Program-made: the position numbers and the translations under genes
Source: Shigella phage SSP1
Length of the DNA: 64,000 nt
Sequence record: KY963424
Strand: one strand, 5' to 3'
Part shown: positions 1 through 64,000 of the stretch, one piece after another
Layout: every line of letters starts with the position of its first letter
Position numbering within the stretch: the stretch's first letter is position 1
The notes under the pieces: generated by a model
What the model saw: the letters and a program-made list of their open reading frames with translations, nothing else
Databases searched by the model: none
Told to the model about the DNA's origin: nothing

Positions 1-933
1 CAGGATTGGTATAACATAACCCCTACTAAAGTTATTTGGTACGTTTTGAATTTAAGATACTCAAATGGTGGTATGAGTATCTCTGGTAATCCTTTTACTG
101 GTTCAGATATTCTTATATCTCCTTCTAATTTCATAATTAAAGGGGTTAGTCTTCCCAATACTGGATACAAGTTTATTAACCAAAACGCTTTCGGTAACTT
201 AGGTTATAGACCAGATATGGAATACATTGGAAATAACGCAGCATACACTGGGGCCTTTGGGGATACCACTGCAAGATGTGAACTTGTAGGTTCTAGTAAC
301 GGGAGTTTATGGTCTCCTGTAGACTATGGAGGGGCTAAGTCTCAAATTAGTATTTACAAATTCGGAGCTGGTAAGCAATGGTACGTAAACTCTAATGATA
401 ATACTATCGGTAATGAACACGGGGTTGTTTGGGGGCCTTCAGCAGTTCCACTACGACTTTTTAGCGGAAATGTTGGTAGTTCTTACATGGGGGATGATAT
501 TACTCCCAGCTATCCAGGAACTGGAGATAGATACGTTGGTTTATCAACTATTGGGCTAGGTATACCGGGTGGCAATGCTACAGTAATTCTTACCACTGAA
601 GTTATATCAGGTAATCTTAACTGTGCAGGTGTTCCTGCTAATACATGGAATAACGGTGTGTTTCAAGTGCAAGGAAGAAGAGCATATAGTTATAGTAATG
701 GAGACGCGATATTCCACCAGATTTTAACACTACCAGTAGGGTATTTAGTACCTTTTCATACTACATCTGCTTTTAGATACACACCTAACAATGCCCTAAG
801 TAGAAATAGTTTTATATACACTGCTAAAAATCTGGGGAACGGAAATGTAGAGTTAGGGGTAGTTATGCACGTAAGTTTAGGTAGTGCAGTTTTCCTACCT
901 AGATTAAGAGTAACAGTTCAACGCCTTACCTAA
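1..933 (+). CDS. Structural protein, C-terminal part (5' end lies outside the window); Gly/Asn/Ser/Thr/Tyr-rich, fibre/receptor-binding-like
   Basis: Frame 1 is open from base 1 to the stop at 931-933, so the six-frame start at 46 (TTG) is an artefact of the window edge. Composition is typical of beta-rich tail fibre/receptor-binding proteins. Lies directly upstream of the terminase genes. Identity (e.g. pb5-like receptor-binding protein) not established. Confidence 0.35.
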
Positions 934-943
934 AGGAGGAAAT

Positions 944-1426
944 ATGGCAAATGATGTATTAGTACCAGATCTTATGTCCCCTGAAGGGATGGATGTAATT
1001 GAAGCTTATTTACAGTGCGGTAGTGATGTGCCCTCTGCCGCACGTAGTCTCGGAATGTCAGAAATTGCTTTCCGAGATATTATGAATCGTAGTGAAGTTA
1101 AGAACTACTTAAATGATATTTTTATGGAGAGTGGATTCCGTAACAGAGATCGTTTATTTGGTGTTCTGGATGAAGTTATCAAGCGTAAACTAGAGGAGCT
1201 AGAAGAAACCGGCATGGGTTCTGATCAGGATATTATGGATATTCTCTGGAAAGCACATAAAATGAAAATGGAAGAAATGAAAATGATGGTAGAATTGGAG
1301 AAAGTGAAGGCAGCAGCCCGTACTCCAGCTAATCAGACTAATATCCAGAATAACATTATTGCTGGAGCTGGAGATCAAAACTACATGGATTTAATTACTT
1401 CCCTAGCTACTGGAGGTAAGAAGTAA
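944..1426 (+). CDS. Terminase small subunit (putative)
   Basis: 160 aa, immediately upstream of and overlapping (ATGA) the large terminase gene; AGGAGG Shine-Dalgarno 7 nt before ATG; N-terminal HTH-like region and charged C-terminus. Assignment is by position and composition. Confidence 0.5.
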
Positions 1427-2742
1427 TGGAAGTATCAAGACCCTATGTTAATACAGTAGATGTTATTGATTTCGGAATAGATAAGCGTTTCTTTCGTCTA
1501 CCTGTTTCGGGAATACTAGCGCAAGAAGGTATTACACCTAATGGCCCTCAAATAGCAATTATCAATGCCCTAGAAGACCCTAGACATCGTTTTGTAACGG
1601 CGTGTGTATCACGCCGTGTGGGTAAGTCCTTTATAGCATATACACTTGGGTTCCTAAAACTGCTGGAACCTAATGTGAAAGTACTAGTAGTTGCTCCTAA
1701 CTACTCACTGGCCAATATCGGATGGTCTCAGATTCGTGGTCTTATTAAAAAGTACGGCCTACAAACCGAACGTGAGAACGCTAAAGATAAAGAGATTGAG
1801 CTGGCAAACGGCTCACTGTTTAAACTAGCTTCCGCGGCGCAGGCTGACTCAGCAGTTGGACGTTCATATGATTTTATCATCTTTGATGAGGCGGCAATTT
1901 CTGATGTTGGTGGTGATGCCTTTAGAGTTCAGCTACGTCCTACCCTAGATAAACCTAATTCTAAGGCTCTATTTATCTCTACCCCTCGTGGAGGTAACTG
2001 GTTTAAGGAGTTTTATGCCTATGGATTTGATGATACATTACCTAACTGGGTATCTATTCATGGTACATATCGTGATAACCCACGTGCTGATCTGAATGAT
2101 ATCGAAGAAGCACGTCGTACAGTTAGTAAAAACTACTTCCGTCAGGAATATGAGGCTGACTTCTCTGTATTCGAAGGTCAGATCTTTGATACCTTTAATG
2201 CTATCGATCATGTTAAAGACCTCAAAGGTATGCGTCACTTCTTTAAAGATGATGAAGCATTCGAAACGTTGCTCGGTATTGACGTTGGTTATCGTGATCC
2301 TACAGCAGTTCTTACTATCAAGTATCACTATGATACGGATACTTACTATGTATTAGAAGAGTACCAGCAAGCGGAGAAAACCACAGCTCAGCATGCTGCT
2401 TACATTCAGCACTGTATAGATCGTTATAAAGTTGATCGTGTTTTTGTTGACTCTGCCGCAGCTCAGTTCCGTCAGGACTTAGCGTATGAACATGAGATTG
2501 CCTCTGCTCCTGCTAAGAAATCTGTCCTAGATGGCCTAGCATGTTTACAAGCACTATTCCAACAGGGTAAGATTATTGTAGATGCTTCATGTTCCTCATT
2601 AATTCATGCACTGCAGAACTATAAGTGGGATTTCCAAGAAGGTGAAGAAAAATTATCACGTGAAAAACCACGTCATGATGCTAACTCTCACCTTTGTGAT
2701 GCTCTGCGCTATGGAATTTACTCTATTTCCCGTGGTAAATAA
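1426..2742 (+). CDS. Terminase large subunit (ATPase + nuclease)
   Basis: 438 aa; Walker A-like SRRVGKS, Walker B-like FIIFDEAA, C-terminal RNase H-fold nuclease region (GIDVGYRDPTA ... VDSAAAQ). Size matches T5 terminase. Confidence 0.85.
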   Translation: MEVSRPYVNTVDVIDFGIDKRFFRLPVSGILAQEGITPNGPQIAIINALEDPRHRFVTACVSRRVGKSFIAYTLGFLKLLEPNVKVLVVAPNYSLANIGWSQIRGLIKKYGLQTERENAKDKEIELANGSLFKLASAAQADSAVGRSYDFIIFDEAAISDVGGDAFRVQLRPTLDKPNSKALFISTPRGGNWFKEFYAYGFDDTLPNWVSIHGTYRDNPRADLNDIEEARRTVSKNYFRQEYEADFSVFEGQIFDTFNAIDHVKDLKGMRHFFKDDEAFETLLGIDVGYRDPTAVLTIKYHYDTDTYYVLEEYQQAEKTTAQHAAYIQHCIDRYKVDRVFVDSAAAQFRQDLAYEHEIASAPAKKSVLDGLACLQALFQQGKIIVDASCSSLIHALQNYKWDFQEGEEKLSREKPRHDANSHLCDALRYGIYSISRGK

Positions 2743-2856
2743 ATAAGTATAGGATGGGATACTACTCAGTTGGTATCCCATCCCTGCATTTTAAAATCCC
2801 CTTTACAAATTCGATACGATTATGTATACTATATTCATACAGTTGAGGAGAACACT

Positions 2857-3294
2857 ATGGCAAGCAATGTAAAATATAAACGCGATGCTATATCCCTTAT
2901 GAGAGACGGAATAAAAAGTCAATATAAAAAAGACTCTCAATGTGCTATCTGCGGTTGTGCTGAAGAATTAGAGCTTCATCATTACCATACGGTGTCTCTA
3001 CTAGTTAAAAAATTTGCTAAAGAACTCCAATTGGATTTCACTGACGAAGAAATAGTCCTTTCAAATAGGACGGCATTCTATGATCGATATAGGCATGAGC
3101 TAGTAGAAGACACTGTTACCCTTTGTGTACACCATCACCAATTATTACATAAGGTTTACACAAAAGAACCTCCTTTATTTTCTGCTAATAAGCAAAAAGT
3201 GTGGGTTCAAAAGCAGAAAGACAAATTACAGAATCCTCAAGAAAAGACACAAGTCAAGACTGAAACAAAATCAGGATTCGCAAGGTTCTTATAA
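2857..3294 (+). CDS. HNH endonuclease-like protein (terminase-associated)
   Basis: Start moved to ATG 2857 (GAGGAG SD at 2845-2850); the six-frame start at 2770 falls inside the hairpin after terL. CxxC (CAICGC) ... LHHYH ... N ... CVHHHQLLH is consistent with a His-Me finger/HNH motif. Confidence 0.45.
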   Translation: MASNVKYKRDAISLMRDGIKSQYKKDSQCAICGCAEELELHHYHTVSLLVKKFAKELQLDFTDEEIVLSNRTAFYDRYRHELVEDTVTLCVHHHQLLHKVYTKEPPLFSANKQKVWVQKQKDKLQNPQEKTQVKTETKSGFARFL

Positions 3295-4511
3295 TGGGTT
3301 TTAAAAGCTGGATTACTGAAAAGCTAAATCCGGGTCAACGTATTATAAGAGACATGGAACCAGTTAGTCATCGCACTAACCGTAAGCCTTTTACCACTGG
3401 ACAAGCCTACAGTAAAATTGAGATTCTCAATAGAACTGCTAATATGGTTATAGATAGTGCGGCGGAGTGTTCTTATACTGTCGGAGATAAATATAATATT
3501 GTCACGTATGCCAATGGCATCAAGGCAAAGACTCTAGACACTCTCTTAAATGTACGACCTAATCCATTCATGGATATAAGCACATTCCGTAGACTTGTAG
3601 TCACTGACCTACTTTTTGAAGGTTGTGCATACATCTATTGGGATGGCACAGCACTTTATCATGTCCCTGCTGCACTTATGCAAGTAGAGGCAGATGCCAA
3701 TAAGTTTATCAAAAAATTTATATTTAATAATCAGATAGACTATCGCGTAGATGAGATTATCTTTATAAAGGATAACAGTTACGTGTGTGGCACAAATTCT
3801 CAAATTTCTGGACAATCTCGTGTTGCTACTGTTATTGATTCTCTTGAGAAGCGATCTAAGATGCTTAACTTTAAAGAGAAATTCCTCGATAACGGAACCG
3901 TGATTGGTCTTATTCTTGAGACGGATGAAATCCTGAACAAGAAATTGCGTGAGCGTAAACAAGAAGAATTACAACTAGATTATAATCCTAGTACTGGTCA
4001 GTCCTCTGTCCTGATTCTAGATGGTGGTATGAAAGCTAAACCGTACTCCCAAATATCCTCTTTTAAAGATCTAGACTTTAAGGAAGACATTGAAGGATTT
4101 AATAAATCCATCTGTCTAGCCTTTGGTGTTCCGCAAGTGTTACTTGATGGCGGTAATAATGCGAACATTCGACCAAATATCGAACTGTTCTATTACATGA
4201 CTATCATCCCTATGCTGAACAAACTGACTAGTTCTCTTACTTTCTTTTTTGGTTATAAGATTACTCCTAATACTAAGGAAGTAGCTGCGTTAACACCAGA
4301 CAAAGAAGCTGAGGCTAAACATTTAACCTCATTGGTTAATAATGGTATTATGACTGGTAATGAAGCTCGTTTAGAGCTGAACCTTGAACCTTTAGATGAT
4401 GAGCAGATGAATAAGATTCGTATTCCTGCTAACGTTGCTGGTTCTGCAACAGGCGTATCTGGTCAAGAAGGTGGTAGACCTCAAGGTTCCACCGAGGGAG
4501 ATAAAGAATGA
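3294..4511 (+). CDS. Portal protein
   Basis: 405 aa; position between terminase and protease/capsid; size matches T5 portal (pb7-like); start overlaps upstream stop (TAATG). Confidence 0.7.
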   Translation: MGFKSWITEKLNPGQRIIRDMEPVSHRTNRKPFTTGQAYSKIEILNRTANMVIDSAAECSYTVGDKYNIVTYANGIKAKTLDTLLNVRPNPFMDISTFRRLVVTDLLFEGCAYIYWDGTALYHVPAALMQVEADANKFIKKFIFNNQIDYRVDEIIFIKDNSYVCGTNSQISGQSRVATVIDSLEKRSKMLNFKEKFLDNGTVIGLILETDEILNKKLRERKQEELQLDYNPSTGQSSVLILDGGMKAKPYSQISSFKDLDFKEDIEGFNKSICLAFGVPQVLLDGGNNANIRPNIELFYYMTIIPMLNKLTSSLTFFFGYKITPNTKEVAALTPDKEAEAKHLTSLVNNGIMTGNEARLELNLEPLDDEQMNKIRIPANVAGSATGVSGQEGGRPQGSTEGDKE

Positions 4512-4990
4512 TTGATTATAATGGTCTAAAGACCATTTTTGGTGAAAAACTACCAGAATCTCATATCTTCTTTGCTACGGTTGCTGCGCATAAATATGTT
4601 CCTAGCTATGCTTTTCTACGTAGAGAACTAGGACTTTCATCTGCGCATACTAACCGTAAAGTATGGAAGAAATTTGTAGAGGCATATGGTAAAGCAGTTC
4701 CCCCTGCTCCACCATTAACTCTTTCTAAAGATTTAACTGCTAGTATGTCTATTACAGAAGGGGCAACATTAACACTTTCTGTTACTGCAACCGGTGGCAC
4801 CGGTCCTTATACTTACGCATGGACTAAAGATGGTTCTCCTATTCCAGGTGCTTCAGGAGCTACCTACACTAAGCCTGCAGCAGCTACTGATGATTCTGGA
4901 GTCTATAAAGCAACGGTTACAGATAGCAAGAAAGTTAGTAAACCTTCTACTGCATGTACAGTAACGGTTAATCCAGGTGTTGGAGGCTAA
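4508..4990 (+). CDS. Capsid decoration protein (pb10-like) with C-terminal Ig-like domain
   Basis: 160 aa; C-terminal ~90 aa (TLTLSVTATGGTGPYTYAWTKDGSPIPGASGATYTKPAAATDDSGVYKATVTD) looks like an Ig-like domain; T5 decoration protein has similar size and architecture. Confidence 0.55.
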   Translation: MIDYNGLKTIFGEKLPESHIFFATVAAHKYVPSYAFLRRELGLSSAHTNRKVWKKFVEAYGKAVPPAPPLTLSKDLTASMSITEGATLTLSVTATGGTGPYTYAWTKDGSPIPGASGATYTKPAAATDDSGVYKATVTDSKKVSKPSTACTVTVNPGVGG

Positions 4991-4993
4991 TAA

Positions 4994-5626
4994 ATGACAC
5001 AAGCTGCTATTGACTATAACAAGTTAAAATCAGCACCGGTTCATTTAGATGCTTATATTAAATCTATTGATAGCGAATCCAAAGAGGGTGTTGTAAAAAT
5101 CCGTGGATTCGCTAATACAATTAGTAAAGATCGCGCTGGTGATGTAATTCCTGCTTCGGCATGGAAAACATCTAATGCACTTGCTAACTACATGAAAAAC
5201 CCGATTATTCTTTTCGGACATGACCATCGTCGTCCAATCGGCAAGTGTATTGATCTTAACCCTACTGAAATGGGTCTCGAAATCGAATGCGAGATCTACG
5301 AAAGTTCTGATCCGGCTATCTTTTCACTAATTAAAAACGGTGTACTGAAAACTTTTAGTATCGGATTCCGCTGCCTAGATGCAGAGTGGGATGAAGCTAC
5401 TGATATATTTATTATTAAAGATTTAGAACTATACGAAGTCTCGGTAGTTTCTGTACCTTGTAATCAGGACTCAACATTCAACCTCGCTAAGAGCATGAAT
5501 GGTCATGATTATACTGAATGGCGTAAATCTTTTACTGCAATAAGTTCTAAAGCTGTCCCAGCTCAAGAACGTAATCTTTCTGAACTAGAAAAACTTGCGA
5601 TAGCTTTAGGCTACGTTAAAGAATAA
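4994..5626 (+). CDS. Prohead maturation protease
   Basis: 210 aa, immediately upstream of the major capsid gene; GGAGG SD; position and size match a prohead protease (T5 pb11-like). Confidence 0.6.
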   Translation: MTQAAIDYNKLKSAPVHLDAYIKSIDSESKEGVVKIRGFANTISKDRAGDVIPASAWKTSNALANYMKNPIILFGHDHRRPIGKCIDLNPTEMGLEIECEIYESSDPAIFSLIKNGVLKTFSIGFRCLDAEWDEATDIFIIKDLELYEVSVVSVPCNQDSTFNLAKSMNGHDYTEWRKSFTAISSKAVPAQERNLSELEKLAIALGYVKE

Positions 5627-5643
5627 CGGAGAATTATTTAAAA

Positions 5644-7020
5644 ATGACTATTGATATTAATAAGCTGAAAGAAGAACTTGGTCTGGGTGATCTGGCTAAA
5701 TCTCTGGAAGGTCTGACCGCTGCTCAGAAAGCTGCTGAAGCTGAACGTATGCGTAAAGAGCAGGAAGAAAAAGAACTGGCCCGTATGAATGACCTGGTTT
5801 CTAAAGCAGTTGGCGAAGATCGTCAGAAACTGGAAGAAGCTCTGACTCTGGTTAAGTCTCTGGACGAGAAATCCAAGAAGAGCGCAGAACTGTTTGCACA
5901 GACTGTAGAAAAACAGCAGGAAACTATTGTTGGTCTCCAGGATGAAATTAAATCTCTGCTGGCAGCTCGTGAAGGACGTTCCTTCGTCGGTGATAGCGTA
6001 GCTAAAGCACTGTACGGTACTCAGGAAAACTTTGAAGATGAAGTTGAAAAACTGGTTCTGTTATCTTATGTAATGGAAAAAGGCGTATTCGAGACCGAGC
6101 ACGGTCAGAGACACCTGAAAGCTGTAAACCAGTCCTCTTCAGTAGAAGTTTCTAGTGAAAGCTATGAAACTATTTTCTCCCAGCGTATTATTCGTGACCT
6201 GCAGAAAGAACTAGTAGTTGGTGCTCTGTTTGAAGAACTGCCAATGTCCAGCAAAATTCTTACTATGCTGGTTGAACCAGATGCTGGTAAAGCTACTTGG
6301 GTAGATGCTAATACATATGGTACTGATGCTACTACTGGTAACGAAGTTAAAGGTGCTCTGACTGAAATTCAGTTCAAAACCTATAAACTGGCTGCTAAGT
6401 CCTTCATTACTGATGAAACTGAAGAAGATGCAATCTTCTCCCTGCTACCATTGCTGCGTAAGCGTCTGATTGAAGCACACGCTGTTTCTATCGAAGAAGC
6501 GTTTATGACTGGTGACGGTACTGGTAAGCCTAAGGGTCTGCTGAAACTGGCTGAAGGCGATAGTGCTAAAGTTATTACTGAAGCTAAAGCTGATGGTTCT
6601 GTTCTAGTAACTGCTAAAACTATCTCTAAACTGCGTCGTAAACTGGGCCGTCATGGTCTGAAACTGAGCAAACTGGTACTTATCGTATCTATGGATGCTT
6701 ACTACGATCTGCTGGAAGATGAAGAATGGCAGGATGTTGCCCAGGTTGGTAATGATGCTGTTAAACTGCAAGGTCAGGTTGGTCGTATTTACGGTCTGCC
6801 GGTTGTAGTTTCTGAGTTCTTCCCGGCTAAAGCTAACTCTGCAGAGTTCGCAGTTATTGTTTATAAAGATAACTTCGTAATGCCGCGTCAGCGTGCTGTT
6901 ACTGTTGAACGTGAGCGCCAAGCTGGTAAACAGCGTGATGCGTACTACGTTACTCAGCGTGTTAACCTGCAACGTTACTTCGAAAACGGCGTTGTATCTG
7001 GTGCTTACGCTGCATCTTAA
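5644..7020 (+). CDS. Major capsid protein precursor (HK97 fold)
   Basis: 458 aa (same length as T5 pb8 precursor); coiled-coil N-terminal scaffolding-like region followed by capsid domain; strongly host-optimised codon usage (CTG, CGT, GGT, GCT, AAA, GAA), unlike neighbours; followed by a strong intrinsic terminator. Confidence 0.85.
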   Translation: MTIDINKLKEELGLGDLAKSLEGLTAAQKAAEAERMRKEQEEKELARMNDLVSKAVGEDRQKLEEALTLVKSLDEKSKKSAELFAQTVEKQQETIVGLQDEIKSLLAAREGRSFVGDSVAKALYGTQENFEDEVEKLVLLSYVMEKGVFETEHGQRHLKAVNQSSSVEVSSESYETIFSQRIIRDLQKELVVGALFEELPMSSKILTMLVEPDAGKATWVDANTYGTDATTGNEVKGALTEIQFKTYKLAAKSFITDETEEDAIFSLLPLLRKRLIEAHAVSIEEAFMTGDGTGKPKGLLKLAEGDSAKVITEAKADGSVLVTAKTISKLRRKLGRHGLKLSKLVLIVSMDAYYDLLEDEEWQDVAQVGNDAVKLQGQVGRIYGLPVVVSEFFPAKANSAEFAVIVYKDNFVMPRQRAVTVERERQAGKQRDAYYVTQRVNLQRYFENGVVSGAYAAS

Positions 7021-7040
7021 TACAGGCTTTTCAGCCGATA

Positions 7041-7065
7041 AGGAGAGCTTCGGCTCTCCTTTTTT
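7041..7065 (+). terminator. Rho-independent terminator after major capsid gene
   Basis: 8-bp GC-rich stem AGGAGAGC/GCTCTCCT with UUCG tetraloop followed by TTTTTT. Confidence 0.75.
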
Positions 7066-7079
7066 ATTGGGAAAAATAA

Positions 7080-7592
7080 ATGCAAATCATCACAGCCGAA
7101 GATTATAGATTATATGGTAGCTTAAAACGACCTGAATTAGAATCTGGTGTAGAAATGATGATTACTGCTGCCAATGCGCTGATCACGAGCCTTCTAGGCA
7201 TGGATGATGCTGATGCGGTAGACCAGTTAATCAATACAAAACCTACACGTAGGAAATATTTTCTGAGTTCACCATCTGCTACCTCCGTAACTAAAGTGAC
7301 GATTAATGATAATGAGATTGACCCAGAGCAGTATAAGCTATACTCTGACGGTATTATCCTTCTCAAATTTAATCCTCCAGAAGGTTATATGGATGTAGCA
7401 TATACACAAGGTGGATTTAATCCAGTGCCTGAAGATCTCAAACTTGCAGCGTGTATGCTAGTAGATCATTGGCATAAACAAGATTATCGCCAAGCTAAAA
7501 CAATTGGTGGTGAAACAGTAACCTTCAATAGCACTAAGTCTGGTATTCCAGAGCATATTCGTACTATTATTGAAGTATATAGGAGAGTATAA
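7080..7592 (+). CDS. Head completion / head-tail adaptor protein (p144-like)
   Basis: 170 aa, first gene after capsid terminator; position and size only. Confidence 0.4.
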   Translation: MQIITAEDYRLYGSLKRPELESGVEMMITAANALITSLLGMDDADAVDQLINTKPTRRKYFLSSPSATSVTKVTINDNEIDPEQYKLYSDGIILLKFNPPEGYMDVAYTQGGFNPVPEDLKLAACMLVDHWHKQDYRQAKTIGGETVTFNSTKSGIPEHIRTIIEVYRRV

Positions 7593-8359
7593 TGTCTCTT
7601 TCCGATCTAGCTAAACAAATTATTAAAGAGCAGCTAGATACTGCAGGACGATCTGAAAATAATAAGAATACTGTTGTGTACTCTGTTGAAACAGGGTTAA
7701 AAGATCCTACCAGAGATGGTACTATTGCTCAAGTATCTTTTAAGTTTTCAAAACCCGTATCACAAGATCTTCTTGATGTTAGAACAGCCTCCATACTAAA
7801 AGCTGTATCCTCTAGTTTAGATATTTCAGGAGATTTAGGTGCTCTAGAAAATTTAATACAAGCAACTGCTGGTAAAAAATCTGCTGTAGGTAAAAAACGT
7901 TCTACAGGCAGAGTACAGGTAAACTTTGGAGATCCTAAAGACGTAGAGGATGGATACTCAGGTGCAATAACAGGTGCTTCCGGACGTTTCGTGTCTAATA
8001 GCAATATGAAGGTTATATTAGAGATAGTTGCTAAAGAATACTTAATAAAGGATATGAAAAAGACAGGAGCGCCATTAAAATTTAGAACCGGTCGCTTTGC
8101 AAATTCTCTAAAAATTAAGGATGTTATGCTTAGAGACGCAGAGACTAGTAAAGGTTCTCCTGAATTGAACGTAACATATAATTATATGACTCGTCCATAT
8201 TCTGTGTTCAACCCCGCAGTATCTACATATAGAAGATTATCTCTACGACCTTATCCTGGCGCTAGAAACCCACAAAAACTTATTGGTGAGGCTATAGCAA
8301 AAGCTGCAAGAGACCTGATTCACTCCAGATATAAAATTAAGGTTAATCAAGGAACCTAA
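7592..8359 (+). CDS. Tail completion protein (p143-like, putative)
   Basis: 255 aa; position between adaptor and tail terminator; start overlaps upstream stop. Confidence 0.35.
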   Translation: MSLSDLAKQIIKEQLDTAGRSENNKNTVVYSVETGLKDPTRDGTIAQVSFKFSKPVSQDLLDVRTASILKAVSSSLDISGDLGALENLIQATAGKKSAVGKKRSTGRVQVNFGDPKDVEDGYSGAITGASGRFVSNSNMKVILEIVAKEYLIKDMKKTGAPLKFRTGRFANSLKIKDVMLRDAETSKGSPELNVTYNYMTRPYSVFNPAVSTYRRLSLRPYPGARNPQKLIGEAIAKAARDLIHSRYKIKVNQGT

Positions 8360-8362
8360 TAA

Positions 8363-8848
8363 ATGGACCATAGAACAAGTATTGCACAAGCTATGGTTGA
8401 CCGAATCTCTAAACAAATGGATGGTTCTCAACCTGACGAATATTTTAATAACCTATACGGAAACGTTTCTCGTCAAACTTATAAATTTGAGGAAATACGA
8501 GAGTTTCCTTATGTGGCAGTTCATATCGGAACTGAAACTGGGCAGTATCTTCCTTCAGGCCAACAGTGGATGTTTTTAGAACTTCCAATCCTGGTGTACG
8601 ATAAAGAGAAAACAGACATTCAAGAGCAACTTGAAAAACTCGTAGCGGATATAAAAACCGTTATTGACACAGGTGGAAATTTAGAATATACTGTTAGTAA
8701 ACCTAATGGATCGACCTTCCCATGTGAGGCAACTGATATGATCATTACATCAGTTAGTACAGATGAGGGTCTACTGGCCCCATATGGTTTAGCAGAAATA
8801 AATGTAACAGTGAGGTATCAGCCTCCACGTAGGTCACTTCGCAGATAA
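8363..8848 (+). CDS. Tail terminator protein (p142-like, putative)
   Basis: 161 aa immediately upstream of tail tube gene; position and size only. Confidence 0.35.
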   Translation: MDHRTSIAQAMVDRISKQMDGSQPDEYFNNLYGNVSRQTYKFEEIREFPYVAVHIGTETGQYLPSGQQWMFLELPILVYDKEKTDIQEQLEKLVADIKTVIDTGGNLEYTVSKPNGSTFPCEATDMIITSVSTDEGLLAPYGLAEINVTVRYQPPRRSLRR

Positions 8849-8874
8849 GTTACAGATTAGGAGAAAATAATTAA

Positions 8875-10281
8875 ATGTCTTTACAACTATTACGTAATAC
8901 TCGAATCTTCGTGTCTACGGTTAAGACCGGTCACAATAAGACCAACACGCAAGAGATTCTAGTTCAGGATGATATTTCTTGGGGTCAGGACAGTAACTCA
9001 ACAGATATTACTGTTAATGAAGCTGGTCCGCGTCCAACTCGTGGTTCTAAACGTTTTAATGACTCTTTAAACGCAGCTGAGTGGAGTTTCTCTACTTATA
9101 TCCTGCCATATAAAGATAAAACTACTAACAAACAGATTGTTCCTGACTATATGTTATGGCATGCACTTTCTAGTGGTAAAGCTCTTAACCTAGAAGGTGA
9201 TACAGGAGCACACAATAACGAAGCTAACTTTATGGTTAACTTCAAAGATAACTCTTATCACGAGTTAGCAATGTTACATATTTATATTCTGACCGATAAA
9301 GCATGGAGTTATATCGATTCCTGTCAGATTAATCAGGCAGAAGTTAACGTTGATATTGAAGATATTGGTCGTGTAACTTGGTCTGGTAATGGTAATCAGC
9401 TTATTCCTCTGGATGCTCAGCCATTTGATCCTGATACTGTAGGTATTGATGATGAAACTTATATGACTATTCAGAGTTCTTATATCAAGAACAAATTGAC
9501 TATCCTGAAAATTAAGGATATGGATTCTGATAAGGCATATGATATCCCTATTACTGGCGGTACTTTCACCATTAATAACAATATCACGTACCTAACCCCG
9601 AATATTATGTCCCGTGTAAATATTCCGATCGGTTCATTTACTGGTGCGTTTGAATTAACTGGTTCACTAACTGCCTATCTAAATGATAAATCTCTTGGTT
9701 CTATGGAGCTGTACAAAGATCTTATCAAGACTCTGAAGGTAGTTAACAAGTTTGAAATTGCACTTATCCTTGGTGGTGAGTATGATGATGAACGCCCGGC
9801 AGCTGTGTTAGTTGCTAAACAGGCGCATGTTAACATTCCTACTATTGAGACTGATGATGTACTTGGTACTTCAGTAGAGTTTAAAGCTATTCCTACAGAT
9901 CTGGATACTGGTGATGAAGGTTATCTTGGTTTCTCTAGCAAGTATACTAAAACCACTGTGGCTAATCTGATTGCTACAGGAGATGGCGCTAAAACTCCAC
10001 CAAAACTAGTTGAATCAATCACAGTTAAATCTGCTGGTAATGTCACTTCAGTAGCGAACAGTAATACTCTACAGATGTCTGTTGAAGTAACTCCGCCAGA
10101 TGCTACTAATAGTGCCGTAACCTGGTCTATTTCTAGTGGTGATGCAGCTACAATTGATCCAGAGTCTGGTCTATTAACTGCGGACACTACTAAGACAGGC
10201 TCTGTTACTGTCAAAGCTGTAGCTAAAGACGGTTCTGGTGTAGAAGGTACTAAGAGCATTACAGTTACTGCTGGTGGCTAA
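8875..10281 (+). CDS. Major tail tube protein (pb6-like) with C-terminal Ig-like (Big_2) domain
   Basis: 468 aa (T5 pb6 is about 464 aa); AGGAG SD; C-terminal ~100 aa (ITVKSAGNVTSVANSNTLQMSVEVTPPDATNSAVTWSISSGDAATIDPESGLLTADTTKTGSVTVKAVAKDGSG) is a clear bacterial Ig-like domain. Confidence 0.75.
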   Translation: MSLQLLRNTRIFVSTVKTGHNKTNTQEILVQDDISWGQDSNSTDITVNEAGPRPTRGSKRFNDSLNAAEWSFSTYILPYKDKTTNKQIVPDYMLWHALSSGKALNLEGDTGAHNNEANFMVNFKDNSYHELAMLHIYILTDKAWSYIDSCQINQAEVNVDIEDIGRVTWSGNGNQLIPLDAQPFDPDTVGIDDETYMTIQSSYIKNKLTILKIKDMDSDKAYDIPITGGTFTINNNITYLTPNIMSRVNIPIGSFTGAFELTGSLTAYLNDKSLGSMELYKDLIKTLKVVNKFEIALILGGEYDDERPAAVLVAKQAHVNIPTIETDDVLGTSVEFKAIPTDLDTGDEGYLGFSSKYTKTTVANLIATGDGAKTPPKLVESITVKSAGNVTSVANSNTLQMSVEVTPPDATNSAVTWSISSGDAATIDPESGLLTADTTKTGSVTVKAVAKDGSGVEGTKSITVTAGG

Positions 10282-10285
10282 TTAA

Positions 10286-11185
10286 ATGTACTACTCTCTA
10301 ATGAGAGAGTCAAAAGTTATAGTTGAGTATGATGGTAGGGCATTTCATTTTGATGCCCTATCAAACTATGATATACAGACTTCCTACGAGGAATTCAAGA
10401 CTCTTCGTAGGACTGTTCATCGTAGAACTAACTATGCAGACTCTATTATAAATGCTCAAACTCCCTCTTCTATCTCTCTAGCAGTAAATTTCAGTAATAC
10501 TCTTACTGAGGCTAACTTCTTTGAATGGTTAGGTTTTGATAGAAAAGGTAATACTTTCTTACTCCCACTATATAGTAGTAATATTGAACCTATTATGTTC
10601 AATATCTATATAGTAAATAAAGATAATAACTGTGTATATTTTGAAAACTGTTATGTATCTACGGTAGATTTTTCTTTAGATAAGAACATACCAATTCTTA
10701 ATGTTGGTATTGAGTCTGGGAAATTCTCAGAGGTATCTACCTATAGAGAAGCAGCTTCTATTATACAGGGTGAAGTAATGTCTTACAGCCCAGTAATAGC
10801 TTCTACTAATGGCAGCATCTTACCCGGTCTTATTTCTGCCTCTTTATCTTTCCAACAGCAGTGCTCCTGGAGAGAGGATAAGAGTGTTTTTGATATAAAT
10901 AAAATTTATAATAATAAAAGAGCCTATGTAACTGAAATGAATGCTTCGGCAACCATCTCTCTATACTACTTAAAACGTTTTGCAGGAGATATGGTTTATA
11001 ATATAGAACCGGAGATAGATATACCTTTAACGATAAGAAATAATAATATTTCTATAGATTTTCCTTCAGCACGTATTACAAAACGCCTAGAGTTCTCAGA
11101 TGTGTATAGAGTTGAGTGGGATATTATACCTACTGCTTCTTCAGACCCAGTGAGAATAGATTTCTTTGGAGAAATTAAAAAATGA
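10286..11185 (+). CDS. Tail structural protein (p140-like, putative)
   Basis: 299 aa; position after tail tube gene; assignment by synteny only. Confidence 0.35.
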   Translation: MYYSLMRESKVIVEYDGRAFHFDALSNYDIQTSYEEFKTLRRTVHRRTNYADSIINAQTPSSISLAVNFSNTLTEANFFEWLGFDRKGNTFLLPLYSSNIEPIMFNIYIVNKDNNCVYFENCYVSTVDFSLDKNIPILNVGIESGKFSEVSTYREAASIIQGEVMSYSPVIASTNGSILPGLISASLSFQQQCSWREDKSVFDINKIYNNKRAYVTEMNASATISLYYLKRFAGDMVYNIEPEIDIPLTIRNNNISIDFPSARITKRLEFSDVYRVEWDIIPTASSDPVRIDFFGEIKK

Positions 11186-11586
11186 TTAATTTAAAAGATA
11201 TTACTCTTGATACTCGTACTATTACTCTTTCCTACCCAGGTATGCCGAACTTTAAACTAGAACTTAACTATATGTCTCGTGCTACCTCTAAACGTGTTAT
11301 TTCTTCTGCTAAACGCGATGAATGGGTTAACGGTACTTTGATTCAGGTGCAGGATGATGATAAGTTCATTGAAGCCTTTGTTGACGCAGCTATTAAAGGC
11401 TGGACTGGCTTAACTGTTGGTGACGTTGAAAAACTGATGCTGATTGAAACAGACGCTGATCCTACTACTGAAGTTCCTTTTAGCCGCGATAATGCTGTAA
11501 TGCTCATGCAGAACTCTGCTGCGTTTGATTCTTGGATCAACCAGACAGTGTTCCACTTAGACACTTTTCGTAGCCCAAAAGCGTAA
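11182..11586 (+). CDS. Tail assembly chaperone (G-like, putative)
   Basis: 134 aa; position between tube and tape measure genes; 3' end overlaps an ORF open in the +1 frame. Confidence 0.4.
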   Translation: MINLKDITLDTRTITLSYPGMPNFKLELNYMSRATSKRVISSAKRDEWVNGTLIQVQDDDKFIEAFVDAAIKGWTGLTVGDVEKLMLIETDADPTTEVPFSRDNAVMLMQNSAAFDSWINQTVFHLDTFRSPKA

Positions 11587-11647
11587 AGAACTCCTAGATG
11601 CTGTTGCTGATTTTGCAGATAAATGTATTAAAAGCTCAGCATCTAAA

Positions 11648-12016
11648 ATGACCAAACAACAATATTTGATACTTTGTGAGTCAATGGGTATAGAACCTGA
11701 TCCTAAGGCTATGCCCGTTGAACTCGAAGATTTTCCACCTATTGTATCTATTAGTATGAATATTTATAACAGTCTGATTGACTGTTTCATACCTGGTGAC
11801 TTTCCTATTTTTATAGGTAAGGATAAGGCTGCATTAGGTGTTTTATTTGATATTTATGGGATTACTGATCCTATAGAAAAAGAATTTGTTCTACACATTA
11901 TCAATATATTTGATGCTAAAGCTGTAGATGCTGCACGTAAGCGTGCTGAGAAGCATAAACCGCAAAACGGAAGGATTCCTAACGTTAAGCCACATGCTAG
12001 ATCTCGTGCACGGTAA
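11648..12016 (+). CDS. Tail assembly chaperone second ORF (T-like); +1 frame is open from 11561
   Basis: 122 aa from ATG 11648 with no recognisable SD; same frame is open back to 11561, overlapping the last 26 nt of the upstream ORF. Confidence 0.35.
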   Translation: MTKQQYLILCESMGIEPDPKAMPVELEDFPPIVSISMNIYNSLIDCFIPGDFPIFIGKDKAALGVLFDIYGITDPIEKEFVLHIINIFDAKAVDAARKRAEKHKPQNGRIPNVKPHARSRAR

Positions 12017-12051
12017 AAGTTTCCTCCAATGGGCGTTCCACGATGAGGCTT

Positions 12052-12082
12052 GGCTCTGGGTGATTTGCCCAGAGCCTTTTTT
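12052..12082 (+). terminator. Rho-independent terminator upstream of tape measure gene
   Basis: 9-bp stem GGCTCTGGG/CCCAGAGCC, 7-nt loop, followed by TTTTTT. Confidence 0.75.
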
Positions 12083-12099
12083 ATTGGGAAAAATAAAAC

Positions 12100-15000
12100 A
12101 TGACTGATAAGCTAATACGAGAATTACTAATAGACGTTAAACAGAAGGGGGCAACTCGTACTGCAAAGTCTATTGAAAACGTATCTGATGCGTTGGAAAA
12201 TGCTGCTGCTGCTTCCGAACTGACAAATGAGCAGTTAGGTAAAATGCCCAAAACCCTTTACTCCATTGAGAGGGCAGCAGATAGAGCAGCGAAAAGTCTT
12301 ACTAAAATGCAAGCTAGTAGGGGTATGGCTGGTATCACTAAATCTATTAATGATATTGGTGATAAACTAGACTACCTAGCTATCCAACTTATTGAAGTAA
12401 CAGATAAACTAGAAATTGGATTCGATGGAGTTTCTAGATCTGTTAAAGCAATGGGTAATGATGTTGCAGCTGCAACAGAGAAAGTTCAAGATAGATTGTA
12501 TGATACTAATAGAGCATTAGGTGGCACAGCTAGAGGTTTTAATGACACTGCTGGTGCCGCTGGTAGAGCTTCTAGAGCTATTGGTAATACTTCTGGTTCA
12601 GCGCGTGGTGCAACTCGTGATTTTGCGGCAATGGCTAAGATCGGTGGTAGTCTACCTATTATGTACGCAGCTCTTGCTTCCAACATCTTCGTTTTGCAAT
12701 CAGCATTTGAACAACTTAAACTAGGTGATCAGCTAAATCGTCTAGAAAAATTTGGTGTTATAGTAGGTACTCAGACAGGTACTCCTGTTCAGACCCTTGC
12801 TAGATCACTACAAGAAGCTGCTGGATATGCTATTTCTTTTGAGGAAGCGATGAGACAGGCGTCTTCAGCATCTGCTTATGGATTTGATGCCGAACAACTT
12901 AATAAATTTGGTTTAGTAGCTCGTCGTGCTGCTGCTGTTCTTGGCGTTGATATGACTGATGCACTTAACCGTGTAATTAAGGGTGTATCTAAACAAGAAA
13001 TCGAACTTCTGGATGAACTTGGTGTCACCATCCGTCTTAATGATGCATACGCTGATTATGTTAAACAGTTAAATGCTGCAAACACAGGTATAACATATAA
13101 TGTTAATAATCTTACCACTTTCCAGAAGCAACAAGCATACGCTAACGCGGTAATTGCTGAATCTACTAAGCGTTTTGGCTACCTAGATGAAGTACTACGT
13201 GCAACTCCGTGGGAGCAATTTGCTGCTAATGCAGATGCTGCACTAAGAAAAATACAACAAGCTGCTGCTAAGTATTTAGGGCCAGTAATTGATGCTATCA
13301 ACACAGTATTTTATACATCTCAGGCTTCTATATCTGCTGAAGCAGCTAGAGCTCAAGAAAAAACTAATAGACAGATAGACCCTACCAACGTTGGTGCTGT
13401 TGCTTTAAGTTTAGCTGCTTCTGAAGAAGGCTATAATAAAGCTCTAGATATGTATAAGGAATCTCTTGATAAGCGTAATAAGCTAAAATCTGAGTTCGAT
13501 AAACGAATGGAACAAGCAGATTTCTATACAAAACTAGCTATACGTCAGGTTGGAGAAGGTATTCCTGTTGGTATTGCAGCAGCAGGTGCCTCGGAGGCCA
13601 ATAAGCAATTTGTAGCAGAAACTGCAGCTATGGGTCTACAAGTAACTAGACTTGGTAAGGAAGTAGAGGATTCTACAGAGAATCTCAATGCTTGGAAATC
13701 AGCGTATCAAGCTGCTGGGGCTGCTGCTGCAAAAGCTAATCCAGAGTTTCAGAAGCAAATTAATCTACAGAGAGATACTACTGATCCTGATGCTGTATAC
13801 GATTTTAACTCTACTGTATTAAAAGGACTAACTGAGCAGCAGAAAGCGTACAATCAGACTAAGAAAACTGCTAGTGACTTAGCTAATGATATACAGAACG
13901 TTGCTCAGAATACAGATACTGCTGCTAAAACTAGTGCTACTTTAGCAGATGCTATAAAAAACATAGAATCTCTATCTCTAGGTACTGGTAAGAGTGCTGA
14001 TGAATATGTTAAAAATCTTAACCTAGGCTACAATACTCTGTCTGAAATGAAAACTGCGTCTCAGGCCTTATCTGAGTATGTTAAACTAACTGGTAATGAA
14101 ACTAAAAATCAGTTAGCAGTTCAACAGAAGATAGCTGATGTATATAACCAAACTAAGGATAAAGAAAAAGCACAGGAAGCTGGTAGGCGTTTAGAACTCC
14201 AACAGTTAGAAGAGCAAGAAGCTGCTTTACGCCGTGTTCTTCAAACAAACCAGGGAAATAAAGCTGTTGAGAAAGAAATTGAAAAAATTCAGCTGGAGAA
14301 ACTTAAGCTTACCAATCAGGGCATGGAAGCTCAGAAGAAAGTTAAGGATTATACAGATAAAATTCTGGGTGTAGATCGTGAGATAGCTCTTCTGAATGAC
14401 CGTACTATGACTAGCACTCAGTATAGATTAGCACAGTTAAAGTTAGAACTAACCATAGAGGAGGAAAAATACGAGTGGTATTTAAAACAAGCGGATAAAC
14501 AAAAAGAGGCAGAACAGTCTAGACGTGCTCAAGCACAGATAAGTAGAGAGTTATGGGAAGCAGAGAAACAAGCTACTGCTACTCATGTATCCGCCCTTAT
14601 GGATGCCTTAGAGGTTAGCCAAACGCAGAGAAATGTCACTGGTCAGTCCCAGATTCTCACTGAAAGGTTATCTATTCTGCAGCAGCAGCTGGAGCTGTCT
14701 AAAGGTAATACTGAAGAAGAAATTAAATATCGTAATGAGATTTATAAAACTTCAGCAGCCTTAGAACAGCTTAGGAAACAGAGGGATAGCCAGATGCAGC
14801 AACAGGTAGGGTCTTCTGTAGGTGCTGTATATACTCCTACAACTGGACTATCTGGAGAAGATAAAGATTTTGCTGATATGCAAAATAGAATGGCTTCTTA
14901 TGACCAGGCAATCTCTAAATTATCTGAGCTAAACTCTGAAGCAACCGCTGTGGCTCAAAGTATGGGTAATCTAACTAATGCCATGATCCAGTTCTCCCAG

Positions 15001-15780
15001 GGATCTTTAGATACTACTTCCCTGATTGCTTCTGGTATGCAGACTGTGGCCTCTATGATTCAATATAGTACTAGTCAACAGGTTAGTGCAATTGATCAGG
15101 CTATTGCAGCAGAGCAAAAACGCGATGGTAAATCAGAAGCATCTAAAGCTAAGTTGAAGAAGCTGGAAGCTGAAAAGCTGAAGATTCAACAAGACGCAGC
15201 TAAGAAGCAGATTATCATCCAAACTGCAGTAGCTGTAATGCAGGCGGCAACAGCTGTTCCATACCCGTTCTCTATCCCTCTGATGGTAGCGGCAGGTTTA
15301 GCGGGTGCTCTGGCCCTCGCCCAAGCATCTTCTGCATCGAGTATGTCGAGTATTGCTGATTCGGGAGCTGATACAACTAGTTACTTAGCCTTAGGAGAGC
15401 GCCAAAAGAATATAGATGTGTCCATGTCTGCTAATGCAGGTGAACTATCTTATATCCGTGGCGATAAAGGCATAGGCGGTGCTAATTCTTTCGTTCCTCG
15501 TGCTGAGGGTGGTAACATGTACCCAGGGGTTAGCTATCAAATGGGTGAGCATGGTACAGAAGTAGTTACACCTATGGTTCCTATGAAAGCTACACCTAAT
15601 GATGAGCTAAAAACCTCATCTAACTCAACTTCAGGAAGACCCATCATCCTGAATATTAGTGCTATGGATGCTGCAAGTTTTAGAGAGTTTGCTTCTAGTA
15701 ATAGTAGTGCTCTAAGAGACGCAGTAGAATTAGCTCTGAATGAGAACGGTGCTAGTCTGAAAACATTAGGAAATTCTTAA
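12100..15780 (+). CDS. Tail tape measure protein (pb2-like)
   Basis: 1226 aa (T5 pb2 about 1219 aa); long Ala/Gln/Lys-rich coiled-coil, hydrophobic segment near C-terminus (VPYPFSIPLMVAAGLAGALALAQA). Confidence 0.85.
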   Translation: MTDKLIRELLIDVKQKGATRTAKSIENVSDALENAAAASELTNEQLGKMPKTLYSIERAADRAAKSLTKMQASRGMAGITKSINDIGDKLDYLAIQLIEVTDKLEIGFDGVSRSVKAMGNDVAAATEKVQDRLYDTNRALGGTARGFNDTAGAAGRASRAIGNTSGSARGATRDFAAMAKIGGSLPIMYAALASNIFVLQSAFEQLKLGDQLNRLEKFGVIVGTQTGTPVQTLARSLQEAAGYAISFEEAMRQASSASAYGFDAEQLNKFGLVARRAAAVLGVDMTDALNRVIKGVSKQEIELLDELGVTIRLNDAYADYVKQLNAANTGITYNVNNLTTFQKQQAYANAVIAESTKRFGYLDEVLRATPWEQFAANADAALRKIQQAAAKYLGPVIDAINTVFYTSQASISAEAARAQEKTNRQIDPTNVGAVALSLAASEEGYNKALDMYKESLDKRNKLKSEFDKRMEQADFYTKLAIRQVGEGIPVGIAAAGASEANKQFVAETAAMGLQVTRLGKEVEDSTENLNAWKSAYQAAGAAAAKANPEFQKQINLQRDTTDPDAVYDFNSTVLKGLTEQQKAYNQTKKTASDLANDIQNVAQNTDTAAKTSATLADAIKNIESLSLGTGKSADEYVKNLNLGYNTLSEMKTASQALSEYVKLTGNETKNQLAVQQKIADVYNQTKDKEKAQEAGRRLELQQLEEQEAALRRVLQTNQGNKAVEKEIEKIQLEKLKLTNQGMEAQKKVKDYTDKILGVDREIALLNDRTMTSTQYRLAQLKLELTIEEEKYEWYLKQADKQKEAEQSRRAQAQISRELWEAEKQATATHVSALMDALEVSQTQRNVTGQSQILTERLSILQQQLELSKGNTEEEIKYRNEIYKTSAALEQLRKQRDSQMQQQVGSSVGAVYTPTTGLSGEDKDFADMQNRMASYDQAISKLSELNSEATAVAQSMGNLTNAMIQFSQGSLDTTSLIASGMQTVASMIQYSTSQQVSAIDQAIAAEQKRDGKSEASKAKLKKLEAEKLKIQQDAAKKQIIIQTAVAVMQAATAVPYPFSIPLMVAAGLAGALALAQASSASSMSSIADSGADTTSYLALGERQKNIDVSMSANAGELSYIRGDKGIGGANSFVPRAEGGNMYPGVSYQMGEHGTEVVTPMVPMKATPNDELKTSSNSTSGRPIILNISAMDAASFREFASSNSSALRDAVELALNENGASLKTLGNS

Positions 15781-15787
15781 AACTGGA

Positions 15788-15814
15788 GGAGGACTTTGAG
15801 TCCTCCTTTTCTTT
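15788..15814 (+). terminator. Rho-independent terminator after tape measure gene
   Basis: 7-bp stem GGAGGAC/GTCCTCC, loop TTTGA, followed by TTTTCTTT. Confidence 0.65.
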
Positions 15815-15833
15815 ATGGAAAAATAAAAATTTC

Positions 15834-15862
15834 TTGATAAAATTTTCTAATACTATTATAAT
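15834..15862 (+). promoter_or_regulatory. sigma70-type promoter upstream of distal tail protein gene
   Basis: TTGATA - 17 bp - TATAAT; followed by AGAGGAG SD and ATG at 15890. Confidence 0.5.
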
Positions 15863-15889
15863 ATTGTTATTAAAGAGGAGAAATTAACT

Positions 15890-16504
15890 ATGAGATTACC
15901 AGACCCATACACGAATCCGGAACTTTCAGGCTTAGGATTCGAAAGTGTTAACCTGATTGATAATGACCCAGTAATTCGTGATGAGTTACCAAATGGTAAA
16001 GTTAACGAAGTTAAGGTATCCGCTCAATACTGGGGTATAAATATTTCTTACCCAGAATTATTTCCAGATGAATATAGTGTTCTAGATGCTTTTATTCTAG
16101 AATACAAAAGGACTGGTGGTTATATAGATGTTATATTACCACAATACGAAGCTTTTAGAGTTAGAGGTAATACTAGTCTAGTAAATATACCTGCTGGACA
16201 GAAGGGTTCTAATATAACTATGGATACAAAAGGACTTCTTACAGGTACTCCAAAACCGGGGGATCTATTTAAGCTGTCTAACCACCCAAAAGTATATAAA
16301 ATAACATCATTTAACAAATCAGGTAATACATGGTCCATAAACCTATACCCTGATTTATTTATAACTACTACTGGAGCGGAGAAGCCAGTATTTAATGGAA
16401 TACTATTTAGAACAAAACTCATGAATGGTGATGCTTTTGGATCTACACTAAATAATAACGGAACATACTCCAACATCTCATTAAATTTACGGGAAAGTCT
16501 ATGA
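15890..16504 (+). CDS. Distal tail protein (pb9-like)
   Basis: 204 aa, identical in length to T5 pb9; first gene after tape measure. Confidence 0.6.
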   Translation: MRLPDPYTNPELSGLGFESVNLIDNDPVIRDELPNGKVNEVKVSAQYWGINISYPELFPDEYSVLDAFILEYKRTGGYIDVILPQYEAFRVRGNTSLVNIPAGQKGSNITMDTKGLLTGTPKPGDLFKLSNHPKVYKITSFNKSGNTWSINLYPDLFITTTGAEKPVFNGILFRTKLMNGDAFGSTLNNNGTYSNISLNLRESL

Positions 16505-19350
16505 AAAAAATATTAGATAGTGCTAGAAACTACTTAAAAAATAATAGCAGAATAAAAACTGCTAGTCTAATTTCTCTAGAGTTGCCTAGCTCTACTGGTA
16601 CTAGTACTGCTTTTATTTATTTAACTGATTATTTTAGAGATGTACTATATAATGGTATTTTGTATCAGGCTGGTAAAGTTAAATCTATTAGCGCACATAA
16701 ACAAAACAGAGATTTATCTATTGGCAGTCTATCTTTTACTATTACGGGTACAGCGCAGGATGAAGTACTGAAATTAGTGCAGAATGGTGTGTCCTTTTTA
16801 GATAGAACAGTATCAATCCACCAAGCAATTATTACAGAGGATGGTTCTATTTTACCTGTAGACCCAGACACAAACGGGCCTTTATTATACTTTAGAGGTA
16901 GAATTACTGGTGGAGGTATTAAGGATAATATTAGTACTTCGGGAGTTGGAACCTCCACAATTACTTGGAATTGTTCTAACCAATTCTATGATTTTGATAG
17001 GGTTAATGGTAGATTTACTGATGATGCTTCTCATAGAGGGCTTGAAGTTGTAGCAGGGCAATTACTTCCATCTAACGGGGCTAAAAGACTTGAGTACCAA
17101 GAAGACTACGGTTTCTTTCACGCCAATAAAAGTATCTCTATTCTAGCAAAGTATCAGGTACAGGAGGAAAGATACAAGCTAAAGTCTAAGAAAAAGCTAT
17201 TTGGACTATCCAGAAGTTATAGTCTTAAAAAGTATTATGAGACTGTTACTAAAGAAGTAGATATAGATTTTAACCTTGCTGCTAAATATATACCAGTAGT
17301 TTATGGTGTGCAGAAAATACCTGGAATACCTATTTTTGCGGATACGGAATTACATAATCCTAATATAGTTTACGTAGTATATGCTTTTGCTGAAGGAGAG
17401 ATAGACGGTTTTCTTGACTTTTCCTTTGGTGATAATCCTATGATTTGTATGGACTCTAATGATAGCTCTGCTAGAACCTGCTTCGGTGTTAAAAAAGTAG
17501 CAGGAGACACCATGCAAAGAATAGCATCAGGAATATCTTCTAGTAGTCCTTCTGTGCATGGCCAGGAATATAAATATAACGATGGTAATGGTGATATAAG
17601 GATTTGGACTTATCATGGAAAAGCCGATCAAACTGCTTCTGAAGTATTAGTAAATATAGCGAAGGAGCGTGGGTTCTATCTCCAAAGTATGAACGGTAAT
17701 GGACCTGAGTACTGGGATGCTAGATATAAACTATTAGATACTGCATACGCGGTAGTACGCTTTACTATTAATGAAAATAGAACTGAGATCCCAGAAGTTA
17801 GTGCTGAGATTCAGGGTAAGAAGATAAAAATCTACCATTCTGATGGTAGAGTAACTGCTAATAGTACTAGTTTAAATGGTATTTGGCAAACACTTGACTA
17901 CTTAACTTCAGATAGGTATGGTGCAAACATTGCTATTGATCAGTTCCCTCTCCAACAATTGGTACAAGAAGCTGCTATCTTAGATATTATAGATGAATCT
18001 TACCAGGTATCTTGGCAGCCATACTGGAGATATGTTGGGTGGACTGATCCATTAGCAGAAAATAGGCAAATAGTACAAATGAATACTATTCTAGATACAT
18101 CTGAATCAGTATTTAAAAACGTGCAAGGTTTGCTAGAGTCCTACGGTGGGGCTATTAACAACTTATCTGGTCAATATAGGATTACTGTAGAAAAATATTC
18201 TAATACTCCATTAGAGATTAATTTTCTGGATACTTATGGTGATTTAGAGCTATCAGATACTACTGGTAGAAATAAATTCAACTCAGTTCAAGCATCCATC
18301 GTAGACCCAGCTCTTAGCTGGAAAACTAACTCTATTACCTTTTACAACTCTAAATATAAAGAGCAAGATAAAAATTTAGACAAAAAATTACAATTATCTT
18401 TTGCAAATATAACTAACTACTATACTGCTAGAAGTTTTGCAGACAGAGAGCTTAAAAAATCTAGGTATTCTAGAACCCTCTCATTTTCTTTACCATACCA
18501 ATTCATTGGTATTGAGCCTAACGATGCTATTGCATTTACATACGACCGTTATGGATGGGATAAGAAATACTTTTTAGTAGATGAAGTCGAAAACTCTAGA
18601 GAAGGAAAGATAAATGTTACTCTACAAGAGTATGGGGAAGATGTATTTATCAACTCTGATCAAGTAGATAATAGTGGTAATGATATACCAGATATTAGTA
18701 ACAATGTTCTTCCTCCTAGAGATTTTAAATATACCCCTACACCCGGTGGTTTAGTTGGTTCTATAGGAAAAAATGGTGAGCTATCTTGGCTTCCAAGTTT
18801 AACTAATAACGTAGTTTATTACTCTATCATGCATTCAGGTCATGCTGAACCCTATATCGTACAGCAACTAGAAACAAATCCCAATGAACGCATGATCCAA
18901 GAGATAATTGGAGAGCCTGCAGGTTTAGCAATATTTGAAATAAGGGCCGTGGATATAAACGGTAGAAGAAGTTCTCCAGTAACATTATCTATAGAACTTA
19001 ACTCTGCTAAAAACCTAAGTGTAGTATCTAATTTTAGGGTAACTAATACGGCTTCTGGGGATGTAACTGAGTTTGTAGGCCCAGATGTAAAACTAGCTTG
19101 GGATAGGATACCAGAAGAAGATATAATAGAAAGTATATTCTATACTCTGGAGATCTATGATTCTCAGAATAGAATGCTAAGAAGTGTACGTATTGAAAAT
19201 CAGTATACTTATGACTATTTATTAATGTATAATAAGGCAGATTTTGCTCTTCATAACAGCGATGCTCTAGGAATCAATAGAAAACTATATTTTCGTATTA
19301 GAGCAGAAGGAGATGATGGAGAACAGTCTGTGGAGTGGGCATCCATTTAA
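16501..19350 (+). CDS. Baseplate hub protein (pb3-like)
   Basis: 949 aa, identical in length to T5 pb3; position after distal tail protein gene; ATGA start overlap. Confidence 0.65.
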   Translation: MKKILDSARNYLKNNSRIKTASLISLELPSSTGTSTAFIYLTDYFRDVLYNGILYQAGKVKSISAHKQNRDLSIGSLSFTITGTAQDEVLKLVQNGVSFLDRTVSIHQAIITEDGSILPVDPDTNGPLLYFRGRITGGGIKDNISTSGVGTSTITWNCSNQFYDFDRVNGRFTDDASHRGLEVVAGQLLPSNGAKRLEYQEDYGFFHANKSISILAKYQVQEERYKLKSKKKLFGLSRSYSLKKYYETVTKEVDIDFNLAAKYIPVVYGVQKIPGIPIFADTELHNPNIVYVVYAFAEGEIDGFLDFSFGDNPMICMDSNDSSARTCFGVKKVAGDTMQRIASGISSSSPSVHGQEYKYNDGNGDIRIWTYHGKADQTASEVLVNIAKERGFYLQSMNGNGPEYWDARYKLLDTAYAVVRFTINENRTEIPEVSAEIQGKKIKIYHSDGRVTANSTSLNGIWQTLDYLTSDRYGANIAIDQFPLQQLVQEAAILDIIDESYQVSWQPYWRYVGWTDPLAENRQIVQMNTILDTSESVFKNVQGLLESYGGAINNLSGQYRITVEKYSNTPLEINFLDTYGDLELSDTTGRNKFNSVQASIVDPALSWKTNSITFYNSKYKEQDKNLDKKLQLSFANITNYYTARSFADRELKKSRYSRTLSFSLPYQFIGIEPNDAIAFTYDRYGWDKKYFLVDEVENSREGKINVTLQEYGEDVFINSDQVDNSGNDIPDISNNVLPPRDFKYTPTPGGLVGSIGKNGELSWLPSLTNNVVYYSIMHSGHAEPYIVQQLETNPNERMIQEIIGEPAGLAIFEIRAVDINGRRSSPVTLSIELNSAKNLSVVSNFRVTNTASGDVTEFVGPDVKLAWDRIPEEDIIESIFYTLEIYDSQNRMLRSVRIENQYTYDYLLMYNKADFALHNSDALGINRKLYFRIRAEGDDGEQSVEWASI

Positions 19351-21407
19351 TGATTTCGAATAATGCACCAGCCAAAATGGTCTTAAATAGTATAATGACT
19401 GGATATACAATGGCATATGTCCAGCACTCTATATATACTGACTATGACGTTATTGGCAGATCTTTTTGGTTAAAGACAGGAGAAAGTGTAGATAGACGTG
19501 ATTATACTGGTATAGATACTTTCTTCGTAATGATTAATAATCTGACCCCTTCAACCTCTTATGAGATTCAAGGGGCTTTCTACGACTCTATTATTGATTC
19601 TGAACTGTTAGAGGCTAAGATTGGTATCAATCTCTCTAATGAGACTAACTTTAGGACAAAAGAGAAGCCAACAATTGTTGCAGCAAGATCTGAATCAGAA
19701 CCTGTGGATGTTGGGGTAGGTGCACCGATAGTTATCGTAGAAACAACTGGTGAAGCAAGCTACTGTACTATTGAGTTAAAAAGTACAGCTACTGAAGACA
19801 GTCCTTGGACTAAGTATTACATTGGTGCTTTAGGTTCTACTATTAAATTTGGTGGAGTTCCTATCGGAGATTACAAGATCAGAATATCTGGTCAAGTAAC
19901 TATGCCTGATGGTGTTACAGTTGATTCTTCTGGGTATTATGAATTCCCTAATATTTTAACTGTAGCGTATAATTTTGTTCCTCCTACTGCACCTATCAAT
20001 ATTGTTTTTAAAGCTGCACGAATTGCTGATGGTAAAGAACGCTATGATGTTAGAATTGAGTGGGATTGGGAACGCGGTGGCGGTGCTAATGTTCGTGAGT
20101 TCTTGGTTACTTATATAAACTCTGAAGAATACGGTAAGACTGGCTGGGCTAAAGCCCAAAAGATAAACGTTGGTGCTGCTAGAGCTGCAACAATTATATC
20201 CTTTCCATGGAAAGTTGAGCATACTTTTAAGGTATCATCAATTGCCTGGGGACCAAATAAGCAGGATATAACAGAATCAGCTCCTGTAACATTTATATTG
20301 AATGAAGATACTCCTCTAGACAACAGCTTTGTCAATGAGACGGGTATTGATGTTAACTATGCCTTTATTAAAGGCAGCATGAAAGATGGAGAAATCTGGA
20401 GACAGACATTCTTAATCGATGCAGCTACTGGTGCTATTAACATCGGTCTGCTAGATGAAGAGGGAAAAGCACCTATTTCTTTTGATCCTATAAACCGTGT
20501 TGTTAACGTTGATGGTAAAGTAATTACTAGAGATATTAATGCTGCGAATTTTATCATGACTAACTTATCCGGTAAGGATAATCCAGCAATTTATACTCAA
20601 GGTAAATCTTGGGGAGATAATAACTCCGGTATTTGGATGGGCATGGATAATACCTCTGCCAAAGCTAAGTTAGACATTGGTAATGCCACACAGTGGATTC
20701 GTTATGATGGTGATGTGCTACGTATCTCTAGTGGTGTAGTAATTGGGACACCAAATGGCGATGTAGATATTGGTACTGGGATGCAGGGTAAACAAACAGT
20801 ATTTGTTTATAAGTTAGCAACATCTCTACCCGCTAAACCACTAGAACAAGATTACCCGCCTCCTGGTTGGTCAAAAACTCCACCTAACCGTACAGATATG
20901 ACACAAAATATCTATGCAACTACGGGTACACTTGATCCGGTTACTAACAAACTTCTTGAAGGTACTAGCTGGTCTGATGTAGTTCAGTGGAGTGGTACTG
21001 AAGGTACTATTGGTGCAGATGGTCAAAGGGGGCCTGGCATGTATTCCTTAGGTATTCCAGGTCTTGGAGGCTGGGATGATGGACAAGCTAATGCCTTCTT
21101 CCAGAATAACTTTGGTAGTCCACCAGTTAGATATGATGTATTGACTGAGTTTAATAGTAATGCTCCGCAATCTGCATTTACTCGTCAATGGAATGGTTCC
21201 GGTTGGATTAACCCTGCAATGGTTCTTCATGGCAACATGATTGTTAATGGAACTGTGACTGCTGATAAGATTGTGGCAGGAAATGCCTTCTTATCACAAA
21301 TCGGTGTTAATATAATCTATGATAGAAATGCTGCGTTATCAGGGAACCCTGAAGCATACTATAAGATGAAGATAGACCTAAATAGTGGGTATATCCATAT
21401 AAGGTAA
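19350..21407 (+). CDS. Central/straight fibre protein (pb4-like)
   Basis: About 685 aa from ATG 19350 (overlaps pb3 stop as TAATG; six-frame track starts at GTG 19335). T5 pb4 is about 688 aa. Confidence 0.6.
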
Positions 21408-21411
21408 AATA

Positions 21412-21834
21412 ATGAGTACAGAAAATAGAGTAATTGATATTGTTGTTGATGAGAAAGTACCTTATGGTCTTGTCATGCAGTTTATGGATGTTGATGATAG
21501 TGTCTACCCTCCCTCTGAAATACCTGTTAACCTAACAGGTTACTCACTTCGTGGAACTATTAAAGCAAGTCTTGATGAAGATGCAGAAACTTTAGCTACT
21601 TTTAAAACTCGTATAATCGATGCGGCTCAAGGAGCTGCTGCTATTAGCCTTAGTGTTGGAGATGTTAATAATATTGGTATTAAGGCATCCAAAGAGCGTG
21701 ATAAATATAACCCAAGACAACGTTTTGCAGGCTATTACGATATTCTAATGACCCGCGATGTTATTGGTTCAGAAGTCAGTTCTTTCCGTATTATGGAAGG
21801 AAAGGTTTATGTGAGTGATGGGGTAACTCAATAA
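21412..21834 (+). CDS. Tail collar protein (p132-like)
   Basis: 140 aa, same length as T5 p132; lies between pb4-like and fibre genes. Confidence 0.5.
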
Positions 21835-24800
21835 TGGCACTTAAAACTAAAATTATTGTACAGCAGATTCTGAACATAGATGACACTACAACTACTGCTA
21901 GTAAGTACCCTAAATATACAGTAGTTTTAGGAAATTCTATTAGCTCTATTACTGCTGGTGAATTAACTTCTGCTGTAGAAGCCTCCGCTGCTTCTGCGGC
22001 AGCAGCAAAAGGTTCTGAAATTGCTGCTAAAGATTCTGAGAATAAAGCAAAAGACTCCGAAATTATGGCGGGTATCTATGCAGATTCTTCCCAAACATCA
22101 GCTACTCAATCCGCAGCTTCAGCAGCAGAATCTGAGAAACAAGCTAGATTATCTCAGAAGAGTGCAGATGCTTCTGCTACATCAGCGGAAGAGTCTAAAG
22201 GATTTAGAGATTCTGCTGAACTAGCTGCTCAGAATGCTGAGAACAGTCGTAGACTTGCTGAACAAGCTAAGTCTGCTGCGCAAGCTGCTCAAACAGCGGC
22301 TGAAACTGCTAAGACTGGTGCTGAAACAGCAAAAGCTGGAGCAGATGCTGCTGCTACAACTGCTGGAGAACACGCTGCTGCTGCGAAACAATCAGAATTA
22401 AATGCTAAAACTTCTGAGACTAATGCTGCTAGCTCTGCTACAGAAGCGGGGGACAAAGCTATTGATGCTACTACTGAAGCAGATCGTGCTAAAGCTGAAG
22501 CAGATCGTGCAACTCAGATTGTTGATAGTAAACTTGATAAGGTAGATATTTCTGGTTTCATCAAAGTTTATAAGACTAAAGCAGAAGCCGATGCGGATGT
22601 TGGAAGTCGTGTACTAGGGGAGAAGATCCTAGTATGGAATCAAACTGATTCAAAATATGGGTGGTATAAGGTCACTGGTACTGCCGAAGCTCCTGTTCTA
22701 GAATTAGCAGAAATAGAGCAAAAGCTAGTTTCTATTAATAACGTTCGTGCAGATGACGCGGGTAACGTACAGATTACTCTTCCTGGTGGTAACCCCTCTT
22801 TATGGCTAGGTGAAGTTACTTGGTTCCCTTATGATAAAGATTCAGGTGTTGGCTATCCCGGTGTTCTGCCTGCCGATGGCCGTGAAGTCCTTCGTGTAGA
22901 CTACCCAGACACTTGGGAAGCCATCGAAGCTGGTCTAATTCCTTCTGTATCAGAAGCTGAATGGCAGGCTGGTGCAATACTCTACTTCTCCACTGGTGAT
23001 GGTTCTACAACCTTCCGTTTACCAGATATGATGCAAGGGCAGGCTTTCCGTGCACCAACTAAAGGTGAAGAAAATGCTGGTGCTATCAAAGAACAAATTC
23101 CTTATATCACCACTGTGAATGGAATTAGTCCTGCTGACGATACTGGAGCTATTAAGCTCCCTTACGTGGCGATGGTTAATGGAACTATTATACCAGATGA
23201 GAATGGAAACCTAGCACTAGGTAACGTTGTTACTAAGAATGTTTGGAATGGTACTGATGGAGAAGTTCTACTTCGTGGTGCTTTTGGTTTAGGTGGTGCT
23301 GGTATTGCGTTAAATGAACCTGATATAGTATCATTTTTTAAGGCTATGAGAGCTTTTGGCTCTGGGTATTATCGCAATGATACGGGATTTGATGGCTTGC
23401 CTGCATACGCTGCAGGTTTCTACTCCAGGGTAGCAGATACTAACTCGTTTATCTGCCCATCGTATGGTAGTGCTTCAGTATTTGTAGCTGCAATCAATGA
23501 TGCTGGTTTAGATAGTGAAAACCCTATTGTTCATACTAATATTCTTTATGGTACTGTTAATAAGCCAGATCTAAATGGTGATACTAATGGAGTTCTTAGT
23601 GTTGGTAAAGGCGGTACTGGAGCTACCACAGTTAGTGCTGCTAAGAAAGCTTTAGAAGTTGGTGGAGTTTTCTGTAATGATAGCCCAGCTGATGCTGCTT
23701 TCAACTCTCTCCAGAGCCCTGCTGGTATTCATGAGTTTAGACTAACTAATGAGGGGTTATGGGGTGTATGGAAGAAGGGGGAAGAAACGGTAGCTGCGTT
23801 GCCTATAGGCTCTGGTGGTACAGGAGCTACTGATAAAGTTGCTGCACGTGATAACTTTGAATTGGGGTATCATAATACTCCTAGATTTACTGGGGTAGAT
23901 CTATCTAATCCCGAAAGCATACCCTATAGTGGTATCCTTAATCTAAACAGGCTAAAGGAATCTGATCAAAATGTTATTACTCAGGGTAGAATCTATCATG
24001 AGATGCAATCAGATTTGGCTAAAATTACCCTTCATATTAACAATACTTTAAATGGTGCAAACCGTTATATACAGTTTGTAGAAAATGGTGATTTAACTGG
24101 GCTACAGAATGTACATGCAGTTAACTACCTTGCAAGTGGTTATGTTACAGCCCAGGGATGGATCAAAGGCGGGGAAAAAATCTATATACAGCAAACAGGT
24201 GGGGGCAACAGGGAAATTAGTATGGCTGTACCTACTCCTAATAATGACCCTGGTGCTGGTTCTTGGGTTAACTTACTACAGGGTAACTGGTATAACGGTT
24301 ACTGGCAAGTAGGTGGTATCCGTGGTAGTGGACCGGACTTAGACTGCCTCCGTATTGGAGTTAACAACTCTGGTACAGATTGGAAGGAATTCAATTTCTA
24401 CAACTCCTATGGTGGCCATATAACTGCTCCAAAAGGTTTTCGTGGTCAGTGTACTCAAGGATATTGGGGCTTAGAGTGGGATTACATGGGCGCCCCATTT
24501 CATGCAGAGTCTGTAGCAAATAATGATGGTGGTTGGTCTCCTATAGTATCGGGAGGTTCTTTATCCGCTGGTGGATATCATTTAAGAATAGGCCTTGGCT
24601 GTATCTCTAATGGTAACGCTGCATGGCCTGACGCTGCTCTTAAGTTAAATGGGGATGGCCAGTTCCACCGTTCATTCAACTTTAGAACAAACGGTAGCGT
24701 GTATACTTGGGGTAATGATCCTTGGGGAGGTAACTATGACTTTGCTATGAACCCTTCTTCAGATAGAGATATCAAAAGAGATATTAATTATGATGATGGG

Positions 24801-25184
24801 TTAGCCTCCTATGAGAATATAAAGCAATTTAAACCTACCACATTTATCTATAAACTAGATAAGTATAATCGTGTACGCCGTGGTGTTATTGCTCAAGATC
24901 TTTATAAAATTGACCCTGAGTACGTAAAACTGGTTCCTGGTTCCCCTATCATAGAAACTCCAGAACATCATTGCTGTGACGAAAAAACTGAGAACGTAGA
25001 AAGTAAGATCATTGACTATGAGGATGATACTTTAGCTCTGGATATTAACCCGATCGCTATTGATACGGCATTAGCAGTTCGTTACTTGTCTCTAAAGTTC
25101 GAAGAGTCCCAGGAAGAACTGAAGTCCGTTAAGGCAGAACTGGCAGAGTTAAAAGCTCTAGTAGCCACTCTGGTAAATAAGTAA
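21834..25184 (+). CDS. L-shaped (lateral) tail fibre protein A with C-terminal S74 intramolecular chaperone domain
   Basis: 1116 aa; N-terminal Ala/Ser/Glu-rich coiled-coil; two GGTGAT...A(A/K)K.LEV-type fibre repeats; C-terminal ~150 aa (SSDRDIKRDINYDDGLASYENIKQFKPTTFIYK ... AELKALVATL) has the hallmarks of the self-cleaving S74 chaperone domain. Confidence 0.8.
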   Translation: MALKTKIIVQQILNIDDTTTTASKYPKYTVVLGNSISSITAGELTSAVEASAASAAAAKGSEIAAKDSENKAKDSEIMAGIYADSSQTSATQSAASAAESEKQARLSQKSADASATSAEESKGFRDSAELAAQNAENSRRLAEQAKSAAQAAQTAAETAKTGAETAKAGADAAATTAGEHAAAAKQSELNAKTSETNAASSATEAGDKAIDATTEADRAKAEADRATQIVDSKLDKVDISGFIKVYKTKAEADADVGSRVLGEKILVWNQTDSKYGWYKVTGTAEAPVLELAEIEQKLVSINNVRADDAGNVQITLPGGNPSLWLGEVTWFPYDKDSGVGYPGVLPADGREVLRVDYPDTWEAIEAGLIPSVSEAEWQAGAILYFSTGDGSTTFRLPDMMQGQAFRAPTKGEENAGAIKEQIPYITTVNGISPADDTGAIKLPYVAMVNGTIIPDENGNLALGNVVTKNVWNGTDGEVLLRGAFGLGGAGIALNEPDIVSFFKAMRAFGSGYYRNDTGFDGLPAYAAGFYSRVADTNSFICPSYGSASVFVAAINDAGLDSENPIVHTNILYGTVNKPDLNGDTNGVLSVGKGGTGATTVSAAKKALEVGGVFCNDSPADAAFNSLQSPAGIHEFRLTNEGLWGVWKKGEETVAALPIGSGGTGATDKVAARDNFELGYHNTPRFTGVDLSNPESIPYSGILNLNRLKESDQNVITQGRIYHEMQSDLAKITLHINNTLNGANRYIQFVENGDLTGLQNVHAVNYLASGYVTAQGWIKGGEKIYIQQTGGGNREISMAVPTPNNDPGAGSWVNLLQGNWYNGYWQVGGIRGSGPDLDCLRIGVNNSGTDWKEFNFYNSYGGHITAPKGFRGQCTQGYWGLEWDYMGAPFHAESVANNDGGWSPIVSGGSLSAGGYHLRIGLGCISNGNAAWPDAALKLNGDGQFHRSFNFRTNGSVYTWGNDPWGGNYDFAMNPSSDRDIKRDINYDDGLASYENIKQFKPTTFIYKLDKYNRVRRGVIAQDLYKIDPEYVKLVPGSPIIETPEHHCCDEKTENVESKIIDYEDDTLALDINPIAIDTALAVRYLSLKFEESQEELKSVKAELAELKALVATLVNK

Positions 25185-25189
25185 GAGTA

Positions 25190-25214
25190 TAGGGGAGTAA
25201 TTCTCCCCTATTTA
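25190..25214 (+). terminator. Hairpin between the two fibre genes (possible attenuator)
   Basis: 8-bp stem TAGGGGAG/CTCCCCTA, loop TAATT, followed by a weak TTTA tract. Confidence 0.3.
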
Positions 25215-25227
25215 CTAAGGAAATACT

Positions 25228-27315
25228 ATGTCACGTAATTTAATGCCTAAATCTGGCGCAATGGCGCCTTACGTAGTAGTTAACAGAGACGCTGCAGTTG
25301 CTGGTGTTTTCTCTGTCGATGGAGAGGCTGGTGCTGTTGTACTAACTTCCAAATATCTACAAATTACAAAATATACTACTGATAAAGCTGCTACTGATGC
25401 ATCTATTAATAGTATTAATGAATCAATTGGTAATATTAATACTGCATTAGGTGGTATTAATACTACTTTAGGTACTAAAGCTGCTAAAGGTGCTAATAAC
25501 GATATTACAGAATTAAATGCACTGACTAAAGCTATTACTATTGCTCAGGGTGGTACTGGTGCTACTACGTTAGAGGGTGCTAAGAAGGCCTTACAAGTTG
25601 AGCGCCTTCGCCAACAGAGTAATGGAACTTTTATTGTATCTCCTAATGAGAAATATTCTTTATTTATATATGATAGTGGAGATTTTGGTCTACTTGATAA
25701 TTCTACCGCAGCAGTACAAGCATTAAAAGTTGCATTTGGTGGTACTGGAGGAACTACTCCAAAAGCAGCAAGAAAAAATCTTAATGTTCCGGTTGGCGCC
25801 TCGGCTGAAAAAATTGCTGATGGGGAAGATGTTCTAAACTATATTGCGGTTGCAGGTCAAAGTGGATACTATTCATCTGGTGAATTAATAGTTAATGGGC
25901 CTCCTAAGCAAGAAGGTTGGTGGGCCTATAACTTCCACTGTCATGGTGTGGATATTAACGGAGCTGCTCAGTATGGTACACTAAAAGCTACAGGAGCACT
26001 TGGAAGTACTTGGATCAATATTCTAGATGGTACAGACAACTGGAGAGGATGGAAAGAGCAATTTAATACCCAGTCTATCATACAGTTTTCAAATGGGGGT
26101 ACTGGTGCTACTTCTAAAGATGGTGCAAGAACTAACCTGGATATTGACAGATTCAAACAAAGTGCTACTGAGACTATGGTATATGCTCCCGGAAGTGGAT
26201 TTAGAATCACTGCTAGGCCTAATGGGGAATGGGGTACATGGAGAGATGATACCGGTACTTGGGTTCCTTTGGCTATTACAGCCGGGGGTACAGGAGCTAA
26301 TTCTGCCGACCAAGCTAGAAAAAATCTAGAGTTAACAGAGTGGAACCTCTTATCCTCTATGGATGGTAAATACCCTAATGGGTTTAATTTTGACACTCTT
26401 GCTGTAAATAGTAAGTTTACTGTTCCACCTACTGGAGGAAATATTGTTGGTACCCGACCATACCAACAAATAAACGGGTTGGAAGACGCTTGGTTTTTCC
26501 TAGAGACTCTAGTACACCCAGATCCTAACTATAGAATGCAAAGAGCCACCACGTTTACAGGAACTTGGAAAGGTTCAGTAAGCGTACGTATTATGGAGAA
26601 TGGTACTTGGGGTGTATGGCAACAAGCTCATGGGGCTTTGGGGCAATTAGTTAATGCAATCTCTAACCGAGGTGCCATTAGAGTACAGGGGGCTGCAAGT
26701 GGGGAATCTGGGTCACTAATAAGTGGTGCTATTACTGGTGGTTCATTTACTGATTGGAGATCAAGACCTACAGGAGTACTAGTAGAACATACTGGATTGG
26801 ATTCTGCATCTTCTGTATTTAAAAGCGTAATGTGGGGTGTAGACTGGTTAGCCGGTATGGATGTAGTAGGCTGGAGTGCCGGCGGTGCACAGTTAAACAT
26901 GTATTGCAGGGGGGCTGAGTTTCGTTTTGATAGCGCTGGTAATGCTGTTGGTGGTAACTGGGTAAGCAGTTCTGATATTCGCATGAAAGCCAATCTTAAG
27001 GAAATTGAGAATGCTCGTGATAAGGTTAAGTCTCTAGTAGGCTATACATACTACAAGAGAAATACTCTAGCAGAAGAAAGAGATACCGTGTACAGTACTG
27101 AGGCTGGTGTTATCGCTCAAGATGTGCAATCTGTTCTCCCAGAAGCAGTGTACAAGATTGAGCCACAAAAAGAAGACAGTATGCTTGGTGTCTCCCATGC
27201 AGGTGTCAATGCTCTTCTAGTTAATGCTTTTAATGAACTTAACGAAGTTGTTGAAAAGCAGCAACAAGAGATTGATGAGCTTAAGAAACTGGTAAAACAG
27301 TTACTTGATAAATAA
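25228..27315 (+). CDS. L-shaped (lateral) tail fibre protein B with C-terminal S74 intramolecular chaperone domain
   Basis: 695 aa; six copies of the GGTGA(T/N)...AR.NL.(L/V) fibre repeat; C-terminus (SSSDIRMKANLKEIENARDKVKSLVGYTYYKR ... IDELKKLVKQLLDK) is an S74 chaperone domain. Confidence 0.8.
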   Translation: MSRNLMPKSGAMAPYVVVNRDAAVAGVFSVDGEAGAVVLTSKYLQITKYTTDKAATDASINSINESIGNINTALGGINTTLGTKAAKGANNDITELNALTKAITIAQGGTGATTLEGAKKALQVERLRQQSNGTFIVSPNEKYSLFIYDSGDFGLLDNSTAAVQALKVAFGGTGGTTPKAARKNLNVPVGASAEKIADGEDVLNYIAVAGQSGYYSSGELIVNGPPKQEGWWAYNFHCHGVDINGAAQYGTLKATGALGSTWINILDGTDNWRGWKEQFNTQSIIQFSNGGTGATSKDGARTNLDIDRFKQSATETMVYAPGSGFRITARPNGEWGTWRDDTGTWVPLAITAGGTGANSADQARKNLELTEWNLLSSMDGKYPNGFNFDTLAVNSKFTVPPTGGNIVGTRPYQQINGLEDAWFFLETLVHPDPNYRMQRATTFTGTWKGSVSVRIMENGTWGVWQQAHGALGQLVNAISNRGAIRVQGAASGESGSLISGAITGGSFTDWRSRPTGVLVEHTGLDSASSVFKSVMWGVDWLAGMDVVGWSAGGAQLNMYCRGAEFRFDSAGNAVGGNWVSSSDIRMKANLKEIENARDKVKSLVGYTYYKRNTLAEERDTVYSTEAGVIAQDVQSVLPEAVYKIEPQKEDSMLGVSHAGVNALLVNAFNELNEVVEKQQQEIDELKKLVKQLLDK

Positions 27316-27321
27316 AAGAAA

Positions 27322-27346
27322 ACCCCAGTGGATTGCCCACTGGGGT
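27322..27346. terminator. Bidirectional rho-independent terminator between convergent late and early modules
   Basis: 10-bp stem ACCCCAGTGG/CCACTGGGGT with 5-nt loop, flanked by AAAAGAAA upstream and TTATTATT downstream, so it is U-tract-competent on both strands. Confidence 0.75.
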
Positions 27347-27352
27347 TTATTA

Positions 27353-27619
27353 TTACCTGCTACCAGCAATAATACCTAAATTAAACACTGCTAACATAGC
27401 TCGAAGAGTAGGATCTTCTGAATTACTACATAGTTCGATAAAAGCCTCCTCATCCCAATGGATTACATTGCCTTCACGATCTACTTTGAGAACTACGTTA
27501 TTCATGTCTGGTTCTGCTACCATAACATGATGATATGTAGCGGGATGTTCAAATGATCCTACCATATTAGGATCAACAAAATTATTTACTTCCTGAACTT
27601 CCAAATCCACCTTCTCCAC
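27353..27619 (-). CDS. Hypothetical protein
   Basis: 88-aa ORF, last gene of the leftward operon; real start may be an internal Met, which would remove the overlap with dut. Confidence 0.35.
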   Translation of the reverse strand: MEKVDLEVQEVNNFVDPNMVGSFEHPATYHHVMVAEPDMNNVVLKVDREGNVIHWDEEAFIELCSNSEDPTLRAMLAVFNLGIIAGSR

Positions 27620-28028
27620 GATTAGTCTCCTCTAGTTCGTCAACGATTTTAAAATTATGGGTTGAGTAGTGTGGTACTATCACCAACTGACAAAGTCTTT
27701 CGAAATTTTCTAATGTTTGTATTTCAGAACCGTAGTTAAATAGATTCATCTTAATAGTTCCACGATAGTCTGAGTCAATCACTCCTGCGGTGTTTGCGAT
27801 CATCAGATGACGCTTACCTAAAGAGCTGCGAGGAACTACCAAACCGAACCAACCTCGCGGAATTTCCACCGCGACACCGGTGTCAATCATTAAGGATTTG
27901 CCTGGTGCAATAGCACGTAAATCTGCGGCAGGGTTAGTACCAAAGAACGCTCGTAAATCCATACCTGCGGCATCTTCGGAACCAATCTTAGGCATACAAT
28001 CTGGATGAGTTAATTTAATTTTAATCAT
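27582..28028 (-). CDS. dut: dUTP diphosphatase (dUTPase)
   Basis: 148 aa with all five trimeric dUTPase motifs: AAGMDL, PRSSL, GVIDSDYRG, RLCQLVI, RGEGGFGSSG. Confidence 0.95.
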   Translation of the reverse strand: MIKIKLTHPDCMPKIGSEDAAGMDLRAFFGTNPAADLRAIAPGKSLMIDTGVAVEIPRGWFGLVVPRSSLGKRHLMIANTAGVIDSDYRGTIKMNLFNYGSEIQTLENFERLCQLVIVPHYSTHNFKIVDELEETNRGEGGFGSSGSK

Positions 28029-28900
28029 TGTTCTGCAATCTCCAAAATATCTTTTGTAAACTTATCTAATACATCTTGACCTACAGCAGCAATAGCATCT
28101 ACACAGTAGGTAGGTAAATCAACCAGAATTAAGTTTCGGTAAAGCAATTCTTCCGAAGCATTTAAATTCTGTATATATTTCTGTTTTCCAGGTAGTGGAA
28201 GCTGATCAATAATATCCAGAACGTTACCAAATTCACGAATAATATTATACCCGCGTTTTGCCCCAATACCTTCAACACCACGGATATTATCCCCTAAATC
28301 ACCCATAATTGCTTTCAGAGAGATAAACTGCTCTACATCGTCAACATTATGATGCTCATACATATCACGAAGATGGTATTCGCGACGTGTTGTAAAAGAG
28401 AAGCGAGAAACTTTATCAGTTAATAAAGTATCCCAGTCACCATCAGTAGAAATCAACCAAACGTGATCATACAGATGTCCAATGAGTTTAACGATATAAG
28501 CCGCCATATCATCTGCTTCTACACCACGAATAGTGAATGTTGGGAATGTAGTTTCACATAGTTCGAAAGCATCTTTCAAATACTCGAAGAACTGCTCATC
28601 TAACGCTTTCTCCTCTTCCGTACGCTGCGAGTATTTCTCATCTCGATTCCCTTTATACTCAGGGAGATGCTCTAAGCGGAATGCAGACTTCCCTTTATCT
28701 CCTAAAACTATTGTAGTTCTAGCGGAATAAGATTTTGCTAGAGACTGAATAGTGGAAACATAACTTGAGGCAAATGGTTTTTTACTGTTATTATGCTTGA
28801 AGCGAAAGCCTAAGTTAGTTCCATCAACAATCATTAGGTTACGACGGGAAGCCATTTCAGCTTCCTCTTCTTCAATAAATTTTCCCCAGGATTTACTCAT
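28025..28900 (-). CDS. 5'-3' exonuclease / flap endonuclease (T5 D15-like)
   Basis: 291 aa (same as T5 D15); N-terminal acidic metal-binding residues and helix-3-turn-helix region typical of FEN/5'-nuclease family. Confidence 0.85.
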   Translation of the reverse strand: MSKSWGKFIEEEEAEMASRRNLMIVDGTNLGFRFKHNNSKKPFASSYVSTIQSLAKSYSARTTIVLGDKGKSAFRLEHLPEYKGNRDEKYSQRTEEEKALDEQFFEYLKDAFELCETTFPTFTIRGVEADDMAAYIVKLIGHLYDHVWLISTDGDWDTLLTDKVSRFSFTTRREYHLRDMYEHHNVDDVEQFISLKAIMGDLGDNIRGVEGIGAKRGYNIIREFGNVLDIIDQLPLPGKQKYIQNLNASEELLYRNLILVDLPTYCVDAIAAVGQDVLDKFTKDILEIAEQ

Positions 28901-29382
28901 TATTTAATTAAGTCCTCAACAGATGCATGATGTAGCCACGGCTCAAATAAACCAATTACGATTTCCATGTCTTTCTTATTTAACACCATATGGGTACGAC
29001 TCATTAAGTTGTCAACCATCGGGTCTGAGCTATCCAAAGCTATTAACCACTGTCCTCTGTCTTTCTTGAATATTAATGCAGGTTTGGAGTTCATCTGCTC
29101 ACCTTCACGTGAGCACTGCTGCCACCACTTCTCTAGAGTGGATTCACCAACATTAAATAAATTACTTGATATATTATCATCTTTATACCACTTAACTTCG
29201 AAGCAGTATTTACTAATGTGTCCGCTTTGTGGTGGAAGGTAGATGTCACCCTTCAATCCGTGGCTCTGGCCAAAAGCACCAGAACCAGGAACACGTTCCC
29301 ACTCAAGACCTGTACGTTCACGTAAAATATCTCTTACCTGATATTCACCACGTTTACCCTTCTCTCTACTATCTACAGCCAT
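28900..29382 (-). CDS. Putative PD-(D/E)xK nuclease, Hjc-like resolvase fold (T5 D14 position)
   Basis: 160 aa; GEYQVRDIL ... GSG ... GDIYLP ... FEVK pattern resembles archaeal Holliday junction resolvase-type PD-(D/E)xK nucleases. Confidence 0.4.
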   Translation of the reverse strand: MAVDSREKGKRGEYQVRDILRERTGLEWERVPGSGAFGQSHGLKGDIYLPPQSGHISKYCFEVKWYKDDNISSNLFNVGESTLEKWWQQCSREGEQMNSKPALIFKKDRGQWLIALDSSDPMVDNLMSRTHMVLNKKDMEIVIGLFEPWLHHASVEDLIK

Positions 29383-29385
29383 GTT

Positions 29386-31224
29386 TTATTCTAAGTAGGA
29401 AAATCCTTCTGCATCTTTTTTGACAGTAATCTTATGGGCCAATGGATGCGTATGCCCATGAGAAACAATGATAGAATTTAGACTTTCTTCCTCATTTAAT
29501 AATTCAACAAGGGTGTCAAGTCCTTTAGTATCAATAAAGCTAATTACTTCATCAAGGAATAGAAGATTAATATTAACTTTACTAATAGATGTTAGTAGCA
29601 TTCGAATAGCTAACAGAGTTGCTAGGTTGATTCTACTTTGCTGACCAGTAGAGCAGTTCTCCATACTGGTACGGTTTCCATCATTGAAGATTACTACTTG
29701 TAATTTCGTTTCATCAAGCTCAAATCCAAGTGCGAACTTACCGCCAGTCATAATAGAAAGGTATTTATTGATAAGCTCTTCAAATACTTTCACACTATGC
29801 TCTAGTTTATACCCTACCAGATTTTTCAATGCGGCGATCAGAATATCGAGATCAGCAACAGCTTCTGATACTCCATCTAGTTTGGAAGTAATCTCAGACA
29901 TTTCTGCCTCAGCTTTCTCAATCTGTTCTAGTTTCGCTCTATATTTTGCATTGGCTAATTCAACATTTGCATTATGCTCTTTGGCAATTGCAACCTTAGA
30001 ACGTCCGTCAGCGATTTCCTGTTCTAGTTGTCGGATTTGCACCTGTAGGTTTTGCACATTGAGTTCTTCAAAAGAGGCATCACTCATTGAATTTTTGAAC
30101 TCGTCTCTAGCTGCTACTGCTTTATCCAAAGCATCCTTTGCTCTGATATACGTAGTGTACTCAAGTTGTTCTTTCTTCAGCTGTTCTAGCTTGGTTTCAA
30201 GAGATTGCTTCTCTTTGAACAGAGGATCATATTCTGTTCTAGCCATATCCATTGCTTTTTGAGCAGCAGTTATATCCAGATGAGTACCACAAGTAGGACA
30301 TTCAGTATTTGAAGCCTCTTGCTTGAACTTCTGATAACGTTTCTTGACTTCGCCCGCACGTGAGGTCACAATTGTTAGGTCACGCGTAACACTCGAGATC
30401 TCTTCATTTTGGTCGGTGGGCGCAGGTAAATTTTTGAAAGGCTCGAAAGATTGTTCGGCAACTTGTACAGCTTTGTCCAAATTACGCAATTTAGTAATAT
30501 TAGCCTCTTGAGACTTGGCTAATGCCGCCTTAATTTTCGATTCAGTAAGTTCTTGTGCTAAGGGTTCTTCGTCAAACTCAGGCACTTCGACTGGTTCCTG
30601 CAAAGTTCCCAGATTATTCTTTCCATTAAGGATTTTCGTAATTACAGCCATTTGGCCCTGCAAATTATTCAAGGTATTTGCTATTTCTTTACGGTCGGCC
30701 TTAATAGTTTCTGACATTTCTTTGTACTGTTCTTGATTGAACAAGTTAACAAGAAAAGCCTTACGTGTTGCATCTGTTGCTTTTAGAAAATCTAGGTTGG
30801 AACCCACTGATTGATAAATTAGTTTGGTGAATGTTTGGAAGTCACCACCCATAATCTCTTCAATCATCTTGTATGTTTGAGTTGCCGTGTGGCCACTAAT
30901 ATCTTCTCCATTCTTAATAAGAGTTACTTTAGCAGTTGATTTAACTACTTTATGCAATTCATACTCATCTTCATCTTTTGAGAAGTAAGCGTGCATATCA
31001 TACTCTTTTTTCGGAGAAGACCAGGAGAACAGAGCATCCTTCTTAATACCACGTGAGTTCTTATTATAAAATAGTTCTTCAATAACAGTAGCAATAGTGG
31101 ATTTTCCTAACCCATTGCCACCAATTAGTTGGGTAACTGGATTCTTATCGAAATGAATTACGATGTCCTTACCGTAAGACATAACGTTACTAAATTTTAG
31201 TGTCTTAATTGTAATCTTTGACAT
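29386..31224 (-). CDS. SbcC/Rad50-like recombination ATPase (T5 D13 position)
   Basis: Walker A GGNGLGKST, long coiled-coil with CPTCG zinc hook, ABC signature STGQQSR, Walker B LLFLDEV. Start set at ATG 31222-31224 (MSKITIK...); the longer six-frame ORF to 31305 overlaps the upstream gene by 100 nt. Confidence 0.85.
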   Translation of the reverse strand: MSKITIKTLKFSNVMSYGKDIVIHFDKNPVTQLIGGNGLGKSTIATVIEELFYNKNSRGIKKDALFSWSSPKKEYDMHAYFSKDEDEYELHKVVKSTAKVTLIKNGEDISGHTATQTYKMIEEIMGGDFQTFTKLIYQSVGSNLDFLKATDATRKAFLVNLFNQEQYKEMSETIKADRKEIANTLNNLQGQMAVITKILNGKNNLGTLQEPVEVPEFDEEPLAQELTESKIKAALAKSQEANITKLRNLDKAVQVAEQSFEPFKNLPAPTDQNEEISSVTRDLTIVTSRAGEVKKRYQKFKQEASNTECPTCGTHLDITAAQKAMDMARTEYDPLFKEKQSLETKLEQLKKEQLEYTTYIRAKDALDKAVAARDEFKNSMSDASFEELNVQNLQVQIRQLEQEIADGRSKVAIAKEHNANVELANAKYRAKLEQIEKAEAEMSEITSKLDGVSEAVADLDILIAALKNLVGYKLEHSVKVFEELINKYLSIMTGGKFALGFELDETKLQVVIFNDGNRTSMENCSTGQQSRINLATLLAIRMLLTSISKVNINLLFLDEVISFIDTKGLDTLVELLNEEESLNSIIVSHGHTHPLAHKITVKKDAEGFSYLE

Positions 31225-32182
31225 ATTTCGCAGCTCTAGCCAAGATTCTATCAATGTCACCTTGAGATAGCTTCTCAACTTCACGGAAGTAAAGTTCAAG
31301 TTCACCTAACATATCAAGATCAACAAGATTTAACTTAGCGTCTTTAGTAACTCGATGATTAATCTTCTTATCTAATAAATCAGAGTCTTTGATAGACTTT
31401 AATTGAACAACGTCACCAGTAACTTCATAGACTACACGATCATAATCACTAGGTTCCATCTCTTCACCAGCTCCGATTGTTTTACGAATCAGTTGTGGTA
31501 AATCACCGAGTTCAATCCATTCTACTTTTAATGTATCGGTATCAATGATAAAGCAACCATTTGTACCTTTTGTGCGTTCTCTATGGAACGATGTAGTTAA
31601 TGGAGACCCTGGGTAGAGGAGTCTAGTAGATCCGATAGTCTGGCTATTAGTATAAGAATGTAAATCGCCAGCAATTACAGTATCATAACAGTTGTACTTA
31701 GTTAGATCAATTTCTGGTTTTACATGTGGAGGGATTTCACCACGAACATGCGTGAAACATAGTTTTGATTCAGATGGTTTCCACTTAGACTTATGGATCT
31801 CATCATACGGAACAATATCAAATTCAGGGGAACGATATGGTTTGGTAATTACTTCCCACTTCCCACTCGTTACTTTATTAATAACTCCCGCATAATGATA
31901 TAGGCATGAAATAGTTTTAGTTAACATTTCATGATTTCCAGTAAAGATTTTGCCCGGATGGTCAAGTCTTGACATGAACTGTTCAAGCAGTTCTATTTCT
32001 TCTGACGACGGGTCGGCAACATCAAGTATATCACCACCAGCAATATGAAGATCACAGTTATGATTATGGAATATATCATTTAACCGTTCTCCTAGCATCA
32101 GGAAGCGACGCTTCTGCCATTCCTTTGGAACTTTATCTTGTCCTAGTTTGATATGATGATCAGCACTAAATAATATTCTCAT
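31205..32182 (-). CDS. SbcD/Mre11-like nuclease (T5 D12 position)
   Basis: 325 aa; calcineurin-like phosphoesterase motifs: SADHH, GGDILD, GNHE, GDLH. Confidence 0.85.
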   Translation of the reverse strand: MRILFSADHHIKLGQDKVPKEWQKRRFLMLGERLNDIFHNHNCDLHIAGGDILDVADPSSEEIELLEQFMSRLDHPGKIFTGNHEMLTKTISCLYHYAGVINKVTSGKWEVITKPYRSPEFDIVPYDEIHKSKWKPSESKLCFTHVRGEIPPHVKPEIDLTKYNCYDTVIAGDLHSYTNSQTIGSTRLLYPGSPLTTSFHRERTKGTNGCFIIDTDTLKVEWIELGDLPQLIRKTIGAGEEMEPSDYDRVVYEVTGDVVQLKSIKDSDLLDKKINHRVTKDAKLNLVDLDMLGELELYFREVEKLSQGDIDRILARAAKYVKDYN

Positions 32183-32184
32183 TG

Positions 32185-32211
32185 GTTAAAAAGAAAGGGG
32201 CCGAAGCCCCT
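32185..32211 (-). terminator. Intra-operon hairpin/terminator between the D11-like and SbcD-like genes
   Basis: On the - strand: 6-bp GC stem (AGGGGC/GCCCCT) with 4-nt loop followed by TTCTTTTT; the SbcD-like start 3 nt downstream has no SD. Confidence 0.45.
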
Positions 32212-32218
32212 CTATTTA

Positions 32219-32992
32219 TTAGTCGTCCAGATCGCTTGCAGCTTCTGTGTCAATACCTTTCTGGGAGCCTGCATTGCTATTACCAGATTTGGCATCATCA
32301 TCTTTATTCTCACGACCCTCCATGAAGGCTTGAATTGCTTCTTTCTGCTCTTCATAGGTAGGAACCGGATAGGTTTGTTCCAGAGAAGGAACTTTTTCGA
32401 ACTTAATGATGTCGCCATCTTCATCACACATAGCTTCACCGATCAGATCTACGTCTGCAGCATATTGCTTAGATTCTGCACTGTTAGGATCTTGCAGCTT
32501 AATCTGGAACTGCATAGCAGCAATCTGCTGTACATCATACTCAGTATCGAAACCTTTACCTTTTTTCTCGATAGAAATATCAATATCAAACGGAGTTGCC
32601 AGATTCAACTGCTTCATGATAGACTGGATGCCTTTCAGAATCGTAGCCTTGACTTCCATTACTTTCAGTTTGTTATCAGAACGGTCGATAACAAAAGCGA
32701 TATAGTTTTTCTTCGGTTTCAGCGGAACACGATTACCATCTTTATCCAGCTCTTTCTCGAAGAAGCCCATCTCATGAACCGGATCAGCTTTACCACGAAC
32801 AAAGCTCTCTTTGTCACGGTTAAAACGGAGGCATTCGAAAGGAGCTACGTTACCCTCTTTATTAGTCAGCCAATAGACATAACGTGGAAGAACACCAGAA
32901 ACGATACGAACACGAGTGATACCGTTGTTGAACTTCAGGAATTCGATTTTATCGTTAGAACCGCCAGTAGTTTCGCCCCAAGACTTAGCCAT
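32219..32992 (-). CDS. Hypothetical protein (T5 D11 position); possible ssDNA-binding protein with acidic C-terminus
   Basis: 257 aa; acidic C-terminal tail (...EAASDLDD) as in phage SSBs. Function is inferred only. Confidence 0.3.
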   Translation of the reverse strand: MAKSWGETTGGSNDKIEFLKFNNGITRVRIVSGVLPRYVYWLTNKEGNVAPFECLRFNRDKESFVRGKADPVHEMGFFEKELDKDGNRVPLKPKKNYIAFVIDRSDNKLKVMEVKATILKGIQSIMKQLNLATPFDIDISIEKKGKGFDTEYDVQQIAAMQFQIKLQDPNSAESKQYAADVDLIGEAMCDEDGDIIKFEKVPSLEQTYPVPTYEEQKEAIQAFMEGRENKDDDAKSGNSNAGSQKGIDTEAASDLDD

Positions 32993-33269
32993 ATTTTATT
33001 TCCTCTTTAAAGATTAATTTCGATTTGTTAATTGCGATTAGTGGGTTAGTGTCGATTACTAAACGTGGTATCCATACTGGAACATATTGTATGTCCAAAC
33101 TAGGATCGTTTGTAAACTTGTATTCGGCATAATTTCGTAGACTTAAAATCCCTAGATATTCTGCCAGTTGTCTATTAGACAATTTATTTGGATTATCAAC
33201 TATTGTTGATTCATTCAAAATGAATGAGGAACCGACCAATAATTGGTGAGCATCAGGCTCTGTAAGCAT
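32985..33269 (-). CDS. Hypothetical protein
   Basis: 94-aa ORF downstream of tandem promoters; no motif recognised. Confidence 0.35.
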   Translation of the reverse strand: MLTEPDAHQLLVGSSFILNESTIVDNPNKLSNRQLAEYLGILSLRNYAEYKFTNDPSLDIQYVPVWIPRLVIDTNPLIAINKSKLIFKEEIKYG

Positions 33270-33376
33270 TCTTTTGAATAGCTTAATAATTAGGTCGGAA
33301 TTTCCTCTAGCTAGTAAGTATAGCTTTTCATAATCGAAGAATTTAATTTTTGTTTTCTCCTCGAATTTATGTATAT

Positions 33377-33406
33377 ATTATACTAGATTTCGAGAGAATT
33401 TAGCAA
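33377..33406 (-). promoter_or_regulatory. sigma70 early promoter (downstream copy of tandem pair)
   Basis: - strand: TTGCTA - 18 bp - TATAAT with AT-rich upstream (AAAATTTTAG). Confidence 0.6.
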
Positions 33407-33477
33407 CTAAAATTTTTATTTTTCTGCTTCGGACTTTCTTATCAAACCGAAACTTTCTCTCTCAAATTTATGTATAT

Positions 33478-33506
33478 ATTATACATCATTTATGAGCTAT
33501 TGCCAA
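33478..33506 (-). promoter_or_regulatory. sigma70 early promoter (upstream copy of tandem pair; overlaps 3' end of helicase gene)
   Basis: - strand: TTGGCA - 17 bp - TATAAT; the -10 and following 14 nt are identical to the copy 101 bp downstream. Confidence 0.6.
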
Positions 33507-34842
33507 ATGCAATTTTAGCTAATTGAACTGCTTTCTCCGGAGTCATAGTAATAGTTTTCCACCCGTTATTACGATATACTGCCATACGTCCAGAAGCCTG
33601 TCTTAGTCCAGTACCACCTTTCATAATTAGATCTACAACAATAGGATCGAGTTTACCCTTGACAATACGTTGAACACGGCCTGCAAGCTGTTCAATGAGA
33701 GATTCATTATTAATAAGACTTCCCATTATTAAACAAGACAGCTCATTAAGGGAAATACCTTCAGAGAAGATACTTTGAGCGGCTGCGAGTACACAAGGTC
33801 CACCTTTTGCTATATCTTCCTGAATTTTTAATCGATCATCTAAGTGGGTTGCCCCTATAATTTCATATGTTGTAACACCACGCTGTGCAAGAGCTTCTAG
33901 TACTGTTTGGATTAACTCTGTTCTGTCACTTACAATGAGTACTTTATGCCCCATATTCACATATAAATGTGCTAGATTTATAATAGTCTCTCGATATTCA
34001 GGATGGTTGTACACATCATTAGCACGTAATGCCCATGGCACATTCTGATTTCCTGATAACTCAACAGGCACGGAGTACCTATGGATTGTAGGTGCAATAG
34101 TATTATTAACCGGCGGGCTAAAGATCTTATATCCAAAGAAATCTTTGAACATAACTTGTAGACCATCTTTTCTTTTTAATGTTCCAGATAGCCCGATTTT
34201 ATAGCGAGCACATGATATTTCTAGGAAGTTAGTGAAAGTTGTAGCCACACAATGGTGAACTTCATCAACTATAACAGTACCGAATACTTTAGAAAGATTA
34301 TTCGCATGTTTATTCACTGTTTGAATATTACTGACCACAATTGGTGGGTCAATATTGTATTTCCCGGAACCTATGATGCCTGGTTCAAACCCAAACCATT
34401 TACGAACTTCTGCCGCCCACATTTCACGAATAGATGTGTTGGTACAAATTACCAAAGTTTTCTGGCCAAATTTATACGCAAGCGCAAGGGCTAGGATAGT
34501 TTTACCAAATCCAGGCTTACCATTAATAATACAGGTATCATCGCATTCTTCGTATATTGGAAGCTGGTCTTCTTCACGCAGCTTGAACTTAGGTTTTGGT
34601 ATATCTACCGGAGCTAATGTGCGTTTATCAACTAATTCGTATTTTACTCCTTTAGCATCTAGTAAGTCTAGACGTGTAATAGGAATCCACTTAATCTCTT
34701 TGGCAACAACACCACTATTCTTATACATAATAGGGTATTTACTAGTCATTGTCTCAATGTGATAAGTGGTTTGCTTACTACAATAATCCCAAAGTTCATC
34801 ATCGGGCTTGAAATAGGCTTTATTAGATATAACAACCTTCAT
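33490..34842 (-). CDS. SF2 DNA helicase (DEAH-type; T5 D10 position)
   Basis: 450 aa; Walker A GKPGFGKT, Walker B VIVDEVHH, motif III SGT, C-terminal helicase domain with QLAGRVQR arginine-finger motif. Confidence 0.8.
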   Translation of the reverse strand: MKVVISNKAYFKPDDELWDYCSKQTTYHIETMTSKYPIMYKNSGVVAKEIKWIPITRLDLLDAKGVKYELVDKRTLAPVDIPKPKFKLREEDQLPIYEECDDTCIINGKPGFGKTILALALAYKFGQKTLVICTNTSIREMWAAEVRKWFGFEPGIIGSGKYNIDPPIVVSNIQTVNKHANNLSKVFGTVIVDEVHHCVATTFTNFLEISCARYKIGLSGTLKRKDGLQVMFKDFFGYKIFSPPVNNTIAPTIHRYSVPVELSGNQNVPWALRANDVYNHPEYRETIINLAHLYVNMGHKVLIVSDRTELIQTVLEALAQRGVTTYEIIGATHLDDRLKIQEDIAKGGPCVLAAAQSIFSEGISLNELSCLIMGSLINNESLIEQLAGRVQRIVKGKLDPIVVDLIMKGGTGLRQASGRMAVYRNNGWKTITMTPEKAVQLAKIAFGNSS

Positions 34843-35336
34843 AATTTTATTCTAAGTCTAGGAATTTCAGGCTCCTCTTGATGGACTTGATAAATAACAG
34901 GGCTATTATTTACCAGAATATAGCTTATATAAGCTGGAACATAGGATAATACAAATGGATATGGAACCTTAGCTACATAGCATTGGTATTTTCCGTTATA
35001 AATTCTAGCTGAATGCAAAACTTTAGAGGTGACAACATCATAGAACGTAGTTTTCTTCCAGTTAATAAGATTTCCATCAGAATCTATAAATTGGCTACGC
35101 TTTGACCCAACTAATTGAGACAACATTGATATTCTACCTCTAATAGGGTAGAGCTTGTATGGTAATTCTTTCCGTTTCTCAAATAGAATAAGCCTACGTT
35201 GAGAAAACGTGCCAGGCAACTTCCTGTTATCTAGCACATATTTATTATATCTTGTTGTAATTACGGAATAATCACCTTCTTGCTCAATTGATACAAATGC
35301 CCGTAAAGCATATACGGGCAATTTGAAATCAAGCAC
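34839..35336 (-). CDS. Hypothetical protein
   Basis: 165-aa ORF between DNA polymerase and SF2 helicase genes; overlaps both by a few nt. Confidence 0.4.
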   Translation of the reverse strand: MLDFKLPVYALRAFVSIEQEGDYSVITTRYNKYVLDNRKLPGTFSQRRLILFEKRKELPYKLYPIRGRISMLSQLVGSKRSQFIDSDGNLINWKKTTFYDVVTSKVLHSARIYNGKYQCYVAKVPYPFVLSYVPAYISYILVNNSPVIYQVHQEEPEIPRLRIKL

Positions 35337-37896
35337 CGAGAATCCTTCTCACGTTATCCAAATCTTTACATACAGCAATAAACTTATCATCCTTGTATTT
35401 GCTATGATCTGGATGCTCTTTATCCATTGCAGCTAGTTTCTTATACTCGAACTCTGCATCAAGTAATACACCCTTAACATAACGAGTATATTCATCATCA
35501 TCAATACAAGCGATTGATGGGTGCTGTTTCTTCATCTTACCACAAGAATAGTCACGAGAACCTCCAGCTTCAGAATCTGAATCAATACCAATCGGACAGC
35601 CAGGAATACTGATACCACGGTCTTTTTGAATATTACGAATCAGGATTTCATTGTATTGGTCGATCAAATCCTCACGAACAATAGCAACTACGGAGTCGTG
35701 AACCAGCATAACAATCTTCATCTCTTGTTCTAGGCCAAGAGAGATGATCTCATTATCTGCATCTACAGCCCCTAAAAGGAGACTATCAGAAGAAGCAGAC
35801 TGAATGATTGCGTTAAATCCAGAACGGATTTCTTCACCCTGAACACCACGGTCTTCGGAGTGGATATTATGCAGACGACGTTTACGACCAAAGTGACTAT
35901 AGATAAATCCATGATTCTTGATCTGATCGTGGCACTTATCAATCCAACGCTTAAGCTGTGGGAACTGACCGAAGTAAGTTTCAATGTACTCTTTAGCATC
36001 TGCAACAGTACACTCTACAAACGGTTCACCTGTCTTAGCAGCCTGTTCCAGAAGAGCTTCGTTAACAGAATGAGCTACTTTAGCTGGGCCAGAACCATAC
36101 AGAATACCAAAGGTGATTGCTTTAGCTGCTTGACGCAGAGCTGGGAATAGCTTTTTAACATCACGAGGCTCGCATTGGAGTTTAAATACCATGTGTGCGA
36201 TGTTAGAGTGGAAGTCAGGGTATTTATCTGGTTCATTTCTCATGTTGATAAATACTTGTTGCATATTTCTATCGCCAGATAGAACAGCAGCATAATAAAC
36301 TTCCGCAGTTGTTAAGTCCCATGCAATTACACGGTATCCTACAGGGGCTACTACACAACCCTTGATAATGGATTCATCACGTGGTAACTGTTGCAGGTTC
36401 AGTTTACCAGAAGAACTCAGACGACCAGAAGTAGTCATATGTTCATGGAAGCCAGTACGAATGCAACCATCAGCATCAATACTCAGAAGAATTTTCTCAA
36501 CGTAAGTAGAGATCAGCTTAGTCAGCTTACGAATCTCTAGTAGAGTCTTAGCAATTGGATGCTGCGTAGACAATTCGTTCAGAGCTTCTGCATCTGTAGA
36601 GTCTGCTCCAGTATCCGTCAATTTACCTGTTGGAGTTAACCCAACATAATCAAACAGAAGAACACGGAGTTGTTTAACAGAGTTTGGGTTAAACGCTTCG
36701 TTCTGATCTTTCTCTAGCTGAACGACTTCTGGGTAAGTATACAGCTTCTCACGGGCTTTATTCAGATTATGAGTTAACTGATACTGAGCTTCTTTCAAGC
36801 GATCAATAGAAATTGGTACACCACGATCCTCAACACGCTGGAGAAATACACAACCAGGCATTAGGACATCATAATACAGGCTGCAAAGTTTTTCATTCTT
36901 CTCAATTTTTGGTAAGAAGAAGTTGTGCAAACGTAGTGTGGCATCAGTATCTTTTGCAGCGTAAGGCCACATAATATCAAACGGAATTAAATCATAGGTG
37001 AAATCTTCTTTCTTGATTTTATGTGCTTTGCAGTAATCCTCCTTGAACTTATCTAGTTCAAAGTCATAGTCACCCATATCGGTATACTTCATTGCTAGAG
37101 ATTTCAAGCCATGAGTACCACGACGCTCATCTAGAACATAATGCTGCAACATTGTATCATGGAGCCTGCGTTCTTTATGTGCTTTATCAAAAGTAAGTCC
37201 CAGATGGTACTTATAAAAGTGCATATCAAACTTCAAGTTGTGAAAAACAATAGTGTGGTTTTCACTATCTAGAATTTTCTGGAGATAATATACTGCAACC
37301 TCTGTGAGACAATCAGAATCGATATACACACCCTGATACTCTTGGTGAGACATAGAAACACCAAGCAGATAACCATCTCGACAGTATAGTGCTGAGGTTT
37401 CGGAGTCGAATGCGACAGGTCCGATAACCATATTATACACCATCTTGATATATTCTTCCGCCTCGTCAGGGTCAGTAATAGGACGGTAATCACCAGCTTT
37501 TGCAATCTTCTCACGACCATTGATAATATCGTGGATATTTTCTACTGTTGCATCGAAAACTGGTTTCATTTCAGGCTTAAAGTGTAACTGGGCTGGGCTG
37601 ATACTCGCAATCCAGTTAGCATATCCATTATACTCTACACGTTTACCAGTATAGTCACCAATGCCTTTCTTACCTGCGAAATACAGGAAAGGTTCAGCAC
37701 CTACTAGTATAACAAAATCGTAATCATTCGGATCAAATGGGTTTTCTGGTGTTCCAATAGTAATGTGCTTTTTAAGCAAACGACCGGATAACTTTTCGTT
37801 ACACATATGGAATACATCAACTTTCTCGCCGTATAGCTGGAAATGTTTATCGTAACGAGTGTTATTTAGAGCTTTATCAACTACTGCTATTTTCAA
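35329..37896 (-). CDS. DNA polymerase, family A, with 3'-5' exonuclease domain (T5 DNA polymerase-like)
   Basis: 855 aa (same length as T5 DNA polymerase); exo motif FDSETS; pol motif A-like DLTTAEVY, motif B RQAAKAITFGILYG, motif C MLVHDS. Starts with TTG at 37894-37896, 7 nt after GAGGAG. Confidence 0.95.
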   Translation of the reverse strand: MKIAVVDKALNNTRYDKHFQLYGEKVDVFHMCNEKLSGRLLKKHITIGTPENPFDPNDYDFVILVGAEPFLYFAGKKGIGDYTGKRVEYNGYANWIASISPAQLHFKPEMKPVFDATVENIHDIINGREKIAKAGDYRPITDPDEAEEYIKMVYNMVIGPVAFDSETSALYCRDGYLLGVSMSHQEYQGVYIDSDCLTEVAVYYLQKILDSENHTIVFHNLKFDMHFYKYHLGLTFDKAHKERRLHDTMLQHYVLDERRGTHGLKSLAMKYTDMGDYDFELDKFKEDYCKAHKIKKEDFTYDLIPFDIMWPYAAKDTDATLRLHNFFLPKIEKNEKLCSLYYDVLMPGCVFLQRVEDRGVPISIDRLKEAQYQLTHNLNKAREKLYTYPEVVQLEKDQNEAFNPNSVKQLRVLLFDYVGLTPTGKLTDTGADSTDAEALNELSTQHPIAKTLLEIRKLTKLISTYVEKILLSIDADGCIRTGFHEHMTTSGRLSSSGKLNLQQLPRDESIIKGCVVAPVGYRVIAWDLTTAEVYYAAVLSGDRNMQQVFINMRNEPDKYPDFHSNIAHMVFKLQCEPRDVKKLFPALRQAAKAITFGILYGSGPAKVAHSVNEALLEQAAKTGEPFVECTVADAKEYIETYFGQFPQLKRWIDKCHDQIKNHGFIYSHFGRKRRLHNIHSEDRGVQGEEIRSGFNAIIQSASSDSLLLGAVDADNEIISLGLEQEMKIVMLVHDSVVAIVREDLIDQYNEILIRNIQKDRGISIPGCPIGIDSDSEAGGSRDYSCGKMKKQHPSIACIDDDEYTRYVKGVLLDAEFEYKKLAAMDKEHPDHSKYKDDKFIAVCKDLDNVRRILGA

Positions 37897-37957
37897 ATTT
37901 AATCTCCTCTTGGTAAGTAAGTATAACTTCAGTGTTTCTTCTCTAACTTACCAATAT

Positions 37958-37987
37958 ATTATACCAAATCTTTAAGCGATTCAGCAA
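37958..37987 (-). promoter_or_regulatory. sigma70 early promoter for DNA polymerase gene (overlaps primase stop)
   Basis: - strand: TTGCTG - 18 bp - TATAAT, AT-rich upstream; transcript leader contains a 9-bp inverted repeat (TTGGTAAGT/ACTTACCAA) just upstream of the SD. Confidence 0.55.
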
Positions 37988-38849
37988 CTAAAATTTCAAT
38001 ACGTTTTGCTAACATATCAATTTCATCTTTGTTTAAGTCACCTGGATCTTTGCCTTCTGGTAGAAGAAAGTTAGCAACTACAGGTGTTAAACGCGTTTTT
38101 GTACGAATTAATTTGGCCAATGCTTGTGCAGCTTTATTACCAGAAGCATCATTATCTAGTAAGATAACAACAACTTTAACACCAGCAATAATATAAGGAC
38201 TGAACTTATCTGCAATGTTATCTGGAGTGAACTGATGTGTACCAAAGCAGCAAGAAGCATAGTCTATACCATTATCCTCTAGGTTCAGCATATCAAAGAT
38301 ACCTTCAACTAGGATAAGAACTGGAGTATTATATCGTACAGGGAAAATCGGTGGTGAAACTTGTTTTGGTTTTACTAAGTATTTAGGAGGGGCAGAACTG
38401 TTTATAGAACGACCCAAAAATAGGATATTGCGTCCAACAGCATCTGTGATTGGGAATACAATTCTGCCTTCCCAGTCTGCTTGGTGTTGGAAAGCAAAAT
38501 ATTTCTTCAAGGTCTTAGAACTTATACCTCGGAAATCACCTTCGAAAAGGTAAGCAGATTCAGGAATTGCAAGATTCGTAGATCCATTCCTAATCTCTGA
38601 AATCTTTTTACGTACCTGCGATAGTCTTGGGGACTGTCGGTACTGAGTCTCATTAAAATAATGGTAAATGCTCGGTATACCTTTACCGAAGCCACAACTC
38701 AAGCAGTGCATAATACCTGTTTCAGGATCAATACGCAAACTTGGGTGTTTATCGTCATGATCTGGATTGAGACAACAGATGAGGATGTCCCCACCTGTGT
38801 CTTTATATTCAATGCCTTTCAGATCAAGTAGTTCTGTTATTCTACTCAT
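37959..38849 (-). CDS. DNA primase (DnaG-like: zinc-binding + TOPRIM)
   Basis: 296 aa; CHC2 zinc finger (CCLNPDHDDKHPSLRI ... CLSCGFGKG); TOPRIM acidic residues (LVEGIFDMLNLEDNGID, ILLDNDASG). Confidence 0.8.
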   Translation of the reverse strand: MSRITELLDLKGIEYKDTGGDILICCLNPDHDDKHPSLRIDPETGIMHCLSCGFGKGIPSIYHYFNETQYRQSPRLSQVRKKISEIRNGSTNLAIPESAYLFEGDFRGISSKTLKKYFAFQHQADWEGRIVFPITDAVGRNILFLGRSINSSAPPKYLVKPKQVSPPIFPVRYNTPVLILVEGIFDMLNLEDNGIDYASCCFGTHQFTPDNIADKFSPYIIAGVKVVVILLDNDASGNKAAQALAKLIRTKTRLTPVVANFLLPEGKDPGDLNKDEIDMLAKRIEILVAESLKDLV

Positions 38850-40369
38850 ATATCGCTGGCCTGTTCACCTGTTGAATTTTCAGCTTTGTCTTTCTTAGCA
38901 CGTTTAGGTTGAGCCGGCTTATCCTTCTCAATAGGGATAACGAACTCAGCTTCCATTTGAGATATATCTTCCATTGCTAGGTTGGTAGTGTTATCCATTC
39001 GCAGAGTTTCCCAGTTCATTTTAGGCATAAACTTCACGCTATCAGAAGAACGAGTCTTAACGAAGTCAAACATAATAGCACCTTGACCATTATCAGCTTT
39101 TGCAGCATTAAGATTAGCAGCCATGTCTGCGGAATCAAGAATCCCCTTTGACATACGTGTTCTACCATCTTGATCGATCTGGTAAGGAGCTACACCAGCC
39201 ACGTTATGTTTCTGGCAGATAGATTTGAAAGACGAGCTGACAACCATCTGTTCTTTCCAGTCATACATATCAATGGTTTTAGAGTCTGGAAGTCGGGTTT
39301 GGTTAATATAGTCCAGTAAAGCTACTGTAACTTTATCACCATATCTAGCAACTAATTTATTTAGTTCTACGTCAACTGTTGTAATGGACAGTTCAGGATC
39401 ATAAACAATAATCATAGGAGTATGTAGCTCATACCCTTCTATTAGTTTACTCTCCATATCGTAGAAATCACTCATCTTAGCCATTGTGTACTGTTTAACG
39501 AAGCTATCGAAAAGCTCTTCACCACCATTAAACATTCTAGCTCTAGTTCTGGCTAATCTCAACAGAGCTGCACCTTCTAGAGTATTATTACGCATTGCTA
39601 GTGCTGATACACCTGCTAACATGGCTAAATTACGCCTAAATACTTCATGTTCTTTCATCTCAATTGAGAAGTATGGAGCAATATCCCCATTCAAATATTG
39701 CTGAACCTGTATGTTTGAACAGATAATGGATTTACCAGTACCACGCCAACCACCAAGCAGTAACGTTTCTGTGCGAGCTAAACCAATTTGAGCGTCGAAC
39801 TCATTACAAATACCAAGAGCGATTAAGTTCAGTTTGGTATCTTCTTCTCTCTGGAAAATACGCATGTTATCTGCGTTGAATACTTTTCCAGTATTCGTTA
39901 CTTTCTCTTCTAATTTTAAGTGAAGGGAGGCAACTCGGTTGAGAATTTCTCCCTGATCCAGCATTGTTAAATCTTGAAGCACGTCTGTTTCTAGAAGCTT
40001 CAGGAATAAATCCTGTGTATATTCGGCTTCTAGGACTTCAAGTGCCTGTTCCATGCTCACTTCTGGAATTTGAGTGTTAGCTAAGACGACTAGAGCTTGA
40101 GAAAGGCGGGCGTTCCTATTAGCTTCAAGCATAAGTGCGTCAATGGACGGCATTGTGTTATATTTTTTATAATAATTCTGGACGGCTTGGTAAATTGAGG
40201 AGAAAGCGTCATTAAAATGATCTTTATGCAGTTTTGAGAATGTTTCCAATGCTATTTGCTTCTGTTCGGAAGCTAGAAGCATCTTCAACACTACAGCTTG
40301 CACGTTAAACAAGGTCATTCTCCTTTGCACGCTTTCGTGCCTTCTAAATGCAAAAAGGGGAAGGAGCAT
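38846..40369 (-). CDS. Replicative DNA helicase (DnaB-like)
   Basis: Walker A GGWRGTGKS, H1a FSIEM, Walker B VALLDYINQ, H4-like APYQIDQDGR. Start ambiguous: ATG 40367-40369 (inside a hairpin loop, preceded by GGGGAGG) or ATG 40316-40318. Confidence 0.7.
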   Translation of the reverse strand: MLLPLFAFRRHESVQRRMTLFNVQAVVLKMLLASEQKQIALETFSKLHKDHFNDAFSSIYQAVQNYYKKYNTMPSIDALMLEANRNARLSQALVVLANTQIPEVSMEQALEVLEAEYTQDLFLKLLETDVLQDLTMLDQGEILNRVASLHLKLEEKVTNTGKVFNADNMRIFQREEDTKLNLIALGICNEFDAQIGLARTETLLLGGWRGTGKSIICSNIQVQQYLNGDIAPYFSIEMKEHEVFRRNLAMLAGVSALAMRNNTLEGAALLRLARTRARMFNGGEELFDSFVKQYTMAKMSDFYDMESKLIEGYELHTPMIIVYDPELSITTVDVELNKLVARYGDKVTVALLDYINQTRLPDSKTIDMYDWKEQMVVSSSFKSICQKHNVAGVAPYQIDQDGRTRMSKGILDSADMAANLNAAKADNGQGAIMFDFVKTRSSDSVKFMPKMNWETLRMDNTTNLAMEDISQMEAEFVIPIEKDKPAQPKRAKKDKAENSTGEQASDI

Positions 40370-40383
40370 AGCCCCCTCCCCTT
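40346..40383 (-). terminator. Hairpin/terminator after the 4xHTH protein gene, overlapping the helicase translation start
   Basis: - strand: 12-bp stem (AAGGGGAGGGGG / CTCCTTCCCCTT, two G-U pairs) with loop CTATG containing an ATG, followed by TTTTGCATTT. Confidence 0.5.
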
Positions 40384-40400
40384 AGGTTTAATTTACCAGA

Positions 40401-41168
40401 TTATTCAGCAGCCGCAGCTTTTGCATCCAGTTTAGCACGCTTAGCGGCACCATCATAGTCCTTAGCAACCAGACCACGACGAGACAGCATAGATTTAACA
40501 CCACGCTCAGACTTACCAGTTTTCTCAGCGATCTCAGCAACAGTCATGTTAACCAGATCCAGACCTTCTAACAGATCTTCACGAGTTTTAGCACTTGAAG
40601 TTTCCTGTACCGGCATAGCAGCGATACGACCTTCACGAAGCAGGCTCAGAGCTTTACCACGGATCTGCTTAATATTGCGGCCGAAGTGAGCAGCGATAGC
40701 TTCAATAGTAGCACCAGCAACAACCTGATTAACAAAATCAGTTTCTTCATCCGGAGTGAAGGAACGAACAGCAGCAGCTTTTTCAGTTGGCTTAACAGAA
40801 GCGGTCATTTCCAGGCTCAGAATCTTACCCTGTACCTGCTTAGCACCGAACTGACCACCAGCTACAGCAGCAGCGATTTCAGCATAGGTATACTGACCAG
40901 CATGAGCGTTCAGGAAATCAACCAGTTCAGCTTCCTGCTCAGGAGTCCACGGGGATTTCTGTACTTCGTTAGCTTTCTGTACTTCAAAACCTTCTTTACG
41001 CAGTTTAGAGCCAACAGAGCGAGCAGTAACGTCTTTGCCAGTTTCAGCAGCCAGTTCAGTAGCGATAGCAGCTACTTGTTCTTGAGAGATTACAGCAACA
41101 CCCAGAGCAGTGGCTTTTGCTTTCAGAGACTCGGTTACACCTTCTACGTTCCAGTTCAGTTTAGACAT
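40401..41168 (-). CDS. DNA-binding protein with four tandem HTH-like repeats (T5 D5-like position, putative)
   Basis: 255 aa; four repeats resembling sigma70 region-4-type HTH (e.g. TIEAIAAHFGRNIKQIRGKALSLLREG; MTVAEIAEKTGKSERGVKSMLSRRGL); host-optimised codon usage. Confidence 0.45.
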   Translation of the reverse strand: MSKLNWNVEGVTESLKAKATALGVAVISQEQVAAIATELAAETGKDVTARSVGSKLRKEGFEVQKANEVQKSPWTPEQEAELVDFLNAHAGQYTYAEIAAAVAGGQFGAKQVQGKILSLEMTASVKPTEKAAAVRSFTPDEETDFVNQVVAGATIEAIAAHFGRNIKQIRGKALSLLREGRIAAMPVQETSSAKTREDLLEGLDLVNMTVAEIAEKTGKSERGVKSMLSRRGLVAKDYDGAAKRAKLDAKAAAAE

Positions 41169-41940
41169 TATTATTTTTCTCCAATAGTTCTTTAATCGAC
41201 AGGATTTCTATCCCATTCGTTTCGGCTTTCTTATAAGATGAGGAAGAACGTTTTGATTCATCCTCACAGATTAGGTATTTGACGTCTTTAGTAACGGATT
41301 TCTTAACCGTATACCCTAGACTTTCTAAATAGTTTGTTGCATCCGTTCTATTTGCAAAATCTTGCAAAGATCCGGTAATACATACCGCGATTCCGTTTGG
41401 CTGGGCAACTAATTCATCTGTAATTATGATATTAGCTTTTGCACCTCTGATACCAGTTGAGAATTTCCACGGTAGTTCGATAACATCCTTGCCTTGTGGG
41501 GAATTTAGCCAGGCTCTATAGTTTTCTCCAGCCTTGCCGTCAGCCTTCACATCGTGGAAGCTAGTGCAATTTTGGGATAATTTCTTTGCTGCAACCTCTC
41601 CAATTAGAGGGATTCCTAAAGAACCGAGAACTGAATCAAAGTCAATGTCTCCGCGAACTTTAGTATTTAATTCGCTAATTAACTTAGCGGCAACCTTGCT
41701 ACCCACGGCTCTAACCAAATCTTCTTCGGTTAGGTAAAACAGTTCTGAAATCTTCGTCAGCTCCAGCTTCTCAATAGTTTTTGGGCCAAAGCCCTTTAAC
41801 TTCATTTTTGTACAGAAGTTCTCAATTAACTTACTTGATTGCGCTGGACAGTTGGACTTATTCCGACAGAATAATTGTCCGTTGACAAGATCTAGCTTAG
41901 AACCACAAGAGGGACATTGTGTTGGAATTTCGATTTTCAT
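41161..41940 (-). CDS. lig: NAD-dependent DNA ligase, C-terminal part (Zn finger, HhH, BRCT) - separate ORF
   Basis: About 259 aa from ATG 41938-41940 (AAGGAAG SD); C4 zinc finger CPSCGSKLDLVNGQLFCRNKSNCPAQ, HhH region, BRCT-like C-terminus. Confidence 0.75.
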   Translation of the reverse strand: MKIEIPTQCPSCGSKLDLVNGQLFCRNKSNCPAQSSKLIENFCTKMKLKGFGPKTIEKLELTKISELFYLTEEDLVRAVGSKVAAKLISELNTKVRGDIDFDSVLGSLGIPLIGEVAAKKLSQNCTSFHDVKADGKAGENYRAWLNSPQGKDVIELPWKFSTGIRGAKANIIITDELVAQPNGIAVCITGSLQDFANRTDATNYLESLGYTVKKSVTKDVKYLICEDESKRSSSSYKKAETNGIEILSIKELLEKNNNV

Positions 41941-41970
41941 CAAATTTCTTCCTTATCAATTTATATAAAT

Positions 41971-41999
41971 ATTATAGCAAGTATTTAAGCATTTAGCAA
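41971..41999 (-). promoter_or_regulatory. sigma70 early promoter inside the gap between the two ligase ORFs
   Basis: - strand: TTGCTA - 17 bp - TATAAT with AT-rich upstream. Confidence 0.6.
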
Positions 42000-42142
42000 C
42001 TACAATTTTAACTAACTTTGCTTACCCTCGCCATAACTTTCTATCCCTCAACTGAATGATAATAGTATATACCTAAGCGGCGAAAATGTCAATAACCACT
42101 TTATAATTCCGATATGGTAGATGGGTAGCAAAGGGTTATGTA

Positions 42143-43114
42143 TTAATCGTATACTCGCTCTACTATGCACGGGATTACACCACCAGCACGAATTACTCGA
42201 ATCTGGCAACCGATCTCTAGATCAAGAGAGTTAATATAATCAACGTTATTAAGAGTCGCTTTAACAATTGTAGCATCATCAATAATTACCGGTTCGAAAT
42301 AACCAACTGGAGTTACTTTACCAGAAGCCCCTACCTGCCACTCAACTTTAGTAAGAGTTGTAATCTCGCCTTCTTCATCCTCTTTAATAGCGAATGCTCC
42401 ACGAGGGAATTTATTAGTCCAGCCTTCTCGGAAGAATTTGTTGTTGTCATTAATACGAACAACTTTACCGTCCGTCGGAATCCATTTAAAGAAGGAACGC
42501 ACATTAACAACTGTTAAGAAATCTTCATTCTCTAGCCAGAGCATATCTTTTAAATATGATTCTGTAATACCTACAGATTCAGCAGAACACTGGATACCAT
42601 ATGCAACGAAGATTAAACCACCTTCCCCGATACGTTGTACGAAATCATCGCTATCTTTGAGGTTAATAGCGCCAGAGGCAAAGTTACGTTTATTTTCTAC
42701 TTCTTTTGTAATTAGAACTTCACCAGTGATTTGAGTAGGTACTTTTTGGGAAATCTTTTGAGGGATATTTAGCAATCTTACGTTGCTTGTGACATCATTC
42801 CCTAGAATACCATTACCACGAGTTAGTGCTTGAACAAAATCTCCATTAATATATAACAGAGAAATCGCACAACCATCTAACTTATCAGTTTCTACCTGAC
42901 CTAATGGATTAAATGGAGGTTTATCTCCACGATTATAATAAACTTTCTGTAAAGAATACATACGATACAGATGTGGAATATCACCTTTAGGCCCGATCTC
43001 TTCTTCTAACGGAAATCTTTTAATCAGACGATCATATTCTTCGTCAGAGATTAAAGACATTCCCTGGTAATATGCTTCTTGACAACGTTTAATAAAGTCT
43101 TTTACATTAGTCAT
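42143..43114 (-). CDS. lig: NAD-dependent DNA ligase, N-terminal part (adenylation + OB domains) - separate ORF
   Basis: 323 aa; adenylation KxDG motif (KLDGCAISLLY) and following nucleotidyltransferase/OB-fold region typical of LigA; ends at a stop codon 199 bp upstream of the C-terminal ORF. Confidence 0.75.
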   Translation of the reverse strand: MTNVKDFIKRCQEAYYQGMSLISDEEYDRLIKRFPLEEEIGPKGDIPHLYRMYSLQKVYYNRGDKPPFNPLGQVETDKLDGCAISLLYINGDFVQALTRGNGILGNDVTSNVRLLNIPQKISQKVPTQITGEVLITKEVENKRNFASGAINLKDSDDFVQRIGEGGLIFVAYGIQCSAESVGITESYLKDMLWLENEDFLTVVNVRSFFKWIPTDGKVVRINDNNKFFREGWTNKFPRGAFAIKEDEEGEITTLTKVEWQVGASGKVTPVGYFEPVIIDDATIVKATLNNVDYINSLDLEIGCQIRVIRAGGVIPCIVERVYD

Positions 43115-43295
43115 TCATTTCTACCTGTAGTTCTTTATTATACTGAGTAGTGAGATCGGCTAACTCTTGCGCTTCTTTCAACCACGCATCTTTGTACGCT
43201 TTATCGTTGATTCCACCAAAGTTATCTAGATAGTTATTTCTAGCAGTTGATACTAGGTTTAACTTTGCTTGAATTTTTGGAAGTGTTATGTTCAT
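43107..43295 (-). CDS. Hypothetical small protein
   Basis: About 62 aa from ATG 43293-43295 (GAGAGGA SD); overlaps ligase start by 8 nt. Confidence 0.35.
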   Translation of the reverse strand: MNITLPKIQAKLNLVSTARNNYLDNFGGINDKAYKDAWLKEAQELADLTTQYNKELQVEMND

Positions 43296-43324
43296 AATTG
43301 ATCCTCTCATCAATTTATATAAAT

Positions 43325-43353
43325 ATTATATAACAAAACTGAGTTGAAAGCAA
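43325..43353 (-). promoter_or_regulatory. sigma70 early promoter
   Basis: - strand: TTGCTT - 17 bp - TATAAT; ATTTGCTTTCA -35 context; followed by GAGAGGA SD. Confidence 0.65.
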
Positions 43354-43360
43354 ATACATT

Positions 43361-43397
43361 TATAAAGAAAAAGCCAAGAACTAGGCATTCTTGGCTT
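43361..43397 (-). terminator. Rho-independent terminator after PC4-like gene
   Basis: - strand: 10-bp stem AAGCCAAGAA/TTCTTGGCTT, 7-nt loop, followed by TTTCTTTATA. Confidence 0.6.
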
Positions 43398-43689
43398 TTA
43401 GTTCTTCAGCTCGTTTCTGTACTTCATGTAAAACCTCAGATTCGCTAAGAATCTGTGTAAACGCATAGAAAAGCTGTGATGTTGTTTCTAGGGTGTAAGG
43501 AAAAGAGAAGCCAGATTTCGTTGGAAACCATTCATCATTAATATCAAGAAGCCAGTAACGAATACCCATGTATAGATTCCCACGAAATTCAGATACTGTT
43601 AATCTTACTTGTTCTCCCTCCTTCTCCCAAAGTATGATGGACTGGTCATCAACGTGTCCTTCATAGTTTTGATTTACCTGTTCGCTCAT
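43381..43689 (-). CDS. PC4-like ssDNA-binding protein (putative)
   Basis: 102 aa; pattern IILWEKEGEQVRLTVSEFRGNLYMGIRYW matches the PC4/YdbC-type fold signature; a PC4-like protein is known in T5. Confidence 0.5.
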   Translation of the reverse strand: MSEQVNQNYEGHVDDQSIILWEKEGEQVRLTVSEFRGNLYMGIRYWLLDINDEWFPTKSGFSFPYTLETTSQLFYAFTQILSESEVLHEVQKRAEELKAKNA

Positions 43690-43705
43690 TTACATATCCC
43701 AAATA

Positions 43706-43729
43706 CACAAAAAGCCCCATATAGGGGCT
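43706..43729 (-). terminator. Hairpin/terminator after hypothetical gene 43740-44036
   Basis: - strand: 6-bp GC stem (AGCCCC/GGGGCT) with 5-nt loop followed by TTTTGTG. Confidence 0.4.
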
Positions 43730-43739
43730 AATTGGTTTC

Positions 43740-44036
43740 TTATCGGCCTACTGGAGAAGCACGATCTAACTCTGATTGGAGGCTAGTCACACGACGGACT
43801 TTCTCGACAGGAATAAAACGGAAGCTATCATTAGTACGAGAGAAGACAAGGATCTCATCATCTTTCGCTTTACGAATACGTTCACGTTTAATACGCTCAG
43901 CCAGATATTTATCTTGGGCTGGATCAAATTCCATCGTACCCTGAAGGTACGTGGTTCCTTTCTGACGAAGTTTCTCGTAATGAAGATAAAACTCACCAAA
44001 TTTTTCACATTGTGCGATAATTTCAGCTTTGGTCAT
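43740..44036 (-). CDS. Hypothetical protein
   Basis: 98-aa ORF with AAGGAAT SD. Confidence 0.45.
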   Translation of the reverse strand: MTKAEIIAQCEKFGEFYLHYEKLRQKGTTYLQGTMEFDPAQDKYLAERIKRERIRKAKDDEILVFSRTNDSFRFIPVEKVRRVTSLQSELDRASPVGR

Positions 44037-44072
44037 AACTGTATTCCTTTTGTTGGTGGATTTATCTAAAAA

Positions 44073-44483
44073 TTACTTAGTGATAGCTCGGATTGCTTCT
44101 GCCAGATGAGCAGCTGCTTTACCGGTCAGTTTGTCGATAATTGCATCATCCAGAAAATCTGGTGCTAGGCCAGCATCAGAGAATGCTGAACGAAGATCGG
44201 CATGAGCTTGGGCTTTGGAAGTACGAGAACCACCAGAGGCTTTTTCTCCAGTAGATGCGCTAGATTTAGAAGCAGAGCCAGCAGCTTTCTTGATATACAA
44301 ACCTGCTTTAGTCAGCTTCATACGAAAACCGTTCGGAGTTACACCATTTTCCTGGGCAATTTCGCTAACAATTTCCATGCTAACACCGGGACGTTCATCC
44401 TCTGGGAATTGCTCCATACGAGCAACGTATTCGGAAGACATTTTTTCGAACAGTTCATCAGTCCACTGAGTTGGAGTAGTCAT
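44073..44483 (-). CDS. Putative DNA-binding protein (HTH-like repeats), highly expressed
   Basis: 136 aa; two HTH-like segments similar to the repeats in the 40401-41168 protein; host-optimised codon usage; AAGGAAAT SD. Confidence 0.4.
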   Translation of the reverse strand: MTTPTQWTDELFEKMSSEYVARMEQFPEDERPGVSMEIVSEIAQENGVTPNGFRMKLTKAGLYIKKAAGSASKSSASTGEKASGGSRTSKAQAHADLRSAFSDAGLAPDFLDDAIIDKLTGKAAAHLAEAIRAITK

Positions 44484-44540
44484 ATTTTATATTTCCTTAA
44501 TTAAGAATTAAACAGAATAGTTCTTTCAAACTATGAGAAT

Positions 44541-44569
44541 ATTATATCAAGAATTATAGAATTAAGCAA
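44541..44569 (-). promoter_or_regulatory. sigma70 early promoter
   Basis: - strand: TTGCTT - 17 bp - TATAAT with AT-rich upstream (AAAATTTCAG). Confidence 0.6.
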
Positions 44570-44589
44570 CTGAAATTTTTCGGTAATTG

Positions 44590-44844
44590 CTACACATCTA
44601 GTTCAACAATCTCCCAATCATCAGCCAGAGCCTCGTCTAGGGTAAGGTTTACTTGACGGATAAGCGGGGATTCCATACCGTTCTCCCACACATGTTCAGT
44701 CACTGTACCCTGCTCTACGTTAAATTCTAAAACCACTGTAAAGTGTTTATTGTTTTCCCAGCAATCTCGCTGGAGATATTTTACGTCCCCAGCTTTCAGC
44801 AAATCTGTTAGCTTACTCACGGCGTTTTCCTTTTTCTTTATCAA
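44590..44844 (-). CDS. Hypothetical protein
   Basis: 84-aa ORF. Confidence 0.35.
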   Translation of the reverse strand: MIKKKENAVSKLTDLLKAGDVKYLQRDCWENNKHFTVVLEFNVEQGTVTEHVWENGMESPLIRQVNLTLDEALADDWEIVELDV

Positions 44845-45517
44845 GTTTCAGGGCAGCCTTAACAGCTTCGTTAATCAACGTAATAATTTCTTCACGAGTC
44901 CATTTATATCCCAGAGATTTTACGTCAACCCCTAGCTTTTCCAGGTGTTTAACAGAAGCCAGCTCGTAATTCATATAATGGACGTTCTGTTGTTTGCCTT
45001 CTGATAGAAGCCATACACGGTAGCAACCAACAGGATTATCCATTGCTTTTTTGATTTCACCGATACACTGGTATCCAGGAACCCAAACAAGCTCACCAAC
45101 TGCAAATTCTTCTGCTACAGCATCATCAGGAATAATTGGAGGATTCAATGGATCTACAATATCGTTCAAACGAAGTAAAGCACCATAGCGTTCCAAAACT
45201 GATTTGACCATTGCTACAGAGCGATAATTACGATCAGCAATTTCTTCAAAAGAATCACCAGATAAATACTGCTCAATAACGTTAGCTAACTCAATGCCTT
45301 CAATGAGTGTGCCACGTTTCTTTTTCTTCATTTCGGCAACTTGGATCTGGCGGTCTTGCCATTCTTCAATCATCCTTTCCATAGTTGGATTGGATGATAC
45401 GCCGAGCATTTCACATGCTGCTTTCTTAGTACCACCGTTCTCCAGATGCTCTATAACTTTTTTAAAGACTTCATCCGGGATTTCATGGATATGTTTCTTT
45501 CTACGAGAACCAGCCAT
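44813..45517 (-). CDS. Putative HTH DNA-binding/regulatory protein
   Basis: 234 aa; N-terminal HTH-like segment (GGTKKAACEMLGVSSNPTMERMIEEW); GAGAGGAG SD. Confidence 0.4.
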   Translation of the reverse strand: MAGSRRKKHIHEIPDEVFKKVIEHLENGGTKKAACEMLGVSSNPTMERMIEEWQDRQIQVAEMKKKKRGTLIEGIELANVIEQYLSGDSFEEIADRNYRSVAMVKSVLERYGALLRLNDIVDPLNPPIIPDDAVAEEFAVGELVWVPGYQCIGEIKKAMDNPVGCYRVWLLSEGKQQNVHYMNYELASVKHLEKLGVDVKSLGYKWTREEIITLINEAVKAALKLDKEKGKRRE

Positions 45518-45548
45518 ATTTAAACTCCTCTCTCAAATTTATGAATCT

Positions 45549-45577
45549 ATTATACAGAAAAATTTTCCTGAAAGCAA
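45549..45577 (-). promoter_or_regulatory. Strong sigma70 early promoter (closely resembles classical T5 promoters)
   Basis: - strand reads AAAAATTTATTTGCTTTCAGGAAAATTTTTCTGTATAATAGATTCATAAATTTGAGAGAGGAG: TTGCTT - 17 bp - TATAAT, A/T-rich UP element, strong SD. Confidence 0.75.
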
Positions 45578-45585
45578 ATAAATTT

Positions 45586-45828
45586 TTACGATTCCTTGAG
45601 CAAAGAAGCAAGTTCAGCATAGACTTTATCTAACTCAAAGCCGATGCGAAGAGACACGTTTGTTTTCCGTTGTTTAAGTAACCACTCGGATATGTTAGGG
45701 ATGCCAGCTAATCTATGCGGTACCACCCTACATAGCTTTTCCGAAGTGTCGTAAACAGGAACTTTACGTTCTTTTACTGGGAACTTCCTTGTTTCCCATT
45801 TTTTATTCTTCACTGTCATTTCTAGCAC
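45586..45828 (-). CDS. Hypothetical protein
   Basis: 80-aa ORF overlapping the 3' end of the large helicase gene. Confidence 0.35.
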   Translation of the reverse strand: MLEMTVKNKKWETRKFPVKERKVPVYDTSEKLCRVVPHRLAGIPNISEWLLKQRKTNVSLRIGFELDKVYAELASLLKES

Positions 45829-48592
45829 CTAGCTCTGCCATTGCTTCATCATGCATATGTTTCTCCTCGTCAGTCATAAACTTATATGGGATTGGCATAC
45901 ACTCGATTTTACAATAAGTTCTGTACCAGTCTACAATATTCTCCGTATTCATATCCTTACCAATACCCATCATACCAAGATACATTCTCGCATATTTTGG
46001 GTTAGCACTCTGACCTGTTTTAAGGAAGAAATCTTTCTTTTTACCTTTCAGAGCTTCTATGAATGGTTTGATAGTGACATTTGAACACTTCTTAATATCT
46101 TCCCAGAACATCTCGTGCATTTTATGGAAAAATGCCGCTCGATCATTCGGTTTATCCTTGATATATTGTTCAACATGCTCAACTGTTACATCTTTAATAG
46201 ACTCAAGATGATAGTAGCGAACAAGAAGTAGTTTAGCTTCATACGCATCTGCATGGCGTGGAGCACAATAATCAGGAGTTGAATACAAAATAGCTTTGAT
46301 TCGCTCTTCCGTATATTCCTTCCCAGCACCTTCGATAGTTCCCCAGCTTTCACTGAAAATATCAATAGTTGCACCCTGATCAAGCAAGTAATAACGTAAA
46401 GTACTAGTATAGTTCCTAGATTCCAGCTCCCTACGACGTGCGTATAATTGCTGTGCTAACTCCAGCCAACCTTCATCAATGTTATATTGCTCAGAACCTG
46501 CGGAGAATCCACTCGTAGATTTATCAATAAAATAATAAATGTTCTGAGCGCCACGGTCGCGCCTGATTGCTTGAAAACGCATGTTTGGCGCTTGGTTGCT
46601 GGTTCTAGTAATAACGAATACGTTATCAAAATAGTTGAAGTCAACACCACTAGTTACTGATGGACTACATAATAAGCAATCAATTTGTTGGTCAATTAGC
46701 TCATTAGTTGTGTAATCCAGAATACGTCTAATATCTACATCAGACGTAGAGTTTGAGTGGATTTCCTTAACTAACGCACCCGTATTACGACGCAACGCCA
46801 TGCCCTTCTCATTCAGTTCATCTGGACCACAGTCAGATACTAGGATAGATTTCTCACCCATCTCTAGAGAAGTCTGAAGTGCAACCCAAATACTGGATTC
46901 ATCAGGGAACTCATAAGCATGAGCTTTTGACAGCATTTTACGGTGGTGATTATAAAATGCAACCGGTTTATCAAAATCAATTAGAGAACCGTAGGCTTCA
47001 ATAGTCTCAGCACTAATATCACCATCGGATAAGATTACAGTTTTAGCTGTCATGAGGATGTCACGTAGAACTTGAATACACTCGCGACGTTGTTTAACAA
47101 CTGGGGCGAATAATAGATCATTCATTACAGCGTCACATTCATCAATAAAGATGGTGTCTATTTGACCAATAAAACTTTTGAACTTATGCAAAGAGTGAAT
47201 AGTTGTGGACATACGATCAATAGCTCCACGTTTAAAGTTGAGCATATCTACAGACTTATCATATTGTCCTGCGCTAAATTTCTTAGCGTTTGAAGATACC
47301 AGCGCTCTAGTATTTGTAACTGCTAAAAAGTTGCCAGGAAGAACCCCTGCGTCCAGCCATTTAGTTACTGCCGTAGTTTTACCAGTACCAAGACTTGCCT
47401 TAACAAATGTTATATGGCCCTTTGGGGGCACAATGTTAATCTTCAGGTATGGAACTTCTGGTGGAGAATCCACTTCTAATTTCTTGAGTGGAACACCCTT
47501 CAGATTTAATGGAATCTCACGTTTAGAATTATTAACAAACGCTTTGAGAGCCTGCTTACGACCGTTATTAAAGTAATCTTGAATATTACGACTGTTATCT
47601 TTAGTTGCAATATATTCAGATAAAGCGGGTTTAATCTCACGTTCTAGCCATGCGAAATCAACACCATCCTCTAATGCTCTATGGTATAGTTTGGGGATAA
47701 TACGCAAGTACACCCCATCATCAGCTTCTTCCAATTCGCTGATGGTTTCTTCTACTTTATCAGAAGCAATCTTTTTGCCTTTAATTTGATCAAGTAAAGA
47801 ATAAAACTCTTCCTTAAACTCCCCTCTAGTTGTTTCATAGTCAACCAGATTATTAGGCAAATTTACCTTCGAACCTTTAACATACACCAGACGTGGCTTA
47901 CTCTCCGCTTTAAACGGATCAACAATACCATCGCTAAATAAAGGGTCGGCAAAATAGTGAAGCTGGACAGATGAATAATAAGCTAAGTCGGCAATATCAA
48001 AACCGAATTTTTGCTTACTACTATCATTGATAGACGTAAATAGGAACTTTAACTGACCTTGAGTTACCTTGACGTTAGATTCTAGCATTAAGTGCATTCG
48101 GATACCTGGTTTTAGGCCAGCCGAAGACGATGCATGAGCAATAAACCCTGCATCAAGAGGAAACATGTCCTCACTAATACTATTCAACATCTTAATAATG
48201 TGGCGGGCCATACCTACAAGATTAAACTTGTCGTACCCACCGGTATCTATGATACCATCCACGTCCATAGCAATAATATTGCTAGGGTTGGATACATTAA
48301 AGTTACCTTTCTTACGTCGCACATTATTTTTAGGTGCAAGACATCGACCTCGTACCGCAACGATATGAGGGTCAGACGTTAAACGTCTCATAAGTGGTAA
48401 CATTTCGGCAAGGCTTTGCGGGTCATGCTCTTCTATTACATCAAATTTGAAGGGCATAGAAGCTGGTTTACCTTCTGGATGCTCTTTCGAGAATCGTTTG
48501 GCAAAGGTATAATCTTCCGCTTTGATTTCTCGCCAAATACCTGTTGCTAAATCACGAGAAAATCCGGCGTGACCTTGGAGGATAGAAAACAC
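45803..48592 (-). CDS. Large replication protein: N-terminal primase-polymerase-like region fused to an SF2 helicase-type ATPase (origin-binding-protein-like)
   Basis: 929 aa; GTG start 48590-48592 after CAGGAG SD; acidic MDVDGIIDTGG segment; Walker A ASLGTGKTT, Walker B IFIDECD, further helicase motifs (SDGD, TSGVD, QAIRRDRG). Confidence 0.55.
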   Translation of the reverse strand: MFSILQGHAGFSRDLATGIWREIKAEDYTFAKRFSKEHPEGKPASMPFKFDVIEEHDPQSLAEMLPLMRRLTSDPHIVAVRGRCLAPKNNVRRKKGNFNVSNPSNIIAMDVDGIIDTGGYDKFNLVGMARHIIKMLNSISEDMFPLDAGFIAHASSSAGLKPGIRMHLMLESNVKVTQGQLKFLFTSINDSSKQKFGFDIADLAYYSSVQLHYFADPLFSDGIVDPFKAESKPRLVYVKGSKVNLPNNLVDYETTRGEFKEEFYSLLDQIKGKKIASDKVEETISELEEADDGVYLRIIPKLYHRALEDGVDFAWLEREIKPALSEYIATKDNSRNIQDYFNNGRKQALKAFVNNSKREIPLNLKGVPLKKLEVDSPPEVPYLKINIVPPKGHITFVKASLGTGKTTAVTKWLDAGVLPGNFLAVTNTRALVSSNAKKFSAGQYDKSVDMLNFKRGAIDRMSTTIHSLHKFKSFIGQIDTIFIDECDAVMNDLLFAPVVKQRRECIQVLRDILMTAKTVILSDGDISAETIEAYGSLIDFDKPVAFYNHHRKMLSKAHAYEFPDESSIWVALQTSLEMGEKSILVSDCGPDELNEKGMALRRNTGALVKEIHSNSTSDVDIRRILDYTTNELIDQQIDCLLCSPSVTSGVDFNYFDNVFVITRTSNQAPNMRFQAIRRDRGAQNIYYFIDKSTSGFSAGSEQYNIDEGWLELAQQLYARRRELESRNYTSTLRYYLLDQGATIDIFSESWGTIEGAGKEYTEERIKAILYSTPDYCAPRHADAYEAKLLLVRYYHLESIKDVTVEHVEQYIKDKPNDRAAFFHKMHEMFWEDIKKCSNVTIKPFIEALKGKKKDFFLKTGQSANPKYARMYLGMMGIGKDMNTENIVDWYRTYCKIECMPIPYKFMTDEEKHMHDEAMAELGARNDSEE

Positions 48593-49089
48593 AACAATAC
48601 TCCTGTATTGATTAATCGAAATCTTTTCTTTAGGACTATTCAGAAAGAATAGAACAACTATTACTACTATTTACGTAAACATCAATTATCATCAAACAAT
48701 ATGAATAAGTTATCATATCTCAGTGCTGTGCTCTCTTCGCTCATATACAGAATAGAACCTAGGTCATTGGCCGCTAAGCCGATTCTATTTGTCCTCACTA
48801 TCCTATTGGTAGGTGACTACTGTACGTGCCGCCATTCGCTGCTCTTTTCGTTCGCACCCCCATATAAAGCTCTGCCTATATAACGAGCTAAATATGCACG
48901 GTTTGGATTTACCTTTCCGAATTCAGGGTACACAGATCACTTAATTGAAGATTAACTAATGCAATATAAACACTAGTAATAGTTAAAACAACCCTTAATG
49001 GGGCAGCCTAACTGTTCCGTATCGCGGATTGTAAACAAGAAAAATTAGCAAAATCAATTTTTACTAATGTCTCTCAATTCAATATAAAT

Positions 49090-49118
49090 ATTATATCAAG
49101 ATTTTGGGCATCCTGCAA
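49090..49118 (-). promoter_or_regulatory. sigma70 promoter about 500 nt upstream of the large replication protein gene
   Basis: - strand: TTGCAG - 17 bp - TATAAT followed by ATTTATATTGAATTGAGAGA, like other early promoter leaders. Confidence 0.5.
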
Positions 49119-49212
49119 GTAAAATTTTCCGGATGGTGCTATCATTGGTCTTGAGTACGGGTAAAACCGAGCCAAAATGACTCGGTAATCAGAGTTCAGC
49201 CAATAAAAATCA

Positions 49213-49602
49213 TTAGTCATTTAATCCCGGAACATAGATCCCAACACGGTTTAATTGTTCTTTAGCTTCTTTGAGAATATCTGGAGTGTACTCCCAAATA
49301 TCATCTTCCACCTGTAAAAGATGGGGCGAACAACCGTCATCCGGCACACGGCATATGGCCAAACCACGTGGGTGGAACAAAGAGAAATTTAGGGCAACAA
49401 TTAAACCCATAGCAGACAATTCATTCCAATCCAATTCCCATTCCCCCGCGTAGCCGGATAGGAAAACACCAACACAGGGATCATCTATTTGCTGCTCCGG
49501 AAAAGTGAAGGAGGCTTGTCTTACCCCCAACCAACGTTGTAGCAGCTTCTCCGCACGTTTCACCAAACTAGGATCAATCTGACGCCAATATACTTGTTCC
49601 AT
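49213..49602 (-). CDS. Hypothetical protein, paralog 1 of tandem pair
   Basis: 129 aa; shares collinear motifs with the adjacent 142-aa ORF (IDD.PC.G ... W.EL..MGL..ALN..LF.P ... Y.P ... G...PGL). Confidence 0.5.
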   Translation of the reverse strand: MEQVYWRQIDPSLVKRAEKLLQRWLGVRQASFTFPEQQIDDPCVGVFLSGYAGEWELDWNELSAMGLIVALNFSLFHPRGLAICRVPDDGCSPHLLQVEDDIWEYTPDILKEAKEQLNRVGIYVPGLND

Positions 49603-49611
49603 TGTGCCCCC

Positions 49612-50040
49612 TTAGGCAGTTAAACCTGGGATCATATACCCGAAACGTCGAAGTTTCTGAATCCCCTCATTTACTTCTTCCGGTGAGTAAGACCAACCAT
49701 AACGTTCATTAACCTGAAAACCAGGAGATTCACTAGTTTTATAGTTAACAACGAGGCGATGCTTAGCAGGCATAAACAGCTTATAGTTTAACGCAAAAAC
49801 TAAGCCCATTTCATCTAACTCTTTCCAGCCGACAATCTCTTCAAGACCCTCCTCTACCTGAACAATTAAACCAATACAGGGAGCCTCATCAATATCATCT
49901 TTAAAAGCAAAGGAGATTTCGTTATTCTCACACCATATTTTCAAAGAGTTAATAGCCTCATTATACAGGCTAGCTGGGAGAGTACGCCAAAAGTTAACCA
50001 AAATTGGATTAGCTTCTTTAGAGAATACATTATTGAACAT
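49612..50040 (-). CDS. Hypothetical protein, paralog 2 of tandem pair
   Basis: 142 aa; see paralog 1. Confidence 0.5.
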   Translation of the reverse strand: MFNNVFSKEANPILVNFWRTLPASLYNEAINSLKIWCENNEISFAFKDDIDEAPCIGLIVQVEEGLEEIVGWKELDEMGLVFALNYKLFMPAKHRLVVNYKTSESPGFQVNERYGWSYSPEEVNEGIQKLRRFGYMIPGLTA

Positions 50041-50042
50041 AT

Positions 50043-50555
50043 TTACACCTTAAATTGTTGTAGGGCTTTACACATTTCAAGATCTGGACTAAATTCTAAC
50101 ATATAGCTAACAGCTCTTAAATCTTGAAGATTTATCCCAGTTCTACCATTGACTATAACTGTTGGATACTGATACATCATAGCACCGGCATCATCCAGCA
50201 CACACCAATGTTTGAGCCTATGCTTTTCAACGAAGCGAAGAACAGAATTACCCCTAGATAATCCACCCCCAGTAAAATCCGTTGTACCAAGAAAACGATC
50301 GATAAGGCCTAATCCGGTCATAATCTGAACGTTCTCCATCTCATTTCTGACAGAGAACCAAGATGATACTCCAACAATCATTATCGGAGAAGGACGAATA
50401 AAGTCCTGAAAAGCCTTGAGAAGCGGTTTGAAAACCCAGTCACTTCCAAAGAAAATCTTTTCATCATCAGGTGCATGATGGTGGGAGATGCTCGAATTGA
50501 GCACCCCATCAATGTCTAGAAAAATAATTGGAATATTACTTATTTCCTGACACAT
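50043..50555 (-). CDS. HAD-superfamily phosphatase (nucleotidase-like)
   Basis: 170 aa; HAD motif I FLDIDGVLN, motif II-like VGVSSW, motif III/IV K ... VLDDAG. Confidence 0.6.
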   Translation of the reverse strand: MCQEISNIPIIFLDIDGVLNSSISHHHAPDDEKIFFGSDWVFKPLLKAFQDFIRPSPIMIVGVSSWFSVRNEMENVQIMTGLGLIDRFLGTTDFTGGGLSRGNSVLRFVEKHRLKHWCVLDDAGAMMYQYPTVIVNGRTGINLQDLRAVSYMLEFSPDLEMCKALQQFKV

Positions 50556-51351
50556 AAGGTCTACCCCCTAAATGAGCTTCTACACGAGCAATAAAATCAG
50601 TATCACTGAAAGCATCTACCGCACCTTTACTCCAGTAAGGGATACCGCGTTCTTCCAGCTGGTACATCTCACTACGAGTCATACCTTGATAGCTCGGTTC
50701 CGCCGCTAGTACACTATCATAGTAGTTAACAACCATAAGTTTCGCAGCAGTCAAATTAAGAACAGGAAATAATTCCCAATAGAAGTTAATTACTTGGTTA
50801 GAGCAACCAACCACAATGATCATATCTTGACTAGTAATACCATCAAAAACATTATACATTTCTGCATACGCTGGAGCATGCTCCCCAAAGAAGACTACAT
50901 TAGGTTTAACCCATTTATAATCATCTGGGTCAATAGAATTGTATCCTACATCAATAATCCGTTTATTGCTACTATTGTAGCTATCAGCTACAACAACCTC
51001 TTTTAAATATCCGTGAATGTGCAGAATGTCACTATGTGGAACGCCAGCACGCTCAATAAGGTCATCAACGTTGGTAGTCAAGTTTACTACTTGACCTGGG
51101 TATTGTTTATACCATTCACCAATACGCAAATGCGCAAGATTGGGTTCAACAGTTTTTAGCTCTTCACGACGCTTGTTGTAAAACATATGGGTTTTATGGT
51201 AAAAATTACCACGAAAGGCATGAATATTACACACTTCTTCTAGATCATAATCATCCCACAATGCTTTACCACTAGCAGTATCAGTACGAAAAGCTCGTAC
51301 ACCACTTTCAACACTCAAACCTGCACCGCTAATAATAATTAACCTACGCAC
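50536..51351 (-). CDS. SIR2-family (sirtuin-like) NAD-binding protein lacking the zinc ribbon
   Basis: 271 aa; ISGAGLSVESGVRAFR (sirtuin GAGIS.ESGIP.FR), TTNVDDLIERAG ... HIHG (TQNID.L ... HG), NVVFFGE, IIVVGCSNQV (VVGTS-like); no CxxC pairs. Confidence 0.7.
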   Translation of the reverse strand: MRRLIIISGAGLSVESGVRAFRTDTASGKALWDDYDLEEVCNIHAFRGNFYHKTHMFYNKRREELKTVEPNLAHLRIGEWYKQYPGQVVNLTTNVDDLIERAGVPHSDILHIHGYLKEVVVADSYNSSNKRIIDVGYNSIDPDDYKWVKPNVVFFGEHAPAYAEMYNVFDGITSQDMIIVVGCSNQVINFYWELFPVLNLTAAKLMVVNYYDSVLAAEPSYQGMTRSEMYQLEERGIPYWSKGAVDAFSDTDFIARVEAHLGGRPYVSGNK

Positions 51352-51545
51352 TATACGATTCCTCGCTTAAATCCTTCGATAATATTTCGGAGTAAAATTG
51401 CTTCCTCCGGGCGTACCTTTTCTTGCTTAATAAGCATATCCAATCCAGCAATACAACTAGCTACACCAGCATTATAACCAGAGTTCCATTGCTCAATAAG
51501 CATGTTTTCTAGATTACTTTTTAGACTCTGATTCAAGAAGTCCAT
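51351..51545 (-). CDS. Hypothetical small protein
   Basis: 64-aa ORF. Confidence 0.3.
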   Translation of the reverse strand: MDFLNQSLKSNLENMLIEQWNSGYNAGVASCIAGLDMLIKQEKVRPEEAILLRNIIEGFKRGIV

Positions 51546-51717
51546 AAAGTTTCTCCTCTAGTTCCATAACACGATTTTCATAAGAAGCACGCAACTTTTC
51601 AATTGCCAGCGCACGCACTGTAACCTCATTAGAATTAATAGCTAACTGGGCCAGGTCTTCTGTTTCCATACGTCCGTTGTAAATTAAGCGATATTTAAGA
51701 TGTTTTACGTTTTTCAT
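51514..51717 (-). CDS. Hypothetical small protein
   Basis: 67-aa ORF. Confidence 0.3.
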   Translation of the reverse strand: MKNVKHLKYRLIYNGRMETEDLAQLAINSNEVTVRALAIEKLRASYENRVMELEEKLYGLLESESKK

Positions 51718-51726
51718 TCTTGTTCC

Positions 51727-52008
51727 TTAGTTCTGTACTGTAAACTCATTCTTATCACAGTGAGCATAATAATACCCATACATACGATAAATTTTCACAG
51801 CCTTAGTAGACCCCTTCGATTCTTCATAATCAATCCAGAGCCACTTGTCTTTACCTACATAATGTACCCGAAACTTCTTAACTTTCTTATCATTCCATGT
51901 TGCAACAACACGACGATAATCAAATCCACCCAACCAATCTAGAGCCTTACGTTCTTCACTAGGCTCTCCAAGATGGGAGACATCTACTTTAGGAAGCAAC
52001 TCGCTCAT
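51727..52008 (-). CDS. Hypothetical protein
   Basis: 93-aa ORF with GAGGAG SD, directly downstream of an early promoter. Confidence 0.45.
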   Translation of the reverse strand: MSELLPKVDVSHLGEPSEERKALDWLGGFDYRRVVATWNDKKVKKFRVHYVGKDKWLWIDYEESKGSTKAVKIYRMYGYYYAHCDKNEFTVQN

Positions 52009-52036
52009 AGCTTTCTCCTCTCAAATTTATAAATCA

Positions 52037-52065
52037 ATTATACATAAATTTTTGGCTGAAAGCAA
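52037..52065 (-). promoter_or_regulatory. sigma70 early promoter
   Basis: - strand: TTATTTGCTTTCAGCC ... TTGCTT - 17 bp - TATAAT, then GAGAGGAG SD. Confidence 0.65.
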
Positions 52066-52066
52066 A

Positions 52067-52100
52067 TAAAATAAAAGCCAGGTCGACTAGCAACCCGGCT
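52067..52100 (-). terminator. Rho-independent terminator after nrdD
   Basis: - strand: 8-bp stem (AGCCGGGT/ACCTGGCT, one G-U pair) with 9-nt loop followed by TTTTATTTT. Confidence 0.55.
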
Positions 52101-52107
52101 GATTAGC

Positions 52108-53982
52108 TTATTTAGCTCGAATATCCTGATGTTTCACTCTGCCCATAACCTCGTGCTGTTTGCCGGGGTTAAATGGACGAGCACCCGGATTTCCAAGATA
52201 CCCACAAACTCGACGAGTTACCTCAAGAGTTTCGGGGTCATGATTACCACAGATAGGGCACTTAAATCCATCTTCGGATGCTATTGTTTCACCTAAGAAT
52301 CCACATTTACCGCAAGAATCCACTGGAGTATTAATACCGAAGTAATGAACTTTACTAGCAGCATAATTAATAACCCATTCCAGTGCATCTGGGAATCGTT
52401 TCATATCTGGTAGTTCTACATAGGAAATGCACCCACCAGAAGCAATCGGAGTGAAATTAGATTCATAATCAAATTTCACGTTAGGAGCAACTTTACGTTC
52501 TACATCAAGGTGGTGAGAGTTAGTGTAGTATCCTTTGGACAGAATATCTTCATGCTCCGGGAAATATTCGCGGTCTAGACGACAAAAACGGTCACATAGG
52601 GATTCTGATGGTGTAGCATACAGGCTATAACCTAATTTAGTTTCTTCCTTCTTCTGATCGACTCTATCCCGCATGTACTGCAATACACGCTGAACAAACT
52701 TGATGCAGGTCTCGGACATTGTGTCTACATCTTTGCCAAACATAAACTGTAGCATTTCATGGCAACCAATATACCCTAGAGATACAGAAGCACGGTTATA
52801 GAAATGATCGAATACATACTCATCCGGCTCCAAGCGTAACCCAAAGGCTCCTGACATATAGAGGATGGGTGCAGCTTTAGCTTGAATGTATTTTAAGCGA
52901 TCAACTCTCCACTCCAATGCTTTTAACGCTGTATCCACACGTAGCTCAAGCAAATCAAAGAATAGATCAATATTTCCTTCAGCTTCGATAGCAATTCTAG
53001 GCAAGTTTACAGAAACAACACCTAAGTTATTACGACCGGCAGTTTCACCATCTTCTGTAGCAGCTAGGAATGAACGGCAGCCCATAGAAACTTTATAGTC
53101 ACCAGTAACTTCCACAACCTTATCATAGCTGATATAATCTGGATACATACGTTCAGCAGTACATTTCATAGCTAACTTCTTGATGTCATAATTAACATCT
53201 CCTGGTTTCATATTTACGCCATCACGAAGTACAAATACCAGTTTCGGGAAGATAGCTGTACGTTTATTGATACCTAAACCATCCATGCGTACTTTCAGTA
53301 TTGCTTTCTGTACTAGACGTGCTTCCCAAGAAGTTCCTAGACCAAAACCAAAGGTAATAAATGGACTCTGCCCATTAGAGTTGAACATGGTATTGATTTC
53401 ATATTCTAAACCCTGACAAGCGTCATAGACTTCTTTTTCAGTCATCTCCGTAGCCATTACGGATGCTTTGGCTTCATCCTTAGTCCAACGTTTTGCAAAC
53501 GCATGATTTTTGTCATAGGATTTACGAACATAAGGGGCTAATACTTCATCAAGGCGATCTACAGAAGTACCACCATACTGATGGGAGCTAACCTGAGTGA
53601 TAATCTGAGCAGTAATAGCCGCCGCAGTAGTGATAGAGTTTGGAGTGCTAATTTCAGCATTACCAACCTTCATGCCATTCTTCAACATATCTTCCAGGGC
53701 CACCAGACAACAGTTAGTCATGCCTAATGCAGCATAATCAGCATCATGGAAATGAATATCCCCAATCATATGAGCATTTCGAATCTGAATTGGCATTTCT
53801 TCTAGAATTAGATACTTACTCAACTCACCTGCAAGCATATCCCTTTGTGTAGGGAAACGTTCTGAGGGTTTATTGGCATTATTAAATAGCAGTTCTTCAT
53901 CTGCTGACCCTTCGATAATCTCTTTGCAGTTTCTAATTAACGCCTGCATTTCTTTATACTTTAGTTCTTCATTACGATTCAT
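52108..53982 (-). CDS. nrdD: Anaerobic ribonucleoside-triphosphate reductase (class III RNR)
   Basis: 624 aa; C-terminal glycyl-radical motif RVCGYLG, zinc-ribbon cysteines (CGKCGF ... CPICG); GAAGGAGGG SD. Confidence 0.9.
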   Translation of the reverse strand: MNRNEELKYKEMQALIRNCKEIIEGSADEELLFNNANKPSERFPTQRDMLAGELSKYLILEEMPIQIRNAHMIGDIHFHDADYAALGMTNCCLVALEDMLKNGMKVGNAEISTPNSITTAAAITAQIITQVSSHQYGGTSVDRLDEVLAPYVRKSYDKNHAFAKRWTKDEAKASVMATEMTEKEVYDACQGLEYEINTMFNSNGQSPFITFGFGLGTSWEARLVQKAILKVRMDGLGINKRTAIFPKLVFVLRDGVNMKPGDVNYDIKKLAMKCTAERMYPDYISYDKVVEVTGDYKVSMGCRSFLAATEDGETAGRNNLGVVSVNLPRIAIEAEGNIDLFFDLLELRVDTALKALEWRVDRLKYIQAKAAPILYMSGAFGLRLEPDEYVFDHFYNRASVSLGYIGCHEMLQFMFGKDVDTMSETCIKFVQRVLQYMRDRVDQKKEETKLGYSLYATPSESLCDRFCRLDREYFPEHEDILSKGYYTNSHHLDVERKVAPNVKFDYESNFTPIASGGCISYVELPDMKRFPDALEWVINYAASKVHYFGINTPVDSCGKCGFLGETIASEDGFKCPICGNHDPETLEVTRRVCGYLGNPGARPFNPGKQHEVMGRVKHQDIRAK

Positions 53983-54011
53983 TACACCCTCCTTCTCTAA
54001 CTAAGACTACT

Positions 54012-54040
54012 ATTATAACTCATTCGAGGGCGGATGTCAA
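54012..54040 (-). promoter_or_regulatory. Consensus sigma70 promoter for nrdD
   Basis: - strand: TTGACA - 17 bp - TATAAT (perfect consensus hexamers). Confidence 0.65.
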
Positions 54041-54109
54041 TATAATTTTTCTCTTAGATATCGTATTTTGATCTGTGCTAAGAAACTTGATCAGAGTGTC
54101 AAAATTTTA

Positions 54110-54138
54110 TTGACACCACCGTAACTTTTGTATAAGAT
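54110..54138 (+). promoter_or_regulatory. Putative divergent promoter for HNH endonuclease gene
   Basis: TTGACA at 54110-54115 with TATAAG/TAAGAT 15-17 bp downstream; weaker -10. Confidence 0.35.
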
Positions 54139-54175
54139 ATACACATAATTTAAGAAATTTGACAAGGAAATAAAA

Positions 54176-54667
54176 ATGAACACTGAAATAACACAAGACC
54201 TACTAAGAACTTACTTTGACTATAAAGATGGAGAATTGTTTTACAAACCAACTTATAAAACCCCTGCAGGAAGAATATCCAAAAAAGCAGGTAAATCCGC
54301 CAGACTAACTCCGAGTAACGGGTACTATCGTATAAATGTACCAAGAATAGGTGTACAGAAAGAACATAGGATGATTTTCCTATATCATGAAGGATACCTA
54401 CCAGAAGTAGTAGATCATATTGATAGGGATAAGGAAAATAATAGGATAGAGAACCTTAGGGCATCTAATCTTCAGGACAACGCTATTAATCGCTCCATAA
54501 GTAAGAGTAACACCTCTGGCATTGTGGGTGTCCATTATGATGAATCGTATGGTAAGTGGGTTGTAACGTATAGGGGTAAGTACTTTGGAAGATTTGATAC
54601 CAAAGAAGAAGCTGCCGAAGTTAATGCTAATGTTCGTGCCCTTGATCAAACCCGTATAAATAGTTGA
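54176..54667 (+). CDS. HNH homing endonuclease with AP2-type DNA-binding domain
   Basis: 163 aa; HNH_3-type motif (YLPEVVDHIDRDKENNRIENLRASNLQDN) followed by AP2-like segment (GIVGVHYDESYGKWVVTYRGKYFGRFDTKEEAA). Confidence 0.7.
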   Translation: MNTEITQDLLRTYFDYKDGELFYKPTYKTPAGRISKKAGKSARLTPSNGYYRINVPRIGVQKEHRMIFLYHEGYLPEVVDHIDRDKENNRIENLRASNLQDNAINRSISKSNTSGIVGVHYDESYGKWVVTYRGKYFGRFDTKEEAAEVNANVRALDQTRINS

Positions 54668-54750
54668 TTATCTAGTATCACACATCTCCCGTTAAAAGCA
54701 AGCAAATTTTTTATTTAAATGCAATATCATAGGCTTATTTAAAATTGTAG

Positions 54751-54779
54751 TTGCTTTTTACTGTATATATTGGTATAAT
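54751..54779 (+). promoter_or_regulatory. sigma70 early promoter for phoH
   Basis: AAAATTGTAGTTGCTT: TTGCTT - 17 bp - TATAAT. Confidence 0.65.
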
Positions 54780-54852
54780 ATATTTGTAAGTTGATAAACA
54801 AGATCTTTTTGTTGATCCTCTGTTAGCGAAGTACACTATAGGAGTGTTATTT

Positions 54853-55605
54853 ATGGGAAAAGCACGTCAAAAAAGAGAGAACCGCAATGGTTCAAGAAAG
54901 CGTGGCAACAAATATGAGAACAACGTAATTCAGGCTGATTTTTCTAATGATTACGCTAATCCAGTTGCTAAATCCCTAGTAGGTAAAAACCGCGAGCAAA
55001 AATCATATATCAATATGATCAAGAACAACACAGTGACTGTGGGTATCGGTGAGCCAGGTACTGGTAAAACCTTTATTCCGTCCGTTCTTGCAGCTCAGGA
55101 ACTCGTAGACATTCACTCAGATATTGAGCAAGTGATCCTCGTACGTCCTAATGAACCTCTAGGTAAGTCTCTTGGTATGCTTCCTGGTGATCTAGCGGAA
55201 AAGCTAGAGCCTTGGTTAGAGCCAATAGCTGATGGTATGAAATGGGCCATCGGCGATCATGCGTATAAAGGATATGTCGAACGTCAGAAAATTAAATTTT
55301 TGGCTGTCGAACATGCTCGTGGCAGAACTTTCAACAACTCCTATGTAATTGTCGATGAAGCTCAGAATATTTCCGTTGAGGCAATGATTTGTCTCCTAAC
55401 TCGTGTAGGACAAGACTGCCGTTTAATTATCTGCGGAGATATAGCTCAGAAAGACATTAAAGGTGACTCAGGTCTAGCACTCCTTATGGAAGTCTATGAA
55501 AAATACGAAAATGCCCCATTCTCAATGATCGAATTGATTGATAACGTTCGTTCTGTTGAGTCTAAAGCATTCTATGATATTTTTAAAGACATGGGGAAGG
55601 TGTAA
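54853..55605 (+). CDS. phoH: PhoH-like ATPase
   Basis: About 250 aa from ATG 54853 (TAGGAG SD); Walker A GEPGTGKTF, Walker B YVIVDEAQN. Confidence 0.8.
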   Translation: MGKARQKRENRNGSRKRGNKYENNVIQADFSNDYANPVAKSLVGKNREQKSYINMIKNNTVTVGIGEPGTGKTFIPSVLAAQELVDIHSDIEQVILVRPNEPLGKSLGMLPGDLAEKLEPWLEPIADGMKWAIGDHAYKGYVERQKIKFLAVEHARGRTFNNSYVIVDEAQNISVEAMICLLTRVGQDCRLIICGDIAQKDIKGDSGLALLMEVYEKYENAPFSMIELIDNVRSVESKAFYDIFKDMGKV

Positions 55606-55606
55606 T

Positions 55607-55849
55607 ATGGGAAACGTCGTTCATCTGAGCCGTAAAACTAAAATACATCGTACTTCACTGAGTGCTGCTAATATGATTACACGTAAGGAAGGGGAAGAAA
55701 GTCCTAAGACAACCCTAGCGTGGAAAATTGTAACCTCAAATCCAAATAAACCATTCAATTATAACGAGTTGAGCACCTCCATAGATATTCTATTAAAAGA
55801 GGCAGCTAGAGCTAAAGTAATTGAACAAGCTAAAAAGCTAGACTGGTAA
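55607..55849 (+). CDS. Hypothetical protein
   Basis: 80 aa from ATG 55607 (overlaps phoH stop); the longer six-frame ORF from 55538 lies inside phoH. Confidence 0.4.
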   Translation: MGNVVHLSRKTKIHRTSLSAANMITRKEGEESPKTTLAWKIVTSNPNKPFNYNELSTSIDILLKEAARAKVIEQAKKLDW

Positions 55850-55854
55850 TATAC

Positions 55855-55888
55855 AGGGCCTGGGTATGAAAATACTCGGGCCTTTTCT
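55855..55888 (+). terminator. Rho-independent terminator upstream of nrdA
   Basis: About 13-bp stem (with G-U pairs) closed by a GAAA tetraloop, followed by TTTTCT. Confidence 0.5.
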
Positions 55889-55903
55889 ATCAGAAAATTT
55901 TAT

Positions 55904-55932
55904 TTGCCTAATGACCGATAATAAAGTAGAAT
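55904..55932 (+). promoter_or_regulatory. Putative sigma70 promoter for nrdA
   Basis: TTGCCT - 17 bp - TAGAAT with AT-rich upstream (AAAATTTTAT). Confidence 0.45.
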
Positions 55933-55970
55933 ATTCCTTAAATCCTGATAACTATAAAAAGGAAAGCCAA

Positions 55971-58301
55971 ATGAGTCATCGCATTGAAAAAGTAATTAAA
56001 CGTGACGGTACTGTAGAAGACTTTGCTCCTGAAAAAATCAATGGTTGGGCAGAGTATGGTTGCAAAACAGTTGATGTAAGTTGGTCAGCCATTACTATGG
56101 CTGCTCAAAAAACTCTGCCTAAAGGGGTTGTAGATTCCGACACTCTGATGGATGCATTAATTAAAGCTGCTGAAAGTCTTATTAAAGATAATCCAGCATA
56201 TGATGTGCCAGCAAAGGAATTACGTCTTGCGCAAATGCGTAAACGCCTTTATGATTCTTTCGAACCACCTTCTCTACGCTTCTTCCATGATCACATGGTT
56301 AGCGTAGGTGCATGGGAAGACATGAGTGCATGGATTACCGATGAGCAATTTGAAGCTCTGAATCAGGTTATCGACCATGATCGTGACCGTCTTTTTACTA
56401 GTGGTGGGCTGAAGCAGTTCTTTGATAAGTATTCCCGTCGTAACATAGCCACTGGTGAAATCTATGAAACTCCGCAGTTTGCCTACATGGGTATGGCAAT
56501 GGCGATGTTATCTCAACCTAACTGGACAATTCTAGATGCAATCGACCTCTACAACGCAATGTCACTCCACAAAATCAACGTTCCTACGCCGCCACTGGTT
56601 GGTCTGCGCTCTAGTGACCGTGGATTTGCTAGTTGCTGCCTCGTGGATTCCACTGACACGTTGGATTCAATCGACACCGCCGAGCACATCGTCTTCAAAA
56701 TGGTCGCAGCCAGAGCGGGAATCGGGTATCATCTTGAAAGCCGATCAATTGCTGATCCGGTGCGAAATGGGGCATTCCCGCATTCCGGAAAACTGCCATA
56801 TTATCGACACATTGACCGCTCAGTAAAGGCCAATACTCAGCAAACTCGTGGTGGTTCTGCTACAGTGTCTTATCCGTACTTCGACCCTGAAATCATTCAA
56901 TTGATGCAGGTTAAGCAGCAACGTGCTACAGATGAGAATAAAATCGATAAGATGGATTATTCTCTGAGCTTTAACAATCTTTTGTTAAAACGTTATCTTA
57001 AAAACGAAGATATTACGCTAATGTCATACTTCTATGCTCCAGAAGTTCATGAAGCGTTTTATAGTGATGACGAGGCTAAATTTGAAGAAATCTACGTGGC
57101 AGCGGAGAAACGTGTGGCATCTCTTACAAAGATCGACCACGAAGGAAAAACAGTTCCAGCAGCTCCTAAAGTCTCTGCAAAAGAAATCCTAGATACTTGG
57201 CTACGTATCCGAATGGAAACAGGACGTATGTATGCTCATCACATCGGGGAATCTAATCGTCACGGTAACTTCCTTGATCCGATCCGTATGACAAACCTTT
57301 GTGTTGAAATTACTCAGCCTACACGCCCATTCCATCATATCACGGAACTGTATAAAACAAAAGAACAACTTGATCAAATGAAGCCGGAGGATATTGGTGA
57401 AGTATCTCTGTGTAACTTAGGTGGTGTTGTACTTGGACGCATGGAATCTCTGGCCGAGTGGGAAAAAACTTGCTACATCCTCCTGAAATTCGTTGATACA
57501 ATTATTGAAATTCAGGATTATCCGTTCCCAACTATGGAATATACGGCTAAGAAACGTCGTAATGTTGGTATTGGCCTGATGAACGCAGCAGGTGCAATGG
57601 CAGCAGAAGGTCTGGCTTATGAAGGTATTGAAGCCCGTAACTGGATTCACCGTGAGGCTGAAAAACTGTCTTACTTCCTGCATAAAGCCTCTGTACGCCT
57701 AGCTAAAGAACAGGGCGCATGTGAGTGGTTTGATCGTACTAAACCATCTAAAGGAATTCTGGTAATCGACACGTACAAGAAAACTGTTGATGAACTGGTA
57801 TCCGTAGGTCTAGAAATGGATTGGGAGTCTCTACGTGCAGATATTCTGAAATATGGTATGCGTAACTCTGTTCTGACTGCTCAGATGCCGGGAGAAAGTT
57901 CTTCTGTTCTGTTAGGTGTTACTAACTCTATCGAACCACCTCGTAAGATTGTATCTATCAAGGGTAGTGCAGTTAATAAAGTAATTGCAATTGCTCCAGG
58001 TGCAACCGATTGGGAAACGTTAATGAGCTATAAACTGGCTTATGATGTAGATCGTATCGAGTGGATCAAGTGGGTAGCAACTATGCAGAAATTCTTCAGT
58101 CAGTCTATCAGTACGAATATGTACTATGACTACACCAAGTTTGAGAATGAAATCATTCCTGGCCCAGTAGTAGTTCGTGATTTCATGACTGCTGTTAAGT
58201 ATGGGTGGAAAACTTGGTATTATGCTAACTTCAATACCGCAAATGGTGGAGGTGCTGGAGAAGAAGCAGCCGGTTGTGCATCCGGCGGTTGTACTATTTA
58301 A
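55971..58301 (+). CDS. nrdA: Ribonucleoside-diphosphate reductase alpha subunit (class Ia)
   Basis: About 776 aa from ATG 55971 (AAGGAAAG SD); N-terminal ATP-cone (HRIEKVIKRDGTVEDF), catalytic core and C-terminal redox cysteine pair (CASGGC). Confidence 0.9.
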   Translation: MSHRIEKVIKRDGTVEDFAPEKINGWAEYGCKTVDVSWSAITMAAQKTLPKGVVDSDTLMDALIKAAESLIKDNPAYDVPAKELRLAQMRKRLYDSFEPPSLRFFHDHMVSVGAWEDMSAWITDEQFEALNQVIDHDRDRLFTSGGLKQFFDKYSRRNIATGEIYETPQFAYMGMAMAMLSQPNWTILDAIDLYNAMSLHKINVPTPPLVGLRSSDRGFASCCLVDSTDTLDSIDTAEHIVFKMVAARAGIGYHLESRSIADPVRNGAFPHSGKLPYYRHIDRSVKANTQQTRGGSATVSYPYFDPEIIQLMQVKQQRATDENKIDKMDYSLSFNNLLLKRYLKNEDITLMSYFYAPEVHEAFYSDDEAKFEEIYVAAEKRVASLTKIDHEGKTVPAAPKVSAKEILDTWLRIRMETGRMYAHHIGESNRHGNFLDPIRMTNLCVEITQPTRPFHHITELYKTKEQLDQMKPEDIGEVSLCNLGGVVLGRMESLAEWEKTCYILLKFVDTIIEIQDYPFPTMEYTAKKRRNVGIGLMNAAGAMAAEGLAYEGIEARNWIHREAEKLSYFLHKASVRLAKEQGACEWFDRTKPSKGILVIDTYKKTVDELVSVGLEMDWESLRADILKYGMRNSVLTAQMPGESSSVLLGVTNSIEPPRKIVSIKGSAVNKVIAIAPGATDWETLMSYKLAYDVDRIEWIKWVATMQKFFSQSISTNMYYDYTKFENEIIPGPVVVRDFMTAVKYGWKTWYYANFNTANGGGAGEEAAGCASGGCTI

Positions 58302-58309
58302 TAAAAACA

Positions 58310-58334
58310 AGGAGATCTTCGGGTCTCCTTTTTC
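58310..58334 (+). terminator. Rho-independent terminator after nrdA
   Basis: 8-bp stem AGGAGATC/GGTCTCCT (one G-U) with UUCG tetraloop, followed by TTTTC. Confidence 0.7.
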
Positions 58335-58347
58335 TTTGAAATTTTAC

Positions 58348-58376
58348 TTGCTAATCGCTACCAGATTTGCTATAAT
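58348..58376 (+). promoter_or_regulatory. sigma70 early promoter for nrdB-frd-thyA operon
   Basis: GAAATTTTACTTGCTA: TTGCTA - 17 bp - TATAAT. Confidence 0.65.
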
Positions 58377-58407
58377 ATTCCTGAAATAGTGAGAAAGAGG
58401 AAAATCA

Positions 58408-59553
58408 ATGACTACTTTACTAAACCTGAACTGGGATCATACTAACGCTGACCTTTTCCTGGGAGATTCTCTCGGTATCGCAGATTATGTACGTGTAGCA
58501 CATCCAGAACTAGAACGTCTGGCACTTCTGCAACGCTCTCAATTTTGGACTGAAACTGAAATCAGTCTGGAAGCAGATAAGAAACAATGGCCTAATCTCC
58601 CGCGTGAAATTCAGGAAATTACACTCCTGAACTTAGCATGGCAGACTCAAACAGATTCCTTTATCAGTCGTGCTCCTGAAGCAGCTATTATGCCGCTTGT
58701 AAGTCGTCCAGAATTGGAAGGTATGCTCAAGCAGTGGAGCTACTTCGAAGATCTACATAGTCGTGCTTATAGCAATATTATTCGTAATGTGCTAACTGAT
58801 CCAGCAGAATTTATTGATTCTGTAACCAAAAACCAAGAAGCATTCGCACGCATCGCTGATTCTGTTGAACTATTCGATGAACTGTACCAGTTAGGTCAGT
58901 ATTTCATCGCAGTACGCGATCATCGTGGCGACAATACATATCCAGAAACTGAGTTCCCTGAAGTTAAACGTGAAACTCAGGCTAAACTATTAGACGCTTA
59001 CTTTGCGATCTATGGTCTGGAAGCAATGCAGTTTTACGCATCCTTTGCATGTACCTTTGCATTAGCAGAGAACGATATTCTGCAAGGTATTGCTAAAAAT
59101 CTGCAATTAATCGCTAAAGATGAAGCTCTGCACACTCAGATGTCCAAAGCAATCATCCAGATTATGTTCCAGCAGTTTGACAAAGACCTGGTGGATGAAG
59201 CAGTGGCTAAAGCACCAGCACAGCTCCTGAAAACTCTGAAAACTGAAATTGAATGGGGTCACTTCATTTTCAAAGGTCGTAGTCTGATTGGCTTGAATGC
59301 AGAACTTCTAGAAGAATATCTGTACTTTGTGGGGCGTAATGCATTTATGCACATCGGTGTAGAATGGCCAAGTAACCTGCCGGTAATCACCAAGAACCCT
59401 ATTCCATGGATCATGAACTGGTTGGATACCACTTCTTTACAGCCTGCTCCACAAGAAATCCAGATTGGTGCAGCATATCGTGTAGGTCAGGTAACTGAGA
59501 CCTCTACTGATACTCTGAAAGATCTGGGCAATGAATTTGGAGATTTCTTATGA
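58408..59553 (+). CDS. nrdB: Ribonucleoside-diphosphate reductase beta subunit (class Ia)
   Basis: 381 aa; ferritin-like fold with di-iron ligand pattern (E ... H) and radical tyrosine region; immediately followed by frd with 4-nt overlap. Confidence 0.9.
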   Translation: MTTLLNLNWDHTNADLFLGDSLGIADYVRVAHPELERLALLQRSQFWTETEISLEADKKQWPNLPREIQEITLLNLAWQTQTDSFISRAPEAAIMPLVSRPELEGMLKQWSYFEDLHSRAYSNIIRNVLTDPAEFIDSVTKNQEAFARIADSVELFDELYQLGQYFIAVRDHRGDNTYPETEFPEVKRETQAKLLDAYFAIYGLEAMQFYASFACTFALAENDILQGIAKNLQLIAKDEALHTQMSKAIIQIMFQQFDKDLVDEAVAKAPAQLLKTLKTEIEWGHFIFKGRSLIGLNAELLEEYLYFVGRNAFMHIGVEWPSNLPVITKNPIPWIMNWLDTTSLQPAPQEIQIGAAYRVGQVTETSTDTLKDLGNEFGDFL

Positions 59554-60083
59554 TAACGGCATTATATGCAGTTGGGCCGAATGGGGAGTTCGGCCTCCGA
59601 GGTAAACTCCCCTGGGGTTCCTTCAAAGAAGAACTAGATGCTTTCTACTCTCAACTGGACGTGTTGAACCCAGATAACATCATCATTGGTGCGGGCACTT
59701 ATTTAGCACTTCCAGAAGTTGTTCGGCAACGTATGATTGGAGAATCTGACCTCTTTATTCGTGCGGATCGTCCTCTGCCTGATGATATTAAACATGGTAT
59801 TTACACTCCAATTTCTAAGATTGGGGATACATTACCTACGTTCTTAAAAGATCAACAGACAGTGGTTTTAGGTGGTGCAACATTACTGTACGAAATGTAT
59901 ATTCATGGACATATTGAAAGTGCTTTTGTATCAACAATCTTTAGTAATCAAAAACTAGAGGCAGATGTACATCTGGATAATATGATTCTAGATTACAACT
60001 ATGAATCTACTCGTTTAGTTTACGCAACTGGCGCAAACAGTGATAACAGCCTGCGATTTGTACAGGAATTGGTTACTTATTAA
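59550..60083 (+). CDS. frd: Dihydrofolate reductase
   Basis: 177 aa; N-terminal MITALYAVGPNGEFG ... LPW pattern typical of DHFR; sits between nrdB and thyA. Confidence 0.8.
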   Translation: MITALYAVGPNGEFGLRGKLPWGSFKEELDAFYSQLDVLNPDNIIIGAGTYLALPEVVRQRMIGESDLFIRADRPLPDDIKHGIYTPISKIGDTLPTFLKDQQTVVLGGATLLYEMYIHGHIESAFVSTIFSNQKLEADVHLDNMILDYNYESTRLVYATGANSDNSLRFVQELVTY

Positions 60084-60922
60084 TGCAACAATATTTAAAA
60101 ATTCTAACAGATGTAATTCTACTAGGTGAACCACGTAACGATCGTACAGGAACAGGCACAGTTTCAATTTTTGATTCCTATGCTAAGTTCGACCTACGTG
60201 AAGGATTCCCTGCCGTAACCACTAAACGTCTAGCTTGGAAATCGGTAGTTGGAGAACTCTTATGGTTTTTATCTGGATCTACAAATCTCCATGATCTGCG
60301 AGTATTCACATTTGGGCGTGACGAAGGACAGTGGACTATCTGGACTCCAAATTATGAAGACCAAGCCATAAGCATGGGTTATGACAGGGGTAATCTGGGG
60401 CCAGTATATGGTAAACAATGGCGCAACTTTGGTGGACGAGATCAGATCCTAGAACTCATTGAGGGTCTTAAGAATAATCCACATGGTCGTAGACACCTAG
60501 TATCTGCATGGAACGTTGCCGAACTAGATAAGATGGCACTACCACCATGTCACTATGGTTTCCAGTGTTACGTAAGTAATGATGGATACTTAGATCTTAA
60601 ATGGACACAACGTTCTGTAGACTGTTTTCTAGGTCTGCCTTTTAATATTGCTAGCTATGCTTTATTAACACATATCCTGGCAAAACTGACTGGATTAAAA
60701 CCTCGTTATCTCATCTTTAGTGGTGGAGATACACATATTTACAGTGATCATATAGAGCAAGTAGAGGAGCAAATGAAACGTAAACCACGTCCTTTGCCAA
60801 CTCTAGTAATGCCAGAGTTTGTAGATCTCTATGATTTATTAGAGAATAATACTGCGGCTTGGTCCTTCCAACTTGAAGGATATGATCCACATCCCGCTCT
60901 TAAAGCTAAAATGTCCTCTTAA
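60083..60922 (+). CDS. thyA: Thymidylate synthase
   Basis: 279 aa; catalytic LPPCHYGFQCYV motif and folate-binding residues. Confidence 0.9.
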   Translation: MQQYLKILTDVILLGEPRNDRTGTGTVSIFDSYAKFDLREGFPAVTTKRLAWKSVVGELLWFLSGSTNLHDLRVFTFGRDEGQWTIWTPNYEDQAISMGYDRGNLGPVYGKQWRNFGGRDQILELIEGLKNNPHGRRHLVSAWNVAELDKMALPPCHYGFQCYVSNDGYLDLKWTQRSVDCFLGLPFNIASYALLTHILAKLTGLKPRYLIFSGGDTHIYSDHIEQVEEQMKRKPRPLPTLVMPEFVDLYDLLENNTAAWSFQLEGYDPHPALKAKMSS

Positions 60923-60929
60923 CTTAAGT

Positions 60930-60944
60930 AGCCCTTCGGGGCTA
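60930..60944 (+). terminator. Short GC hairpin after thyA (weak terminator)
   Basis: AGCCC-TTCG-GGGCT hairpin followed by A/T-rich sequence without a clean U-tract. Confidence 0.3.
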
Positions 60945-60962
60945 TTATATTTGAAATTGTAC

Positions 60963-60992
60963 TTGCTTATTAAGTACAATTTCAAATATAAT
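60963..60992 (+). promoter_or_regulatory. sigma70 early promoter embedded in a 22-bp perfect inverted repeat
   Basis: TTGCTT - 18 bp - TATAAT; arms of the inverted repeat at 60943-60964 and 60972-60993. Confidence 0.6.
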
Positions 60993-61021
60993 ATACTCAA
61001 TAAGTACAAAAGGATAATAAA

Positions 61022-61405
61022 ATGAGTAAAGAAATTGAATTAGAACAAGCCCTTCTGAATTACTCCAATTACTTGCAGGGTGATAAAGAAACTATTACTA
61101 AGGAACAGGTATTATTAATACTAGACTCTATCACTTCTAAATTCAGGACTTTAGAAGACTACTACTCTGTAGGCAATGGAGATGAGAAGGTAGAGTTATG
61201 TCTAAATCTCCTAGAAGATATGGGTTGGGATGAGGAAGATCAAGTAGGGTATTTAGGTATATCTACAGAAATTCTAGAAAATACAGAGCATGAAAATATA
61301 CTTGAAGTAAAGAGCAGAAGTGCTATTCGATATAATACTTATGGTACAGGTATTACAGGAATAAAAGCATTACTTAGTATAGACATAGGATGGTTAGATG
61401 AGTAA
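61022..61405 (+). CDS. Hypothetical acidic protein
   Basis: 127-aa ORF downstream of the palindromic promoter. Confidence 0.45.
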   Translation: MSKEIELEQALLNYSNYLQGDKETITKEQVLLILDSITSKFRTLEDYYSVGNGDEKVELCLNLLEDMGWDEEDQVGYLGISTEILENTEHENILEVKSRSAIRYNTYGTGITGIKALLSIDIGWLDE

Positions 61406-61946
61406 AAAGTTACCTAGCCAAGAAAGATTAAAAGAAATACTAATCTATGATCCAGATACTGGTATATTTACTAATAAGGTAAGTCGTGGTAGGGGAGGAA
61501 AAGCAGGTTCGCCAGCTGGATACCTAAGAAAAGATGGCTATATAACTATTAAGATAGATAAAATAGATTATTTAGCGCATAGGTTAGCCTTTCTATACAT
61601 GACAGGATCAATACCTGATTTAATAGACCACAAAAATAGAATTAGGTCAGATAATAGGTGGATAAATCTAAGAGAAGCTACAAGCCAGTCTAATAACAGA
61701 AATTGTACCGCATCGAGTAAATCTGGATATCTAGGTGTACACTGGAACAAACAACTACAGAAATGGCAAGTACAGGTGATTGATAATAATGGTAAAAATA
61801 TTTACGGGGGTGTTTTTGATTACTTAGACCTAGAAAGTGCGGTCATAAAGGCTAATGAACTAAGAAAAACACTTCATGGTAGCGAAGCAGTTATAGAAGA
61901 TTTCTATACCAACTATTACCCACCAATAGAGGAACTTAATAAGTGA
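61398..61946 (+). CDS. HNH homing endonuclease with AP2-type DNA-binding domain
   Basis: 182 aa; HNH_3-type motif (HRLAFLYMTGSIPDLIDHKNRIRSDNRWINLREATSQSNNRN) followed by AP2-like segment (GYLGVHWNKQLQKWQVQVIDNNGKNIYGGVFDYLDLESA). Confidence 0.7.
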   Translation: MSKKLPSQERLKEILIYDPDTGIFTNKVSRGRGGKAGSPAGYLRKDGYITIKIDKIDYLAHRLAFLYMTGSIPDLIDHKNRIRSDNRWINLREATSQSNNRNCTASSKSGYLGVHWNKQLQKWQVQVIDNNGKNIYGGVFDYLDLESAVIKANELRKTLHGSEAVIEDFYTNYYPPIEELNK

Positions 61947-62419
61947 GCGTTTTCCACATTTACACAGATGGTGCTTGTAAGTCTAACCCAGGTCCAGGTG
62001 CTTGGGGTTTTATTGTTTATGATGATAACGACGATCGTTTAGGTTCTAAATCTGGTTATAATCCTAAAACTACAAATAATGAGATGGAACTCACAGCTAT
62101 TGTAGAAGCTTTACGTTGGTCTGTTAAAAAAGATAATAGACCAATTGCTATCTATACTGACTCTGCTTATTGCAAAAATGGCATGGAAAGTTGGATGTTT
62201 TCTTGGCAAAGGAAAGGCTGGAAGAAAGCAGATGGTGAAGTTCCTCTTAATCTAGAACTTTGGCAGGAAGCATTTAAATTAACACAGCAGTATATCAACT
62301 TTCATAATACTAATCCTACCTTTATTAAGGTTAAAGGACATTCTGGTATTAGTGGTAATGAAGCTGTAGATGCATTGTGTAATACTGTTATTACTGAAGC
62401 TGAAATGGCTGAGATGTAA
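61943..62419 (+). CDS. rnh: Ribonuclease H
   Basis: 158 aa; RNase HI pattern (IYTDGACKSNPGPGAWG ... NNEMELTA ... IYTDS ... KGHSG ... NE.VD.L). Confidence 0.85.
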   Translation: MSVFHIYTDGACKSNPGPGAWGFIVYDDNDDRLGSKSGYNPKTTNNEMELTAIVEALRWSVKKDNRPIAIYTDSAYCKNGMESWMFSWQRKGWKKADGEVPLNLELWQEAFKLTQQYINFHNTNPTFIKVKGHSGISGNEAVDALCNTVITEAEMAEM

Positions 62420-62439
62420 TAAATAAATTAAAAATTCAC

Positions 62440-62468
62440 TTGCTTAAAGCCCTCTAATTTAGTATAAT
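62440..62468 (+). promoter_or_regulatory. sigma70 early promoter
   Basis: AAATTAAAAATTCACTTGCTT: TTGCTT - 17 bp - TATAAT, then GAGGAGGG SD. Confidence 0.65.
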
Positions 62469-62495
62469 ATTCGTATTGAAAGTGAGGAGGGCTTT

Positions 62496-62780
62496 ATGCG
62501 GATTTATAACTCAAATTCATTAGGATTTAAGCCATTGAGAAAACGTGCACAATCACCTCGTCAAATAAGAAAGGCTAATATTGGTGAGCCAGAAACACGT
62601 CTTCCACCTCCTCCAGAGCAACGTTTAGTTTATCTGGACGAAGAGTTAGCTGAACGCGAAAGAAAAGCTCAAGAAGAGATTGAGCGTAAGAAAATGTGTA
62701 CTGCTCCAGCCTACTCCAAAGGGGCTTATCAGTATATCTATACAGCCGAGGAGGCTAAAGATGCGGGGCGTAAAAAATGA
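62496..62780 (+). CDS. Hypothetical protein
   Basis: 94-aa ORF with strong SD. Confidence 0.45.
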   Translation: MRIYNSNSLGFKPLRKRAQSPRQIRKANIGEPETRLPPPPEQRLVYLDEELAERERKAQEEIERKKMCTAPAYSKGAYQYIYTAEEAKDAGRKK

Positions 62781-63226
62781 AGATTACCGAATTTAAAGGT
62801 ACTTATAGTTTCTTATCTAACTTTTATTTATCACCAATTACTTTCGAATACCTAAACGAGATATGGCATGCTGATACTGTAGAACATGCTTTTCAGGCTA
62901 TGAAATCCGACCAAAAAGATGATGTAGCTCATGTACTGCGCTCCCTAAATGCAGGTGTTGCCAAACGTAGAGGACGTAAATTAACTCTGCGCTCTGACTG
63001 GGATAAGGTAAAAGATGATGTAATGCTAGAGCTTTTACGGTTAAAGTTTGCAATCCCTGATTTGAGAGACAAACTGTTAGCAACAAAAAATGCAACTTTG
63101 ATCGAAGGAAATACCTGGGGAGATACATATTGGGGTGTTTGCCGAGGAATCGGGGATAATACTTTAGGAGTTCTTTTGATGCAGGTAAGGTCTGAAATTA
63201 AAAGAAGCTTACAGTTAATAAATTAA
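62777..63226 (+). CDS. NADAR-domain (YbiA-like, DUF1768) protein
   Basis: 149 aa; YSFLSNFY ... VEHAFQAMK ... W ... NTWGDTYWG ... GDNTLGVLLMQVR matches the NADAR signature well. Confidence 0.7.
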   Translation: MKITEFKGTYSFLSNFYLSPITFEYLNEIWHADTVEHAFQAMKSDQKDDVAHVLRSLNAGVAKRRGRKLTLRSDWDKVKDDVMLELLRLKFAIPDLRDKLLATKNATLIEGNTWGDTYWGVCRGIGDNTLGVLLMQVRSEIKRSLQLIN

Positions 63227-63234
63227 AAATTCAT

Positions 63235-63263
63235 TTGCTAAACGCTTCAAATTCTCGTATAAT
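63235..63263 (+). promoter_or_regulatory. sigma70 early promoter
   Basis: AAATTAAAAATTCATTTGCTA: TTGCTA - 17 bp - TATAAT. Confidence 0.65.
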
Positions 63264-63301
63264 ATACTTCATAAATTGATAAACAAAAAGGAAAACAAAT
63301 A

Positions 63302-63817
63302 ATGGCTAAGCAGAAAAACGCAAAAACTCAAGCAGCTCCGGCAGTTAAAACTTTCCCGAAGACTGAGGCTAATCGCAAAGCTCGTCTGGAACGTCACCTG
63401 CGTAAGCATCCTACCGATGCTCAGGCTGCGCAAGCACTGAATAATCCGGCTCCGATTCGTCAGAAGCCTAAAGCTAAAAATGCCACCCGTAAATCCTACA
63501 AAATGGTTATGTATGTAGAAAATTACGGCCACAAATCTGTCCCAGTTTCCCTGAGCTTCAACGCCGGGGCTGAATTGTTCTCTCGTAATGGCATGGCTAT
63601 GAAAGACTATGAGAAAGCAGTTAACCAAAAACGTAAACCAACGGCAGACGTACTACGTGATGCTCGTGGACAGTTTGGTTCTGTTAAGCCAAATATCTTT
63701 GGCGTAGAGTATAGTAAAGATAACGTTCGCGCTCTGTGTTACGGCGTAGGTATTAAGTTCACGGGTGATTCTGCTCGTAAATCTGCTAAACCAGCTCGTA
63801 AGCGTAAAGCGAAGTAA
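63302..63817 (+). CDS. Hypothetical basic (Lys/Arg-rich) protein, probably highly expressed
   Basis: 171 aa; strong promoter; host-optimised codons (CTG, CGT, GGT, AAA); pI clearly basic. Confidence 0.5.
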   Translation: MAKQKNAKTQAAPAVKTFPKTEANRKARLERHLRKHPTDAQAAQALNNPAPIRQKPKAKNATRKSYKMVMYVENYGHKSVPVSLSFNAGAELFSRNGMAMKDYEKAVNQKRKPTADVLRDARGQFGSVKPNIFGVEYSKDNVRALCYGVGIKFTGDSARKSAKPARKRKAK

Positions 63818-63881
63818 TAGATAAATAGGGGCTTCTGCCCCTACAATCTACTAATTCTCTAACTAATCAAGGATATTTTTT

Positions 63882-64000
63882 ATGTTCTCTAAGAAACCAC
63901 GTTCCGTTACTGAAATCGTTGCTTCCTTTACCACTATCACTGATGAGCTTCAAGCCCGTATTGAAGCTGATCAAAAAATTGCTGCGGATATTCAGAAACA
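63882..64000 (+). CDS. Hypothetical protein, N-terminal part (3' end lies outside the window)
   Basis: ATG at 63882 after AAGGA; frame open to window end (MFSKKPRSVTEIVASFTTITDELQARIEADQKIAADIQK). Confidence 0.35.
   Translation, partial: MFSKKPRSVTEIVASFTTITDELQARIEADQKIAADIQK

Follow-up and report, generated by a model that had tools for sequence, protein, structure and literature searches.

Large structured RNAs are rare in bacteria and phages, those longer than 400 nt with invariant loops are unusual, and the earlier examples proved to be ribozymes, ribonucleoprotein scaffolds or self-assembling particles. ROOL and GOLLD, which are phage-borne, span several hundred nucleotides, carry many covarying helices and conserved loops, and typically lie near tRNA genes. 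In replication modules, ColE1 RNA II is an untranslated transcript of approximately 0.5 kb that is made by the host polymerase and whose stem-loops are under selection, while the long structured 5' leaders upstream of the initiator genes of IncFII (repA/CopT) and IncI-alpha/IncB (repZ) set initiator translation through RNA folding. The put RNA of HK022 is a phage leader of two hairpins (approximately 70 nt) that folds just after an early promoter and acts in cis on the transcribing polymerase, by antitermination. At the DNA level, lambda ori and P1 oriR lie beside an initiator gene and have an A/T-rich stretch nearby.

We analyzed a stretch of 64,000 nucleotides of Shigella phage SSP1 (KY963424; hereafter, the window) and report that the gap upstream of the D2 gene very probably encodes a functional structured RNA of about 490 nt on the minus strand. 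This RNA resembles RNA II in being an untranslated part of a replication module, about 0.5 kb long and presumably made by the host polymerase, with stem-loops under selection, and RNA II is a possible model if the T5 RNA works at an origin. The two differ in that the T5 RNA continues into a protein gene and shows no sequence or Rfam similarity to RNA II. A consensus scan of 48593-49090 found no plus-strand promoter-like site from which a counterpart of RNA I could start, which is weak evidence. Like the IncFII, IncI-alpha and IncB leaders, it is a long structured leader upstream of an initiator-type gene, but a leader peptide, an antisense RNA and conserved pairing over the ribosome-binding site were not found, and the T5 domain is larger, with a closed multi-helix core. 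With put it shares its place in a phage leader just after an early promoter. The site resembles lambda ori and P1 oriR in its initiator-like neighbor and A/T-rich surroundings; unlike them, it has no iteron array and no DnaA box, and its repeats are arms of RNA helices. It resembles ROOL and GOLLD in being phage-borne, several hundred nucleotides long and built of many covarying helices with conserved loops, yet is not homologous to them: Rfam models have no match in this region of the window or in ten relatives; unlike them, it lies upstream of a helicase gene and was confined to one phage family in our scans. The Rfam scan proposed by the first-pass annotation gave no match within 48593-49212 at E-values up to 10, and Rfam 15 returned nothing relevant in the ten relatives at E-values up to 1. 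T5-like phages keep a large RNA that is absent from RNA databases.

The window comes from a T5-like phage and its gap is 97.9% identical to that of T5. The locus is organized as follows:

48593-49212: gap of 620 bases upstream of D2, between the D2/obp open reading frame and the T5.107 homologue
45803-48592, minus strand: D2 (T5.108), with a GTG start, called 'replication origin binding protein' in the T5 annotation
49213-49602, minus strand: T5.107 homologue
49161-49185, minus strand: intrinsic terminator of the upstream operon, CCGAGTC-ATTTT-GGCTCGG followed by TTTT
49090-49118, minus strand: early sigma-70 promoter, with -35 TTGCAG (49118-49113), a 17-nt spacer and -10 TATAAT (49095-49090)
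48593-48635, minus strand: A/U-rich linker, whose Shine-Dalgarno sequence, GGAG (48603-48600), precedes the D2 GTG by 7 nt

The terminator, annotated as rho-independent in the T5 record AY543070 (58952-58976) and mapped from there onto the window, is the upstream limit of the element and lies outside the RNA. The promoter that the first-pass annotation had seen at about 49090-49118 is present, has an A/T tract upstream and was already annotated at the same place in AY543070. Judging from these signals, transcription probably starts at approximately 49083 and crosses the leader, and the 5' and 3' ends of the RNA are likewise predicted. Our literature search found neither T5 RNA-seq nor mapped transcription starts, no usable mapping of the origin and no RNA described at this gap. 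On the minus strand, no intrinsic terminator was found from the promoter to the GTG of D2 at 48592, and T5-type phages have no second promoter between the RNA and D2, leaving approximately 490 nt of untranslated sequence. The GC-richer patches noted earlier were confirmed, with a G+C fraction of 0.47-0.48 at 48750-48899 against 0.27-0.31 in the flanks. The GC skew across the window tracks only the direction of transcription and does not turn at the gap, and the window contains no tRNA or tmRNA.

D2 belongs to the SF2 helicases, and the structured RNA forms the 5' leader of its gene. The protein matches Pfam Herpes_ori_bp at residues 389-533, which cover the helicase core only, and PHROG 3712 over its whole length; residues 392-722 also match, below the cut-off, the NCBIfam family CyRepA1 of plasmid replication proteins. 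Its nearest solved structures are herpesvirus origin-binding proteins, and it is the only UL9/CyRepA-like initiator-type helicase of the phage. Its biochemistry has been studied, and it has been proposed as a replication initiation protein (PMC3632103).

The absence of any meaningful ORF from the gap, as first reported, proved real: 48593-49212 holds just short ORFs of 38, 38 and 48 amino acids on the minus strand and of 60 and 43 on the plus strand. Small ORFs of the gap are annotated as hypothetical proteins in some records, such as Salmonella phage vB_Sen_I1 and Escherichia phage MM-1, and together with the existence of the five ORFs these annotations could speak for overlooked genes of 38-50 amino acids. 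We consider this extremely unlikely. A conserved small protein gene, which the first-pass annotation had named as an outcome that would overturn its view, was searched for, and no ORF is common to different alleles; both 38-amino-acid sense ORFs are lost even in the close allele L015. In addition, Pfam and PHROGs have no match for the ORFs of the gap, and the substitutions follow compensatory pairing.

We then compared the gap with its counterparts in related phages. The numbers of records that match the gap and of those that encode the helicase are nearly the same in Salmonella (272 and 269), Escherichia (130 and 130) and Klebsiella (82 and 81) phages, and the gap sequence is kept in every enterobacterial T5-like genome that we found. 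The region is conserved across T5-like genomes, rather than poorly conserved. A comparable gap also precedes the helicase gene in most other Demerecviridae examined, including Proteus, Pectobacterium, Aeromonas and two Vibrio phages, where approximately 600-1600 nt before the gene are unannotated or sparsely annotated. In Klebsiella, Pectobacterium and Providencia phages, what remains of the match to the gap is the promoter stretch. In relatives with an inserted HNH gene the promoter is different; the transcribed sequence resumes at the same GAGAGAC and is kept from the first helix onward.

To assess the folding of the RNA, we aligned 11 divergent leaders. RNAalifold predicted 56 pairs, 35 of which show compensatory changes. 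We evaluated 49 pairs in eight helices, in which 91.5% of the alignment cells are paired, compared to 28.8-49.8% when the partners are slid. Both partners have changed in 33 of the 49 pairs, while slid partners give 7-12 and shuffled alignments 18.5 +/- 2.3, with none of 500 shuffles reaching the observed number; the covariation score is 0.547, against at most 0.125 for slid partners. G-U or U-G occurs in 95 cells and A-C or C-A in 9, and this excess identifies the sense strand as the strand that folds. The predicted energies show the same asymmetry (-129.6 kcal/mol, z = -2.74 for the sense strand; -98 kcal/mol, z = -1.58 for the antisense strand), and the minimum-energy z-scores of the relatives are modest, from -0.8 to -4.3. 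Between the window and L015 there are 37 substitutions in 495 nt, and in the window's own minimum-energy fold six double-changed pairs can still pair, where approximately 0.3 are expected by chance. An alignment of 34 sequences returned fewer consensus pairs than that of 11 because near-identical rows dominate it. The suggestion of a structured leader or RNA is therefore borne out by eight covarying helices, by the G-U excess on the sense strand and by retention in enterobacterial T5-like genomes. We found no conserved pairing that sequesters the ribosome-binding site; the UUCUUGU/ACAGGAG pairing that RNAalifold proposes there covaries weakly and competes with P1.

From 5' to 3', the RNA comprises the following elements, all on the minus strand:

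49037-49075, minus strand: P1, the 5'-terminal hairpin (stems of 7 and 10 bp separated by a 1x1 internal loop, with a terminal loop of 5 nt)
48988-49032, minus strand: P2, with outer stem ACAAUCC/GGGUUGU and inner hairpin CAGU-UAG-GCUG (49018-49000)
48655-48985, minus strand: central domain of approximately 330 nt, closed by three stacked long-range helices, its interior modelled in part
48985-48966 with 48674-48655: helix 2, containing CTATTACTA/TAGTAATAG; 95.2% paired, 3 pairs double-changed
48962-48946 with 48694-48679: helix 3; 85.6% paired, 6 pairs double-changed
48941-48925 with 48736-48722: helix 4; 92.9% paired, 7 pairs double-changed
48751-48789, minus strand: CUUAGCGG hairpin, with stem AAUAGAAUC/GGUUCUAUU, inner stem GGCU/GGCC and the motif at 48778-48771
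48699-48718, minus strand: hairpin AUAUGA-UAACUUAU-UCAUAU (helix 8), in a register that differs from that of the alignment
48636-48652, minus strand: 3' hairpin CUAUUC-UUUCU-GAAUAG, containing copy 1 of AGAATAGAAC

P1 begins approximately 8 nt past the predicted transcription start. In single-sequence folds the first 52-56 nt of six leaders form a similar long hairpin; its shape is the same in the window, in a Pectobacterium phage (L069) and in a Providencia phage (L032), while the sequence of the inner stem differs. L070 has extra small internal loops and the Klebsiella leader L030 has more internal loops. The evidence for P1 is this comparison of shapes, as its alignment, with one sequence misaligned, yielded 0 pairs. 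P2 (helix 1) is paired in 93.9% of cells and shows a compensatory change from A-U to G-C in L084; its inner hairpin sits within the conserved sequence AUACRGAACRGUYNGGCYG. The alignment of 34 sequences pairs P2 differently, so that two local models compete. Phage lineages have exchanged the interior of the central domain and retained its closing helices.

All eight pairs of the CUUAGCGG hairpin (helix 6) are double-changed, with 94.3% of cells paired. The CUUAGCGG sequence is also present in Klebsiella, Pectobacterium, Providencia, Proteus and Aeromonas phages (twice in the last), with different flanking stem sequences. When we searched strictly for stems without bulges around it, 7 of 11 instances were significant (p < 0.05); those of Providencia, Proteus, L084, L069 and the second Aeromonas copy were not. 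In short MAFFT sub-alignments, the 3' strand of the stem falls in inconsistent registers. The hairpin at 48699-48718 corresponds in position to a conserved hairpin with a GUUGCCA loop in type B, Klebsiella and Pectobacterium phages. Its closing pair changes from A-U to G-C in L015, and the type B hairpin at this position changes from AAGUGG/CCACUU to AAGGGG/CCCCUU between L018 and L021. The 3' hairpin is identical in sequence in type A and type B leaders and reads CUAUC-CUU-GAUAG in Klebsiella phages.

These helices explain the repeats that had first drawn attention to the gap. The AGAATAGAAC-type repeats are exact at 48646-48655 and 48749-48758, which lie 103 bp apart and are the sole exact copies in the 64 kb. 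The inverted copy reported near 48781-48791 is partial (48781-48789), and the inverted repeat CTATTACTA/TAGTAATAG belongs to an 18-nt pair with 89% complementarity (48656-48673 with 48967-48984). As bare repeats, they are no more than expected by chance: a 10-mer in two copies is unremarkable in 620 bases, and one-mismatch matches to AGAATAGAAC number 9 in the window against 7.6 expected. They rise above chance because all of them are arms of helices that other phages keep through compensatory changes. CTATTACTA/TAGTAATAG forms a long-range helix that encloses a domain of approximately 300 nt, copy 2 of AGAATAGAAC and its inverted copy form the stem beneath the invariant CUUAGCGG loop, and copy 1 falls inside the 3' hairpin.

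The same repeats had been read as a possible iteron cluster, that is, an origin at which AGAATAGAAC-type elements and inverted repeats would bind an initiator on duplex DNA. The two exact copies with their partial inverted copy, the palindrome of the 3' hairpin region that type A and type B phages share unchanged, and the adjoining initiator-like gene are all compatible with such a site. However, two copies do not make a regular array: Tandem Repeats Finder detected no repeats in the region, a repeat search gave only two-copy families and no direct-repeat array, and the DnaA box TTWTNCACA is absent from the region (5 matches in the whole window, 7.9 expected). The motif sequences are not conserved in relatives, yet their pairing partners co-vary, and the 95:9 excess of G-U over A-C indicates a single folded strand rather than duplex sites. 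In Klebsiella phages the palindrome alters both stem and spacer length; the pairing survives these changes, as would be expected of an RNA hairpin more than of a DNA operator with two half-sites. The motifs pair together as RNA helices, and the reading as DNA sites is largely refuted and, in our view, very improbable.

In more distant phages the element becomes harder to recognize. A profile built for nhmmer finds one copy in the window and does not reach the regions of Providencia, Proteus, Aeromonas and Vibrio phages. Providencia phages retain P1 and the CUUAGCGG hairpin, with the long-range closing helix visible by eye only. Given the CUUAGCGG hairpin and the overall architecture, the Proteus, Providencia and Aeromonas regions may be homologous to the T5 RNA; among the stems flanking CUUAGCGG in these three groups, one Aeromonas copy alone passed the shuffle test. 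Two arrangements in these phages count against a purely cis role. In Proteus phage Stubb, a second perfect sigma-70 promoter precedes the helicase gene by 36 nt, and Aeromonas phage TS3 has an apparent terminator-like hairpin, identified by eye, with a T run approximately 85 nt before the gene.

We also scanned viral and genome collections with a combined pattern made of the P2 motif, a gap and CTTAGCGG. The scan recovered 30 T5-like contigs, together with 2 viral and 27 genome-collection matches that are unrelated: the nhmmer profile rejected all 29, and the 2 viral ones are GC-rich coding sequence. These pattern scans found no RNA away from the helicase gene. Other candidate relationships were discarded as well. 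An Rfam match in L070, situated upstream of the leader, is sub-threshold, at 28.7 bits where the gathering score is 100; a promoter match in the tRNA region of Proteus PL1 is a similar promoter located elsewhere; and the anti-retron factor 'Rad' of T5 is a protein encoded in the tRNA region. Likenesses to the RNase P P4 strand, to the group I intron S element, to an anti-Shine-Dalgarno mimic (CCUCCUUA, in two Pectobacterium-type leaders) and to a tRNA 3' end are either not conserved or not backed by Rfam.

As for function, we tentatively propose that this RNA serves the D2 replication operon as a cis-acting leader. Host RNA polymerase would start at the early promoter and run unterminated into the D2 gene. 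In this model, P1 would guard the 5' end; the fold, compact and rich in G but poor in C, would keep Rho and RNases off the long untranslated stretch; and a factor of the phage or the host would bind to the conserved loops and so set the amount of D2. We hold this mechanism with somewhat less than even confidence. What it leaves is shared mostly by an RNA linked to the origin and by an RNA acting in trans, both compatible with the same structure.

Replication origins are commonly located within or next to initiator genes, with transcription as their activator. The transcript could differ from a cis-acting leader in function only and belong to the primary origin of T5, where early transcription would give a persistent RNA-DNA hybrid or primer, or open the A/T-rich stretch beside D2, and the conserved fold would guide the formation of the hybrid or bring in D2 or the polymerase, by analogy with ColE1 RNA II. 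The rapidly exchanged central domain would then be a lineage-specific determinant of specificity, matched to the D2 of the same phage. In line with this, the element occupies 58.9-59.5 kb of the 121.75-kb T5 genome (48.5%), and older electron microscopy, as cited in a passage of bioRxiv 10.1101/866236, put T5 origins near the genome center. Furthermore, the neighboring gene encodes the sole initiator-type helicase, itself proposed as an initiation protein (PMC3632103), RNA and gene remain adjacent even in phages whose helicase gene seemingly has a promoter of its own, and low-G+C stretches (27-31%) lie on either side of the G+C-richer core. On the other hand, the origin mapping is coarse, and a recombineering study inferred that replication runs mainly in one direction, starting from one end of the genome (PMC10055335). 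The GC skew has no turning point here, and we identified no arrangement of G and C runs like that of ColE1, short of a systematic search. D2 is not known to bind an origin in a sequence-specific manner, and its Pfam match is confined to the helicase core. We therefore regard an origin-linked role as rather unlikely, and it is with similar reserve that we suggest that this transcript of approximately 0.5 kb is the RNA component of the primary origin, priming or organizing initiation at the genome center.

Alternatively, the RNA could be an independent non-coding RNA, which processing or termination would free from the D2 transcript and which would serve in trans as a decoy, a scaffold or part of a ribonucleoprotein, for instance in countering a host defence or in virion or replisome assembly, with its adjacency to D2 reflecting conserved gene order. 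Approximately 430 structured nucleotides with loops invariant across genera exceed the needs of known translational operators, and the optional 97-nt hairpin insertion found between P1 and P2 in 51 genomes resembles an expansion segment of a structured RNA. The separate perfect promoters of the RNA and of the helicase gene in Proteus phages, and the hairpin seen by eye between them in TS3, point in the same direction. Against it, T5-type phages have neither a terminator nor a second promoter between the RNA and D2, the RNA was never found away from the helicase gene, with scans giving T5-like phages and chance matches, and no partner or target is known. We consider a role in trans unlikely.

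For two decades the genome of the classical model phage T5 has been public, and in hundreds of records this gap is blank or filled with spurious ORFs; the hypothetical small proteins annotated there can be removed. As the RNA adjoins an initiator-type helicase at the genome center, to which the origin has been mapped coarsely, the site and the mechanism of T5 initiation become directly testable. Were the origin-linked reading true, a large lytic phage whose initiator is of the herpesvirus type would operate on a principle like that of RNA II. Phage engineers should leave this conserved element intact, and the natural allele swaps between type A, type B and Klebsiella-type leaders can be used for structure-function work. 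At one pair of the long-range helices 2 to 4, the window carries A-U, T5 carries G-U and type B carries G-C.

The window comes from a T5-like phage (genus Tequintavirus), and its gap at 48593-49212 appears to encode a structured RNA, a candidate new family that is large and resides in a model phage. Over the 620 bases of the gap, identity is 97.9% to T5 (AY543070, 58925-59544) and 98.9-99.5% to phages slur09 and L6jm, and every gene around the gap lies on the minus strand. The gap is real; the T5 record annotates in it a rho-independent terminator, a promoter and zero genes. This promoter coincides with the one placed at about 49090-49118 in the first-pass annotation. From its position, mapped from T5, transcription would start near 49083, about 490 nt upstream of the GTG of the helicase gene D2. 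The locus comprises the following features:

49213-49602, minus strand: T5.107 homologue, the upstream gene, matching DUF7415 in two stretches
49185-49161, minus strand: terminator, mapped from the T5 annotation
49118-49113 (-35, TTGCAG) and 49095-49090 (TATAAT), minus strand: promoter with a 17-nt spacer, mapped from the T5 annotation
49075-49037, minus strand: P1, the 5' hairpin, composed of 7 bp, a 1x1 loop, 10 bp and a 5-nt loop
48652-48636, minus strand: 3' hairpin CUAUUC-UUUCU-GAAUAG, containing copy 1 of AGAATAGAAC
48603-48600, minus strand: ribosome-binding GGAG preceding the GTG of D2
45803-48592, minus strand: D2 (T5.108) ORF, 929 aa with a GTG start, annotated in T5 as 'putative replication origin binding protein'

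D2 has been described as an 'unusual bipolar helicase' (PMC3632103). Its single Pfam match is Herpes_ori_bp, which covers the helicase core (residues 389-533), the solved structures closest to it are those of herpesvirus origin-binding proteins, and residues 392-722 match the plasmid replication protein family CyRepA1 of NCBIfam below the family cut-off. On the other side of the gap, the T5.107 homologue and the adjacent upstream gene (49612-50040, minus strand) are paralogues, detected as tblastn second hits with approximately 31% identity over approximately 125 aa. Distant T5-like phages contain further matches to the promoter sequence alone (49068-49128), among them some in or beside genes that Klebsiella phages have annotated as 'DNA helicase' and one among the tRNA genes of Proteus phage PL1; the sequence looks like an early-promoter cassette that has been put to use more than once. 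In the T5 record, the annotation of the well-known promoter P-N25 (63043-63117) lies about 3.5 kb from the RNA element, beyond D2 and the HNH gene hegI; the latter, annotated after D2 in T5, is absent from the window ORF table and from the slur09 annotation.

The first-pass annotation had offered an origin, an iteron cluster or a structured leader or small RNA for this gap, and it is the last option that the covarying helices bear out. With pair counts limited by the MAFFT alignments, RNAalifold predicted 56 pairs in 11 leaders, 35 of them with compensatory changes. Over 49 of these pairs, in eight helices, 91.5% of cells are paired, compared to 28.8-49.8% when the partners are slid by 1-3 columns. 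Changes on both sides affect 33 pairs (7-12 when slid; 18.5 +/- 2.3 when shuffled, with 0 of 500 shuffles reaching 33), and the covariation score is 0.547 (at most 0.125 when slid). G-U or U-G cells outnumber A-C or C-A cells by 95 to 9, and the sense strand folds more stably (-129.6 kcal/mol, z -2.74) than the antisense (-98, z -1.58). By both measures, the folded strand is the one read from the promoter. As an independent check, we scored the window's own minimum-energy fold against L015, a close allele with 37 substitutions: six pairs changed on both sides and ten on one side still pair, and six are broken, whereas chance would yield about 0.9 double hits, 0.3 of them preserving pairing. 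In single-sequence folds, the window, Pectobacterium (L069) and Providencia (L032) share one P1 shape built from inner stems that differ in sequence, and related, more interrupted hairpins occur in L070 and Klebsiella L030. A long-range closing helix was also recognized by eye in the Providencia leader (CUAACCACAUA with UGUAUGUGGUUAG, separated by about 330 nt). The interior of the central domain, the roughly 330 nt closed by long-range helices, and the exact fold of the second hairpin, P2, are modelled only provisionally.

The motifs reported in the first-pass annotation were all found in place, and they are arms of these helices rather than iterons: the gap contains neither a repeat array nor a DnaA box. 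As repeats they are not significant, forming two-copy families only, with no tandem array found and nine one-mismatch matches in the window against 7.6 expected. CTATTACTA and TAGTAATAG pair as the outermost of the long-range helices (48981-48976 with 48664-48659; the pairing can be extended to 48985-48966 with 48674-48655). One of its pairs reads A-U in the window and G-U in T5, and is G-C in the type B allele of many Salmonella and Escherichia phages. Copy 2 of AGAATAGAAC (48749-48758) pairs with its inverted copy (48781-48789) to form the stem below the CUUAGCGG loop; this stem changes from AUAGAA/UUCUAU in the window to UCAGAA/UUCUGA in L015. At the position of the 3' hairpin, Klebsiella phages carry CUAUC-CUU-GAUAG, which argues for an RNA hairpin and not a two-half-site operator. 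The G+C-richer patch, also noted before, is present at 48750-48899; such patches form the central domain's core.

Sequences that precede the helicase gene were gathered from IMG/VR, metagenomes and GenBank phages. Far from being poorly conserved, the gap is found in 272, 130 and 82 Salmonella, Escherichia and Klebsiella records, respectively, compared to 269, 130 and 81 for the helicase. Since these counts agree, the RNA element is not lost in nature. Type A leaders (the window and T5 among others) and type B leaders (many Salmonella and Escherichia phages) are nearly identical in the first approximately 150 nt past the promoter and in the last approximately 90 nt, while the middle approximately 300 nt are unalignable save for islands such as GGCTTAGCGGCC. 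Further versions occur in Klebsiella, Pectobacterium and one metagenomic lineage. Ahead of the helicase gene, the 8-mer CTTAGCGG also occurs in the Providencia and Proteus phages and, in two copies, in Aeromonas phage TS3, mostly flanked by a stem of differing sequence. A strict, bulge-free stem search around it was significant in 7 of 11 instances, and not in Providencia, Proteus, L084, L069 and the second Aeromonas copy. Only one hairpin motif and the architecture join the distant members to the T5 RNA, and most of the stems beside the motif in these members were not significant in the shuffle test. Proteus, Pectobacterium, Aeromonas and two Vibrio phages have gaps of approximately 600-1600 nt, blank or with doubtful ORFs, ahead of their helicase gene; Vibrio phage D260 instead has a 240-aa gene directly upstream. 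In Vibrio phage PG07 (L039, about 1430-1610) the gap contains a tandem duplication of about 110 nt, with GACTATCACTTTGTAGCCTCAATCCTCGGATTGTGTGAGTCAGTTAACTTCTGTCG present twice.

In several relatives, including phages H8, MM-1 and Kenya-K15, the T5.107 homologue and the RNA are separated by an HNH homing-endonuclease gene (positions of about 1-500 in the upstream stretch of L005, L014, L017 and L025; 1136-1588 in L088 and in L089). The inserted gene supplies its own promoter, replacing the usual one, and L017 contains two promoters as well as a second copy of P1. Homing co-conversion might explain the identity of types A and B over the first approximately 150 nt of the RNA. A 97-nt hairpin-folding insertion, flanked by duplicated TTTTTCTT, occupies the P1-P2 linker in L013, L020 and L034 (window equivalent about 49036/49035). 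It occurs in leaders of both types, once per genome in 51 phage records (90-100% identity), and, given this single copy per genome, it resembles an optional expansion segment more than a mobile element present in many copies.

Other identities were also considered. Small protein genes, which the first-pass annotation had weighed against its own reading, were rejected, as no ORF is conserved between alleles or matches a family. The Rfam scan that it had proposed gave no match in the gap up to E = 10 and no relevant one in ten relatives up to E = 1. A sequence profile detected a single copy in the window, and pattern scans (IMG/VR, 185,579 species genomes) returned only T5-like contigs and hits rejected by the profile. 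No earlier description of the RNA was found in Rfam and the open-access literature.

Three inferred functions are compatible with this one RNA structure. The first in rank, as a tentative choice, is that of a leader acting in cis on the D2 operon. In T5-type phages, neither a terminator nor a second promoter was found between the RNA and D2. Stabilising hairpins act at the extreme 5' end, the position of P1, and the G-rich, C-poor composition of the RNA disfavours Rho loading. The leaders showed no conserved pairing that would mask the ribosome-binding site. An RNA linked to a replication origin is unlikely: the site lies at 48.5% of the T5 genome, beside an initiator-type helicase, and older electron microscopy placed origins near the genome centre (cited in bioRxiv 10.1101/866236), but a recombineering study inferred mostly unidirectional replication from one end (PMC10055335) and the site has no GC-skew signal. 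Equally unlikely is an independent RNA, which two relatives favour. In Proteus phage Stubb (L036), perfect (12/12) sigma-70 promoters at 1205-1233, the start of the structured region, and at 1935-1964, 36 nt ahead of the helicase gene, enclose about 700 nt of 'empty' sequence, in which the depositors placed doubtful small ORFs on both strands. In Aeromonas phage TS3 (L040, 219-1808), the 1.6 kb unannotated gap before the helicase gene holds two CTTAGCGG hairpins and, as judged by eye, an apparent terminator between the RNA and that gene (CCTAGCC...GGCTAGG followed by ATTTTTT, about 85 nt before the ATG). These features suggest that TS3 has either a larger RNA with its own terminator or two RNA modules in tandem.

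Follow-up and report, generated by a model that had tools for sequence, protein, structure and literature searches.

Judging from its sequence and predicted fold, the 271-aa protein encoded at this locus is a true sirtuin of the canonical deacylase-type group, nearest to E. coli CobB and human SIRT5. It had been described as having an architecture typical of NAD-cleaving SIR2 effectors and not of deacetylases, and correcting this 'defence-type SIR2' reading is the main value of our analysis. From the gene context we tentatively propose that T5-like phages have here a conserved, non-essential module of early genes in which the sirtuin would ADP-ribosylate an anionic oxygen and the HAD phosphatase encoded next to it would remove a phosphate. 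The window, that is, the whole stretch of 64,000 nt that was analysed, comes from a T5-like phage, virulent as had been supposed, and is 98% identical to Salmonella phage Spc35. The cluster contains the following features.

52076-52100, minus strand: terminator-like hairpin after nrdD, the upstream edge of the cluster (consensus match: 10-bp stem with 6 G-C pairs, T tract)
51727-52008, minus strand: small conserved ORF, 93 aa, the first cluster gene after nrdD (phrog_7953; found in many T5-like loci)
51514-51717, minus strand: small conserved ORF, 67 aa, orthologue of T5.101 (phrog_5236)
51351-51545, minus strand: small conserved ORF, 64 aa, directly upstream of the sirtuin gene (phrog_5827; kept in T5-like loci)
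50536-51351, minus strand: predicted zinc-ligand-free, class-III-like sirtuin, 271 aa, GTG start, orthologue of the 'Sir2-like' T5.102 (PF02146, phrog_2162, CobB match, AF2 model)
50043-50555, minus strand: predicted cap-less HAD phosphatase of the HAD_SAK_2 family, 170 aa, ATG start, orthologue of T5.105 (PF18143)
49612-50040, minus strand: DUF7415 protein a, orthologue of T5.106, 2 nt past the HAD stop codon (PF24187, E 5e-36)
49213-49602, minus strand: DUF7415 protein b, orthologue of T5.107 (PF24187, E 9e-32)

The sirtuin gene has a GAGGA Shine-Dalgarno sequence, and its GTG start shares 1 nt with the stop codon of the upstream ORF. DUF7415 proteins a and b are paralogues (32% identical); protein a is kept beside the sirtuin-HAD pair in T5-like loci, and we found no relative of it in the PDB. 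There were no Rfam matches or notable repeats around the cluster and no tRNA genes in the window. The same phage encodes a split NAD+-dependent DNA ligase at 41161-43114.

Profile searches placed the larger protein in the canonical Sir2 family and not in an unrelated Rossmann family. It matches SIR2 (PF02146) with an E-value of 2.5e-25 and 89.9 bits (cut-off 24) over profile positions 1-178 of 180. This is its sole Pfam match, with no match of the SIR2_2 type, and it also matches phrog_2162 (E 1e-120). The NAD-binding motifs that had been read from the sequence are indeed present. Across 32 members of the sirtuin clade, residues G9, A10, G11 and S13, F21 and R22, N94 and D96, H113 and G114, and F154, F155 and E157 are invariant, and the catalytic Asn and His equivalents (N94 and H113) occur in all 150 representatives aligned. 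The Tyr-x-x-Arg pair of class III (Y58/R61) is likewise invariant in the 32 phage clade members, and it corresponds to Y92/R95 of CobB when the phmmer alignment is mapped position by position onto CobB numbering. The protein thus keeps the full NAD+-binding and catalytic set together with the class-III anion pocket and is predicted to be catalytically intact.

The absence of zinc-binding cysteines was borne out. The sirtuin has just two cysteines, C41 and C193, both outside the zinc-module region (residues 114-152), where none of the 32 clade members carries the CxxC...CxxC ligands or any cysteine at all; among the wider representatives, 56 of 149 have two or fewer cysteines in this region. 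The three-stranded sheet that bore the zinc ligands is still predicted (AF2 model, pLDDT 89). In the model, the small domain is retained and only the cysteines are lost, and the earlier term 'zinc-ribbon-less' is therefore better replaced by 'zinc-ligand-less'. Besides the lost ligands, the signature of the clade includes a change of TQN to TTN (Gln to Thr93) and of GTSxxVxP to GCSNQVINF. The clade is strongly acidic, with a mean net charge of -11.6 and a pI of 5.2. The sirtuin is 52-66% identical to V5-like and other phage members, and the nearest zinc-containing relative that we examined is 44% identical and is found in a cellular setting, near genes for metabolism and membrane proteins. A search for informative domain fusions among longer sirtuin relatives brought up nothing beyond tandem Sir2, WG repeats and RHS repeats.

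Among solved structures, the best sequence match is E. coli CobB (1s5p), followed by archaeal Sir2 and SIRT5. The fold comparison agrees: the best match of the model is again CobB (TM 0.83), and the top 50 Foldseek matches in the PDB are all CobB, Sir2Af, Sir2Tm, SIRT5 or SIRT2, with no defence SIR2 structure, ThsA and DSR2 types included, among them. PADLOC defence models gave no match at E-values up to 0.01. We rejected a defence-type SIR2 identity on the Pfam, PADLOC and Foldseek results. The protein is also not a CobB equivalog by NCBIfam, as its scores lie far below the cut-offs (best CobB-type model 101 bits against 243; NF040867 90.9 against 320). The Tpt1/KptA family (PF01885), which has the ADP-ribosyltransferase fold, gave no match.

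The neighbouring protein is a HAD-family phosphatase, as had been proposed. It matches HAD_SAK_2 (PF18143) with an E-value of 7.5e-20 and 72.1 bits (cut-off 27.5). In 26 homologues, D14-x-D16 (motif I), S64/S65 (II), R101 (at the position of motif III) and D121 (IV) are invariant, and D122 is nearly so (at least 90%). The fold is predicted with a pLDDT of 95 and has a cap-less core and an open active site; no PDB relative was found by sequence, even with a profile. By its sequence and model, the protein is a predicted cap-less HAD_SAK_2 phosphatase with all catalytic motifs intact. The Pfam name of the family links it to RNA repair.

The sirtuin and HAD genes overlap by 20 nt, and a GGGGG Shine-Dalgarno-like run lies 5' of the HAD ATG. 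Such an overlap is shared by just three of the 22 T5-like loci checked, whereas in T5 and most relatives the two genes are separated by 155-459 bp that hold one or two small ORFs (in T5, T5.103/T5.104). Therefore, the adjacency of sirtuin and HAD is conserved but translational coupling is not; the coupling noted for this phage is a trait particular to the Spc35-like subgroup. The locus is present in 531 phage records by DNA search, and the HAD in 473 by tblastn.

The gene pair is already annotated ('Sir2-like' in T5-type phages) and discussed in the literature. Iyer, Burroughs, Anantharaman and Aravind described it in Tequintavirus in 2022 (PMC9503650, section 3.7.3), using the neighbourhood of Escherichia phage SP15 (type 3), and proposed an RNA-repair role like that of Tpt1/KptA; they termed the HAD partner 'Swiss-army-knife-like'. 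SP15 is a Tequintavirus carrying the same pair, with a HAD 97.6% identical to the one studied here, and we reproduced both their type 3 and their type 2 (V5-like phages) neighbourhoods. The published literature yielded no biochemical assay of the phage sirtuin or its HAD. In a CRISPRi-ART screen of T5, T5.102 and T5.105 were called 'Not Fit' and T5.107 'Fit' (PMC11879866 supplement). The screen also calls T5.108 'Not Fit', a gene annotated as 'replication origin binding', helicase/primase, and its negative calls are therefore weak evidence. In phage DT57C, a natural deletion fuses and destroys both the sirtuin and the HAD gene. The knock-down screen and this deletion indicate that both genes are dispensable in laboratory hosts, which fits a conditional role.

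The sirtuin recurs next to genes of RNA repair and NAD+ rebuilding. Orthologues in Vequintavirinae (V5-like phages) are 48-64% identical and stand in the order Metallophos, Rnl1 RNA ligase, cREC, AAA_33 kinase, SIR2, DNA ligase. About 5 kb upstream of these loci lies NARP1 (Adps and Namat), and most of them have a NADAR gene about 5 kb downstream. Among 37 diverged sirtuin loci, RNA-repair genes were found within 8 kb in 13 and NARP1 genes in 10; however, in 14 no tested partner gene lies within that distance, which counts against an RNA-repair reading. In ECO340P2-like phages, 25-30 kb separate the sirtuin from the Rnl1 module. We looked in these phages for an in-place swap between the sirtuin and a KptA-like gene within Rnl1-cREC-kinase modules and saw none, as the usual sirtuin slot is filled by three small ORFs that are not of KptA size. 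When searching the window with V5-like references, we found neither an RNA ligase nor a polynucleotide kinase, and none is annotated in Spc35 between positions 20,000 and 105,000; RNA repair in T5-like phages would therefore need host enzymes. NARP1 genes were likewise not found in the window. NARP3 (PnuC and NadR) is reportedly present in some Salmonella and Escherichia phages; the Spc35 annotation lists no PnuC- or NadR-type product in the same interval.

The linkage of sirtuin and HAD outlives gene-order inversion, as the order HAD, one gene, SIR2 is found in loci L008 and L150 and in Enterobacter phage KKP_3711. Furthermore, HAD orthologues of about 38% identity sit inside the NARP1 operon, with a 4-nt overlap with Adps, in Serratia phages ChuuTotoro and Kashira, Acinetobacter phage ABPH49 and one metagenomic contig, the three phages being Vequintavirinae. 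More distant HAD_SAK_2 genes adjoin NAMPT/NadM and RNA ligase genes. The placement of the HAD inside NARP1 operons is a new lead and suggests that the HAD may dephosphorylate an ADP-ribose phosphate. The ORFs of about 116 aa that follow the HAD in a sirtuin context (L150) and in a NARP1 context (L149) show no similarity to each other, and the one in L150 shows none to DUF7415 protein b.

In the mechanism that we tentatively propose, the sirtuin would use NAD+ as the ADP-ribosyl donor toward an anionic oxygen nucleophile, most likely the 2'-phosphate left on a broken tRNA or mRNA. In parallel to Tpt1/KptA, the products would be nicotinamide and ADP-ribose 1'',2''-cyclic phosphate. The HAD would then take a phosphate off an RNA end or, as we find a little more probable, off the by-product, turning ADP-ribose phosphate into plain ADP-ribose. 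Such a module would be of use only where the host attacks phage translation or NAD+ pools. That the pair is linked to NAD+/ADP-ribose chemistry, as first suggested, is reasonable; the suggested counter-defence role is plausible but generic. A reverse reaction of RES-type phosphorolysis, in which the sirtuin would make NAD+ from ADPR-1''-phosphate and nicotinamide, was rejected on estimated thermodynamics.

A more specific version, which we consider doubtful, has the sirtuin as a Tpt1-like RNA 2'-phosphotransferase or a maker of phospho-ADP-ribose, and the HAD as a non-homologous counterpart of Adpp that feeds NARP1 in Vequintavirinae. Macro-domain phosphatases that turn ADPR-1''-phosphate into ADPR extend NARP1 (Osterman et al. 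2026 preprint, 10.64898/2026.01.28.702374), and a phosphatase feeding ADPR to Adps would make sense in these operons. As such a counterpart, the HAD would yield ADP-ribose from its 1''-phosphate or from the cyclic or 2'-phosphate forms. If true, this would be a second, independently evolved NARP1 with a phosphatase, which could counter RES-type NAD+ phosphorylase defences, and the Tpt1-like activity would be new chemistry for the sirtuin fold.

Several observations count against RNA repair and bear on another possibility, to which, as to our main proposal, we give less than an even chance: that the phage protein works as an ordinary lysine deacylase dependent on NAD+, a deacetylase or desuccinylase like CobB/SIRT5, which strips acyl marks off host or phage proteins during takeover, with the HAD acting independently or on another product. 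Every closest characterised relative, by sequence and by fold, is a deacylase, and there is no variation in the FGE loop, in the catalytic His, Asn and Asp or in the succinyl-recognising Tyr-x-x-Arg pair; a desuccinylase would need this pair equally. The acidity of the clade is unusual for an RNA-binding enzyme but no bar to peptide binding. The cellular setting of the zinc-containing relative also speaks for a deacylase and against RNA repair, and the distance from the Rnl1 module in ECO340P2-like phages, with no swap in place, weighs against RNA repair as well. However, the low NCBIfam CobB-type score and the clade's own signature (TTN, lost zinc ligands, GCSNQVINF) speak against a plain deacylase, no acyltransferase partner or target is evident, and the repeated linkage to RNA repair, NARP1 and HAD would be left unexplained.

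SIR2 domains free of zinc are often met in defence NADases. This, and the handling of NAD+ by the phage elsewhere through its split ligase, would suit an NADase-type effector. Such a protein would split NAD+ into ADP-ribose and nicotinamide to shut off the host, to exclude superinfecting phages or to destroy a signal, and the HAD would process a nucleotide signal. We consider this reading unlikely. The profile and fold searches reported above returned no defence SIR2, and the sirtuin lacks a sensor or regulatory domain. Moreover, the phage's own ligase requires NAD+, and related phages put the sirtuin beside NAD+-rebuilding genes, both of which argue against deliberate NAD+ depletion. Equally improbable, in our view, is a SirTM-like enzyme that ADP-ribosylates a host protein or nucleic acid while the HAD trims phosphate from the adduct or target. 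The catalytic core is intact and some sirtuins do have ADP-ribosyltransferase activity (cited in PMC9503650), but the adjacent macro-domain gene, which is the hallmark of SirTM, was not found in the sirtuin-HAD cluster, an absence that Iyer et al. also note, and the context points to no target.

Known sirtuins act as protein deacylases, as NADases in defence and now and then as ADP-ribosyltransferases. The clade described here is spread over hundreds of genomes of T5-like and V5-like phages and is repeatedly linked to RNA-repair and NAD+-rebuilding genes; it may apply the same chemistry to a phosphate acceptor. If true, this would add a fourth activity to the sirtuin fold and a new NAD+-dependent route of RNA repair, which would join two topics of active research, the phage counter-measures against anticodon nucleases and those against NAD+ depletion. 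The HAD inside NARP1 operons offers a cheap experimental way in, as the assay is already published for the macro-domain Adpp.

When comparing the phage sirtuin to known systems, we find that it shares with the defence SIR2 NADases (ThsA, DSR1/DSR2, Sir2-HerA, SIR2-associated short Argonaute) the superfamily and the lack of zinc cysteines. In contrast to these, it keeps the small domain, is a single-domain protein of 271 aa with no match to their profiles, and has no SLOG, HerA, Argonaute or long C-terminal domain and no partner ATPase. Its neighbours are the HAD, the DUF7415 proteins and small ORFs, and it is phage-encoded, inside a block of replication and nucleotide-metabolism genes. SirTM-type sirtuins differ in sharing an operon with a macro-domain gene. 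With E. coli CobB and human SIRT5, the phage protein has in common the GAGxS, FR, N, D, HG and FGE motifs, Tyr-x-x-Arg, and the Rossmann and small domains. It is 24-26% identical to them and differs in the missing zinc-ligand cysteines, Thr for the Gln of TQNxD, an altered strand after GxS, an extra C-terminal helical segment and scores under the NCBIfam CobB cut-offs.

The likeness to Tpt1/KptA is proposed as a functional analogy only: both would use NAD+, with an anionic oxygen attacking C1'' and the ribose 2''-OH attacking afterwards, and genes for RNA ligase, kinase and cyclic phosphodiesterase-like proteins occur around both. Tpt1/KptA has the ADP-ribosyltransferase fold, which is unrelated to the Rossmann sirtuin fold of the acidic phage protein, and the latter is thus not a member of that family. 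The HAD shares the DxD nucleophile motif, the cap-less core and the open active site with the phosphatase domain of T4 polynucleotide kinase/phosphatase, with MDP-1 and with Scp1/Fcp1. Its HAD_SAK_2 orthologues in the three Vequintavirinae phages hold an operon place equivalent to that of Adpp in NARP1-AP operons (10.64898/2026.01.28.702374); as Adpp has a macro-domain (Poa1p-like) fold unrelated to that of the HAD, only the operon position is analogous. Lastly, the phage RNA-repair sirtuin clade of Iyer et al. 2022 (SP15 type) is the same locus with the same sirtuin and HAD pair and no structural difference, to which our analysis adds the HAD inside NARP1 operons, the acidity of the clade and the evidence that both genes are dispensable.

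The window is a segment of a T5-like phage genome. In a DNA search, the 3.1 kb round the sirtuin-HAD pair matched 531 phage records, with the Salmonella phages Th1 and Spc35 (Tequintavirus, Demerecviridae) as top matches at 97.9% identity. The pair lies in a compact run of minus-strand genes that begins after nrdD (anaerobic ribonucleotide reductase) and a terminator-like hairpin:

First in the cluster after nrdD, minus strand: three small conserved ORFs of 93, 67 and 64 aa
50536-51351, minus strand: sirtuin, 271 aa
50043-50555, minus strand: HAD phosphatase, 170 aa
49612-50040 and 49213-49602, minus strand: DUF7415 paralogue pair, after the HAD gene

The GTG start of the sirtuin gene shares 1 nt with the preceding stop codon (TAGTG) and has GAGGA as its Shine-Dalgarno sequence. 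The sirtuin and HAD genes overlap by 20 nt, a GGGGG run precedes the HAD ATG, and 2 nt separate the HAD stop from the following ATG. The preliminary description took the pair to be translationally coupled. We found that the overlap exists in the window but is common to only 3 of 22 T5-like loci. In T5 and most of its relatives, a spacer of 155-459 bp separates sirtuin from HAD; it contains one or two ORFs of roughly 60 aa (phrog_5116; T5.103/T5.104 in T5, locus L102 8819-9142), which the window (50536-50555) and Spc35 lack, an insertion/deletion polymorphism. The adjacency of sirtuin and HAD is conserved whereas translational coupling is not.

The two DUF7415 proteins are 32% identical to each other. 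They stay with the sirtuin even where HAD is missing (loci L144 and L145, 8969-9762), and two 221-kb jumbo-phage contigs (L031 and L034, about 10296-10535) have a DUF7415-like ORF at a distance of 2 kb from a HAD gene. The cluster is separated from a 929-aa replication gene (helicase/primase, 'replication origin binding' in the Spc35 annotation) by about 480 non-coding bp (48593-49073). This interval has no Rfam match, and its direct and inverted repeats are all short and weak. On the other side, nrdD is faced by a perfect 12/12 sigma-70 consensus promoter (TTGACA, 17 nt, TATAAT; 54012-54040, minus strand), and a divergent 10/12 promoter-like site (54110-54138, plus strand) faces the ORF at 54176-54667, judged by eye to be a putative HNH homing endonuclease. 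The ORFs at 41161-41943 and 42143-43114 (minus strand) match by position SPC35_0107 and SPC35_0108 of Spc35, annotated as 'NAD-dependent DNA ligase'; thus the early-gene block of the sirtuin also encodes a further NAD+-consuming enzyme, at a distance of about 7 kb.

Every motif quoted in the preliminary description is there, and both protein assignments are far beyond chance. The sirtuin matches PF02146 (SIR2) at E 2.5e-25 along almost the whole profile (positions 1-178 of 180), and an alignment of 32 clade members showed G9, A10, G11, S13, F21, R22, Y58, R61, N94, D96, H113, G114, F154, F155 and E157 to be invariant. Its only cysteines are C41 and C193, and no sequence in this alignment has a cysteine between the HG and FGE motifs, which confirms the reported loss of the zinc ligands. 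The further reading of the zinc-free protein as a SIR2 effector of the NAD-cleaving type fails, as PF02146 is the sole Pfam family matched and the PADLOC defence models gave no match. In sequence, the solved structure closest to the phage protein is that of E. coli CobB (1s5p, E 1.3e-17), with archaeal Sir2 and SIRT5 next. CobB is also the top fold match of the AlphaFold model (pLDDT 89, pTM 0.87; E 4e-17, TM 0.83), and the top 50 fold matches contain deacylase sirtuins only and no defence SIR2. The term 'zinc-ribbon-less' holds for the ligands but not for the domain: a three-stranded sheet (114-122, 131-134, 147-152) is kept in the model at the site of the zinc module, so that the small domain is, as modelled, retained and the metal ligands alone are lost. 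The observation of the preliminary description is confirmed and its interpretation partly supported.

A full-library search yielded 3006 relatives of the sirtuin. We tallied zinc-module cysteines and the Gln of the TQNxD motif in the best 149 full-length representatives, drawn from the top 150 (P0156-P0305). Gln occurred with three or more cysteines in 77 representatives and a different residue with two or fewer in 39; the discordant combinations were Gln with two or fewer (17) and another residue with three or more (16). Thr in place of this Gln therefore accompanies cysteine loss (77 + 39 concordant versus 17 + 16 discordant). The zinc-containing relative P0172, 44% identical, adjoins a lipoate-protein ligase gene in a cellular, probably Mollicute, context. 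Together with the tally, this makes the phage clade look derived, as a branch within the ordinary small sirtuins. A mean net charge of -11.6 and a pI of 5.2 make the clade strongly acidic, compared to -4.0 and 6.5 in the zinc-containing relatives.

The phosphatase matches HAD_SAK_2 (PF18143) at E 7.5e-20. Across 26 homologues, D14-x-D16, S64/S65, R101 and D121 are invariant and D122 nearly so; no sequence relative was found in the PDB, profile search included. Both enzymes have their catalytic residues intact. HAD belongs to the unnamed PHROGs family phrog_1818, and its C-terminal half also matches phrog_18062, labelled 'Sir2'. Because of this match, RefSeq records such as that of Spc35 have HAD annotated as 'Sir2 (NAD-dependent deacetylase)' (locus L001, 7216-7728), which gives Spc35 two 'Sir2' genes. 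The label probably stems from phage DT57C, where a deletion has produced a fused gene, annotated as 'defective' (L171, 2354-2626), whose N-terminal part is sirtuin and whose C-terminal part is HAD.

To place the pair in context, we surveyed 59 sirtuin and 79 HAD loci from IMG/VR plus protein-database contigs, with all ORFs scored using purpose-built HMMs and reference sets. All T5-like loci have the order small ORFs, SIR2, HAD, DUF7415a, DUF7415b. In a second Demerecviridae lineage (L008, L150 and Enterobacter phage KKP_3711) the order is inverted to HAD, one gene, SIR2. The linkage thus outlasts rearrangement, which supports a functional tie between sirtuin and HAD. In Vequintavirinae (V5-like phages), sirtuins 48-64% identical to that of the window lie in the order Metallophos, Rnl1 RNA ligase, cREC, AAA_33 kinase, SIR2, DNA ligase; the NARP1 genes Adps and Namat, which rebuild NAD+, are about 5 kb upstream and NADAR is about 5 kb downstream in most loci. 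When 37 diverged sirtuin loci were sorted into exclusive categories by partners within 8 kb, 13 had RNA-repair genes, six HAD, two DUF7415 only, two NARP1 genes only, and 14 none of the tested partners. NARP1 genes occurred within this range at 10 of the 37 loci, eight of them tallied under RNA repair. Three partnerless loci have the Rnl1 module and NARP1 25-30 kb away in the same genome (one without Rnl1 and kinase); the slot examined in these genomes is occupied by three small ORFs, whose sizes do not match KptA.

This phage sirtuin clade has been described as distinct, with three neighbourhood types, the third typified by Escherichia phage SP15 (Iyer, Burroughs, Anantharaman, Aravind, Viruses 2022, section 3.7.3; PMC9503650), and a KptA-like removal of RNA 2'-phosphates was proposed (PMC9503650). 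As SP15, a Tequintavirus, carries HAD at 97.6% identity, the finding has been published before, together with a hypothesis on its mechanism, and as a discovery the known pair ranks low to moderate. Our literature search found no experimental study of the sirtuin protein. In the T5 CRISPRi-ART screen, T5.102 (sirtuin) and T5.105 (HAD) are 'Not Fit' and T5.107 (DUF7415b) is the only 'Fit' gene of the cluster (PMC11879866, supplementary file 16). The helicase/primase replication gene T5.108, annotated 'replication origin binding', is likewise 'Not Fit' (PMC11879866), so negative calls of this screen are weak evidence. Independently of it, the viable DT57C deletion shows that sirtuin and HAD are dispensable in laboratory hosts.

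A new lead is the association of HAD with NARP1. Outside Demerecviridae, the closest relatives of the T5-type HAD (about 38% identical) are part of a NARP1 operon, which runs predicted winged-helix protein, HAD, Adps, Namat, with a 4-nt HAD/Adps overlap. These operons occur in the Serratia phages ChuuTotoro and Kashira (hit H88), Acinetobacter phage ABPH49 and one metagenomic contig (L006 6001-9217, L007 6001-9222, L149 6001-9569, L175 19603-23217). Neither a sirtuin nor an Rnl1 module was found within 20 kb on each side in ChuuTotoro. More distant HAD_SAK_2 genes adjoin NAMPT/NadM and RNA ligase genes. RES-domain defence proteins convert NAD+ to ADPR-1''-phosphate, which NARP1 cannot use, and the macro-domain phosphatase Adpp of some NARP1 operons restores ADPR (January 2026 preprint, 10.64898/2026.01.28.702374). 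HAD proteins go unmentioned in that preprint. By its gene position in one small phage lineage, the HAD of these operons is a candidate non-homologous counterpart of Adpp.

HAD_SAK_2 occurs in another NAD+/nucleotide salvage block, on a 110-kb viral contig (L039, 4032-10258), where NUDIX, NAMPT, two unknown ORFs, a tandem HAD_SAK_2 pair, one further ORF and an NT5C nucleotidase form one run.

Sirtuin deacylation and Tpt1 dephosphorylation both proceed by oxygen attack on C1'' followed by attack of the ribose 2''-OH, which makes a 2'-phosphate acceptor chemically plausible. We tentatively propose that the sirtuin would use NAD+ as donor of ADP-ribose and, as acceptor, an anionic oxygen held by a Tyr-Arg pocket. 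A 2'-phosphate as acceptor would be in keeping with the V5-like operons, where kinase, predicted cyclic phosphodiesterase (cREC), ligase and sirtuin would make up a full fungal-type tRNA ligation set. The by-product would be ADP-ribose phosphate, and the position of HAD in NARP1 operons suggests this as its substrate. Against this model, no RNA ligase or kinase was found in T5-like genomes (window search and Spc35 annotation, positions 20,000-105,000), partner genes are absent at many sirtuin loci, the sirtuin clade, judged by its sequences, is strongly acidic, and a desuccinylase would need every conserved sirtuin residue just as much.

A plain lysine deacylase, although doubtful too, is nearly as likely as this combined model of sirtuin and HAD. 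The NADase reading is unlikely, and a macromolecular ADP-ribosyltransferase seems equally improbable. The sirtuin is not a CobB equivalog, as the NCBIfam models reach at most 101 bits compared to cut-offs of 221-395. When the sequence-search alignment is transferred position by position to CobB residue numbers, C41 falls on A76 and V95 on I131, and Y58/R61 of the phage protein correspond to Y92/R95 of CobB, the residue pair with which class-III sirtuins bind the carboxylate of the succinyl group.

What the first reader, a model, noticed from the sequence alone, without database searches (positions are those of the whole stretch)
60943..60993. 22-bp perfect inverted repeat wrapped around an early promoter
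TATTATATTTGAAATTGTACTT (60943-60964) and its exact reverse complement AAGTACAATTTCAAATATAATA (60972-60993) flank a 7-bp spacer. The -35 (TTGCTT) sits at the centre and the -10 (TATAAT) inside the right arm. A 51-bp palindrome of this quality is unlikely by chance even in AT-rich DNA. It could be an operator for a dimeric regulator, a cruciform-prone element, or (in read-through RNA from thyA) an RNase III-type processing hairpin. A further AAGTACAA copy lies at about 61003-61010.
Basis: seen in the sequence. Interest (0 to 1): 0.55.

Follow-up and report, generated by a model that had tools for sequence, protein, structure and literature searches.

The report
Conserved hairpin enclosing a T5 early promoter
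A perfect 22-base inverted repeat encloses the promoter between the thymidylate synthase and RNase H genes of a T5-like phage, and evolution has preserved its base pairing across many genera of the phage family, so it is most likely a hairpin that forms in read-through RNA rather than a protein binding site.

Summary
Arms 60943-60964 and 60972-60993 are exact complements around a 7-nt spacer. It is by far the longest hairpin in the window.

The repeat encloses a predicted T5-type early promoter (-35 TTGCTT 60963-60968, 18-bp spacer, -10 TATAAT 60987-60992). T5 records annotate the homologous site as a putative early promoter, T5P27. The repeat directly follows a GC-rich terminator hairpin after thyA.

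The new result is comparative. The same geometry (-35 at the hairpin tip, 3' arm ending one base past the -10) recurs at the promoter of the rnh operon in Tequintavirus, Epseptimavirus, Priunavirus, Novosibvirus, Sugarlandvirus, Thalassavirus and the AAS21/KEY lineage. The arm sequences differ, with compensatory substitutions and matched indels. A second locus, after a PnuC-like gene, has the same layout in Epseptimavirus.

No half-site is conserved, so an operator is unlikely. In AAS21/KEY the stem holds only through five G·U pairs on the sense strand. It is significant as sense RNA, but not as antisense RNA or as DNA. I therefore favour a sense-RNA hairpin that is complete only in transcripts reading through the thyA terminator, acting in processing, stabilisation or back-up termination (about 0.5). 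Rivals are a cruciform (about 0.15) and a mutational by-product (about 0.12). The function is untested.

The parts
60928..60945 (+). GC-rich terminator-type hairpin T1 directly after the thyA stop codon (60920-60922). Core stem AGCCC/GGGCT at 60930-60934 and 60939-60943, UUCG loop. Its T-rich tail ATTATATTT is the start of the 5' arm of the palindrome.
   Evidence: The RNA fold gives a 7-bp stem; the hairpin alone is -10.4 kcal/mol. The homologous site is annotated as a rho-independent terminator (ARNold) in BF23. The tool's own simple terminator scan did not list it. It is conserved in all Tequintavirus and Epseptimavirus relatives inspected.
60943..60964 (+). 5' arm of the palindrome, TATTATATTTGAAATTGTACTT. 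It is at once the terminator tail and the A/T-rich region upstream of the promoter (about -57 to -36).
   Evidence: The upstream motif AAATTGTAcTTGCT matches other T5-type promoters in the window.
60965..60971 (+). Apical loop GCTTATT. Together with TT 60963-60964 it holds the -35 hexamer TTGCTT (60963-60968).
   Evidence: The -35 sits at the tip in every genus examined.
60972..60993 (+). 3' arm AAGTACAATTTCAAATATAATA, which is the promoter spacer plus the -10 hexamer TATAAT (60987-60992) plus one base.
   Evidence: In most lineages the arm ends one base after the -10; in KpGranit and AAS21/KEY it ends within or at the -10.
60999..61000 (+). Predicted transcription start of the promoter, inferred as 7-8 nt after the -10. 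Transcripts that start here contain none of the hairpin.
   Evidence: Inference from sigma-70 promoter geometry and similarity to PH207 and PN25. Not mapped experimentally.
61002..61021 (+). Leader of the downstream cassette: the AAGTACAA copy (61002-61009) and the ribosome-binding site AAGGA (61010-61014), ahead of the ATG at 61022. This is context, not part of the hairpin.
   Evidence: The leader travels with the cassette, not with the arm type (BF23).

Best explanation
The palindrome is a cis-acting stem-loop maintained by selection on base pairing, laid over the early promoter of the rnh operon (T5P27 in T5). I estimate about 0.8 that pairing itself is under selection.

The most likely active form is the sense-strand RNA. 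RNA polymerase that fails to stop at the GC-rich terminator after thyA transcribes the whole promoter region. That region then folds into a 20-23 bp A/U-rich helix stacked directly on the terminator hairpin.

The 5' arm lies at and after the termination point, and the 3' arm ends about 6 nt before the promoter's own start site. So the complete hairpin exists only in read-through RNA. It is absent from correctly terminated thyA mRNA and from promoter-initiated rnh mRNA.

In read-through RNA it would act as a post-terminator insulator. It could be a double-stranded target for RNase III-type processing, a barrier to 3' exonucleases, or a back-up termination hairpin. Any of these would uncouple the fate of the upstream and downstream messages.

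Shown here: the structure, its conservation and covariation, its fixed register with the promoter, and sense-strand-only pairing in one lineage. Inferred: read-through, the RNA being the active form, and the downstream consequence (cleavage, stabilisation or termination).
For: 1. The structure is real and exceptional. Twenty-four other promoter-like sites in the window have only 3-8 nt of comparable complementarity.

2. The terminator plus palindrome module matches 423 phage records at 80% identity or more. It is kept when the upstream gene changes (membrane protein, homing endonuclease) and when the downstream cassette changes.

3. Covariation within Tequintavirus and Epseptimavirus: 19 haplotypes, 97% of cells paired against 34-54% when the partner column is slid, 3 pairs changed on both sides, and 0 of 500 shuffles reaching the covariation score. 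Three arm types differ by matched indels in both arms. G·U intermediates are seen next to their compensated forms (T5 to DT57-1/2; NBSal005 to NR01).

4. The same geometry occurs with unrelated arm sequences:
- Priunavirus PSTCR5, 17/17 pairs
- Novosibvirus PM135, 16-19 bp
- Sugarlandvirus KpGranit, 16 bp
- Thalassavirus River4 and Cilsick, 14 bp
- AAS21/KEY, 22 bp
Complementarity within a genome is 0.81-1.00, against a cross-genome mean of 0.66.

5. A second locus, from a PnuC-like gene to a small ORF or tRNA-Ser, has the same terminator plus 17-18 bp perfect enclosing hairpin. It shows a compensatory A:T to T:A swap between phages. In the 50-kb early region of BSP22A the two modules are the two longest hairpins.

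6. Strand test. In AAS21 the stem needs five G·U pairs on the sense strand. As sense RNA it folds at -15.7 kcal/mol, z = -5.5, with 0 of 200 shuffles as good. As antisense RNA it gives -4.5, z = -1.6. As DNA it gives -2.5 and -1.8, z = -0.9 and -0.4. KEY differs inside the stem by one base, which turns AAS21's only C·A mismatch into U-A. Among 13 rnh-promoter representatives, sense RNA is the more stable form by more than 1 kcal/mol in 9 and antisense in 1.

7. The terminator tail is a poor U-tract (ATTATATTT) compared with other terminator-promoter junctions in the window (TTTTTCTTT at about 58330 and about 43370). Read-through is therefore plausible.
Against: There is no direct evidence that polymerase reads through the terminator or that the RNA is cleaved. 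No T5 transcript-end data were found.

In most lineages the stem is purely Watson-Crick with very few G·U pairs. That is unusual for a long-lived RNA helix, and it fits a DNA-level or mutational origin equally well.

Within Tequintavirus and Epseptimavirus my hand count of mismatch events is at least 12 G·T against 7 A·C on the sense strand. This is not significantly asymmetric, and the count partly favours G·T near the tip.

The register is locked to promoter elements (tip at the -35, base at the -10), which an RNA role does not require. In Thalassavirus the terminator lies 28 nt away from the hairpin.

One Sugarlandvirus (vB_Kpn_3) has swapped the right half for a PN25-like promoter and lost the pairing, so the hairpin is dispensable there.

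The sequence after the hairpin is not consistently U-rich, which weakens the back-up terminator variant.
Confidence: 0.5

Rival explanations
1. DNA cruciform. Under negative supercoiling, for example that generated behind polymerases leaving this strong promoter, the A/T-rich repeat extrudes as a cruciform. This takes up the -35, spacer and -10 and shuts the promoter, so its output becomes sensitive to topology or limits itself.
For: Perfect Watson-Crick arms of 16-22 bp with small loops in most lineages. Both DNA strands of the window 51-mer fold about equally well: -17.7 and -17.6 kcal/mol, z below -11. The register is tied to the promoter, with the tip at the -35 and the base at the -10, and this holds even where the terminator is not adjacent (River4). 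Precedent exists for cruciforms repressing bacterial promoters: the Vibrio exsBA locus (PMC10325908), and from my own recollection Horwitz and Loeb 1988.
Against: In AAS21/KEY the homologous stem cannot form in DNA: z = -0.9 and -0.4, and the antisense strand would carry five A·C mismatches. T5 has two G·T positions in its arms. Loops of 12-16 nt in PSTCR5, PM135 and the second locus raise the cost of extrusion. T5 DNA is linear and enters the cell nicked (PMC10644984), so sustained supercoiling is uncertain. Other equally strong early promoters lack the repeat.
Confidence: 0.15
2. Mutational by-product. T5-type early promoters carry self-complementary A(n)T(n) blocks both upstream of the -35 and in the spacer. 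Intrastrand template switching at such quasi-palindromes repeatedly extends and re-perfects the repeat. The pairing would then be maintained by mutation bias, not by function.
For: The promoter consensus contains built-in complementarity: upstream AAAATTT and spacer AAATTTT. Partial enclosing repeats of 11-12 nt occur at other promoters. Long ones appear sporadically; the tRNA promoter is enclosed in some phages but not in T5 P15b. Arms are mostly perfect Watson-Crick. One lineage lost the pairing without obvious harm. Quasi-palindrome correction is an established mutational mechanism (my own knowledge).
Against: The repeat is retained at the same promoter with the same outer boundary in seven or more lineages, across thymidylate synthases that are only about 50% identical. 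It costs the terminator a good U-tract. AAS21/KEY keeps a G·U-rich stem that templated correction would have made perfect. Palindromes are also prone to deletion, yet 423 records keep this one.
Confidence: 0.12
3. Operator. A dimeric phage or host DNA-binding protein recognises the two half-sites and represses or activates the promoter.
For: Twofold symmetry centred on the promoter is the classic operator layout. The sequence is highly conserved within Tequintavirus and Epseptimavirus.
Against: No half-site is conserved between genera beyond TATAATA and its complement, while pairing is kept. Arm length (16-22 bp) and loop length (5-16 nt) vary, so half-site spacing is not kept. Matched indels preserve pairing, not spacing. 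Arm types A, B and C are mixed among near-identical phages and among different downstream cassettes. The small ORFs next to the site have no recognisable DNA-binding domain. No site-specific regulator of T5 early promoters is described in the papers read.
Confidence: 0.05
4. Single-strand DNA hairpin signal. When the region becomes single-stranded, by replication or by gapping from the nicked strand, the template strand folds so that the spacer and -10 are duplex again. This would give a hairpin promoter or priming site, in the manner of Frpo or the M13 minus-strand origin.
For: The nicks annotated in T5 lie on the coding strand of these genes (the nick feature and thy/rnh are on the same strand of the record). 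The intact strand is therefore the template strand. The palindrome would rebuild a duplex -10. The gene downstream is RNase H.
Against: The -35 would sit in the loop, unlike known single-strand promoters, where both hexamers are duplex (my own knowledge). The template-strand hairpin is the weaker one in most lineages and is absent in AAS21/KEY. There is no evidence that this region becomes single-stranded.
Confidence: 0.04

Closest known systems
PeSL (promoter-early stem-loop) terminator/promoter cassettes of T4-like phages (Arbiol et al. 2010, PMC2839356; Comeau et al. 2014, PMC4122927)
   Same: A GC stem-loop sits immediately upstream of an A/T-rich sigma-70 early promoter with a Shine-Dalgarno sequence and start codon. 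The cassettes lie between small variable ORFs and at the borders of indels and replacements. Here, homology between phages breaks exactly at 60920 and 60995, and a promoter half has been swapped in vB_Kpn_3.
   Different: As described, PeSLs have only the short stem-loop upstream of the promoter. They have no second long hairpin that pairs the upstream region with the spacer and -10. PeSLs number in the dozens per genome, whereas only one or two enclosed promoters per genome were found here. The phage family is also different.
RNase III processing hairpins in phage polycistronic early mRNA (T7 R0.3-R1.3; lambda N leader and sib); from my own knowledge
   Same: Intergenic helices of about 20 bp in read-through or polycistronic early RNA made by host polymerase. 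They separate cistrons and leave a protective 3' hairpin. The helix here is A/U-rich with few G-C pairs.
   Different: T7 sites have conserved internal loops and are not overlaid on promoters. Here the stem is fully paired, cleavage is untested, and stems in some genera are only 14-17 bp long.
Translational masking by read-through-specific hairpins with an internal promoter (T4 lysozyme gene e, I-TevI); from my own knowledge
   Same: The logic is the same. A hairpin is complete only in transcripts coming from upstream, because the internal promoter starts inside or after it. The two transcript classes therefore behave differently.
   Different: In T4 the 3' arm covers the ribosome-binding site. 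Here the 3' arm ends before the start site and the ribosome-binding site (61010-61014) stays free. The neighbouring promoter at 62440 does look like the T4 type (see the observations made in passing).
Cruciform-controlled promoters (Vibrio parahaemolyticus exsBA, PMC10325908; Horwitz and Loeb 1988 synthetic promoter, from my own knowledge)
   Same: An inverted repeat overlaps the promoter elements, so extrusion would hide them.
   Different: Those cases rest on nuclease and chemical probing of supercoiled DNA, which has not been done here. The AAS21/KEY homologue cannot form a DNA hairpin.
Hairpin promoters on DNA (phage N4 virion RNA polymerase promoters, PMC4496689; Frpo and M13 single-strand promoters, from my own knowledge)
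   Same: Promoter sequences lie within an inverted repeat in a phage genome.
   Different: N4 uses 5-7 bp stems read by its own polymerase. Frpo and M13 have both hexamers in the duplex stem. Here the host sigma-70 enzyme is used and the -35 is in the loop.

Membership tests
T5-type sigma-70 early promoter | A -35 of TTGCT(T/A), a 17-18 bp spacer and a -10 of TATAAT | tested here: met
   TTGCTT 60963-60968, an 18-bp spacer, TATAAT 60987-60992. The pattern is the same as PN25, PH207 and eight others in the window.
T5-type sigma-70 early promoter | A/T-rich upstream block and an ATATT-type discriminator (Klimuk et al. 2020, PMC7472727) | tested here: met
   The upstream sequence GAAATTGTAC matches class members. 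The discriminator is ATACT in the window and ATATT in T5 and type-B relatives.
T5-type sigma-70 early promoter | A mapped transcription start or RNA polymerase binding | not testable with these tools
   Only predicted annotations exist: AY543070, AY587007 'putative early promoter T5P27', and BF23 by Sigma70Pred.
Intrinsic (rho-independent) terminator (hairpin T1) | A GC-rich stem-loop followed by a U-rich tract | tested here: inconclusive
   A 5-7 bp stem with four G-C pairs and a UUCG loop, -10.4 kcal/mol. The tail AUUAUAUUU has 6 U in 9. ARNold calls the homologue in BF23, but the simple scan here did not list it.
PeSL-type terminator/promoter cassette | A stem-loop just upstream of an early sigma-70 promoter with a Shine-Dalgarno sequence and start codon, at borders of gene replacement | tested here: met
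   T1, promoter, AAGGA and ATG are all present. Breakpoints lie at 60920 and 60995, and relatives carry different cassettes.
PeSL-type terminator/promoter cassette | Many dispersed, near-identical copies per genome that mediate shuffling | tested here: not met
   The window holds a single copy. The 50-kb early region of BSP22A holds two.
Operator of a dimeric DNA-binding regulator | A conserved half-site sequence at fixed spacing | tested here: not met
   The arms differ between genera while pairing is kept. Arm length is 14-22 nt and loop length 5-16 nt.
Operator of a dimeric DNA-binding regulator | An identified cognate protein | not tested
   The adjacent small ORFs have no Pfam domain and fall in PHROG families of unknown function. 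No wider search for a regulator was made.
RNase III processing site | About two helical turns of double-stranded RNA in a transcript that is actually made | tested here: inconclusive
   A 22-23 bp helix is predicted in the window and in T5 and 14-19 bp helices elsewhere. The existence of read-through RNA has not been shown.
RNase III processing site | Cleavage that depends on RNase III | not testable with these tools
   No data on T5 and RNase III were found.
Cruciform-regulated promoter | An inverted repeat able to form hairpins on both DNA strands | tested here: inconclusive
   Met in the window and in T5. Not met in AAS21, where the DNA z-scores are -0.9 and -0.4.
Cruciform-regulated promoter | Supercoil-dependent extrusion and an effect on transcription | not testable with these tools
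   This needs nuclease or chemical probing and topology-controlled transcription assays.
Curated RNA family (Rfam 15) | A match reaching the family's gathering score | tested here: not met
   Only generic hairpin matches to miRNA-precursor models, at most 27 bits against gathering scores of 54-195.

The most novel reading that the evidence does not exclude
The hairpin acts at the DNA level. The promoter of the rnh operon, and a second promoter in Epseptimavirus, would be gated by its own secondary structure. Either it extrudes as a cruciform when local negative supercoiling builds up, or it refolds on the intact template strand once the nicked coding strand has been resected. That would make it a structure-switched host-polymerase promoter conserved across a virus family.
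Probability: 0.15. Interest if true: 0.8.

Novelty: new variant of a known kind. Interest (0 to 1): 0.6.

Why it matters
T5 promoters are classic tools (PN25 drives the pQE expression vectors), yet how T5-like phages insulate and time their many early transcription units is still unclear.

This element shows that a terminator-promoter junction can carry a third layer of information. It is a helix built from the promoter's own flanks, kept by compensatory evolution across most Demerecviridae genera sampled. By its geometry it can exist only in RNA that has escaped the terminator.

If it is an RNase III or decay signal, it would be a compact fail-safe insulator. Such a device would be useful for synthetic operon design and for annotating phage genomes; one record currently labels it a terminator and others only a promoter. 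If instead it works as DNA, it would be one of very few natural structure-switched sigma-70 promoters.

Either way the question is directly testable with arm mutants and compensatory mutants.

Tried and rejected
1. A second genomic copy. The '2 places per record' is the palindrome matching itself on the opposite strand. It is not another copy.

2. The third AAGTACAA at 61002-61009 as part of the element. Rejected: it travels with the downstream cassette and persists in BF23, whose arms lack GTAC.

3. A general property of T5 early promoters. Rejected: 24 other promoter-like sites in the window have 3-8 nt of comparable complementarity, and 13 other annotated T5 promoters lack the enclosing hairpin.

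4. A divergent antisense promoter using the mirrored TATAAT. The scan lists TTAATA-18-TATAAT on the minus strand, but no -35 is conserved on that strand in other genera (my inspection of the sequences), and it would not explain pairing of the inner arm.

5. Rfam. Nothing above threshold.

6. A metagenome pattern scan to enlarge the sample. It returned mostly unrelated hits and about nine T5-like contigs. It was useful only because it revealed the second locus.

7. A G·T versus A·C count within Tequintavirus and Epseptimavirus as a strand test. At least 12 against 7, not decisive.

8. A nick site, which T5 annotates by a GCGC consensus. No GCGC occurs in or next to the palindrome.

9. The small downstream ORFs as candidate regulators. 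No domain was found.

10. A literature search for T5 transcript ends, RNase III processing, or any description of this palindrome. Nothing was found.
Full report
**What is there**

The window comes from a T5-like phage. The best match is Escherichia phage Lindwurm at 98% identity, and 125 Tequintavirus and Epseptimavirus records match 60700-61300. It also contains recognisable classic T5 promoters: PN25 on the minus strand near 45577 and PH207 at 63235.

Gene order around the finding is as follows:
- nrdB, 58408-59553
- frd, 59550-60083
- thyA, 60083-60922
- an ORF of unknown function, 61022-61405
- an HNH homing endonuclease, 61398-61946
- rnh, 61943-62419

In the 99-nt gap after thyA there is first a GC-rich hairpin (AGCCC-UUCG-GGGCU, 60930-60943).

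**Check of the observation**

The repeat is exact. It is the longest close-range inverted repeat in the window. It does not recur elsewhere even with three mismatches, and shuffles never produce it. It folds far better than shuffled sequence both as RNA (z about -8) and as DNA (z about -12).

TTGCTT (60963-60968) straddles the end of the left arm and the loop. TATAAT (60987-60992) is the penultimate part of the right arm, and the spacing is 18 bp. The additional AAGTACAA is at 61002-61009.

**Is it a promoter?**

By sequence it belongs to the T5 early class: TTGCTT, 17-18 bp, TATAAT, an A/T-rich upstream block and an ATA(C/T)T discriminator. The homologous site is annotated as a promoter in AY543070, as 'putative early promoter T5P27' in AY587007, and as a Sigma70Pred promoter preceded by an ARNold terminator in BF23. 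Lindwurm's annotators instead labelled the palindrome itself a terminator. All of these are predictions; I found no mapping data.

**Comparative anatomy, the main result**

The terminator plus palindrome module (60920-61003) matches 423 phage records at 80% identity or more. It stays in place when a membrane-protein gene or a homing endonuclease is inserted between thyA and the module. It also stays when the downstream cassette differs, or is absent as in T5. Megablast homology between phages breaks exactly at 60920 and at 60995, the two ends of the module.

From about 90 loci I collected 19 distinct haplotypes in Tequintavirus and Epseptimavirus. There are three arm types:
- Type A: GAAATTGTACTT / AAGTACAATTTC
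- Type B: AAATTTCA / TGAAATTT
- Type C: AAAATTTCA / TGAAATTTT

They differ by substitutions on both sides and by matched one-base indels in both arms, so pairing is always restored. On a MAFFT alignment, 97% of cells form standard pairs, against 34-54% when the partner column is slid. Three pairs show changes on both sides, and none of 500 shuffles reaches the observed covariation score. G·U intermediates and their compensated descendants both exist: T5 GTAC/GTAT becomes DT57-1/2 ATAC/GTAT, and NBSal005 GTAT/GTAC becomes NR01 GTAT/ATAC.

Outside these genera the arms are unrelated in sequence but the layout is the same:

| Phage (genus) | 5' arm | Loop | 3' arm |
|---|---|---|---|
| Providencia phage PSTCR5 (Priunavirus) | TATTATATAATAAAATT | ACTTGCTTAATTACAC | AATTTTATTATATAATA |
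| Proteus phage PM135 (Novosibvirus) | TATTATCTCAAATATT | TTAGTTGACATCTTGTAG | AATATTTGAGATAATA |
| Klebsiella phage KpGranit (Sugarlandvirus) | TTATATTAAAAATTCA | TTTGCAAACCACG | TGAATTTTTAATATAA |
| Vibrio phages River4 and Cilsick (Thalassavirus) | TGTTATATAAAAAT | (contains TTGCTA) | ATTTTTATATAATA |
| Pantoea AAS21 and Erwinia KEY | 22 pairs in all | | |

In every case the -35 is at the tip. In most lineages the 3' arm ends one base after the -10; in KpGranit and AAS21/KEY it ends within or at the -10. In most cases the 5' arm starts at the foot of a GC terminator hairpin. In Thalassavirus the upstream gene is nrdG and the terminator lies 28 nt further upstream.

Weaker or different arrangements occur in four phages:
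- Ceto: the same register, with internal loops and three G·U pairs.
- pVp-1: weak pairing.
- Vibrio phage phi 3: the -35 pairs with the -10.
- Vibrio phage D135: a single GC hairpin that itself contains the -35.

One Sugarlandvirus, vB_Kpn_3, keeps the terminator and the left arm but has a PN25-like right half, so the pairing is lost.

**A second locus**

In Epseptimavirus and some Tequintavirus genomes, the junction between a PnuC-like transporter gene and a small ORF or tRNA-Ser has the same design. A GC terminator is followed at once by a 17-18 bp perfect enclosing hairpin:

TATTATACAGAAATTTTC | ACTTGCTTAATATA | GAAAATTTCTGTATAATA

Different phages show an A:T to T:A compensatory swap here. 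In the 50-kb early region of phage BSP22A, this module and the thy-rnh module are the two longest hairpins. T5's own tRNA promoter P15b is not enclosed in this way.

**What this excludes**

The feature is not general to T5 promoters. Twenty-four other promoter-like sites in the window have at most 8 nt of comparable complementarity, and 13 other annotated T5 promoters lack it.

It is not a sequence-specific operator. No half-site is conserved, arm and loop lengths vary, and arm types are shuffled among near-identical phages and cassettes.

It matches no Rfam family. The neighbouring small ORFs give no hint of a regulator.

What evolution keeps is base pairing, so the working form should be a folded single strand.

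**RNA or DNA?**

For the window and most lineages the two strands fold equally well, so they cannot decide the question.

Within Tequintavirus and Epseptimavirus I count at least 12 mismatch events that are G·T on the sense strand against 7 that are A·C. This leans towards RNA but is not significant, and part of the count is biased towards G·T near the tip.

The informative case is the AAS21/KEY lineage. There the 22-pair stem contains five G·U pairs on the sense strand.

| Form of the AAS21 stem | Energy (kcal/mol) | z-score | Shuffles as good |
|---|---|---|---|
| Sense RNA | -15.7 | -5.5 | 0 of 200 |
| Antisense RNA | -4.5 | -1.6 | 15 of 200 |
| DNA, sense strand | -2.5 | -0.9 | 39 of 200 |
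| DNA, antisense strand | -1.8 | -0.4 | 57 of 200 |

The single difference between KEY and AAS21 inside the stem turns AAS21's only C·A mismatch into a U-A pair. Among 13 representatives of the rnh promoter, the sense RNA is more stable by more than 1 kcal/mol in 9 and the antisense in 1. T5 itself has two sense-strand G·U positions, and its sense RNA is 8 kcal/mol more stable than the antisense.

This shifts the balance to a sense-strand RNA structure. It rests mainly on one lineage and on energy models.

**How it would work (inference)**

Transcripts from this promoter start about 6-7 nt after the 3' arm, so they never contain the hairpin. thyA transcripts that stop at T1 end inside the 5' arm. 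Only polymerases that run through T1 make both arms.

T1's tail (AUUAUAUUU) is a poorer U-tract than those of other terminator-promoter junctions in the window (UUUUUCUUU), so read-through should be appreciable.

The resulting 20-23 bp A/U helix is stacked on the T1 hairpin and so marks read-through RNA specifically. The plausible consequences are RNase III-type cleavage that separates the nrd-frd-thy message from the rnh message, a block to 3' exonucleases that preserves the upstream message, or a second weak termination hairpin. In many haplotypes the sequence after the hairpin is U-rich, but not in the window.

Placing the hairpin between the termination point and the start site also explains why it must be built from promoter sequence. 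It explains why its outer edge coincides with the -10 and the terminator tail.

**Rivals**

- A cruciform that hides the promoter remains possible for the perfect palindromes of T5-like phages. It fits the strict promoter register, but it fails in AAS21/KEY and is physically uncertain on nicked linear T5 DNA (about 0.15).
- Maintenance by templated quasi-palindrome mutation, seeded by the self-complementary A(n)T(n) blocks of the promoter consensus, could mimic covariation. It fits the sporadic occurrence at other promoters and the loss in vB_Kpn_3. It does not easily explain family-wide retention at one promoter or the G·U-rich stem (about 0.12).
- An operator (about 0.05).
- A single-strand DNA promoter or priming signal (about 0.04).

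**Comparison with known systems**

The GC stem-loop plus early promoter plus ribosome-binding site at cassette borders works like the PeSL cassettes of T4-like phages. However, it is present in one or two copies rather than dozens, and PeSLs as described have no helix enclosing the promoter.

The read-through-specific logic resembles T4 gene e and I-TevI, and the helix resembles T7 or lambda RNase III sites (my own knowledge), but neither membership can be tested here.

I found no description of this palindrome in the T5 and BF23 papers I could read.

**Verdict**

The feature is real and strongly non-random, and its structure is conserved across most of the Demerecviridae genera sampled. It is best read as an RNA hairpin specific to terminator read-through and overlaid on a predicted early promoter. 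The mechanism is inferred, not shown.

Noticed in passing
window 62442-62454 and 62487-62499: A 13-nt inverted repeat (GCTTAAAGCCCTC / GAGGGCTTTATGC, 92%) links the -35 and spacer of the next early promoter (TTGCTT at 62440) to the ribosome-binding site and ATG of ORF 62496-62780. The identical arrangement folds in T5 (promoter 'u3'). In RNA reading through from rnh, the ribosome-binding site would be sequestered, while transcripts from the promoter would lack the 5' arm. This is the layout of T4 gene e and I-TevI translational masking.
   Followed up: partly
window 60920 and 60995; cassette 61022-61946: Homology between T5-like phages breaks exactly at the two ends of the terminator-promoter module. 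The downstream cassette here (a 127-aa ORF of unknown function plus an HNH endonuclease) is replaced by other small ORFs in relatives and is absent in T5. The module therefore sits at a mosaic junction.
   Followed up: partly
L372-L375; L214:11790-11900; BSP22A record position about 38960-39050: A second terminator plus promoter-enclosing hairpin (17-18 bp, perfect) lies between a PnuC-like transporter gene and a small ORF or tRNA-Ser in Epseptimavirus and some Tequintavirus genomes. No counterpart was seen in this window.
   Followed up: yes
window about 45577 (-), 44569 (-), 63235 (+): Matches to what I recall as the classic T5 promoters PN25 and PH207, and a probable P26, are present. The PH207 match agrees with the 'P-H 207' annotation in AY543070. 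They identify the window as the early region of a T5-like genome.
   Followed up: no
L284:2525-2599 (T5 promoter P14a); BSP22A record position about 37063: A 13-14 bp GC-containing hairpin (GCACTGAGCAAGT ... ACTTGCTCAGTGC) has the -35 hexamer inside its 3' arm. Vibrio phage D135 (L379, about 855-885) has a terminator-like hairpin with a UUCG loop that contains the -35 of the promoter after thyA. Overlapping terminator hairpins with the next promoter seems to be a recurring way of compacting these genomes.
   Followed up: no
L377:930-1000 (Klebsiella phage vB_Kpn_3): The terminator and left arm are as in KpGranit, but from the -35 onward the sequence is the same as the window's PN25-type promoter over about 56 nt (TTTGCTTTCAGGAAAATTTTTCTGTATAATAGATTCATAAATTTGAGAGAGG). 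This looks like recombination inside a promoter, and it destroys the hairpin.
   Followed up: no
window 60949-60978 and 60979-61008: A tandem direct repeat of 30 nt at 70% identity overlaps the palindrome and the leader. It probably reflects the repeated AAGTACA and ATTT(G/C)AAAT motifs and has no comparative support.
   Followed up: partly
BSP22A record position about 20600 and 37426 (L376): Shorter promoter-enclosing repeats of 11-12 nt occur at two other early promoters. They may reflect the self-complementary A(n)T(n) blocks of the T5 promoter consensus, from which longer enclosing hairpins could grow.
   Followed up: no
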